A stretch of DNA of 63,352 bases, filler included, from Intoshia linei (lineage: Eukaryota > Animalia > Orthonectida), in NCBI GenBank assembly GCA_001642005.1. It is 6 parts of 6 records of this genome, joined end to end, with 100 filler letters (N's around TTAATTAATTAA, not from the genome) between each part and the next. Parts side by side here need not be neighbours in the genome. Positions count along the whole stretch, not along the records: positions 28,349 to 47,190 come from LWCA01000760.1; 5 more parts are not named here. One strand, 5' to 3'. Below are positions 1 through 63,352 of this stretch, one piece after another (positions within the stretch are counted from its first letter, which is position 1; each line of letters opens with the position of its first letter). Both the position numbers and the translations under genes were made by a program. A model generated the notes under the pieces. It was not told where the DNA came from. It searched no databases and saw only the letters and a list, made by a program, of their open reading frames with translations.

Positions 1-190
1 AAAATTCAATTTTATCATCGTAAAAGTAAAAATTCAGTTTTACGAAACCTAAAATTAAAAAAACAGTTTTACTAACCTTTTAGGAAAATTTCCTGGTTTA
101 CCAACTCTTATGGGAAAAATCCATTTCTACAAACCCTAATAGAAAAAATTCAGTTTTACTTATCCTTAAGGTAAAAATCCAATTTTACCG
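1..190 (+). repeat. Degenerate ~30-bp tandem repeat (unit like AAAATCCAATTTTACCAACCCTTAAGGAAA)
   Basis: About 6 diverged units seen directly. The same unit recurs at 4335-4420, 4600-4700, 17690-18070, 24020-24290 (reverse) and 41835-42010. Confidence 0.8.
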
Positions 191-684
191 AATTGCAGAG
201 TATCACCAAACAAAACAAAGTGAAGTTCTTAATTAGAAGGATTATTGATAAAACAGATGTTATAACCACTTTAATACTGACGAGGATAGAAATAAAACCT
301 TTTAAAACAAAATTAAAAAGATTTTATTCATTATGGATTTTTCTGTCCTTGAAATATTTTATATTAGCATCATTATATGTTTTTAGTTGTCTTCTTGGCT
401 TTATTTATTTAAAAACTCTTAATCCTTTCATTCTCTGTGTATCCTATACTATACACATCATAATTTTGAAAAAATTTATTCTTTTTTCATACATTTTGAC
501 ATAGATAATTTAAAAACTATACAAGTCTAAATTAAAACATAAATTTCGAACAGTGAAAGAGTTAAAGGTATGTAAAAATGGATTTTCCGTTAATGAGTGG
601 TAAAGTTTGATTAGAAAATAAATTTTAGTAAAAATGGTTGTTTAAGAATATTCTCGATATACAATGTATGCATAAATTGCACAC

Positions 685-1521
685 CTTTAAAGACATAACT
701 CCATATGGTTGAGGTAGTTGAAGATAATAACTTATAGAGTAAGTTTCCAAATTCCACACAAACATAGATCCAGTTGTACAACCAGATATCAAACATGAAG
801 AGTCTGTAAAAATAGAAATACTGGCTATACAGCTAGCATCATATTTATCGTCGTCAACGGTCAATGTAGTCTTAAAATTTTCAGATTTATCTAAATGTAA
901 ATATTAAAATTTAACAACTGATTAGATGTTTGATTAGATTCTAATCAATCAAATGATTATTCACTAACTAATAATATACCAAAAATAAGAATAGCTGAAC
1001 AAACAGTTCCAATAGCTATAGTGTTTGCTGATACATCCTAAATTCAAAATTCAAAATATTAAATTATATTTTAAATTCTTACGACTGTGGAAGGTGACCC
1101 AATATTTTTTGATTGCTAAATTGTAAAATATCTTATATTAGTTAACATGTAAATAAATACCTTTAATGTTTTCAAATGGCGAGAAATATTTTTATATTTT
1201 AAACATCTAAATAATATATAAAAAACGTAAAATAATAAAATAAATAAATAATAATAAATAAAATAATAAAATAAATATAATTTCAAATTTTTACTCGATC
1301 AAAACATTCATTGATTCCATCTGAGATTTGTCACTAAAAATCACGTATTATAAAGTTAGAATTTATACAATTTTGATTATTTGGTAAATGCATATACTGA
1401 TAAAGCAATATATAACATTCATTAATAATTTGAAAATTTATTTTTATAACAACCTCCCATCTAATTCATCTGTAGCATTGCTAGCAAGGCTTTGACAATC
1501 AGTAGATTCTTCGATAATTTT
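685..1521 (-). CDS. VPS8: VPS8 (CORVET subunit)-like, N-terminal WD40 region; partial, multi-exon
   Basis: In-phase splicing of six small exons gives ...KIIEESTD...LKYKNISRHLKTLK|QSKNIGSPSTV|DVSANTIAIGTVCSAILIF|DKSENFKTTL...CIASISIFTDSSCLISGCTTGSMFVWNL. This follows the recalled VPS8 pattern GxPTxIxVS..IAxGT..G..LIFD...ISALS...D.SRL..G...G.I..WD. Start codon and downstream exons are unresolved. Confidence 0.65.
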
Positions 1522-2702
1522 CTATAAATATATTTAATGGTTGAATATGGCGGTACCAAAAACAATGATGGCAGCATAAGTTAGTGGATTTATTTAGAAA
1601 ATATTTGGACGATATAATTGATTTTTTGATACAAGAGTAAAGATACCTTAATATTTTCAATTATATATTTTTGTTTGATTGAGATTTTTTCTTTTATGTT
1701 CACCAAATTCTAAGATATATCAGAGTCCCAAGAAAAAAGTTGAGAAATTAGTCTCAACATTAGCAATACAATTATCACGTTAAACATGCAAAATACATTA
1801 GATCAATTAATGTTTCTTAAATGGTGCGTCATAGAAAATTTTATGTGTGCCAGCGGAAAATTGAAAACGAGCTATATGCCATTTAACATAATCACAAGTC
1901 AGTTAAATCAGATTTTTAGTTTTTTACAATTTTTTTTCTTAAATTTCCATCTTTTCCTAGCAAAATCGTATGCTATGGTATAAGAGTTTCAGTAAGGACC
2001 TAACAATATAAAATTTTTACTATTTTAATTTATGCTTGTGCGCCAATAGAAAAAAATAGAAAAAGTTGAGAAATATAAAAGGTATTAGTATGTTTATAAA
2101 AATTTTGATTTTTATAACAAAATAACATCCAGTAGACTACAGCTGACCTGTATTGTATACATTTTTACTATGCCATAAAAAATAGATGGATAATTATTAT
2201 AATTTCTGTAAAATTTAAATATTACACTGTGCATGTTTAAATTTAATAAATTGAAGCTAACATTAGTCTCTAGCATGTAGTATATTTTAAACTATCTTTT
2301 TAATATTTTTAGCGTAAATACAAATATTTATGATGTATGAAATGAGTATAAATTTATTGCTATGCAAATTAATAGGAATATTTGCTTGTTGGAATGCGGG
2401 CTTGTCAACAATCTCGTACTCAAAAATTACGTAGTATCAATTTTAGTTTATTTGGTAATAAATGTAAAGCCAAAACTACTTATCTATGCTGACCAATATA
2501 AATTTTTGGCTTGAAATTCATTCCAAATAAACTAAAAGTGATAGTACGTATTTTTCTTGCCACCTTATTAAAGTCTTTAATAAAAACTAAAAAAAAAAAA
2601 CCATAGATACATTAACTAAAAAAAATTAGTTTAGTTGTTAATAATCACTGGTTACTCGAGATAATAAGAATGAATACAATTATGACAAATTAACGAATCA
2701 AA

Positions 2703-3737
2703 ATGTCGAGTCATTTATCAAAAAACGGAAATAAGCGTAGAAATAGATACAGTTCGTCTCCTGAGAATATGAGAAAGAAACGCCATAAACGCAGTTCTTC
2801 TTTCGATAAAAGAAAACGTAATAATGATGCCTCTCCAAAAATTAAAAGAAAAGATGCCAAACGTAAATACCGAGATTCATCGAAAGATAAAAAAGAATTA
2901 AATATAGTTGTAAAAAAGCCAAGAGAAATTGAAAACCCCGGTAATGATGATGAATTTAAAAGTTCCATACAACGATATAATTTTGAAGATAAACGTGCAA
3001 TTTTCAACGAAAAGAGAAAAAAGCATAAAGATAAACATAAAATAATAGAAACGATACCCTTTAATGAAAACAAAAAAGCACCTGATGAAGATGAAGAAAT
3101 TAGGGAAATTAAACCTGTGGTTGTTGCAATAAAACAAAAAAATTTAAATTTTCTTAAAAAATCTACCAAACCATTGAATAAAGATAAAGATGTGCTCCAT
3201 TCTGCTGAAAACGCCGAATTAGATTATGATAAAATAATAACAACTATTAAATTATCTGATTATCGCAATATTTTAAACACTAAAAGGAACGAGTACGTTC
3301 CAACGAGGGCAGAAAATGTAAACGAGAAAGAAAAACCTAAAGAAGAAGAAACCGAAGTTATTTCAGCTGTTCACGTTGATTTTGCAAAGTTTTATAACAA
3401 TAAAATGAAAATTTTGCAAATTAATCAGGAATATGATCAAAAGTTACAAACTGTCTTAAGACAGGAAGATCCACTGTTGCAGTATTTTTTAACTAAGAAG
3501 CAGTTCAAGCGCCAGAAAAGCATGAAAAGTGGTAAAACGTTGGTTCAAGAATCACATTTAGATTATCGTATTGGTCCTTTCCAATCAATGCATCGCAATA
3601 GATATGATATTATGCCTGGTTCTCTTTGGGATGGTGTCGATAGATCAAATGGATTTGAAATGAAACTATTTAATGCCGCTAACAAAAAATTGGCTATTAA
3701 CGATGAAAAATACAAATGGCAAACTGAAGATATGTAA
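2703..3737 (+). CDS. BUD13: BUD13 homolog (RES splicing complex), intronless
   Basis: 344-aa ORF with a basic R/S/K-rich N-terminus, the signature NRYDIMPGSLWDGVDRSNGFE, and terminal YKWQTEDM. Confidence 0.95.
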   Translation: MSSHLSKNGNKRRNRYSSSPENMRKKRHKRSSSFDKRKRNNDASPKIKRKDAKRKYRDSSKDKKELNIVVKKPREIENPGNDDEFKSSIQRYNFEDKRAIFNEKRKKHKDKHKIIETIPFNENKKAPDEDEEIREIKPVVVAIKQKNLNFLKKSTKPLNKDKDVLHSAENAELDYDKIITTIKLSDYRNILNTKRNEYVPTRAENVNEKEKPKEEETEVISAVHVDFAKFYNNKMKILQINQEYDQKLQTVLRQEDPLLQYFLTKKQFKRQKSMKSGKTLVQESHLDYRIGPFQSMHRNRYDIMPGSLWDGVDRSNGFEMKLFNAANKKLAINDEKYKWQTEDM

Positions 3738-3947
3738 ATCTGTATTATACTTTAATAAAATTTATTTTTTCTACGTGTCTATTGACCCATTGACCCAATC
3801 CAGAAAAATTTTCTTATGATTTACAAAATAGTAAACGATACCAAAACTGTCAAGTCATCACTTGGATATTAATTCGCAAATAACAATAACAGTATTGAAT
3901 TTTAACTATTAACAAATTTCAATATTCGTGTCGTCGTAACTCTAGAG

Positions 3948-4700
3948 CGGGGGTGCACAATCTTTCCACCAATTCAGCCACAATGCTACTTTTCTCATTG
4001 ATACTACGGTCGAACAAAATTTACTTGGACATTGAAAAAGATTACTCTGGATCTAAATTTTAGGTCTAATAAAATAGTTTTCTTTAAATTTTAATATCAG
4101 CAAGTTTTAATTCATAATTTTCAATTAAAATTAATCCTATATTCACTCATATAAATTAACACCACATTTGTCATTTATCGGAATAAATAGCAATAATAGG
4201 ATTAATACAGTGTTTCTCATGGGGGTGACTGGTCACTTCAAAGGGTGAATACGAATATTTAGGTGATTGTAGGCGAAGCTACAATTTTCAACATATTTCA
4301 TTAAATCATCCAATTTAATATAATCTTATGAGAAAAAACCAATATTTTACCAACCCTTAAGGAAAAAAATTGCTTTTACCAATATTTTTATGAAAAATCC
4401 TATTTAATCAAATTTTTAGATCAATAATTCTTCTGACTCTTAAAACTACTCTTCGCTTTCATATACATGTTGGATAAATTTTCAATATTGAAAAACGTGG
4501 AAAAATAAGTAAATAAACTAATAAAGTTAAAGTTCTCACTAAAATGAAATTTCAAATATTAATCGATATTTATAAAATTTAGCTAAAATTAAAAAAGAAC
4601 AATTATATTTACAAACACTTAAGGAAAAATGCAGTTTTACTAACCCTAAAGGGTAATATCTGGTTTTACCAACCCTAAAAGAAAAAATTCACTTTGCCCT
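3948..4700 (+). mobile_element. Composite non-autonomous hAT-like element (C[A/G]GGGGTGCACAA end, then a CAGTGTTTCTCA end at 4208, then the 30-bp repeat)
   Basis: 3948-4245 aligns by eye with the reverse complement of 8550-8854. The part from 4208 matches the start of the element at 41373. Right boundary is approximate. Confidence 0.7.
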
Positions 4701-4754
4701 TATTGAATTGAAAAAGTGTATATTTTGTATATTGTATGGGTTACTGTGAATTTA

Positions 4755-5200
4755 TCCTAACTTATATAAAAGGCTACGCGATTTTTGTTTGCGTGTCTGT
4801 CTGTGTGTGTGTTCCACTTTATTGAAATAACTACCATTCTTAGAATTTTTTAAAGGCCACATTTCAATTACAGTTTTTTTTCGAGACGTATAATAAGATA
4901 AATTTTAACTTCCCAATTTCACATCTTACGGGTGAAAAACTCCTGTTGTCCCTCTTTTTGAAAATCAAACGAGTTGGAGAATTTAAAAAAATATATAAGC
5001 TGTCGGATTTTAAAATCATAAACATTGTCATAAATTTAAATTTAAAAAAATTATATCTTCAGGGCCAAAACTCCAAATTACCCTTTTTTTTTTAATGAAA
5101 ACAGCCCTATAATTTCAATAAATTTACAGGTGGTACAGTTGTATCCTGTTAACACATAAAAAATTTCAATCCAAATAAGTGACGATTTCACGGTTTAAAT
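4755..5200 (+). mobile_element. Dispersed repeat family A (Helitron-like 5' end A|TCC..TATATAA plus (TGTC/TG)n)
   Basis: Closely similar to 9368-9800, 30670-31029(-), 35270-35473(-), 39045-39211(-) and 43340-43795(-). Confidence 0.7.
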
Positions 5201-5568
5201 TATTATTTAAAATTTGAAGTCCTATAATTTTAAAAGAAATACAATTTGGGGTAGTTTTTAAAATCATCAAAATTATTGTAACTCTCAACTAGAGCTTGCA
5301 ATTTCTCGAGAATTTTCGACAGAAAAATTAACTCATACTATTAGTAATAAAAAAAAATTTTTAATTATGGATAATTACAAAAACTAAAGATACTAACAGT
5401 TCCAAAATTGTAAATATTTTTAAAATAAGGGCGGATAACAATCTGGTATTAATTGACTGTTAACGGAATGGATTAACTAGGAATTGAGCGACTATTTATC
5501 ACAAAATATATTTAAAATAAAGAATTTATTACAATAAAATGGTATCAAAACCTAATTAATTTATCTAA

Positions 5569-7902
5569 TCAGAATTGAGTATTCTTGAATAAATTGTTAG
5601 ACGCACCATTACGGTCAGTTAACATAAGATTCGAAGATTGAACTAAAAATAAAATTAAATAGCTTATATGAAATCCTTAATAATTTCTCAATACTATATG
5701 GTTACTTATTCAAAAAATACACATACACATAGTACTTTTAAAGGGGATTTAAAAATGTAAATAATGGAACAGGTTATGCTATCACGAAAACCGAGGTTTA
5801 TATTAATTTGAAAAATACAATTTGTAATGAATTAATGATATTTATTATATGCCAAATTTTAGTTGAAGGAATTTGATTTTCCAAAAAAAAAGATTTTTAG
5901 AAACGGAAGGCTAGATAAATATAATATTATACTTTATATGATAATATATTTTGCAGAAATAAGAATTGAGTATATTGAAAATTTGGAAATGGTTGGAAAA
6001 TTAATTAGGTGTAAAAATTTCGACCTAGGGAATGCTCACATATTATCACAGTGAAACGTCATTTATGAAAATATACATAATAATAATATTGTAATAATGT
6101 ATGAATAAAATAAACTCATATTAAGTTGATTATGCTTGTTATCATTCTTTTCCTTAACAGATCTGTCTTCTTCATTCTTTTCCAATTTTTTAACATTTAA
6201 AGTCATATCGCGCATAGATTGTATAAAGAAAGGCATACAATAATTCATAATATCATGCTTCCATGAAAGTTCCATTACAACATCCAACCTGAGAAGATGG
6301 TAACACTTGTAAAGACAAGCAGTAAAAGATTCGTATTCTTTATTTTCAAGAAACCAGGAAATCAATTCTTCAGTTTGTTCAATATTACCAGATTGGCTAA
6401 CATATGAAATTGCATCTTTGAAAAATTTGTCACGTTTACACAAATCAATAGCTTGCTTCCATCTATTATTGTTTTTATAAAGTTTAGCTGCAATTTTGCG
6501 AAAAGCAACCAATTCGTGAATTTTTAATTGGTCAGCTAATTTAATAGCATTAAAATTTTGGAATTGAGATATAGAAATTTCTAAGGCATTAATATCTTCG
6601 CCATCAACATAAATTGAATTTAACGTTTCATTGACATTAACGATATTTCGATGTTGAATGGATTTTAAATATGTCGATATGTAACTAATTTTATCCAATT
6701 TTTTAAAGAATGAAATAGCTTCAGTAGCATCCAAACGAGGGGCAATGGCAATCATTAAATCATTTAAAAGAAGGGGTTTGTAATCTAAATAAAATTGAAT
6801 AGCTTTAAAATATAATTTGACATTAATGACTTTAGTAATGGTATCCTTAAAATGAGATTCCCGCCAGGTATCGATAGGATATTCCATTATTGTAATAACA
6901 GAATTATCGTATTCATCGTATTTGTCATACAAATACACCAATTCAAGCCACAATTCAGCTTCTTTAACTGCTTTAACTACGAGGGGTATATTTACTCTAG
7001 AAGCAAATATTTTCAAGTGTTCATACAATTTGTTGGTTCGAAATTGCGAATAAAGAATAGCAACTTGAGTGAATATTCCCATATGAGATCTATCCAGAGA
7101 TAGCCCAGCTTCTAGAAGAGTAATCAATTCATCTACGTACCCGTATTTCAAGTAAACATTAATTACTTCTTCCATCTCCTCTGCGTGTATGATTATGCAG
7201 AGTCCACAAATTTGAGCCAAACGATATTCTTCAATTTCTAAACATGCGTAACAAAGCTCTTTCCAGGTGTTTGTATTGTTAGCCTTCCGTCCAATTTCGA
7301 CAGCTTCCTGATGCATGCCCAAGTGAACATAAGTCAACGCTAATTTGGGAAAATTTGATATATTTTTGTATAATATAAGTGAAGCTTCATAAATTTTATC
7401 ATTATAACATCGATCGGCAACGTCATTTAAATTGGCGTGTGTGCCTGCATTTGTAAAAATTTCCATTTCCGTTATTTTGTTGACTTTGGCTAGAGCATAA
7501 CAGTATTCGGTTTCTATAAAAGTTTCTCTAACGTTTTCTATACACATTTGCAAATATCTAACCAAATCATCCCAATTTCCATTTTTTTTGGAAAATTCAA
7601 CCACATATACGTTGTTTTTGTAATCATTTGAACGTATATATCCGTTTATAGCTTCTTTAATCTTATTGTTAGTCAATTGACCCTTTGCTAGATAACTCCA
7701 AACAGCATTATTATTACACTTTTCAGCATATTCGTGACCCCTATCCATGTTTTTTATATCATCTACTAAAACTTTAATAGCTAATTCTTCAGCATTGAAT
7801 TTAGAATAAATTATAAACGCCTCTTCATACAGATGATGATCCAGTACTATCTTTGCAATATCTTTAGCATGATAATTTTCCAATTTTGAAACATAATCCA
7901 TT
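5569..7902 (-). CDS. CLTC: Clathrin heavy chain, 3' part (exons 7902-6116 and 5642-5569); 5' end cut by the contig spacer
   Basis: ORF has CHC repeats (MDYVSKLENYHAKDIA..LYEEAF, AELWLELVYLYDKYDEYDN, NNRWKQAIDLCKRDK, MPFFIQSMR). A GT-AG intron at 6115-5643 joins in phase to a last exon IQSSNLMLTDRNG...TQF*. Confidence 0.97.
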
Positions 7903-8002
7903 NNNNNNNNNNNNNNNNNNNNNNNNNNNNNNNNNNNNNNNNNNNNTTAATTAATTAANNNNNNNNNNNNNNNNNNNNNNNNNNNNNNNNNNNNNNNNNN
8001 NN
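7903..8002. other. Artificial contig spacer N44-TTAATTAATTAA-N44
   Basis: Identical 100-bp construct occurs five times; TTAATTAATTAA is a stop in all six frames. Confidence 0.97.
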
Positions 8003-8549
8003 TTCATTGTTTTCTGTATTAAGTTGTTTGTTTTCGAATATATTCGATATTTTTTTAGAATTTATCAGATTTAGCCTTCTGGCAAGCGAGCACCCTATAA
8101 TATTGTTAAAGGCTGTAATATAAAATTCTATTGGTTCTATTAATTCGTCAATTGGAAATTATTTTTTTACATAATTCACTATTATTTTTTAAGTGTTTGT
8201 AAAAATCAAAAAACTCTCAATACAATTATATTTATTTTATAATTACAATTATAATTTTTTTTGGCATAATTAAAAAATAATTAATTTTTATTAATGAATA
8301 AATTTGAAGTGATCCAAATTAAACGATATAAAGTGTGTTTTTAATATAAATTTATTAAAACTTCATTTTATTAAGAAAGTGAAAAATTACAAGTAAAAAA
8401 TTGACTATAATTATTTATGGTATTTACGAGTACTTATTTTTAAATGTCAAAACTTAAAATACTTTTGTTAAAATAAGTACTTATGGAATACAATTGTATT
8501 TTCATTGCTATGTAATTATAATTATTTAATTGTTACGTTTTTACCATAA

Positions 8550-8854
8550 ATCCTTGAGGTGACCAGTCACCCTCATGAGAAGCACTACATTAATCCTACT
8601 ATTGCTATTTATTCCGATTCAGATAAATGACAAATGTGGTATTAATTTATATGAGTAAATTAAGGATTAATTTTAATTGAAAATTATTAATTAAAACTTG
8701 TTGATATTAAAATTTAAAGAAAACTATTTTATTAGCCCTAAAATTTTTGGTCCAGAGTAAACTTTCTCAATGTCGAAGTAAAATTTGTGTGGCCGTAGTA
8801 TGAATGAGAAAAGTAGCATTGTGGCTGGATTGGTAGAAAGGTTGTGCACCCCTG
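8550..8854 (-). mobile_element. Second copy of the composite hAT-like element
   Basis: Reverse-complement match to 3948-4245; ends TTGTGCACCCCTG next to TTATAAAG (nnnTAnnn). Confidence 0.75.
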
Positions 8855-9075
8855 TTATAAAGCATACCCATATTAACATGTAAACGATAAAAAAAATTAA
8901 GAAAAACAAAATGTTTATAGGATTAGTAGTTATGAGCTTTTTTATATGTGATACATCAACTTTGAAAGGGTTAATATATATTTAAAATTTACCATTTCTG
9001 TAAATTGAAAGAATGGAATCTTAGATTATAAATATTTATTTCTATTATTATTTTTTATTTATTTATTTGTATTAG

Positions 9076-11709
9076 CTACCAAAAGAAGACAATACGATTC
9101 TGGAGGATTAGATTATTCACATTATCAAAATTTTTCATCCGACTTTAATCCATTTGATATATTTAAAACTTTTTTTAAAGGTACATTTTATCAATATTAT
9201 TTTATACAGTTTATACGTTTTTTTAGATGATCCATTTTCAGATTCTGGATTTGGAGGATCTAGTTTTGGAAAGTTTTATTATCATTTTCAAATTAAAATA
9301 TTTTTAGTATTGGTGGATTTGGAAATATGGGATCATTTGAGGGCTTTATGGGGTACTTTATTCTATATCCTTTATTTATATAAAACTCTTTGTTTGTCTG
9401 TGTGTGTGTTAGTGTTTATTTCAATAATTAAGAGTTAGAATTTTATAAAGTCACATTTCTATTAAATTTTTTCCGGATGAAAGTAAGCTAAATGTCAACC
9501 TCCGAAACTCACATCTTACCAGTCAAAAACTCCAATGTTTTTTTTTAAAATGAAACGAGTTCGATAATTTAAAAAAATATACACTCTGATACAGATTTTA
9601 AAATTATAAATATTATCATAAATCTAAAGTTAAAAGAAATATATCTTCAGGGCCAAAACCCCAAATGAACCTTTTTTTTTAATGAAAACAGCCCATAGAA
9701 TTTAAAAAAAATTACAGATGGTACAGGTATATCCAGTTAACACACACAAAAAAATTTAATCTGATTAAGTGACACCTTCATGCTTAAAAAAGCACTTTAA
9801 TATTCATTTTTTTTATTTCGAAAATATTTTATTAAAACAAAAAATGTGAAATAATTAACGGTCCGAAAATTAAAAAAAAAAGATTATTCTGATAGAGCTT
9901 ATTCCAGTTGNGGTCCGAAAATTAAAAAAAAAAGATTATTCTGATAGAGCTTATTCCAGTTGACATAAATATAAAATTTGAACCCCAGAAATCTACGCAT
10001 TCCCGGTGAAAAATAATTTTTAATATATTATCAACCAATATTTTTCAAATATTTCGAATTAAAATAACAAATTGAAAATGTAAATATTGATACTACAATT
10101 TCAAAAAAAAATGTGCATTGAACGTCTACACATTTCCAATAAAGAAACATGGGCGAAAATATATATACAGTATAAGCTCCGTTATTCGCCCTAAATCGAA
10201 ATTGTGGTTGGATTAAGAGGTTGTTTGTAACATTGGAAGAAGGACATTTTTATATAAAGGGCTTGAAATTTTATTAATGGTGGGATAAAAGTGGGATTTT
10301 TTAAATGATAATGTAACGGTAGTCTAGGCTATGGGATAAAATCCCAACCTTTGGCATATCTGAAATAATGTACTTTAGACAAATAAAATATTTAGAGAGG
10401 TTCTGAGATGTGTATGGATTCCATACTATGGAACCAACTTTTTCCTTTATTTACACATTAAGATAGTTGAAACCAGGCTGCACAAAATACGACTCGTGGG
10501 TAGAATCCGATTCATCAACCATTTTAATTTGTCCAATGATAAGCTGAAATGATTTATAATTAGTTGTTTTCAATATTAAAAATTTTACCATCCCGTGAAT
10601 TGTTTATTTCAAAAACGAAATTTAAAAGAAAAGGTTACAGATCAGGCTGACTTATAATAATTTGGAAAACATACTGCGTCTATCGACTACTAATTTAAAT
10701 CCAAATTTTGATCAATCAGTCAATAAACAAATCTTTTATGTTTAACTAGGTACTGTTATGTACTTCGTACAACCAGTACCTAGCTCTACCGAGGCGAACT
10801 TTTTTAATTCTACCAAAAGAGTAAATTCAATAATAAAACCTTACTTAACTATTCACTTAACTTAACTAATGCTACTATTTACTATTATTAATACTGTAAA
10901 GGAGTCATCCCCAAACTTGTTTCACTTTGTGTCGGTTATTTCACATTACTTTTCCATTTAAAGTGAATTATTCCCACTCATTTTTATTTAAAGTAAAAAG
11001 CTTTAAAAACAATTTTGTGATTACATTTTTTTAATTTATTAGAGAGCATGAGTGCGTAATCTTAAAAATAAAATAAAAACAGGACAATTTTAAAAATTGT
11101 CATAAATGAGCCATTTAAAATGGCTTGAATTCAAGAAAAAATAAAATTCTAAATAAACCGGTATTTTTTTTTAAATGTGATGGTATATATTCAGTATCTG
11201 CTTTCGATAAGTAAAAAAGGAATGTATTGATACAATTTATAGGTCTGCCCTACTTATATGTGATGTTTAATACAACAGTTAACGCTGATTTACTATCTCC
11301 AATATACATATTTATCTATTCCCTTTACTAGTTTAGTCGAATTTGAGGAATCTGTCAATGAAATGAGACGTTTGGTGGTCTGTTCTTTTGAAAGTTTTTT
11401 TGTTTATATATTTCTTCTATGTGAATTGATGCGGTTTAAATAGTTTATTTTGTTCATTAGTGTAAAGTTATAATAAATATAATTATACATTTTAGATCTA
11501 AGATGGGAGGTGCACATTGTGTGAGTAGTTCAACATCTACATCTATTGTAAATGGTAAAAAAATAAGCACAACCAAGTAATTCATTAAAATATTAAACGT
11601 AACTATTTTATTTAGAGTGTGTGAAAATGGTAATGAAACAGTGACTACATCAGTTAATGGTGTAGTAAAGTCTATCCAAGTAAATGGTGAATATCAATTG
11701 TTGAAATAA
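9076..11709 (+). CDS. DNAJB6: DNAJB6/DNAJB2/DNAJB8-type Hsp40, 3' part (exons 9076-9180, 9227-9272, 9308-9352, 11496-11576, 11616-11709)
   Basis: Spliced: TKRRQYD (J-domain end)...NPFDIFKTFF, a G/F region, then SSSTSTSIVNGKKISTTKVCENGNETVTTSVNGVVKSIQVNGEYQLLK*, matching the DNAJB6 C-terminal domain. All splice phases agree. J-domain exons were not found on this contig. Confidence 0.88.
9368..10140 (+). mobile_element. Repeat family A copy inside the DNAJB6 intron
   Basis: Matches 4755-5200 and the reverse complement of parts of 34360-35473. Confidence 0.75.
10756..10990 (+). mobile_element. Dispersed repeat family B (begins TTATGTACT[T/A]CGTACA...CTAGCTCT.CCGAGG)
   Basis: Homologous stretches at 33290-33490, 42819-43190 and 59176-59340. 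Confidence 0.7.
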
Positions 11710-11858
11710 TATTTAATGTTGCAGTTTAAATAAAAATATTATTTATAGTGATTTACTAATTTTAATCGTTTCTATAAACAAAGAAAATATCAAAAATAGA
11801 GGTTTCCGTCCCTTTCTTAATAATTATTGATTAGATTCCAATAGCAGGTGTAACAAAA

Positions 11859-13986
11859 ATGAGTAAATCCGATACAGTAGAAAAATGTTTGAGAATGGAC
11901 ACAGTACGTTATATTAAAAATTATAAATAAAAGTAGAATTACGACATAGATGAAAACGTAGCACGGTTCAGAAGAGATGCTGAGCCAATAATCGGTACTT
12001 CCAGAATAAACCCTGGAACAATCAATGACAAAGAGAGAATTATATGCAAGGATATGACTCACGGTACAATCAGTGTACGTACAGACACTGAAAATATATT
12101 AAAGCAAGATTTGTTGTCAGAGATTCAACAAATGGTGCAATCTTCAGGGTCCCAAATTACCATACAAAACAAAGCTAGAGAAGCGCCCCTAGGAAAATGT
12201 CGTAAAAATCCTGATTGGGATAAAAGTGTTTACAACATGACTATGGGAGTAGTTTCTGAAAGAGGTATATAATTCAAACATAAATACATTCCTGTCTTCA
12301 AGGCATTTCAGCGGGCGAATTGATTAATCCCAAAAATGAAATTATTGACATCGTTAAAGAAACTGTGAGGATTGATCCACCTAATTATCTATCCAAAGCA
12401 AATAATGAAAATGGGGTCGGCACATCTTTACATTGGGTTTATAATCATTATGATTGTGATGATACAAATATAGCAAATATTGTTTCAGCCAGAAAAAAAA
12501 AATTACCAGTGTAAATGAATAGTTTGAATCTATTAATTACTTTTAGTTCTCAAATAAATCATGAGACTAGTGGTATAGTCCGTCCGTATGATGAATACAA
12601 TAGCGGCGATTTAGTTCAATGTTACATTCAACCAAAGAGAAAAATAATAAATACAAAAATATTGAATTTAATTTCAGTATATACTGCATTACGTAAACGT
12701 CCCTTATTCTGTGTAGACTCAAATTGTTCAAATGAGCAGTATAAGAACAAAATAATTCAGTTATTACAACAATCCAATTCAGTAATTTTTCAGTTTTTAT
12801 AAAATGTACTTCTTTAAGGATAAAGTAACATCGACAGATTTGTTTAATATTTTTGTTAAATATGGAGCACATATACCTAAAAAAGTGTTTATCAAGGCCT
12901 GTTCACATTTTAAAGAATTTGATGCAATGGAATTTCTAGAGGATTTGTTTGGTAAGTGAAATAAATATAAGCTATCACCTTACCTTAATGTGTAAATTTA
13001 AATTAGATAATACTTATAACAAATTTTATGAGAACAACATTGATTTGTTTCACGAAAAAAAGACCTCGAAAGGTAACATTTATTTTAAAATTTTAGTTTC
13101 ATGTAGAAAATTCAAGATGCAACTGATCAAACTTTTGGAGTTCCAACAATTCGGTCAGATTTATCAATTCCAAATAGAAAAAGTATATCTGATACTACAA
13201 ATTATGGAAACGAGTCCAGTGTATCAGAGATCATAGGAGGGTCACAAAGAATTTGCGAGTCGGATTTAAATAGAATAATCAATAAGACTGAAGTAATAAC
13301 TGTCACAGAAAATTAGTGGTTTTCAACTAATTTTTACTTATTCCCCCCTTGAGCTATTATAGTTTTTTCACGCACCCTCATTATGTATTATAAATGTTTT
13401 AAAATTAGAAAGTATTTACTATTATGATTAATGAGAATTTTGAGCAGATTTATTCTTTGTTAATTCCAAATCGAGGTTGGGTAGAAGAAAGAGAAACGTA
13501 AATCGTCTTCGACATTTATCTGCTCATTTTTTATGTTTAGAAAGTAGAAAATCTTTCCAGAAAAGTAGAATTCTAATGTTTCTATTCATGTTTGCAATGT
13601 TTTCTAAGGGTATGAATGACACATTTTGGACCAACATTTTTTGATTGATTCTTCAGCATATGCATCTTTCGCTCGTGAATCTTAACACATTTTTAAATTT
13701 TGAATTTCCCACTTCAAATAGTAAAATTTCCCCTTATAGAATTCTCCCTGTTGAGAACTACTAGAGTAAAAATTGGTAGGAATCTGTTCTAATCACAAAT
13801 AAATAAATTTAGGCACATTTACTATTTAAACACGTTTATCCGAAATTAACCGACGCTGAATTTAATTATGCGTTCAACAAAGTATCTTTTTCTCTAAATA
13901 AAGATAAACAGACAGAAACAATACAAAAACATGCAATACTAAAAAATGTACACGAAGCTATAACTCTTTCTGATATTAAAAATTAA
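11859..13986 (+). CDS. EFHB: EF-hand domain-containing family member B (ciliary microtubule inner protein), divergent, multi-exon
   Basis: Spliced motifs FRRDAEPIIG..MTHG, REAPLGK..MTMG...SAGELINP, FGVPTIRSDLSIPNRKSISDTTNYGNE and a last exon (13813-13986) with KLTDAEFNYAF all match recalled EFHB motifs in the correct order. Start codon is tentative. Confidence 0.85.
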
Positions 13987-14334
13987 CATGTATGTGATGA
14001 AAATAAAATTTTTAAATTGACTCGTCTCTTATCTTAATTGTCTATGTTGTAATATTACAAAAAACGCCCTGTGAGGTTAAATATTTTATTATTTCACTCC
14101 AAATTTGGTATATGTCTTAATGGGTCATACATTAATCGTATCCATGTTTAAAATAAAACCATTGGCGCCAATTAAGAAAAAGAAAGAATAGAGCGCGAAA
14201 ACCTTAAAAAGGAAAACAGCTTACTTTTTTTACGGTAAATTTTTCTAAAAATATATTTTTTAGAAGGTTTTAAGTACCCTCTTCAGTGTGGTATAGGTTA
14301 TTTTCAACAAAAATCAATTTTTGTAAAAACGAAC

Positions 14335-14630
14335 AGCCCTAGTGTGTATAATAGTAAAAATAAAGTAAAAACAGTCCAATCCTACAAATTGTCATAAATA
14401 GCATAAATCCAGAAAAAATAAAATTATAAAAACCTATTTTGTTATTTTGAGTGTGATGATATATATTCAGTACCAATTTAATAAATACTTAAAAATACCA
14501 ATTATGTATCAATAATTAATAAAATCTTCACTTTATAAACATATTTCAAACGAATTTTACCAATATTACAAAGGATGGTAAATAATATATTATTAATAAT
14601 AACAAAGTTGTATTAGTTTTAGTAGTCGTT
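14335..14630 (+). repeat. Dispersed repeat (AAATTGTCATAAATAGCATAAAT.CCAGAAAAAATAAAATT module)
   Basis: Nearly identical to 34500-34985, where it is tandemly reiterated; diverged copies near 11050-11200 and 47640-47780(-). Confidence 0.75.
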
Positions 14631-15090
14631 GTAATTTTTATTTAAATTTTATTCAAAATATTTTGAAAATGATAATTTGAATATAAAAATCATAAAATTT
14701 TCAGACTTGAAGTAACTGACTAAAAGACTAAAATTAAAGTTAAATCGTTTTTGCATACTTGAAATTCAGACTCTGCAATAAATAACTCTACATTGCAGAG
14801 TTTCAATTAAATAACTTTTACTATGGCCATTTACTTTACTTTTATTAATTTGAGATTTAAATTTCACACATTTTAATAAATAAATAGAATATCATACTAA
14901 TAGTACAAGTAATTTATGCATATTAATTTACAAAATTAATTAAGAACACTAAACAGTCATGGTAGCACAATATCGCACTAGGAAATAACTACCAACGCAA
15001 CATTGAAGCAAAGTTGTCAATATAAACTACATTTCAAAGATATACTACTTTCTTTGCATTTCTATAATATAAACGAGTTAGACAGAAAAA

Positions 15091-16416
15091 ATGAATATAT
15101 ACGGCAAACTACCTATAAAGTATAATGGGAAAAATTTAGTTGATATGGATTATCCACGAGCAACAGATCTTTACAATCGATATGAAATTATAAAGAAAAT
15201 TGGTCAAGGAACGTTTGGGTATGAATTTTATAAAAAACATATTGGTTGAACCGATATGTATAGAGAAGTGTTCAAAGGAGTCATAAAAAAGAATCGAACA
15301 CCTGTAGCTTTAAAAAGACTAATAAACCGAAAAAACAGTGGTGGATTTCCAGTCACATCACTCAGAGAAATAAAAATACTCAAAACTCTAAACCACCAAG
15401 GAGTCATTGCATTATTGGATATTGTTTATTCAAAAAGTAATTTATTTAATCAACTATAAATTTATTTGTATATTTAGATGGTGACAGTTTGGATGTTTAT
15501 CTAGTATTTGAATTTGGTGATCATGATCTAGCTGGAATTTTGTCCAATAAATCTGTAGTTTTTTCTATTGGAGAGATTAAACATTTAATGATGCAACTAA
15601 CTGATGCCATTTTTTATATACACGTCAAAAAGGTGAATTATTTTAATTAATAATAATAATATTTACTAATGATGTGTTTATTCTTGTTTAGATGATTCAT
15701 AGAGACATGAAAACAAGCAATATTTTAGTGACTAATGAAGGGAAAATTAAAATTGCAGATTTTGGTTTGGCAAGGTTACTTGTTATTACCAATATATATA
15801 TTTTTTTAGAAGCCTTTCTCGAGAAGGTAGATACACTACAAAGGTTGTCACACTCTGGTATCGATCTCCCGAAATTTTGTTTGGTTTAAATTCCTATGAT
15901 CAAAAGGTGGATATTTGGTCAGTTGGCTGTATTATTGCAGAAATGTGGCTTCGATCTCCATTTCTTAAGGGTTCTTCAGAAATTGAACAAATTAATTGTA
16001 TAATTGATATGTTTGGATCTCCAACAGAAGAAAATTGGCCAGGTGTCACCAAATTACCAGAATTTGACATGGTCAAGTTTCCTAAAAAATTTACCAACAA
16101 TTTTAAAAATTTTATGAGTAAACATATTCATGATGTAGATTTGTTACATTATCTCAGTAAATTGTTAATTCTTGACCCAGTACAAAGGACAAATTCATAT
16201 GATGCTGTCAATGATTCTATATACTGGGTTGATCCTATGCCCGTCGATCCATCCACTACCATTAAGAATATTGGCCAGTCTCTTTTCGAATACACTATTA
16301 ATAAACCTACAACTGAAAATAAAACTTTTAAACGACCGGCTCCAACCTTACCAAAATCAAATAAAAAAGCTAGTGCAGCCTTTAGTTCTACGCAATATTT
16401 TGAACCAATTTATTGA
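15091..16416 (+). CDS. CDK9: Cyclin-dependent kinase 9 (P-TEFb kinase), 5 exons
   Basis: KIGQGTFG|[57 protein letters not shown] and the CDK9-type tail DPMP...SLFEY. Confidence 0.9.
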
Positions 16417-16851
16417 ATATAAATGCATGTATAAAATTTTGTATATAATTGTTAATAAATTAAAATTATTACTTACCAGAGTTGATTATAGCGTATAATA
16501 AATATAGATTAGTCATTTTCGTGCTGTAATTGTGAACAATTTTCATTAAACATACTTAGCTGATCGTTTTATTATAAATTTGAAAACGACCTGTAATGAT
16601 ATATTAATTATGTTGTCTCTCCACTAATATTTATCGCAATTTTGTTTTGTTTGTATGGTATCTGATGTAAATAGTGGGTATAATAAAATATAGAAACATG
16701 TACACAAATTTTACTCAACATTATAAAAGAATGTATTTTGTAAAAATTATTATTGTTTTATACACATTTTCAACAATTGGACTAACTCTCGGTCACAATA
16801 ATACAATTCCAAACCACTGTAACGCACCTTAAAATAAATGCACATTTTTAG

Positions 16852-19800
16852 CCTGCCGAAAAAATAAATTTGGCGCAAACTGTGATCAAGAATGTCATTG
16901 TTTAGATTGGAATCAATGTCATTCTGAAACTGGATACTGTTTAGATTACCAATGTGAGCGTGGTTATAGTAGCGCACCCCGTTGTCAAGATGGTAATTAC
17001 AGAATTATACAAATTGTACCTTTTCCTTTGTAATAAATTTTATTTAGAATGTATTAATCAAACCTTCGGTAGTAATTGCCAATATTTGTGTCATTGTAAT
17101 GCTTCAGCAAATTGTGATATTATTAATGGTTTATGTCCGAATAATTTATGCGATAAAGGATGGAGTGGAGCTGGGTGTCAGAAGCGTAATTATTATTTTT
17201 TTTTAAATATCTTTTCCTAGAATTACCGAAATTATCAAATAATCCTAAATTTCTACAACTCAATTGCAGTCACATAAAATTGGCATGGAATGCTTGGAAC
17301 AAATCTATTGATATTGGAGATTATGATATTTTTGGATACGGGTAAAATTTTAACTTTTTTTGTGTATGCTTACCTTTTTGACTGGATCATTGATTCTTTA
17401 ATTTACGCTTTGATTTTTTTACTCATATAATAACACCACTTAATATACACTGTATACATCAGTGGTTCCAGATTGGGGTACCTGGACCCCCTGGGTCTAA
17501 AACTACATGCCTTGGGGTCCATGAGATTCGGATAAAATATAAAAAAAATTTATCAACTTTTTGTAATTTTAGAATTTTGAATATTTATTTTGTGTTAGAT
17601 GTTGTGAATTTATTTTAAAGTTTATACGACAGCTACATTGTTTCAAAAATCCCACTATTAATTCAACCATTAATAAAATTTAATAAAGAATATTATTTAA
17701 AACCCCTTAGGAAAAAATCGACATTTACCGATATTTTTTTGAAAAATTCGATTTTAACAAATCTTATGAGCAACAACTTCTTAATCCTAAATTTACAACA
17801 TAAATTAAGGGGAAAATCCTTTTTTTCCAATATTTTTTTGAAAAATCCAATTTTACCAATCTAAATTAAGGGAAAAATCCGATTTTACCAAATCTTATGA
17901 CCAACAATTTTTAAATCAAAACCCACAATAAAAAATCAAATTTTACCTACACAAATTAAGGGGAAAAATCCTCTTTTTCCAAAATTTTTTTGAAAAATTC
18001 AATTTTACCTACCTAAATTAAGGGGAAAACCATCTTTTTCCACTATTTTTTTAAAAAATCCGATTTTACCATTTTAACATTTTTCAACCAATCATTAAAT
18101 TTAACAATTTAATTTTTAGAATAAATTTCTACGACAATCAAGGATATTTGTTGAGCACTGTTTTATATCAACAGAAATATGATAAATATATCAAAATATT
18201 TGATATAAAGAAATTAAATTCAACACATAAATATTTACGCTACAATATAAGAATATATGCTGATGATGATGGTAAATCTATACCAGGAATGTTTAGTCAA
18301 AGCATGACGTTAGAGAATTCAAAATGTGATAAAGGTTTCATTTGATTAATAATTATAATTATCATATATACTTAATAATGATGTAGTTATAATTTATAGT
18401 TTAAAATTTAATATTTTAGACAGTGATTTCTAACGTGGCGATAGCTCCCATATATGGCGTATGAACTACTTGGGGAAGATAGGAAAAATTTTTGCAAGAT
18501 TATCCCTATAAAAATTATTACGGATTCTTTAATAATTATAATTAAAAATAAGCAAAAAAAATTAATCTAATTTTGGGCATTATAATAATTTATTATATAA
18601 TAAAAGTCATATTAGGAGAATTTTTAGAATTTAGCAAAGTTTTTACTTGCAAGTATTTTTATATTTTTCATTTTATTTTAATTTTATTAGACTTGGTAGA
18701 AATAATTTTGCGCATCGAGCTTTTTCCTAAAAAAATTGTTTTCTTTTTTCTTAAAATAGAGATTTTAATCAAGTAAATTTAATAATTCACACTGTTAATA
18801 CAACTTGAAGTTTCATTTCATAAATACTAAATAAATTCATTCAAGTATGTGATTTATAAGGACGTTATAATATCAATTATAAAAATAAATTATTCTGAAA
18901 ATAAATCCCCAACATTAAAAAATCGTCCATGTTGCGAATCCCTGCTCTGAGTCTAGAAAGTTTACAAATTGATTGTAATTCAAACGGCGGTAACGTGTAT
19001 ACTTTTAGAAATAAAAATTGGAAATATAACTATAAAAAATGAAAACAATAATCTAACAATCAATTGGAATTACACTGGTCCAATTTACGCAAATCAAAAA
19101 TTTACCATACAATACATGTTTGAAAAAAATGCCTGCCTTTCGGAAAATCTTTCAGTAAATAATGATGTAATTGATAAAAGTGATGTTGCAATACTAAAAA
19201 TTTCATTTAATGAAAATACAGCAACTATTCCTCTAAACCAAAATCACTGGACAAAAATAATTGGAGAAATTATGATTAATCAAGTTTCCTTTAATTTTCA
19301 TAAATATTTTTATCAAGGTACTCATACATTATCTATTTTAAAAATTAATATAAACTACAATACATTTGTATTGTATTTGTATATTTGTATTATACTTGAA
19401 TATTAAGTTTGACTTTCTTTTAAAAACTTAAATGTCATCTCGTGTACCAATTGATCGACTCGTGGACACAATGGTGCTGCGGACGGGAGAGTACACTGCT
19501 CAATTTCGTTAAATTTTCTACAATATCAAAGTTATGGTAATGCCCAACAACATCAAACAAGATTGAGTTTATTTTATATTGGTAATTTTGACCGATATTA
19601 CCGCTTTATGTCTTTTACCGCAACGAGCAGTAACAAGTCCCCATTAAAAGAAAGCTTTATCCAATTTTATTTATTTTATTTTATTATTTCAAAATTTTAC
19701 ATTCATATTATTTTAATTTATATTTACAGACCCAAATAATTGGAATCCACATATTGAAGCCATCATAAAAACTAATAAAATTATAATCAAAATAAAAAAC

Positions 19801-22800
19801 GATTGTATTGAAGATTATGGATATTTTAAATTTTATGAATATCAAATATTTTCAAATGATAATTTATTTGAAATAGAAACAATAAAAAAAGAATTGAATG
19901 AATTTACAATTGAAAAGTTAAATTCATTTACGGATTATAAATTTACTATTCGAATTGTAACAGAAATGGGTAAAAGTCCATTTATAGTAAGGAATTATAA
20001 AACACTGAAAAAAGGTAATTTTATTTATTTTCTTAATTTTCATACCTAAACATAATTTATACAATAATTAGTTGCTGACCCTCCCACCAAATTTAAAGCA
20101 ATAGAAATAACCAATACAACCATTTTTTTAATGTGGGAATCAGCTAATACCAGCATTACATACTTTGATATAAACGTAAACAATCAATATAATACATTTG
20201 AAAAAAATTATGTGATAAAATATCCTACCAGAAAGATACAAATAGACAATTTGGGTAGATCCACCTTATATTTAATTAAAGTAATAATAATTATTAACTA
20301 CATTATTATAAATTATTAAATTGATTATTGATTTTTTTTGACCTTACTTATGCTTACATAAAATAAAATAGATAAAAATGTATATCTATTTATTTGTCTG
20401 TCTGTCTGTTTGTTCCAGCTTATTCAAGAAAGTAAGAGGAGTCGTAATTTTTTTTAAAAATAATAATATATTTCTATTACACTTTTTCGAAAGTTTTTGT
20501 TATCGCAAATTTCATTTTCAGAAATTGAGCCAATTGTCATTTTTTTAAATTCAAAATCGTCCTAGAATTATAAAAAATACACAATCTGATAAAAATTTTA
20601 AGTTCATCTACATTGTCATAATTTTCAATTTTAAAATTTTATACATTCACGGCCAAACCCCCAAATTATCCTTTTTTGTAAAAATTAAAAAAGTCCTAGA
20701 ATGGTAGACACATAAATTCTTGGATAGTTTTTAAAATCATAAACATTATCATAAATGGCAACCCAAAAAGATTATTTTTATTATTAAAATTACAGATTAC
20801 TTTTGTTTTAAATGAAATCAGTTTAAACCTAGAATTTAAAAAAAAATTACAGTTGATACATCCATATCCAGTTAATACGACGTCCAATCTCTGGAACGAC
20901 ATACATTTAAACGATATTCATATGAGCGATGTATTGTTGGACCGATATTTCATAGATAGAGCAACATAATCATCGCTTTTACTAATTTATCATATTATTT
21001 ATTTTTTCACGAAATTTTATGGGTTTCTTTATTCATATTTATTTATTATTTCTATTATCTTATATTCATAATTTTGAGACCAAAATTTTGTAAGGCCCTT
21101 AATTAATATTTATTCTATCATTTTTAAAAGATTTTGAAGATAATTTTGGGACCCATTTCTTTAAGATTTTAAGGGAATTTTTTTTTTTTTTTAGTAAATT
21201 TTTAAACAATTTGAAGATAATTTTGGGACTAAAATTTTGTAGGGGTTTTAAGAGAAGATTTTTTCAGTCCACTTTTTAAAATTTTGGAGAACCCATAAAA
21301 TGTTAAAAATATTCCCTTTAAACCCCTACAAAATTTTGGTCATTGTCATTAAAGAAACCACAAAAATATTTTTAGCACTTCTTAACTTAGAAAACTTACA
21401 AAACATAAACTAATATAGCTATTTCTAATTTCTATTATAAATAATGATAAACTGATTTTAATTTAGATTAGATGTATAAATGGCAAAATTACGGGGAAAT
21501 ATAATGAATTCCCATTAATCATAACAACTAAAGATGGTATACCGGAACCACCACGTCAATTAGAAATACGAAATTTTACTTCAGATTCTATTGCTTTTAA
21601 GTGGATTGGTCCATTAATCACAACAAATAATGTGACTAACTATAAAGTACTTCTAAAAGAAGCTAAATTTAATAAAAACGCTTCCAATGAAGGTAAATTA
21701 GCAATAGTCAAAAATGTATTGATAAAATCTGATCATAAAAATGAATATGAAATGAATTTCAATTATTTAAAACCGGAAACTAATTACATTTTAATAATTC
21801 AATCATCAACCAATTTAAGAGTTTTTGGTAAAGCTGCTTTATTAAACTGCTTCACCAAACCTCTTCCACCTCCAATACCACCATTATTAAAATTACTCAA
21901 AGTGACAACTGATATTATTAAAGTGCGAATGTTTTGTATAAAATCTAATGAAATTTGTGATACTAAAAATCTGGATAAATATTCAATAACTATGTCCAAA
22001 TCATCTCAAATTCAATTTAGAAAAAAAAAATCTATCCATATACTAAATTTAAAAAAACGACATATTGATGGTTTTCAAAAAGTGTATACAATTGAATCGA
22101 AATTGTCATTATCTAACCCAAATTCCACAATTTTAGATATTGTATTGGTGAATTATGGGGTGGTAATGAATTCCTCAAATAAATATACACGAGTGATTAA
22201 TTTAAATCATTTAGTGATTAGCGCAAATCAAACATATTTATTGAGACTTATCGCAGAAAAAACTTTCCAAAACGTATCAGTATCTACATTTGGAGAAGTA
22301 CTAGCCATACAAACCGATATTAACGATTTGAAAAAAAAAGTAATATCAGAATCTAATTATTCTACTTTAATAGCTATCCTCGTATCGTTGATTATATTGT
22401 GTATTTTGATAGTAATATTATTCTTCATTTACAAGTACAAACAACTCTTTTATAGAATATTATTAAAAAAAAATAACAAAAAGATTGATTGGACGGAAGT
22501 ATATATGAAAGATTATAAAACTGCGACCAACAATAAAAAAGTTGTAGTAGTCAAACCCAGAGTCGCCGAAGAATTACAAGAATATCGATATTTCCCAAAT
22601 AAAACTTTTGAAAAATCTAAAATAAACATTGGATCAATTAAAGACACCACCCAAGTTCAAATGGCCAGTGAATTTAATATTATTGAACAAAAACTTCAAA
22701 AACAATCCAATGTGTATAAAAAAATTGAAAATGAAGGCAGAAATCGTTTTAAACATATTGGACCATATGATGAAAATAGAGTAAAATTAAATTCAGACAT

Positions 22801-25800
22801 TTCATTAAAAGAACCATTTAATGATTACATAAACGCTAGTCACATTAATTTCAACACTAAATGCACAACAGGTGAAGGAGAACTGTTACCTAAAAAATAT
22901 TGTGATTATATTGTCGCCGTTTCACCATATTCGCAAGAAACTGTCGATATTTTTTGGGACATGATTGTATCTGAAAATATTTCTAAAATAATCTGCATGT
23001 GTAAATCTGTTGAAAATGATATTTTAAAATGTAAACAATATTGGCCCAGTTGTATTGGAAAGCGAGAATATTATGGGAGTAGCAAATCTTTTACTGTATT
23101 TTATAATTCAGTGAGTGAAAGGGCATATTATTGCTTACATCATTTATCAGTTTTAATTGATTATACTTCCATTAATGCTAAAAAGATATTAAATGGCTCC
23201 CTCGGTGCAAATAACGGATACGAAGTGAGAAATGTTACTATATATCAGTTTATCGATTGGCCGATTCATGGTGTACCAAAGTTTACATTTCCGATTCTAG
23301 ATTTTGTAAATAAATTCAATTTGGATCTTGTCAAATCGGAAAAATCTCAAGAAATTGATTTTAATCAAAAATTTACTGTTCTAGTTCATTGTGGAAATGG
23401 GGTATAATATCAATATTTTCAATTGGCAGTCCATTTAATGCCGTTATTTTAGGATTGTTTTAACATAATAAAAATGGAGTTTAAATTTTTATAAAACAAT
23501 TGCATAAAATTTAATTAACATAATACATATTTTATGACATACATAAAAAAATTAAATCGTCAATGTTGTTACTCGAAACAATTTCGGCGAAATAGAGGAA
23601 TACTTACCACATAAAAAATATCCAGTATATCCTGATATAATACTTTAAGTTTAATATATATTTTATCATGCCTTGGTCCTTCCTGTTAATACAATAAACT
23701 TTACCAAAAAAGATATGAAATATAGAGGGATTGTGGAATTATAAATACCAGCGGTTCTAAAACTGAAGTTCACGCATCTTAGGGAGTGAGTTTGAAATAT
23801 TGCCCAAAATGAAACTAAATTTTTACTAAGGTAATTGAAATGGTAGTTTCACGGTATAATCTTGACATGGAGAGTTCAGCTGTATAGATAAGTGGTTCCC
23901 GATTCAAATAGTGTACGGACCCAATTTTAAAATATTTATTTTTTTGGACATCAAACATGTAATATAAAACGTTTATGAAAAAATTAATGGTTATTTCTCA
24001 TAATATTTGATAAAATACTGTTTTTCAAAAAAATATTGGAAACAAAAGATAATTTTAATTAAGGGTTAGTAAAAATAGATTTTTTATTTTGGCTTTTGGA
24101 TTAGGAAGTTGTTTTTTATGGGGTTTTGAAAAAAATATTGGAAACAGGATATTTTCGTTAATCTTTGGTAAAATCATGTTTTTTAAAAAAATATTGGAAA
24201 AAGGGGATTTTTTATTTTGGGGTTTGATTAATTGGCTTTTTCAAAAAAAAATCGGTCAAAGTTGAATTTTCCCTGAGGGTTTCAAATTATGTTTTTTATT
24301 ACATTTTATTAATGGTGGCATAAAAAAGTCATTTTAGAAATAATAATGTAGCGGCCAATTAGGCTTCGGGATAAATTCCAAATATCTGGAAACTGTAGTA
24401 AATATTAAAAATTCTATAAAATTAAACAAAAGTTGATAATTTTTTTATTATATTTTATTGTATCTAACGGACCCCAAGGGCCAAGGTACCCCGATCGGGA
24501 ACTACTGGTATAGATGAAGTATTATTTTTTAAGAAAAAAAAAATTTATTAAAACTAAAAAAATAAAATCTGCAGCGTTTTCGAAACATATGTTTATTATT
24601 TGTGACATTTGAAAAAAGAGTAAATTAAATTTATTAATTAAGCTTGAGAGAAAATGATATATTCTATATAAATTAATGAAAAGATATAAGTATTTACAAA
24701 TAATTTGTATTTACGGTAACAAAATCATTAAATATTCCCAGGCTTATGATTACATGTTGAGCCATGACTGATTTGTGTACAAAAAATACAACTGTGATTT
24801 ACAGTTTGGGAATCATATTAAATTAGAAACTTGGTAGCGAAAAGTGGGGTTGAATAAAATAATAGAAACATTTGCTTGCTTTATACAAAAAAGTTTAAAA
24901 CCACTGGTATAGGCAATACTCTTTCTATGTATTTTTTATATTTAATTGAATATTTAGTGTCGATCTGGCGTATTCATCAGCCTGCATCATTTGATTAATG
25001 AATCTCGAATAGAAAACAACATTAGCGTATTTGAAACAGTGCATCGATTAAGATCTTTCAGACCATACATTGTAAGAACATTGAAACAGTATAGTTTCAT
25101 ATATTCGTGTATTTACGATTGGTTATTGACTACAAACTGTACATTTTTATCAAAAGAATCTGCATTACAAAATTATAAATTATTAAACTCAAAAATGCAA
25201 TCATCAAATTTAACATTTATAACAAATCAATATCTAAAATTAAAAAAAAATTCCAACTTAAATGAAAATATAAAATTGAATGATTCAATAATATCTAAAA
25301 ATAGATTCCAAAAAAACTATATTCCACTACAAGAACATTGCGTAAAAATTGATAAACCTAATAATTACATTAACGCCACATTTTTGGATGGGTACAATAA
25401 AAAAAATGAATACATTTTAACACAAACACCATTAAATAATACGATTCACGATTTCTGGTTCATGATTGACCAGTACAATATTTCTCGTATTGTTTTATTG
25501 GATGGAAATGATTTTGAAGATACAATTGCAAATTTTTATCCTTTGAATGTTGGTGACATGTTTATAAAAACTGAAATTCAAGATTCAAATTTACCAAATT
25601 TTACATTAACGCAAACCGAAATTTTCGGAGAAAAGGAAGAATATCAACAGATAGGTTTAGATTTGAAAAATTTAAATAATGGAAAAATATCAAAAATTAA
25701 ATTTTACAAGTTTAATCAATGGGAGAAATATAAAGAAATTCCAAATAGACGCGTTTTTTTAAATTTTATATCCAGACTTATTGATGAATATAAAAATACT

Positions 25801-26050
25801 GTTTGTACGTCATGTATCATTTGTTCTAATGGTTATACGCGATCTGGAATGTATGCAATAATTGAAAAAATGTGTTTAACTTTGGATATTGATAAATCTG
25901 TCAACATTTTTCAAAGTGTTAGAAATGTTTGCTTACGTTCTCAGCATTTTATGGCATATGAAGTAAGTTCATTTTTTTCAAAATTTTATTTTATTTTAGG
26001 AACAATACAAATTTTGTTACAAAATACTGTGGGACCGAATCAATTTTTAA
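16852..26050 (+). CDS. Receptor-type protein tyrosine phosphatase: 2 EGF-like modules, several FN3 repeats, TM, tandem PTP D1+D2
   Basis: Ten exons with consistent phases: 16852-16992, 17048-17185, 17221-17341, 18120-18334, 19009-19317, 19730-20014, 20072-20280, 21467-23401, 24958-25962, 26000-26050. Motifs FGxNC..CHC, FN3 W/Y patterns, TM LIAILVSLIILCILIVILFFIY, RNRF, DYINAS, KCKQYWP, VHC; D2 has KNRF, YINATF, DFWFMI. Signal-peptide exon (near 16600-16680) is unresolved. Confidence 0.92.
17460..18075 (+). mobile_element. hAT-like MITE (CAGTGGTTCC end) carrying the 30-bp tandem repeat, in a PTP intron; one end only
   Basis: Aligns with the reverse complement of 24020-24507. Confidence 0.75.
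18421..18945. mobile_element. Degenerate hAT-like MITE in a PTP intron
   Basis: Imperfect TIRs CAGTGATTTCTAAC / GTTGCGAATCCCTG; no matching TSD. Confidence 0.45.
20342..20890 (+). mobile_element. Repeat family A, second subfamily
   Basis: (TGTC)n followed by TTCCAG.TTATT.AAGAAAGTAAGAGG; matches 40401-40645 and, more distantly, 4755-5200. Confidence 0.65.
23749..24906. mobile_element. Older hAT-like MITE (outer), interrupted by a younger insertion
   Basis: Ends CAGCGGTTCTAAAACT / AGTTTAAAACCACTG are imperfect inverted repeats; TSD is not preserved. Confidence 0.55.
23890..24507. mobile_element. Complete hAT (Buster-type) MITE with 8-bp TSD GTATAGAT
   Basis: TIRs AAGTGGTTCCCGAT / ATCGGGAACTACTG; GTATAGAT at 23882-23889 and 24508-24515. 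Confidence 0.9.
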
Positions 26051-27747
26051 GTTTGTTAATAAACATTTTTTTTAATTTACATAAATACAGGTAGAGCAGG
26101 GGTGTTAAAGTTGTTTTGAATTTTAATCCAATTTATTCCTATTCTAAAATTATTTCATTGCCAACGAAATTAGGTACAGTATTGTAATTGTATATCGAAA
26201 TTGGCCAAACTTAAAATTTTAAAATCATGAAATAAATTTGAAAGATACTGATTAAAAAAACATTAAAAAAAATTGTAGAATTTACTTTATATGGAAAGGT
26301 AATCAACATTACAATTAGGCAGTAAGTACATATTTGAGTCAAATCAAAGTCAATAATCTTATCTCAAGATCGCATACGATGGAATTACATTAACAACCAT
26401 GAATTTCATTTCGTGATATGGTTGGTTTTCAATTTTGATTAGGTTTTATAGATATGCATCAATTTCTGAAGTAAATAAATAAATCGTAAATATAGAGTAA
26501 CGTTTAAATTAAACTTTCCTCCATATTCAATATGGAGGAATCTTTATATAAAATCTATAATAATTTTAATTTTTGCGCCATGATTAAATTTTTATTAAAA
26601 TAGATATTGTTCCAATTGGACAACATAATCCCGTTGGTCATGTATCACTCATCATGAGGGACTCGTGTAATGTTTCAGATCATAATACAAATGATTAGTA
26701 AAGTAAACATAAAATATTGTGCAGATTTACAAATAAAGTTAAATTATTATTTTCATGATTACCGTCATTGATTAATTCTAATTTAAAATGAGCGATAAAT
26801 AAAATACGTGTATTTAAATGACGTTTAAATTTTTATTTGACAGTGACGTCAAATCATCACTTGTATCTGTGTATAGTGAAGCTGGATCAATTCTTAATTT
26901 TGATACATCTACAACCAAAATTATTTCTAAATTTTCCATTCCAAAATTTGACAATAACAAACCAAACTTGTTAAAGATAATATCCTCCAAATCGGTAATT
27001 TTATTAAATTGAAGTTTAGTGTTGTCAAAGCATTGTAAAATAAAGGAATTTATTTCAACCATTAAATTAATATTACAAATTGGTTTATCCAATAATTCAT
27101 TATCAATAAAGTTCCGTATCGATCATGTTGGTAACCGATGGCATCGATACATCTCCCCACCGAAACAAGACTTGCCGGTTCTGAGATTATTGAGTCTGCA
27201 TTTACGTTGTCACCGCATCTAAAACAAGAGATTTTTTTATTTGAATCAGCACCCAATCTTTGCAAATTGACGTGTTGTGTAATGTGTAACTAGTTGTGTT
27301 TATTAATTTGCCGTTTATCATTTATCTGACGTTTTTCCGAACAGCTTCGCTACAGTATATCTCAACATTATCAATTTTAGGGGGGTATTTTAGGAAATTT
27401 TTTTGTAAACCAAACTTTCAAGGGGGGGTTTTCAAGATTATTTTTTTATTAGTAATATTGCTTATATTTATAATAGTTTTTAAAAATTAAACTTTAAAGG
27501 GCACAATTTTGTACATTTTATATCAAATTGGTGAATATTTGAAAAATTATTTTTTCTAATTTTTTTGAGATAAGAGTTACGATACAACTGTTTAAATTTG
27601 GAAAGTAAATTAATTTTAAACCTAAGGAAATATAAAAAACTTATTGATGTTTTATAAAACCTGATAAAATAGACTACAAATCGACAAATGATCACAAATT
27701 AATTAAATAAAGCATATACATTTATTTACAAATACATTAATGCACAA

Positions 27748-28248
27748 TTAATTATCTCTAACAAGAGCTGATCTAATTAATGTAGGTCTACCTCGCTTTC
27801 TTTTTTTCTGCAAAGGCAGACATCGCGCTTCTCTTGGAATTATGCTTCCAGAAATTTTCAGTTGGATACATACACCCAGGGTGTGGGAACATATATAATA
27901 ATATAATTTCTGCAAGTACATGTTGATTTTTCACAAGTTAATTCGTCAATATTTATGCATGCTATTTTGGTAATCATGTTACAATAACTATAATAATATT
28001 ATTTACTATACTATTTATATTAAAAATACGATTAATTACTCCACAAAATCTGATATCACTAAATTTTCCATGTTGTGACGAAAAGTATCTACAATTATTT
28101 GATTAAATTCGATATTTTTTATAGGAGTATAATATTTCCCACCACTTGAAATTAAGGGTTTTTTCGATTTTACCCATTTATAAGCTTTAGTCCATATTTT
28201 AGTGTTAAATGTTGGTAAATGCTTATAAGAGCCATTTTTTCGTTCAGA
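27748..28248 (-). pseudogene. Mutator-like transposase C-terminal relic (SWIM zinc finger + AT-hook)
   Basis: IWTKAYKWVK...STCTCRNYI/(frameshift)/YYICSHTLG...PREARCLPLQKKRKRGRP...AL; CxC..CxH followed by RGRP. Contains a stop and a frameshift and is cut by the spacer. Confidence 0.7.
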
Positions 28249-28348
28249 NNNNNNNNNNNNNNNNNNNNNNNNNNNNNNNNNNNNNNNNNNNNTTAATTAA
28301 TTAANNNNNNNNNNNNNNNNNNNNNNNNNNNNNNNNNNNNNNNNNNNN
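28249..28348. other. Artificial contig spacer
   Basis: N44-TTAATTAATTAA-N44. Confidence 0.97.
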
Positions 28349-30096
28349 CACCAATAAAATAAATGATTTTATAAATTTTAATCTAAAATATATTATTCTA
28401 AACGATTAGATAATTATTCAAAGTATTTTGATAAAATTTATTTAAAACCGTGACTATATTTTTAATTTCGTATTATATTGAGGACAAATTTAATTCTCGT
28501 TTATATTTTTAAGTAAAATTATGTGTAACTTAGTACAAAACCTTAATACGTATTAATATTATTTATTAATCCGCATAAATTGTCGTATTTAAGCCTTCTC
28601 CATAGTAAATTTCATCATATTAATAGAATACGAGATAAATTATACATTTGTATGTAAGTTTAGTTTTGACAATACTATTTTCGATTTTATTTACCGTTGC
28701 ACCATTATGTGGCATTATCATTATGGATTTGTACAATTTATTAAACGTCATTTTGATCAAGAAATAATAGAATAGTATGAAAATTATCATAGAAAATGTT
28801 TTCAAAAATACATTTGGCACTTCTGATAAACTAAATATTATGGAAATAGATTGTGTCAGATATTACGAAAATAAAGAATTAACCAATGAAGTATAAAATT
28901 GTAACCGATTCAACCGAAAGAGCCTACAAAAATATACATGATCATTAAATTTGTACACAAATGAAGAAGAAATTGAAAATACAGTGATGATTTTTAATAC
29001 ATTTTCATATAAATGCTTGGATTAATATTCCCGTTTATAATATATTTTGGGTTAAAATTTATAAAATCTTTTATTTTGTTGGTATATTGCGTTGAGGATA
29101 TATAAAATTTTGGTTGGATTATGACAATCTTAAGTCTCTTATAAAAGTAGACTAAAATTTTTGAAATGATAGACAAATTTCTACATTTAACCCACCACAA
29201 ACACCAAAACAAAATGATAAATATAGCTATAATTTAAAAAATTTTTTTTATATCATAGAATAATGTCAAAATACTCTACAAAAACGGCACACATTTATAA
29301 TTACGTACTTATGAAATACATATCAACAAAATATCACACTTCAGACTTGAGAATGTTAATGTTTATTTGTCAATTATAATTATACAGTGTTGTGCACTCA
29401 TATACAGATTAATACGATTTATATTAATATTAAATTTTATAGAATTCATCGACTACAGACTTAAGTTAAAACTGAAATATTAAGGTTAATTTTTTACCTA
29501 AAAACCATATTAAAAAAAAATTAAAAATATTCTCTGGTGTTTACACCAGTTTTTATCCATTATTATCCTATTCAATTATAAATATTGATCATATTAATAC
29601 AATTGTATTTTCAATGTTTTCAGTGCTATGTAATTATTATTATTTAAGTTGTGCCGTTTTTGTATATGCCTTTTTTGTCTGTGCCGTTTTTACCTATATT
29701 CAATGTCAATGGTGCATGACGCAGCTTAACATTATTTATTAAAATATACAAACATTATTAAATTTTCAACACAAACGAAGCATGAATTTAAGTTTTTAAA
29801 AAAATTTCATAAAACAAAAAACATCATTTTAAAAAAAACATGAAAATAAACTTAAATTTAATTATTTTTTGTTAATTACTTAATTGATTAACGCTGAGTC
29901 ATTAATAAGTATTTTTCAAAATTAGTCATCGGAGTCATTTTTTTTTCAAATTACATTTAATTTACTGGGTATGTTTTTGAATTTCTTAAAAAAAATATTT
30001 GATGTGACACCCTACTGTACATGTATAATTGAAATTATTATTGCATTATTGATGATATTTTTAAACAACCAAATACTAAAATCTTTATATTACCAG

Positions 30097-30230
30097 GTAT
30101 AATATTTATGCTGTTGATCGGAACAGTAATAATAATACTACTAATACGTCAGAACATTTTCAAGACGCCCAATAATAGAAAATTAAAAATATTTGATAAT
30201 GTGACACGATACTATACAATGGAATATTAA
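30097..30230 (+). CDS. Putative terminal exon of an orphan single-pass membrane protein
   Basis: Reads GIIFMLLIGTVIIILLI-RQNIFKTPNNRKLK...RYYTMEY*: a TM segment plus basic tail after a CAG acceptor. Upstream exons (about 28650-29000) could not be assembled cleanly. Confidence 0.4.
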
Positions 30231-30669
30231 TTTATCAATAAACAAAGACAAACTGTCCTAAAGCAAAAACTATCGATTTAATTAAATATGTTACAAAACT
30301 GGAATAAAAAATTAAAAATTTAAATTTTTACTTGGTTATGTTTTAAATGTCAATACTTATCGTCTTATCGATACTTGTATGTATCATGTATACTATCAAT
30401 AACTTTTTAAAAGTAAAACATATATTGTACATTTTATAATCTACTAGTTTCAATACTTTTAAATAAAGATTGTTTAATGTAATAAAGTATTCTATATTTG
30501 TTTTACGTATATTTATATATTATGAAAATAAAAAGTAAAAATTTATTCCAGTTTTGTTATTTTATATTTAGAAATTTTAACTATATTAACCGTCAGTTTA
30601 ATTTCAATTAATGGATATGAAGATTGTAATTTTATTTTGATTTTAATTTAGTAATGTCATAAATTATGA

Positions 30670-31029
30670 CTGATAAATTTTTTTAAATTCTAGGGCTGTT
30701 TTCAAAAAAATAGGAAGGGTAATTTGGGGATTTGGCCCTGAAGATATAATTTTTTTAAATTTAAATTTATGATAATGTTTATGATTTTAAAATCCGCATC
30801 AGCGTATATATTTTTTTAAATTCTCCAACTTGTTTGATTTTCAAAAAGAGGGCAACTGGGGTTTTTGACCCGTAAGATATGAAATTGGGAGGTTAAAATT
30901 TATCTTATTAAACGTTCCGGATAAAACTGTAATTGAAATGTGGTCTTTAAAAAATTCTAAGAGTGGTAGTTATTTCAATAAAATGGAACACACAAACAAA
31001 AATAGCGTAGCCTTTTATATAAGTTAGGA
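30670..31029 (-). mobile_element. Repeat family A copy
   Basis: Reverse complement of 4755-5125. Confidence 0.8.
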
Positions 31030-31270
31030 TTATAGAAATAAATATACGTAATACGTAAGATAGTAAAGATATCATTTTAAAGTAATATTTAAAATGACAA
31101 ACGCAACTCGATAGATAACGTTAACTGTTTTTTATTGTGAATTAGTTTTTCTATTTTAAAAATACACACTTTTAGTGGTAATTTCTCTTGATTCTTTGAT
31201 GGGTGTGACACTTTAATGTACATTGTATTACATTAATATTAGTAATGTATAATAAATATATGATAGTAAT

Positions 31271-34116
31271 AATAATCAGTTATAATTTAGATTTACTTTC
31301 CACAATCTACTCATCAGGCGACAAAATTTTAGATTATTTTTCAAATTATTGGTTTCCTGAAGATGATAGAACAGTGAAAAAAATGCCAAATACAGTAATC
31401 CATAATTTTCATTTAATTTCAATTATTCATATATTAGTGTGACCATTGTAACAATTAGCAGAGCGAAACTAAGATAAGTTCATGGTAAATAATGTCCAAA
31501 TCGAGATTAGAAGTCTAGACATGTAGAATACAATTATAGTGCAATCGTACTAAGAAAAAATCTTACAAATGATACTATTAACTATAGTAACCTAATCGGT
31601 TTTTTTTTAATGTTAAGACATGTTTAATTTTTAAAACAAGGCAAATTGGGTTTTTAACTCTGAAAGACTCAAATTCGGGAAATTTAATGTAGATATCTCT
31701 ATCTCTGCGAAAACCCGTATTAGAAATAGGGCTTTTTATTATAAATTCTACGACTGTTAATTTCAACTAGTTAATTAAATATACTGTAATATTTTTTATA
31801 TAATAGTCATCAATGTTACAGTGTAACATACCACATACATTCAATTTTGTATACAATTTTTGTATGTAAAAGGTTGTAATATTGAAAAATGACACAATAC
31901 AAAATTGCTTTTAAAAAGCTAGAATGTTTGAGACCGATCTTGACCATGAGACTAGCGAGGAGAGTGTAGTACATGCTTCTACACTATGGAATCATTTTAA
32001 CGATTAATACGAAGTTAACATGAAATTTGATGATTATTCCAGCTATAACCAAAATATTATCAGTAGAAATAATGATGTAACGGAAGATGAGATTATTAGT
32101 GATATCCTGAATTCATAATATTCATCCAACGTAAAAGTTTTTCTATGTTTCATAGAAATGACTGTATTGATCGCTTTTATTATTTCAAACTTTCATATCT
32201 AAAAAAAATGTTTATTATTGAAAAAGATTTACCTTAAAAATAAAATTTTATTTCTTATTAGGATTCGGGTTCGCGACTATAATGCACATTTTATTGTTTG
32301 TAATATAATTAAATAGTTTATAAATCATCATTATTTTGTGTGTTAAATTTAAAATGTCAAATAAAGAGCCTTAGAGAGGTGGCTAGGGAGTATATGAAAC
32401 GCATAATTTATGGAAAAATTTCAGATGCTAAATTTCATTTTCAGGTGGCCTCGAGTTGGGTAGGTTCGGATTTCTGCAAGTTACCCATTGATAAAAACTG
32501 ATGTAAAATAAAAATAATAGAACCTATAAACGACTCTAGAGTCTAGACCAGGGGTGTCAATTATGCTGCTCCCAATTGTAGAATGTGCGTTATAATATAA
32601 ATTTTTATTTTTATATCAATTTTTTACACATATTTATTTATTCATTACAATTACAACAATATACAACAAATACAACATTATTTGTACACTTTTTCCATTA
32701 TTACTGTTCTTTATTCATTTTATGAATTATAATTATTATAAATTAATTAAAACTGTTAGGTTTAACACAATTTTTTGAGGAAAGATTTTTTTGTGCAGCC
32801 CGCCAACAAATTGAGTCTGACAACCCTGGTTTAGAGTCTAGACTAATAGATATATATTTTTTTATCTATTGTATGACAAGAAAAAATATTGTAGTATATT
32901 TAAATCATAGAAAATTAAAAATGAAAATGAACTCAATATAACTAATACTGGTAAAGAAATTATTATTCAAAAGATTGGATATGAAAATAAAAAAATAGAT
33001 TTAAAAGATACAAAACAGTTGACTCACAAACCTGAACCCGGACAGGTAATGATTGATTAATATATTATCTAATACAGAGGTGAAATTTTTTGAAAAAAAT
33101 TTTATCCATAAACAGCGAATATCGAAAATTCCTATGATGTATCAAATTTGCACAAATAACATTTACAATGAGGTATAACATTTTTTCAATGTACCATATA
33201 AAATTTTCGATTTCATATAACAATGTTGTTGGTGCAGTATATAATGATACATAAATAGAGAAACTGAATTAAAAATGTATGATATCAATTCCTAGCTCTG
33301 CCGAGGGTGGGACTTTCTTAATTCTATCAAAAAATTCATTCACATATATATGTTAATAAAAAAATCTTACATCAAAATCCTACTATTAACTATGACCAAT
33401 ACATTAAAGGAGTGGTTACCAAAATTATTTCTCCGTGAAGCGGTGATTCATATTACATTAAATTTAAAGTGAATTAATCTTACTTGACCTTTCACTGTCT
33501 GGAATTGATGTTTTAATTTAAACTTGTATAATTTTTAATTACTGTCAACTCAACAGTCTTACAGAGGTGGATAGGGTTATATGACACTGCAATGCGTTTA
33601 CCAAATTTTTTAAGACCCTATTTTACATTTTAGAGGTGACTACAAGCTTGCTAGGTTCGGCTCTGCGAACTATCGAACTAAGTTAAATCTTTACATAGAT
33701 TAAATTTTACACACGTGAAAATAATTCAGGTTATTCAGTAAAACTTCAAATTATTTTTATAAAATGATGCTTACGTTTAATAATAATAAATGGACAATAA
33801 TGAATAATATTATTTTATTATTACAAAAAGTTATCTTGATTTTATTTGATATGATGAGAATTTCCTGTGGACCACTTTGGGAACCACTGATCTAATATAA
33901 TATTTTAATTTTAGCATTTAGACCAAAATGTTTGTTGGTATATTTTTTGCAGTTTTAATTATTATTGCAATAATATGTATTTTCGTTAAATTTATTACGA
34001 AAAAGAGAGTTAATTCTTATAAAAAAAGCAAAAGAAGATTAGAAAAATTAATACCCATTAATGATATAGCAGAAAATGAAAATCTAACAAAAACAAATAA
34101 ATATGGAGCTACATGA
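31271..34116 (+). pseudogene. Orphan single-pass membrane protein gene, probably 5'-degenerate (exons ~31271-31373, 32911-33045, 33922-34116)
   Basis: Exons DLLSTIYSSGDKILDYFSNYWFPEDD..., KIKNENELNITNTG...EPGQ and TKMFVGIFFAVLIIIAIICIFV-KFITKKR... join in phase 0. The candidate leader exon near 31095-31177 contains in-frame stops. Confidence 0.5.
32549..32828. mobile_element. Short hAT MITE
   Basis: TIRs CAGGGGTGTCA / TGACAACCCTG; flanks GTCTAGAC / GTTTAGAG (6/8 match, central TA). Confidence 0.75.
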
Positions 34117-34359
34117 AATTCATTTTATATTAAATTTTAATTAAAAGTTTTAAATTATAATTATAATTCATATTACAGGTGAATGTATTGAATTAAATCG
34201 CGTCTAGACAGTCAAATCATCAACAATTATTATTAATACAGTGACACTGTCACAGCCTGTGATACTCAAACATATTCAAAAATACTGTGCGAATATTATT
34301 TATGAACATTGTTCATTAATAAAAATATTAAGATATGAAATTTTCACTTAAAATTTATA

Positions 34360-35473
34360 TTGGAAATGTATAAACGTTCAATGCACAATTTGTTTGAATT
34401 TGTAATTTTAATATTTAAAATTTCATGTTAATATTTTGTTTGTTAACATTTGCGTAAAAATTTTTAAAAAAAATTATCCCATTTTTTTAATTTATTAGAC
34501 AGAATGTGTGTATAATATTAAAAATAAAGTAAAAACAGTCCAATCCTAAAAATTGTCATAAATAGCATAAATTCCAAAAAAATAAAATTAGTCCAATACT
34601 AAAAATTGTCATAAAGGTGTGAGTTTTGGAAATTGAAATTTATATTATTATATGTAAAAATTGTCATAAATAGCATAAATTCCAGAAAAAATAAAATTAA
34701 GAAACCTATTTTGTCATTTTCAATGTGATGACATATATTCAGTATCAATTTAATAAATAAATCCTAAAAATTGTCATAAATAGCATAAATTCCAGAAAAA
34801 ATAAAATTATAAACTATTTTGTTATTTTGAGTGTGTCAATTCAGTACCAATTAAATAAATACTTAAAAATACCAATTGTGTATCAATTATTAACTAAATC
34901 TTCAATTTATAAACATTTCAGTCGAATTTTACCATTATTACAAATGATTGTAATATAAAAATAATATTAACAAAGTTTTTTTTAGTTTAGTTGTTTAGTT
35001 TCTATTTACATTTTCAATTTTTATTATACAATTAATGTTAATCGAAATATTTGAAAAATATTGGTTGATAATATATTAAAAATTATTTTTCACCCGGGAA
35101 TGCGTAGATTCCTCGGGTTACTTTTGCATTTATATCAACTGGAATAAGCTCTATCAGAATAATTTTTTTTTTTAAATTTCTGACGGTTAATTATTTCACA
35201 TTTTTTGTTTTAATAAAATATTTCGGAAAAAAAATATATGAAAATTAAATGACTTTTTTGACTGTAAAGTCGTCACTTATTCGAATTGAAATTTTCTGTG
35301 TGTGTTAACAGGATACAACTGTACAACTTGTAATTTTTTTGAAATTCTAGGGCTGTTTTCATTCAAAAAAGAAGGGTAATTCGTGGTTTTGGTCCTGAAG
35401 CTATAATTTTTTATAAATTTAACAAATACACACACAAACAAAAATCGCGTAGCATATTATATATATGTTAGGA
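34360..35473 (-). mobile_element. Repeat family A copy with an inserted, tandemly reiterated second repeat (34500-34985)
   Basis: Matches 9368-10140 in reverse; the middle matches 14335-14630 in forward orientation. Confidence 0.7.
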
Positions 35474-36833
35474 CATGTATTTGAAATAATTTAATTATTT
35501 TTGTATTGGTTCATTTTTATTCACACTTCTTTCAATTTATACATTTTTTTTAATAACATTACATATATAATTACACTGTGCAACAAAATGAAACTTTTTT
35601 TCGAGGATTTTAAACAAAAATTCAGTACTTTTTCTCATACATGGTACAAAGTTACTGAAAAATTTTTAGACAAATTTATCGCGCACAATAGAAAATGTAG
35701 CCATTCTTATGTTGTGATGTATTGGTTTAACAGTAACTAATAAATAAGTGCGTATTTAATGATTTATCTGTAAAATTGTGAATTTTTAAACGATTTCAAT
35801 ATATTTGATATTCATTCTATTCAGTTTTCTCTATAAAATTCAATAAAGCTATCAGATTTGAAATATCAGACCTTTTTATAAACAATTTAAATAAAATAAT
35901 ATTTAAAATTTTTAACTTATTTCATTGATGATTAATATCACAATTATAGAAGTCGCGGATTTCAAAAAACTAAAGTGTATACGAAAGATTAATGATTTAA
36001 GAATATAATTTGAGAAGACCTTTATTATTCATCGTGCAGCTATTTTTTAATTAAACAATTAATACAACGAAAAAAAATTTATTTATTGACGTTTCATGTA
36101 TTTCCTTCACCACATATAATCAGACAGCATGTTAACACAATTTAAAAATTTCAAAAAAAACAAAATCTATTTTTCTTTTCTGAATTACATAAACATTCTT
36201 TAAAATTAGTTAACATTTTAATAATATAAATTTCTCAATAAGGTAAATTTTAACAATATTAATCAATTTTAATCTAAATCCAATCACTAAGACTGTATAT
36301 GAGTATTTGAGAAGTTGATATAGAAATAATAAATTAATATTTTATGAATGAACAAATTAAAATGTTAATAACACTTGAACTACACGGTGTATTTGATTTA
36401 AATTTTGTACATCGTCTAATAGTGTTAGTCTGAATAATTTAACAAATTTTTTTAAAAATACTTTTTGGAGTGTTGCAGTGTTATTTTTAATCTATAATGG
36501 AGCAATAATTTTATATCATTTATTTTGAGATTATTATTAGAAAAAATTTCGTTTTAACGAATCAATAGTATATTTTTAGTATATTGGTGTGTCGCAAAAA
36601 CTTTTCAGATTAAAATGTGTGTCGCCAACCAAAATGGGTTGGAAAGCACTGTCCTATACATTCATAACGTTAAATCCAAATAATACAAACAAGTAAATAT
36701 CTATAATAAACTTTGAGTAAATATTGACATTAAATTATAATAGAACAACGTATTAATTCAAAAATGAAGGTTGATATATGTAAGATGGATACATAAATAT
36801 ATATTACATTATTAATATATAACTGTCTATAAA

Positions 36834-39800
36834 ATGAAAATTTTAAATTTAGTTCAAGTTTTGATAATTTTGATTTTTGTTGCGTATACTCAAAGCATTT
36901 CTTTTGATTATTGGAAAGTAATATTATATTTCGACACCTATTTATGCGTACATCTAGAAATTAGTGATGGGTGAAGATTATCCAATAGACAATAGTAAAA
37001 TTTCGACACACAATCCAGACAAAAATGTAGATAAAAAGAACGATGATAAAACAAATAAAAAGCAATCAAATGTGGTAATGAGCAGGTCATAATATCAAAC
37101 CAAAATGAGTGAATTCACGTTCTGTTAAAGTTATTTATGATTTCATCAAATTTGTAAACTTTAGTCCAGTAATTCTCAAACTTTTTTTATCACAGCGCGC
37201 ACTTTGCATTAATTAAAAATTTTGGTTAGTACTATGTATAATATATTAAAAGTTTATACTATTACTAAATATATATAATAATAAATCTTCTAGTCAGGCA
37301 TAGGAACTTATATTGTAAAGCAGTGATTCTAACTTTTTTAGTGCTGCGACCCATAATAAAATTTTAATAAAAATGTTTGTGTATTATTATTAAAAATAAA
37401 ACGATGATATTTAACTTCTCTCGACCAATAAGTTTGGAAGCATTGTCTTAAAATGAGCAATAATTAATAATGACATTTTTTATTAAAATTAATGTTTGAA
37501 ATTTTAGCTTGATAAGTTTTAGCAATTTTATTAATATTCAGGTCGAATATGACACAAAAAAAAGCGCATTTGAGTTTTCTGAGCGCGAACTACTGCATAG
37601 ATATTTACAATATACAGTATACTCTCCACAACTCGCCAACTCTATAACTCATCAATTCTATACTTCGCCAAATGATATTACTGTAATATCAAAATATACA
37701 TGTAGATTAAGGTGTGTCCTAAAACACTTTTTCGAAACAAACCAAAAGTAGCCAACTGGTAAAGATAAAACTTTTTATTGCGAACAAGATGATGTGCTTG
37801 AAATTGTCTAACTCTCAAAAAAACCCTTGACTTTTTGCTTTTTTAAACTAACTTTTAATACAATTTTTCAACAACAAACATAAACTTTATAAAAAAATAT
37901 TGGTGTGGTAACAATGTGAATTCATGCGTATAAATAGTATATGTAACATTTGTGAGTATATATAATGGCATGGTTATCACAGTTTATCAGAAATCCTTCT
38001 CGATAAAACCCTATTTTACCCAAAAATTCATAAAAAACAGAATTTATAGGACAGAGGGTTTCTTGCTGTTTTTTTCTAACAATTATGACATTTGAAATGC
38101 ATGATCTTGTTCGCAAGAATTTTTATTACATTTGTATTTGGTTACTTTTGTGAATTTAGTTAATATAATTAATTAGCAGTGAAAATAATTTGATCAATTT
38201 TATAAAAAATTAAATTTTTTTTTTTTTTAATTTTAAAGTTTATACGCGATTCATTAAATTTGTAGGACCCTAAAGTTTAAAATTGATCTATACTGGATGG
38301 GGATTTGAGGATTTAATAAATATATTGCATAATATTTTACAAAAAATTTTTGGATTAATTTTTTTTATTACTATTTTTCAAATTTTTATCCTTAATAAGT
38401 TGATGTTAAAAATGTGTCCATACTTTTGGTCTTTTTTCTTGTGAATATTACTTTTCTTTTTACCATTTTATGTTTAATTTGTAGCAATTATCAATAAAAA
38501 AAATAACACGTTTCAGTTGATATAAACTTAAAATTGATGGATATTACACTAATAATATTTTCTTGTCAAAATTTAGAAATTCTTGAAAATTACATAGATT
38601 TTGGGTATAGAATATATAAAGATATCAGATATCAGGCAGACATAAGATTGAAAGAGTTGTAAATCTTACATATTATAGTGGTTAATTTTTTTAAATGAAC
38701 TTTAAAATTATTACCGACACTTAAATCGTTTGATGATATATTTAGGATACTAAGAACGAGGAAAGTTTAAACCTAGAGAAGACAGTCAATACTAATAAAA
38801 ATAATAAGACTATAAATGAATCAATGGCAAGTAAGGTATTGGCCATAATTACAAATGTAAATGGAAATAGCAGTGAAATTGTAAACAAAGTTGAAAGAAA
38901 AATAAAAGAAAAATTATCAGGCATAACAGAAAAAATTCCTAAAATTAAAGAAAATGCTCCTCAAAATGCTACAACATTAAACAAAGTTGATGTAATTTTA
39001 CATTTTTAATTTAGCGACCAGAAATACGTTTTTTTGGCAACACCGAAAACCCGTAAGATGTGAGTTTGGGAGGTAGAAATTTATTTTGCTAACACATCGG
39101 AAAAAACTGTAATTGAAATGTGGACTTTATAAAATTCTAAGACCGGTAGTTATTGAAATAAATTAGAACACACACAAACGAATATTGCGTAGCATATTAT
39201 ATAAGTAAGGATAATAAGAATATATACAGTATGTAAATATTAAAGTATGTAAATTAACACACAAATGCACTAAAAATGAACTGTACCAGAAAATCTTCTT
39301 TTAAATTTTAAGAGCATTAATAATAATTATATAAATGTTAACTTTTTTTTTACTACATTTTATTATATAATTCCTACAAAAAGATTAAATAGAAAATTCC
39401 TTTTGTGACCCTGAAGGCACAATTTTGTGAAATTAAATTTTTTGTATGTAATTTGTTGACTAGTTAATTTGAAATGAGTTAGGTGTAATTTTTTTAAATT
39501 GTTGAACTTTTTTTTAATTTTTGAAAATAATGAATAATTTCTGTCTTTGGCCGAGAAGATGCAAGTTTATAAGGCTGAAATTTATGATAATAGTTATTAT
39601 TTTAAAATTTTTCCCAGAATTTTTGTTTTTGAAATTTCTATGATCGTTATTTTTCTTTATAAATTGTTACACAGACAGATGAATTAGACAACTTTCAACA
39701 GCTATTAGTAAGGATTTACATTTTTATATTGAGCAACCATTAAATTGATGGAAATGTATAAATTCTAAAAAAATGGTACACTTAAGTTTTAATTTGTCAC

Positions 39801-40060
39801 TATATATTCAATTTGCTTCTCTTTATAAAATTAAAATTTAGAATATATATCGTACGCTGCATTACTGTCTCGCTGGTGGTGGTTTTTTGGTACTTTTAGT
39901 AGTATTTGTAATATCAATCGTCTTAAATCAAAAAAGAAGTAAATTTGATAAAAGACATCAAGACTTTTATCCAATAGATATAGGTAACGAAATTGACAGT
40001 GTGTCGCAGTCTATCGATAGTACCGGCAGCACTCAAGAATCATGTGTTGACAATATATAA
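36834..40060 (+). CDS. Orphan type I membrane glycoprotein, 221 aa (exons 36834-36917, 36958-37074, 38746-38991, 39842-40060)
   Basis: Signal peptide MKILNLVQVLIILIFVAYTQS; K/N/E-rich ectodomain with NxS/T sites; TM YCLAGGGFLVLLVVFVISIVL; tail ...ESCVDNI*. All introns are GT-AG, phase 0, with no stops. Confidence 0.8.
39045..39211 (-). mobile_element. Repeat family A fragment (terminal part)
   Basis: Very similar to 43630-43795. Confidence 0.8.
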
Positions 40061-40400
40061 ATATAAGAATATATACATGATCCATACAATATGTTTATGA
40101 ATAAATTTTCAATTAATGTTTTTAATGAAATCTTAAATTAAAGTTTGCTATATTGTTAATATTTTTTGCTTTGAGTTTGAATTGTATGTTGAAGTAACTA
40201 AATTCTTGATTAGTGGTCAATGACAGGTGGTCATACATTAAAATCCTTCACCTCCATTCTGTTTTTGATAAGTTATATACCCAAATTTGGTATTTTAAAT
40301 TCAAATATATTCAAAATGATACTAAGCAAGTTAAATTTATTTTAAATTTATATAAATATACAATTTTAATTTCAATATTCAATTATTTAATTCAATAAAA

Positions 40401-40645
40401 TCCTTACATTAATGTTTATTTATTCGTCTGTTCCAGTTTATTTAAGAAAGTAAGAGGAACGATATTTAAAAATCCCATATTTCTATTACAGTTTTTTGAG
40501 TTATGTTTTATCGCAAATTTTACTTTCAGAAATTGAGTCCTTAAAAATCAAAAACCTCAATGGTTCTTTGTTTTTAAATTCAAAACCGTCCTAGAATAAT
40601 AAAAAAATACACAATCTGATAAAGATTTTAAATTTATCAACATTA
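40401..40645 (+). mobile_element. Repeat family A, second subfamily fragment
   Basis: Matches 20380-20615. Confidence 0.7.
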
Positions 40646-40765
40646 AAGTCCGAGACTGTGAACATGGTGAAGTAAGATTATCCAAGGCTTAAAAGGTATC
40701 ACGAGATTAAGATGTTTAAAATATCATTGTCAGAGTTTTACACCGTAGTTTGATGATTTGTTTAG

Positions 40766-43700
40766 GTTATTAATACCGAGGAAAGTTTAAACCAAGTGAA
40801 GATAAACAATACCACAATTAAAGATAAGATAAGCAATGGCAATGTAATTTTACATTTAATAAAGCGACCACAAATACGTTTGTATTTCTGGTAGCTCGAA
40901 TTTGTATAATAAATATTAAAAATTTAACGTTTACATTTTGTTTCATAATAATATATTAATGTTTGGTGGTCCAAACACATGACGAGTGAGCGCCAAAAAA
41001 TAAATTTTACAAATTTCGCGAAACGCAACATTAGAAATTATAATCCAAAGGCAAGTATAACTTATACATATCTTAACTTAACATATATTATTGGACTTAT
41101 ACTATAAGTCATATATATAAAAATAAAACGTTTACAGATTAATCAAAAAATTACTACGAAAATCGTGAATCACGATTCGTGATATTAATACTACGCCAAT
41201 TAAAAATATAATTAGTATTTTATAAAGTTATAATAGTAAAAAAAGTCCCAAAAGTTAGAATTATTATTGTAAAGTACAAAAAGTAAGAAATTGAGAACAA
41301 TTTGTCAGAAAGACTATTTAAAAAATTTAAATTAATGCTAGTTATTATGGTAATTATAATATTTGTGTAAATCAGTGCTTCTCATTGGGGTGACTGTGCA
41401 CCCCAAGAAGTGAATAGTTTTATGAGGGGGTGAATACTAAAATTTTAGATGATTGTGGGTGAATAGCCTATTGTATATTGTATAGTAGGGGTGTGATTTT
41501 TTATACTTTTTTTCAAAATTTCATGGTCCAAATACTGATAAAGTTACGTGTGATAGTTTTAATATAATCGTGAAAAGAAGAAAAATTTTTGAAAATTTTT
41601 AGTGGAAGAGCTCGCCATTTTAAAAATTTCATACAAAAATGTTCTACAAAAACTAAAATATAACTTTATTTACGGGAATGTTACGATGGGATCCTGTAGT
41701 TATGTTTTAGTTTTTGTAAATTAATTAATAAACTAGGCTAATTTATAAAATTTTGGAACACCCCTATCGTATAGCCTATAGTCAATGATAAATTTTTAAC
41801 ATATTTTATTCCATTTAGTCAAATATGTGATTAAATCAAAATTTTACCAACCCTTAAGAAAAAAAATCTCTCTATCAGATCCCAAAAAAAACCCAATTTT
41901 ATCAACCCTTAAGGAAATAATCACCTTTTACCAATATTTTTTTAAAAAATCCAATTTTATGAAAATTTTATATAGAAATCTCTTTTTCTGATTCCAAAAG
42001 AAAAAACCAAATGTAGATGTTTCGTGTACAAAATTGACTTAACCTTTTCATACATTTAGTTTAACCAAATTTCAAAATAAAATTTTTTTTTAAAGTTGCT
42101 CATCTAATTGATATTCTTATCAATAAATGAATTATGGCAATCACAATTACTATATTTTTTTATTTCTGAATGATAGTGGTATCTACAACGTAGATTTAAA
42201 CATGATTACTCTCATGAAAATATTGAAAATACCATGCATTATTTATGATTCCTGAAACAAACAACAAAAATTTAAAATGATGTCATCACGTGAAGACATC
42301 ATGTGTAATCAAATTTAATTAATTCAGTACATTTTATAAGTCCAAATTGTGTCTTCCTACACAATTATGACATGTCATAATAATTGTTTTATTGGGGGTG
42401 AATATAACAAAAATATGTGTCACAGGGGGTGAATGCTCAAAAAAGTTTGAGAAACACTGGTGTAAATCATTGTTTTTCAAAATATATTACTGAACAATTT
42501 CGAGGGCAGCACAATTTGATGTGGCGGGCCACGGTTTGGACCACCCATTTGCATATTTCTTTAGGTTACTAAAATCGAGAAAAGTTTAAACAAATTGAAG
42601 GTAGTCAATACTGATAAAACTGATGAGAACAAAAATAAATCAATAACAGGTAATATATTGGATATGGTTCAAAAAGTCGTTATAAATAACAGCGAAATTG
42701 TAAACAAAGTTGAAGGAAAAATAATAGAAACATTTTCAGACATGAAAGAAAAAATTAACACAATTAAAGATAATATAAACAATAGCAATGTAATTTTACA
42801 TATACACTAAGTTGACTGTTATGTACTACGTACAAACAGCAACTAGCTCTGCCGAGGCACATTTTTATTCTACCAAAAAATAAATTCACGTTGAAAATCT
42901 AACTTAAAAATCCTATTATTCACTATTATCCATAAACAAGTGGTTCCCAAACTTGTTTCAGGTGGAACCATCATATGACATTACTATTGAAAATCTAACT
43001 TAAAAATCCTACTATTCACTATTATCAATTCTTTAAAGGAAAAAATAAATTCACGTTGAAAATCTAATTTAAAAATCCTACTATTCACTATTATCAATCC
43101 TTTAAAGGAGTGGTTCCCAAATTTGTTTCAGGTGGAACCATCATATCACATTACTTTTTACTTTAAAGTGAATTATTCCACTTAATTTTTTTGTTTAACA
43201 TTTGCTTATGATTTTCAAATCGTTAATTATTTCACATTTTTTGTTTTAATAAAATATTTCGGAAAAAAATATATGACCTTTAATTATTTCACATTTTTTG
43301 TTTTAATAAAATATTTCGGAAAAAAAATATATGAAAATTAAATGCTTTTTTTGACCGTGAAGTCGTCCACTTATTCAGATTTAAACTTTTTGTGTGTGTT
43401 AACAAGATACAACTGTACCACCTGTAAACTTAAATGTCAACCTATTTTAAATTCTAGGCTGTTTCCATAAAAAAAATGGGTAATTTGTGGTTTTGGCTCT
43501 GAAGATATTATTTTTTTAAATTTAAATTTATGATAATGTTTATGATTTTAAAATCCGTATTAGAGTATATATTTTTTTAAATTCTCGAACTTGTTTGATT
43601 TTCAAAAAAAAAGGACGATTGGGCTTTTTGACCCGTAAGATGTGAGTTTGGGAGGCTGAAATTTATTTGGCTAACACCTTGAAAAAAACTGTAATTGAAA

Positions 43701-44528
43701 TGTGGACTTTATAAATTTCTAAGACTGGTAGTTATTGAAATAAACGGTAACACACACACAAATAAATATTGCGTAGCATATTATATAAGTAAAGATTTGT
43801 AATATTAAATTTTTTGTGATTTTTTTTAAAATGGATTTACATATTAAACTTTTATAGATAAATATTATTTATCATTTTATACGAAAAATTATTTTTCAGT
43901 CATCAGAATGAACCTTAATTTATACTAGTTATTTTATTGAAAAATATAATTTTTTCAATTTTTTTAAGGTGCGTGTCGTACACTATGATGCTACGTAACT
44001 GTTATTAAATGATCACTATTGAATAGTCAATAAATTTCTAGTACAATTTTATTTCCGGTCGCTCGAAATTGTAGAATAAGCATTAAAATTTTAATTTTAC
44101 ACTTTGTTTGACATTGATGCATTAATTCATGGTGGTACAAAGTTTGTACTATAAACATATGGTGAGTGAGGGTCAAAAATAAGTAAGGATTTACAATTTT
44201 ATGTTGAACAACCATGAAATTGACGAAAATGTATAAATTCTAAAAAATGGTACACTTAATCTGTATTTTCAATTTACTTAAAATTACAATTAAAATGTAT
44301 TATTAAATTAAAATTTAGAATAAATATATTCTGCTGCACTACTGTCTGGCTGGAGGTGGTTTTTTGATACTTTTAGTATTATTTGTAATATCAATCGTCT
44401 TGAATCACATAAAAAGCAAATTTGAAAAAAGACAGCAAGACTTTTATCCAATAAATGTAGATAACCAAATTGATAGTGCATCACAACTTTTCGATGACAC
44501 TGAAGAATCATGTGTTGACAATATATAA
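40766..44528 (+). CDS. Duplicated 3' cassette of the orphan membrane protein (exons 40766-40843, 42565-42789, 44319-44528); no leader exon of its own found
   Basis: Exons VINTEESLNQVK..., VTKIEKSLNKLK...NNSEIVNKVEGKI... and NKYILLHYCLAGGGFLILLVLFVISIVL...EESCVDNI* are paralogous to 38746-38991 and 39842-40060. All are open and phase 0 with intact TTTAG / GTAATTTTACA splice sites. Confidence 0.75.
41373..42459. mobile_element. Complete hAT (Buster-type) non-autonomous element with 8-bp TSD GTGTAAAT
   Basis: TIRs CAGTGCTTCTCA / TGAGAAACACTG; subterminal GGGGTGA motifs; GTGTAAAT at 41365-41372 and 42460-42467. Confidence 0.92.
42819..43190 (+). mobile_element. Repeat family B copy with internal duplications
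   Basis: Matches 10756-10990; TTGAAAATCTAA.TTAAAAATCCTA.TATTCACTATTATC occurs three times. Confidence 0.75.
43220..43795 (-). mobile_element. Repeat family A copy
   Basis: Reverse complement of 9368-9860 and 4755-5200. Confidence 0.8.
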
Positions 44529-44659
44529 ATATAGAGAATATACAGTGTATATTATACCATGATCCATAATTATGTTTATGAATACATTTTCAATTAATGG
44601 TTTTAATGAATTTTTAAATTAAAGTTTGCTACATTGTATACTATGTACTATAACTTTAA

Positions 44660-45065
44660 AGCGTTTCTCCTCTTAAATTTATCTAGCCACCCTTGCGAAC
44701 ATTTTAAGTCTGTTGTTATATTCTTGTACCAACATTTTCGCTTTTTCTACTAATATCAAATCAGTTAATATCATTCCTTTTATTTCTAATTTTTCAATAT
44801 AAATCAATAATTTGCGTTCTACTTCTTCATATTTTAATGTATATTCTCTTTTTAAATTCCCATTTCCTTTAAATATCCTATGTACAATTCTATCCTTGCT
44901 TTTTAAATAATCAGTTATTGATCTCTTTTTTATGTTTTTTTTTTAAATGGTCGAGAAAATAGGTGACAATTGATCATGGGGACATAATATATTTTCTTGT
45001 GAATATTTTATTATTCTATATTTTTCTTTGTTAGTAAATCGAGTGTATTTCATTCTTTTATCATT
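44660..45065 (-). pseudogene. pogo/Tigger transposase N-terminal HTH relic
   Basis: KRMKYTRFTNKEKYRIIKY...HDQLS..F resembles the CENP-B/psq HTH; frameshifted. Confidence 0.45.
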
Positions 45066-46807
45066 ATTCATAATGAACGTTGCAAATTTATTTAAAATAG
45101 AAATAATAGAAAATGTATGTTTCCGGTATAAGCAATGAAAAAAACTTGTTTTTAAATTAACCATTAATAAAAAAAATTACAATTACAATTTTAATTGATA
45201 TTGCCGATTATCAAAGTAGGTTATTTTGGTTAAATTAGTTATTTAATCACATAATTAATCACTTGTTAATTAGTTACAGTTATATGTGTAGTATTTTAAA
45301 CAGTTTAATTTAACAGAAGCTACAACATGGTAAATTATATATTCTTTTAGAGTTATTAATTACTTGGTTGTAAGATTCTGGATTGATCGATATTAACTTT
45401 GTAAATATAGATACAGTATGAATATACGACTATATGAAACGGGTTTAAAATAAAACATTTAATTTATTACATATAAAATTTGATATTTATATATTTTTCA
45501 TCAGAAATTTTGGGCGAATAATTGAATTTTACTATGGAAGTACTATATAAATTAAAATTAACCGGGCGAATAACAGAGGTTATACTGTATTTCATTTTTC
45601 AAAAGCTCATAAATAAAGTAGGATTTTTTTGGCCGGGTAGCACAATGTGCTAAGCACATATATGTACTAAGTACATTGTACTTATACGTAACATTAGAAT
45701 TTAAATTAGTATAAGTGATATTATTTTTCATGTACTGACCAATGGTCAGTGACCATGTCAATTTGATAACGTCAAAGATTTATATTCGTCACATTCCGAT
45801 TTTTATTTTCGAATATAAGTACAATAAATACAATTGTAATGTTATTTCATACGTGTTAAATTAATTTTTTAACATATATTATATCGACAAGTTTATATAA
45901 ATATTGTTGAATGTAATAAAGTATTTCATATTTACTTTACGTAAATTTATTTGAAAAAAGAAAATGAAAATTTTTGGTAAAATTTAATAATCATAATAGT
46001 TTTTAAGCTAGTATCTAATTCGATAATATCTAATAATTCCCTGACTCTCTTTTTTCTTTTTTTTTCGTGTCCAGTGTTCATATCAAATATATTACATAAT
46101 AAAATATATACAATGTATATTATACATAAATAATTTAAAAGTAATGTATTTTAAATACTTTAACGATTTAAAAAATGTAACTGTTATAATTAACCAATAT
46201 TAATAAAGTTTCATCAAGGTAGCTTTATTTTTTATTAACACATTTTATTATAATTATTTTTAATATGATTTAACATGATCCCAGAATATGTTAATTATAT
46301 AGGATATTTAATTCCTTCGCGTTAAATAGTTTCAGAAAACCAAGTTTTTATTGAAATTTATTTTTAGATATATTTTTAATACTATTCGTAAGTTTCATTA
46401 CGGTAAAAGGAAAAGACAATGGTAATTTTATATTTACATTGGGTTTCGCATTCTTTAATCAACTCTGATGAGACTTTATCCGCCAGAGAGTGCCATTTCA
46501 ATACAAGACTGAACTATTCATTCTTATCTTAAATTCACTAACTGAACCATAAAAAAGTCATCAATTTACCCCAAGGTTTATTAGTGTTATGTAGGTATGT
46601 ATCTACTGCACCGAGCAAAAAGGTTGACAATATTTAAAGCATTTTGGAAATTATTTTGTGGCATTCCTCGAAGTACTTTGAAAATGTAGCTATTTTGTGT
46701 AAATATTAATAATAAGAAACTTATTTACAATATGTTAAAACCAATATAAAATTCCTATCTGCCCGAGAAAGTCTCTATGATATATGAATATATGCGTGAG
46801 AAAAATA

Positions 46808-47190
46808 TTAGGTCGTTTCATAAGTAATGTCGTTTTTATTGTAACTTTATTATAAATCATATCTTTACGAATATTTATTGTAAGTGCGTTATTTTTTTAT
46901 TTTTACGAAATATAGAAAAATGTGTATTCGATGAAAGAGTAATTTCCGATGACAAACATATTTTTAATACGTATTTAGAGAAACAAGTTGGATGATTATG
47001 ATAGTTTACTTTATGAGTTATAATTGGATGATTATGATGGTCATATCAGACATATTTTACTTTATGAGTTTCATATGGAGCATACCGTATCGGAGGAAAC
47101 TAATGAAAATGTATGTAATGTTTATGGCAAAGATGTTATCAACATACGAAAAACTCAAAGATGGTTCTTAAAGTTCAGACAAAACAATTA
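46808..47190 (+). mobile_element. mariner element, 5' part (TIR plus transposase HTH), cut by the spacer
   Basis: TA|TTAGGTCGTTTCATAAGTAATGTCGTTTT resembles a mariner TIR; HIRHILLYEF...VCNVYGKDVINIRKTQRWFLKFR is the Mos1-type HTH. Confidence 0.88.
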
Positions 47191-47290
47191 NNNNNNNNNN
47201 NNNNNNNNNNNNNNNNNNNNNNNNNNNNNNNNNNTTAATTAATTAANNNNNNNNNNNNNNNNNNNNNNNNNNNNNNNNNNNNNNNNNNNN
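47191..47290. other. Artificial contig spacer
   Basis: N44-TTAATTAATTAA-N44. Confidence 0.97.
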
Positions 47291-48564
47291 CATAAAATAC
47301 ATAGTTGGCGTTTCTAATTGTGTTTAAGATGGCTTTGAAAACCCCCTATTTTTGACATTTTTGCAACTTTACCGTCAATTAAAAAAAAATCTGGACGTTA
47401 TTGAAAAATAATATTGTTATAGCGTTGACCAGTTCATTGAGACAAAAAAGATGATGTATTCATCATCCTTGCACCTTTATGGTGTTGGGTAGTGTTATCA
47501 TACAAGTAGATGTATTATATTATCAATTAATTTAAAAAAAAAGTAAGTTTATCAATACCCTCGGATTTGGCCCACTTTTCAAAATTGATTACGCAAAAGT
47601 GAGGTTATGATATTTTATAAATTTGATTTGGCTTTATAGTTATTTTAGATCCATTTTAATTATAAAAAAATATCAAAACATCACTGCATAATTTCATTTT
47701 TTCTGGTATTCATGTTATTTATGACAATTTTGAGGATTTTACTGCTTTTAATTTGTTTTTAAGAGATACACTCATTCAATCAATAAATTAAAAAAATCGG
47801 ATGACAAAATAGTTTTTAAAATTCGATAAAAAAATGTTAACAAAATAATATGAAATGTGAATAGTCGACTTTAATTTTAAATTTTTGAACATTGGCTGGA
47901 TAAAGGTTAATGAACATAGCAATACATATATTATGTTATAAATATATAGATTGAAATTTTAAACTCAACAAATACGCTCAAAACATTTTTTTTTCGATTA
48001 AACTCCTCTGAATAGCCTGTAAACCGCCGTCTTCGTTTTAAAGTTTTATTTATTTTATTACAATTAAAATATATATAGTACTGTAAATTAGTATACTTCG
48101 TCACAGAATGTATTTTCAAATGAAATTAATATACGTTATTAGTAAAACTTACAATCAAAAGCTAAATAATGACAATTAAATTATACATTTTAACTATAAA
48201 ATATAAATGTATCTCATAATAATTAATAAATGTAATAATAACCTTCAATGTTTGCAGTGTAGGTGCAAAATATGATAAAAACAAATGCAGAAAATATTAG
48301 TGACGATTTCATGTTGTTTAAAATTATAATGATATGGATAAAGTGTTAATACAAAATATTGTATATATTAAATTAAACTAATGTTTATAATAAAACAAAT
48401 ACAGTCAAATGTCAATTTAACCAACAGCACCTTATATGAAAATGACTTTTACGTTAATTTCATGTTATAACAAACAAATTATTACATTATTTATTTGTTT
48501 TGGTTTTTAATACTGAGTTAACTTTATTAACACTGTGTAAATAATAAACAATATAGCATATAAA

Positions 48565-49074
48565 TACAATCAAACCTCAATTTAATGAAAACACAATAAA
48601 CTTATCTTTTAACGAACAAACAGCAATTATTTTTTAACGAACAAACTTTTTCAAAAATTAAAAAAAAATATTTATTTTTATTATTATTTATTTATTATTA
48701 TTGAGGACAAGGACAAGACACGCATGTTTGTTAATTTTGCAACCGCTGAAATCAAAAAACTAGTATTTGAGTGGTTTGTTCGAAAGAGATCGAAAAATTT
48801 TATTATTTCAGGAAATACAATTTAAATAATGGCTCTTAAAATTGGGAAACGGCTAAAAAACCCAATTTCAGCGCTTCAAATGGTTGGTTTTCTTGTTTTT
48901 AAAAACTTAAAAAACTATATTATTATATTAACTATATTAAAAAAAAAAACCCAAAACAATATGTCATTTTTATAAAAAATCAATTAATTAAAAATTGTTA
49001 GTTCGTTAACTTTTTTTAACGAACAAGAAATTTTAATGTAAGTTGCTGTTCGTTAAATTGAGGTTCTTACTGTA
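48565..49074. mobile_element. Tigger/pogo-type MITE
   Basis: TA-CAATCAAACCTCAATTTAA / TTAAATTGAGGTTCTTACTG-TA ends; internal TTAACGAACA motifs. Confidence 0.65.
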
Positions 49075-49187
49075 AATAGTTTATTACTCATAAAAAAATG
49101 CCTAATAAATAAACTGTATAAATGTATCTATAGAATCTGAATAATAATCTAACTTTACCAAAAACACCACTTTAGGAAACTTAAATA

Positions 49188-50221
49188 ATGTACACAAAAA
49201 TGTATAAAGGTTTACACTCTATGAAAAATATACATTGTGAATTATTATTTATTCGACATTACCGATTTAAGAAAAAAATTCTTGTAGAGTTTGAAATTTT
49301 TGTCAAACTAAAAAATTTTTTAGTTACACCGCTATTCAAATGTACAATTTGGTTAAAGATATAGAAGATTATGAAAATTATTTGCCTTGGTGCAACAAAT
49401 CTAAACTTGTCGAAAAAAATGATACATTTTCACTGTATCAAGTTAATGTGGGATTTCCACCATTATATGATGAGTACATTTCAAAAGTTATTTTTGATCC
49501 GTTCAAATCAATACACGTAATTTATTCATTTCGTTTCTCAAATACCGGTTCACGGACCCGTACTGGTCAGTGAATATTTTTTACTAATTAAAAGTCAATT
49601 TATTACCGTTCCGTCGTGTAAAATAGTGTGGGAAGTTCCCACTGGTAACCTTTACATTAAAGCGTGATGGGGTCGATTTGGATTATACACTCATTTAAAA
49701 TATATAAAAAATATTGATTTTAAAGTCCTTTCCATTAATCATGTATTTTATCAACATTTTGTTGGAGAATAAGACTCAAATATTACCTATATTACCAAAA
49801 GTCTCTATTTTTTTATGAAAAATCTTTCTGATTATAAATCGTAGCGCCCGATTGTGTAGACTAGTTCAACTATAACATTCTAAACGTTTGAATAAAATGT
49901 CAACTTTTATGTAATTTTTGGTAACATACATATATATTATTGCATTGTATATGGTTTTTATCCATAATTGAATATTTAGTCTACCTACCTTGTGGGATCA
50001 CGATATCTTAATAAAAACGAATGTAATTGGATTTTTACTCAAAAAGGAAATAAATGCGAAACATCAGTTAATGTATTGAAAAAAATATTTAAATTACATC
50101 TCTTTAGATAGAATACCAATTTTCACACAAATTATCGACAATTTTTAGCATACCATTAGCTCAATTTGTATCTCAAAACATAATGAAGAGTTTCATAGAC
50201 AGAGCAAAAAAAATTTATTAA
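49188..50221 (+). CDS. COQ10: Coenzyme Q-binding protein COQ10 (START domain), 4 exons
   Basis: YTAIQMYNLVKDIEDYENYLPWCNKS...VGFPPLYDEYISKV; later exons ...CNWIF... and IEYQFSHKL...MKSFIDRAKKIY*. Confidence 0.9.
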
Positions 50222-50234
50222 AATGTTTAATTTT

Positions 50235-63352: not shown

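What the first reader, a model, noticed from the sequence alone, without database searches (positions are those of the whole stretch)
36834..44528. One leader, two interchangeable 3' cassettes: candidate variant surface-protein locus
Seen: a signal-peptide exon and exon 2 (36834-37074) precede cassette 1 (ectodomain exon 38746-38991 + TM/tail exon 39842-40060). Cassette 2 follows (ectodomain exons 40766-40843 and 42565-42789 + TM/tail exon 44319-44528). Every exon is open and phase 0 with intact splice sites, and the indels between copies keep frame. The TM and C-terminal ESCVDNI are nearly invariant while the glycosylatable ectodomain exons are strongly diverged. I found no second signal-peptide exon between 40060 and 40766. 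Inference: alternative splicing/polyadenylation could attach the single leader to either cassette, or mix the three ectodomain exons with two tails, giving variant surface proteins. That would be notable if this is a parasite. The ORF track misses the structure because the key exons lack start codons.
Basis: partly seen in the sequence, partly recalled or inferred. Interest (0 to 1): 0.8.

Follow-up and report, generated by a model that had tools for sequence, protein, structure and literature searches.

The report
Duplicated 3' half of orphan membrane-protein gene
In the parasite Intoshia linei, a small species-specific membrane-protein gene has had its back half (outer-domain exon plus membrane-anchor exon) copied in tandem; the second copy has stayed readable but has no start of its own, so it probably shares the first copy's leader, which is an ordinary kind of gene duplication and not a proven antigen-switching system.

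Summary
The piece is the whole 18.8-kb contig LWCA01000760.1 of the orthonectid parasite Intoshia linei. The span 36834-44528 is exactly GenBank gene A3Q56_05234 (OAF67041.1, 387 aa, hypothetical protein).

Layout: one signal-peptide exon and exon 2, then two tandem units (ectodomain exon, TM/tail exon with its own stop, 3'UTR). Between them lies a relic third ectodomain exon (ectoA).

The public model fuses both units through a weak donor (GTTGAC) four codons before the first stop. That gives a two-TM protein that conflicts with the positive-inside rule. I think this join is a prediction artefact.

Cassette 2 looks selected:
- no stops;
- only frame-keeping indels, 2 in 431 coding nt against 20 in 543 flanking nt;
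- all splice sites intact.

It has no leader of its own, and the "exon-2-like" stretch near 40666 is chance. A shared leader with alternative last exons is therefore the best reading (about 0.5), untested for lack of RNA data.

"Variant surface-protein locus" is not supported. Only this one protein was found among 1.84 billion representatives. The contrast between conserved TM and diverged ectodomain also holds for the flanking introns, so it is regional and not exon-specific.

Interest is low to moderate.

The parts
36834..36917 (+). Exon 1: start codon and signal peptide (28 aa, MK + hydrophobic core + YTQS/IS), donor GTAATA
   Evidence: equals residues 1-28 of P0001
36958..37074 (+). Exon 2 (39 aa, K/N/D-rich, predicted disordered), after a 40-nt intron. 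A second in-frame acceptor lies 6 nt downstream, so the exon could start at 36964. Donor GTAATG.
38746..38991 (+). ecto1: ectodomain exon of cassette 1 (82 aa, predicted long helix, 4 N-X-S/T sequons), acceptor TTTAG, donor GTAATT
39842..40060 (+). TM1: terminal exon of cassette 1 (TM helix, 43-aa tail ending ESCVDNI, TAA stop)
40046..40051 (+). GTTGAC inside TM1, four codons before the stop. The public 387-aa model uses it as the donor that fuses cassette 1 to cassette 2. It is the only donor of the locus that is not GTAAT.
40061..40181 (+). 3' flank of cassette 1, 86% identical to 44529-44660, with AATAAA at 40100 and ATTAAA at 40137. Similarity between the units ends here.
40300..40645 (-). 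Inverted copy of a dispersed ~430-bp repeat (R1) between the cassettes. Other copies lie at 30660-31092, 35174-35634, 39049-39260 and 43425-43810.
40766..40843 (+). ectoA: 26-codon relic ectodomain exon (5' and 3' ends of the exon, in-frame internal deletion), splice sites intact
40844..41010 (+). Relic intron after ectoA. The first 40 nt match the intron after ecto1 (87%). The next ~100 nt match 44042-44141 upstream of TM2 (77%). No TM exon follows.
41373..42459 (.). 1087-bp transposon-like insertion in the ectoA-ectoB intron. Terminal inverted repeats are CAGTGCTTCTCA / CAGTGTTTCTCA. The 8-bp target-site duplication GTGTAAAT lies at 41365-41372 and 42460-42467, which is hAT-like.
42565..42789 (+). 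ectoB: ectodomain exon of cassette 2 (75 aa). Sequons at positions 24 and 41 are shared with ecto1.
44319..44528 (+). TM2: terminal exon of cassette 2 (TM helix, tail ending ESCVDNI, TAA stop)
44529..44660 (+). 3' flank of cassette 2, with AATACA at 44581 (where cassette 1 has AATAAA) and ATTAAA at 44618

Best explanation
This is a lineage-specific (orphan) single-pass type I membrane-protein gene of Intoshia linei. Its product has a signal peptide, a disordered K/N/D-rich linker, a long helical N-glycosylatable ectodomain continuous with the TM helix, and a short acidic tail ending ESCVDNI.

The 3' half of the gene was tandemly duplicated: ectodomain exon, intron, TM/tail terminal exon and about 120 nt of 3'UTR. 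This left two complete cassettes and one relic ectodomain exon (ectoA) behind a single leader. These steps are shown.

The following is inferred. Transcription starts only at the one leader. Processing at the first terminal exon and its poly(A) site gives the short form e1-e2-ecto1-TM1. Skipping that exon gives forms ending in TM2, such as e1-e2-(ecto1)-ectoA-ectoB-TM2 or e1-e2-ectoB-TM2. All are in frame because every junction is phase 0.

The public 387-aa two-TM fusion model is most likely a gene-prediction artefact.
For: - Identity of the locus and the public model.
- Duplication map.
- Cassette 2 is leaderless. Every cassette exon has an in-frame TAG at its acceptor. No exon with ATG, a hydrophobic stretch and a phase-0 donor exists in 40061-44318. 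No significant copy of e1/e2 is present.
- Cassette 2 looks constrained. There are 2 indels (21 and 9 nt) in 431 aligned coding nt, against 20 indels (16 not multiples of 3) in 543 aligned non-coding nt.
- The probability of staying stop-free under neutral change is about 0.16-0.19 for ectoB times 0.33-0.39 for TM2.
- All splice sites are retained, including GTAATT donors on all three ectodomain exons.
- Two sequon positions are shared by ecto1 and ectoB.
- Each cassette keeps a stop, an identical ESCVDNI end and ATTAAA downstream.
- Against the fused model: its donor GTTGAC is the only non-GTAAT donor. Both TM helices have +4/+5 C-terminal flanks and +1 N-terminal flanks. By the positive-inside rule (established knowledge) both therefore want the same orientation, which a two-TM hairpin cannot give.
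Against: - No RNA evidence was available. Other authors cite only genomic read sets for I. linei (10.1101/282285), and no transcript-derived protein turned up.
- dN/dS is not significantly different from 1 in either exon pair: ecto 1.69, TM 0.62, both p about 0.24. Constraint therefore rests on the absence of stops and frameshifts, not on amino-acid conservation.
- Introns of 1.7-5.5 kb would be needed, in a genome whose median intron is 57 bp (PMC6543705).
- A canonical AATAAA and an ATTAAA behind TM1 would favour termination before cassette 2.
- Indel counts in AT-rich non-coding alignments are partly aligner-dependent.
Confidence: 0.5

Rival explanations
1. Cassette 2 (and ectoA) is a non-functional partial duplicate. 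Only e1-e2-ecto1-TM1 is made, and the downstream copy is untranscribed or untranslated DNA that has not yet acquired a disabling mutation.
For: - No leader or promoter-proximal copy for cassette 2.
- dN/dS is indistinguishable from 1.
- Exon identities (76%, 85%) are about the same as those of the adjacent non-coding DNA (70-72%, 81-88%).
- AATAAA has changed to AATACA behind TM2.
- ectoA is plainly a remnant.
Against: - With non-coding divergence of 12-30%, the cassette should carry several frameshifting indels. About 8 are expected on its own lineage at the flanking rate, and none is seen.
- Survival without a stop has a probability of about 0.06.
- All five cassette-2 splice dinucleotides and the stop codon are retained.
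Confidence: 0.2
2. The public annotation is right: one 387-aa protein with two TM helices. It would be made by splicing from the GTTGAC donor inside TM1 (40046) to ectoA (40766).
For: This is the deposited model OAF67041.1, and every piece maps contiguously on it. GT and AG are present and the frame is kept.
Against: - The donor has T at +3 and shares nothing but GT with the other five donors, which are all GTAAT.
- The four codons and the stop that the model discards are identical to those of TM2, and the 3' flank stays 86% identical.
- Both TM helices have positive C-flanks. Homologous glycosylatable ectodomain exons would end up on opposite sides of the membrane.
- Whether the model had RNA support is unknown to me.
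Confidence: 0.1
3. Cassette 2 is an independent downstream paralogue with its own promoter and an unrecognised, non-homologous first exon. Alternatively it could get its 5' end by trans-splicing.
For: Tandem paralogues are the commonest outcome of tandem duplication. Cassette 2 has its own stop and poly(A) signals, and 566 nt of unrelated DNA separate the units.
Against: - No ATG-started hydrophobic exon with a phase-0 donor lies anywhere in 40061-44318.
- tblastn with e1 and e2 finds nothing.
- ectoA has no methionine, and the only one in ectoB is internal. A trans-spliced or leaderless product would therefore lack a signal peptide.
- I found no report of spliced-leader trans-splicing in orthonectids.
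Confidence: 0.1

Closest known systems
Alternative last-exon genes built from duplicated 3' cassettes, e.g. vertebrate CALCA (calcitonin/CGRP) and Drosophila lola (comparison from my own knowledge)
   Same: Common 5' exons are followed by two or more 3' cassettes, each with its own stop and poly(A) signal. All junctions are phase-compatible, and the cassettes are related by duplication.
   Different: Here no transcript has been seen, so alternative use is inferred only. The cassettes encode the same kind of module (ectodomain helix + TM + tail), not different hormones or zinc fingers.
Tandem partial gene duplicates / unprocessed pseudogenes
   Same: It is a head-to-tail duplication of part of a gene without its promoter and first exons. 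A relic exon (ectoA) and transposon-filled introns are present.
   Different: The downstream copy has no stop, no frameshift and no lost splice site, despite 15-28% divergence.
Parasite variant surface antigen families (trypanosome VSG, Plasmodium var, Giardia VSP)
   Same: The organism is a parasite. The predicted product is surface-exposed and glycosylatable, with a diverged outer part and a conserved anchor and tail.
   Different: Those systems rest on tens to thousands of gene copies with exclusive expression. Here there are two and a half cassettes, and no other relative was found in 1.84 billion representative proteins.
t-SNARE coiled-coil homology domain proteins (the automatic UniRef name of this protein)
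   Same: A helical, heptad-like segment lies directly before a C-terminal TM helix.
   Different: There is no Pfam SNARE or syntaxin hit even at E = 10. The protein has an N-terminal signal peptide and a 40-aa tail after the TM helix, whereas SNAREs are tail-anchored with a cytosolic N-terminus. The name is not supported.

Membership tests
Tandem segmental (partial-gene) duplication | Two or more collinear copies, head to tail, covering exons and the adjacent introns and flanks | tested here: met
   38728-40181 matches 42547-44660, including intron blocks (88% and 81%) and the 3' flank (86%). A third partial copy lies at 40748-41010.
Alternative last-exon / alternative 3' cassette gene | Shared upstream donor(s) that are phase-compatible with the acceptors of each cassette | tested here: met
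   All exons are phase 0 at both ends, with AG acceptors and GTAAT donors.
Alternative last-exon / alternative 3' cassette gene | Each cassette ends in its own stop codon and poly(A) signal | tested here: met
   TAA at 40058 and 44526. AATAAA 40100 and ATTAAA 40137 follow TM1; AATACA 44581 and ATTAAA 44618 follow TM2. These are sequence motifs only.
Alternative last-exon / alternative 3' cassette gene | Transcripts joining the common exons to each cassette are observed | not testable with these tools
   No I. linei RNA data could be reached. No transcript-derived protein was found.
Variant surface antigen system | Large repertoire of paralogous variant genes or cassettes in the genome | tested here: not met
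   The TM/tail profile finds only P0001 among 1.84e9 representatives. A word search with the whole protein finds only itself. Unannotated copies elsewhere in the assembly could not be searched.
Variant surface antigen system | Diversifying selection on the exposed part | tested here: inconclusive
   Ectodomain dN/dS is 1.69 but p = 0.24 (7 synonymous against 48 non-synonymous differences). Flanking non-coding DNA is equally diverged.
Unprocessed pseudogene (dead partial duplicate) | Disabling mutations: stops, frameshifts, lost splice sites | tested here: not met
   None occur in ectoA, ectoB or TM2. This is unlikely under neutrality.
t-SNARE | SNARE motif recognisable by profile; tail-anchored topology without a signal peptide | tested here: not met
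   No SNARE family appears in the Pfam scan at E up to 10. An N-terminal signal-like exon and a 43-aa post-TM tail are present.

The most novel reading that the evidence does not exclude
The orthonectid uses one promoter and leader with alternative 3' cassettes to put different helical, glycosylated ectodomains on an otherwise constant membrane anchor and tail. This might vary by stage or sex. It would be a minimal splicing-based way for a drastically reduced parasite to vary a host-facing surface protein.
Probability: 0.1. Interest if true: 0.6.

Novelty: new member of a known kind. Interest (0 to 1): 0.3.

Why it matters
The gene has no detectable relatives, encodes a likely surface protein, and belongs to one of the most reduced animal parasites known. 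Such orphans are candidates for host interaction.

The practical result is a correction. The deposited 387-aa two-TM model, and its automatic 't-SNARE' name, are probably wrong. The locus is better described as one leader plus duplicated 3' cassettes.

If RNA data showed both cassettes in use, it would be a clean young example of alternative last exons born by tandem duplication. It is not evidence of an antigenic-variation system.

Tried and rejected
- Pfam on every exon and on the whole public protein gave only sub-threshold noise. PDB sequence search gave nothing.
- The word search with the TM exon gave nothing. With the whole protein it found only itself.
- The ESM Atlas gave only scores at or below 0.80, which is chance level. 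This includes a TMEM154-like row at 0.77 that I do not credit.
- The AlphaFold2 single-sequence model had pLDDT 51, which is too poor for a fold search, so none was run.
- Rfam and tRNA scans of the contig were empty.
- A remnant of exons 1-2 in front of cassette 2 was sought and rejected as chance.
- Assembly artefact or collapsed alleles were rejected. The copies differ by 15-30%, carry different transposon insertions, and are accompanied by a unique relic exon.
- The original genome paper is not in the library, so I could not learn whether the annotation used RNA evidence.
- Step left out: I did not build or search joined isoform sequences of my own (e1-e2-ecto1-TM1, e1-e2-ectoA-ectoB-TM2 and so on). 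Exons were searched one by one by reference, and the only joined protein used is the public one returned by a tool (P0001).
Full report
**Origin of the sequence.** The piece 28349-47190 is 24% G+C. It is letter-for-letter the whole contig LWCA01000760.1 (18,842 bp) of assembly GCA_001642005.1. That assembly is Intoshia linei, an orthonectid parasite of nemerteans.

The finding's span 36834-44528 is exactly the annotated gene A3Q56_05234. Its product is OAF67041.1, a 387-aa 'hypothetical protein'. UniRef automatically names it 't-SNARE coiled-coil homology domain-containing protein'.

**Check of the observation.** Their boundaries are:
- e1 36834-36917, donor GTAATA.
- e2, donor GTAATG. The model's acceptor places its start at 36958.
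- ecto1 38746-38991, TTTAG / GTAATT.
- TM1 39842-40060.
- ectoA 40766-40843, TTTAG / GTAATT.
- ectoB 42565-42789, TTTAG / GTAATT.
- TM2 44319-44528.

The paralogy is far beyond chance. TM1 against TM2 is 69% aa identical (E = 1e-35), with the TM core and ESCVDNI-stop essentially identical. ecto1 against ectoB is 49% aa identical (E = 2e-14). Indels between the copies are 21 and 9 nt.

In this composition a stop is expected every 11 codons on average. Chance open frames of 69-82 codons have a probability of about 1e-3.

**Map of the duplication**.
- Unit 1 (about 38728-40181) and unit 2 (about 42547-44660) are collinear. The match runs through the ectodomain exon, parts of the intron, the TM/tail exon and about 120 nt after the stop, where similarity ends.
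- ectoA carries the 5' end and the 3' end of an ectodomain exon with an in-frame internal deletion.
- The first 40 nt of ectoA's downstream intron match the intron after ecto1 (87%). The next ~100 nt match 44042-44141 just upstream of TM2 (77%). Similarity then stops and no TM exon follows.
- ectoA is thus a relic of a third unit.

The introns are long (0.85-1.7 kb) for a genome with a median intron of 57 bp (PMC6543705). They are stuffed with repeats:
- A dispersed ~430-bp element occurs five times on the contig, once inverted between the cassettes.
- A 1087-bp element at 41373-42459 has CAGTG... terminal inverted repeats and a perfect 8-bp target duplication.

**The public model.** All seven pieces map contiguously on P0001. 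To get past the stop of TM1, the model splices from GTTGAC at 40046, four codons before the stop, to the acceptor of ectoA. I think this join is an artefact, for four reasons:
- It is the only donor of the locus that is not GTAAT, and it has a pyrimidine at +3.
- The discarded codons and stop are identical in TM2, and the 3' flank remains 86% identical.
- Both TM helices have a strongly positive C-terminal flank (+5 and +4) and a weak N-terminal one (+1). By the positive-inside rule both want the C-terminus inside, which is impossible in a two-TM hairpin behind a signal peptide.
- ecto1 and ectoB share two sequon positions, yet they would lie on opposite sides of the membrane.

**Is cassette 2 alive?**
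- Substitutions alone do not say. dN/dS is 1.69 for the ectodomain pair and 0.62 for the TM pair, both p about 0.24 against neutrality.
Identity is 81-88% near the TM exon and 70-72% near the ectodomain exon. This is a regional gradient, from duplication steps of different age or from gene conversion. It is not proof of diversifying selection.
- Indels do speak. There are 20 indels in 543 aligned non-coding nt, 16 of them not multiples of three. There are 2 in 431 coding nt, both multiples of three.
- If cassette 2 had drifted since the duplication, about eight indels would be expected on its own lineage.
- Neutral substitutions would leave it stop-free with a probability of only about 0.06.
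- All of its splice dinucleotides and its stop codon are intact.
- I conclude that cassette 2 has been under coding constraint for most of its history. This is an inference, and it is somewhat dependent on the alignment of AT-rich DNA.

**Does cassette 2 have its own leader?** No.
- Every cassette exon has an in-frame TAG at its acceptor and cannot be extended.
- tblastn with e1 and e2 finds only themselves.
- A scan for an ATG-started hydrophobic exon with a phase-0 GT donor recovers exon 1 as a control, and finds nothing in 40061-44318.

**Best reading.** A textbook parallel is calcitonin/CGRP (my own knowledge). Possible products are e1-e2-ecto1-TM1, and forms ending in TM2 with one to three ectodomain exons when TM1 is skipped. 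I give this about 0.5, because nothing at the RNA level could be checked. The rivals are:
- a dead but not yet broken duplicate (0.2);
- the fused public model (0.1);
- an independent gene with an unrecognised 5' end (0.1).

**What the protein is.**
- It has no Pfam family, no solved relative, and no relative in the word index.
- A profile of the two TM/tail exons finds only this gene's product in 1.84 billion representatives.
- The single-sequence AlphaFold model is poor (pLDDT 51). It predicts a long helix through each ectodomain exon into the TM helix, and disorder elsewhere.
- The SNARE name is unsupported, both by profile and by topology.
- It is best described as an orphan type I membrane glycoprotein candidate.

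**Antigen-variation claim.** 'Variant surface-protein locus' in the sense of an antigen repertoire is not supported. There is no family, only two and a half cassettes.

Exons were handled one by one by reference, and the only joined sequence used is the public protein that a tool returned.

**Verdict.** This is a new example of a known kind, namely tandem duplication of a gene's 3' half creating candidate alternative last exons. It comes with a probable mis-annotation worth correcting.

Noticed in passing
window 30522-34116 (+): The only other annotated gene of the contig (197 aa, no Pfam). It also starts with a hydrophobic leader-like exon and ends in a TM + basic-tail exon (33922-34116). It is a second small single-pass membrane-protein candidate next door, with no detectable sequence similarity to the finding's gene.
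   Followed up: partly
window 30660-31092, 35174-35634, 39049-39260, 43425-43810 (+) and 40300-40645 (-): A dispersed repeat of about 430 bp occurs five times in 18.8 kb at 65-88% identity. Copies sit in the same place in both cassette introns, and one lies inverted between the cassettes. It may have mediated the rearrangements. The family is not identified.
   Followed up: partly
window 41373-42459: A 1087-bp non-autonomous transposon with terminal inverted repeats starting CAGTG and a perfect 8-bp target-site duplication GTGTAAAT, which is hAT-like. Similar termini occur at 37167 (+), 36651 (-) and 33889 (-).
   Followed up: partly
window 47024-47188 (+): The contig ends inside a mariner/Mos1-type transposase N-terminus (Pfam HTH_48, E = 3.7e-17), cut off by the contig edge.
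   Followed up: no
window 37775-37823 / 38071-38119: A 49-nt inverted repeat pair (71% complementary, 247 nt apart) lies inside the long second intron, within a larger imperfect palindrome at 37743-38150. It is probably another foldback or MITE-type insertion.
   Followed up: no
window 42875-43158 and 43223-43326: Short local tandem and interspersed duplications lie in the ectoB-TM2 intron: a 59-nt unit in 3 copies, a 56-nt unit in 2 copies and a 47-nt unit in 2 copies at 100% identity. They partly match 33292-33536.
   Followed up: no
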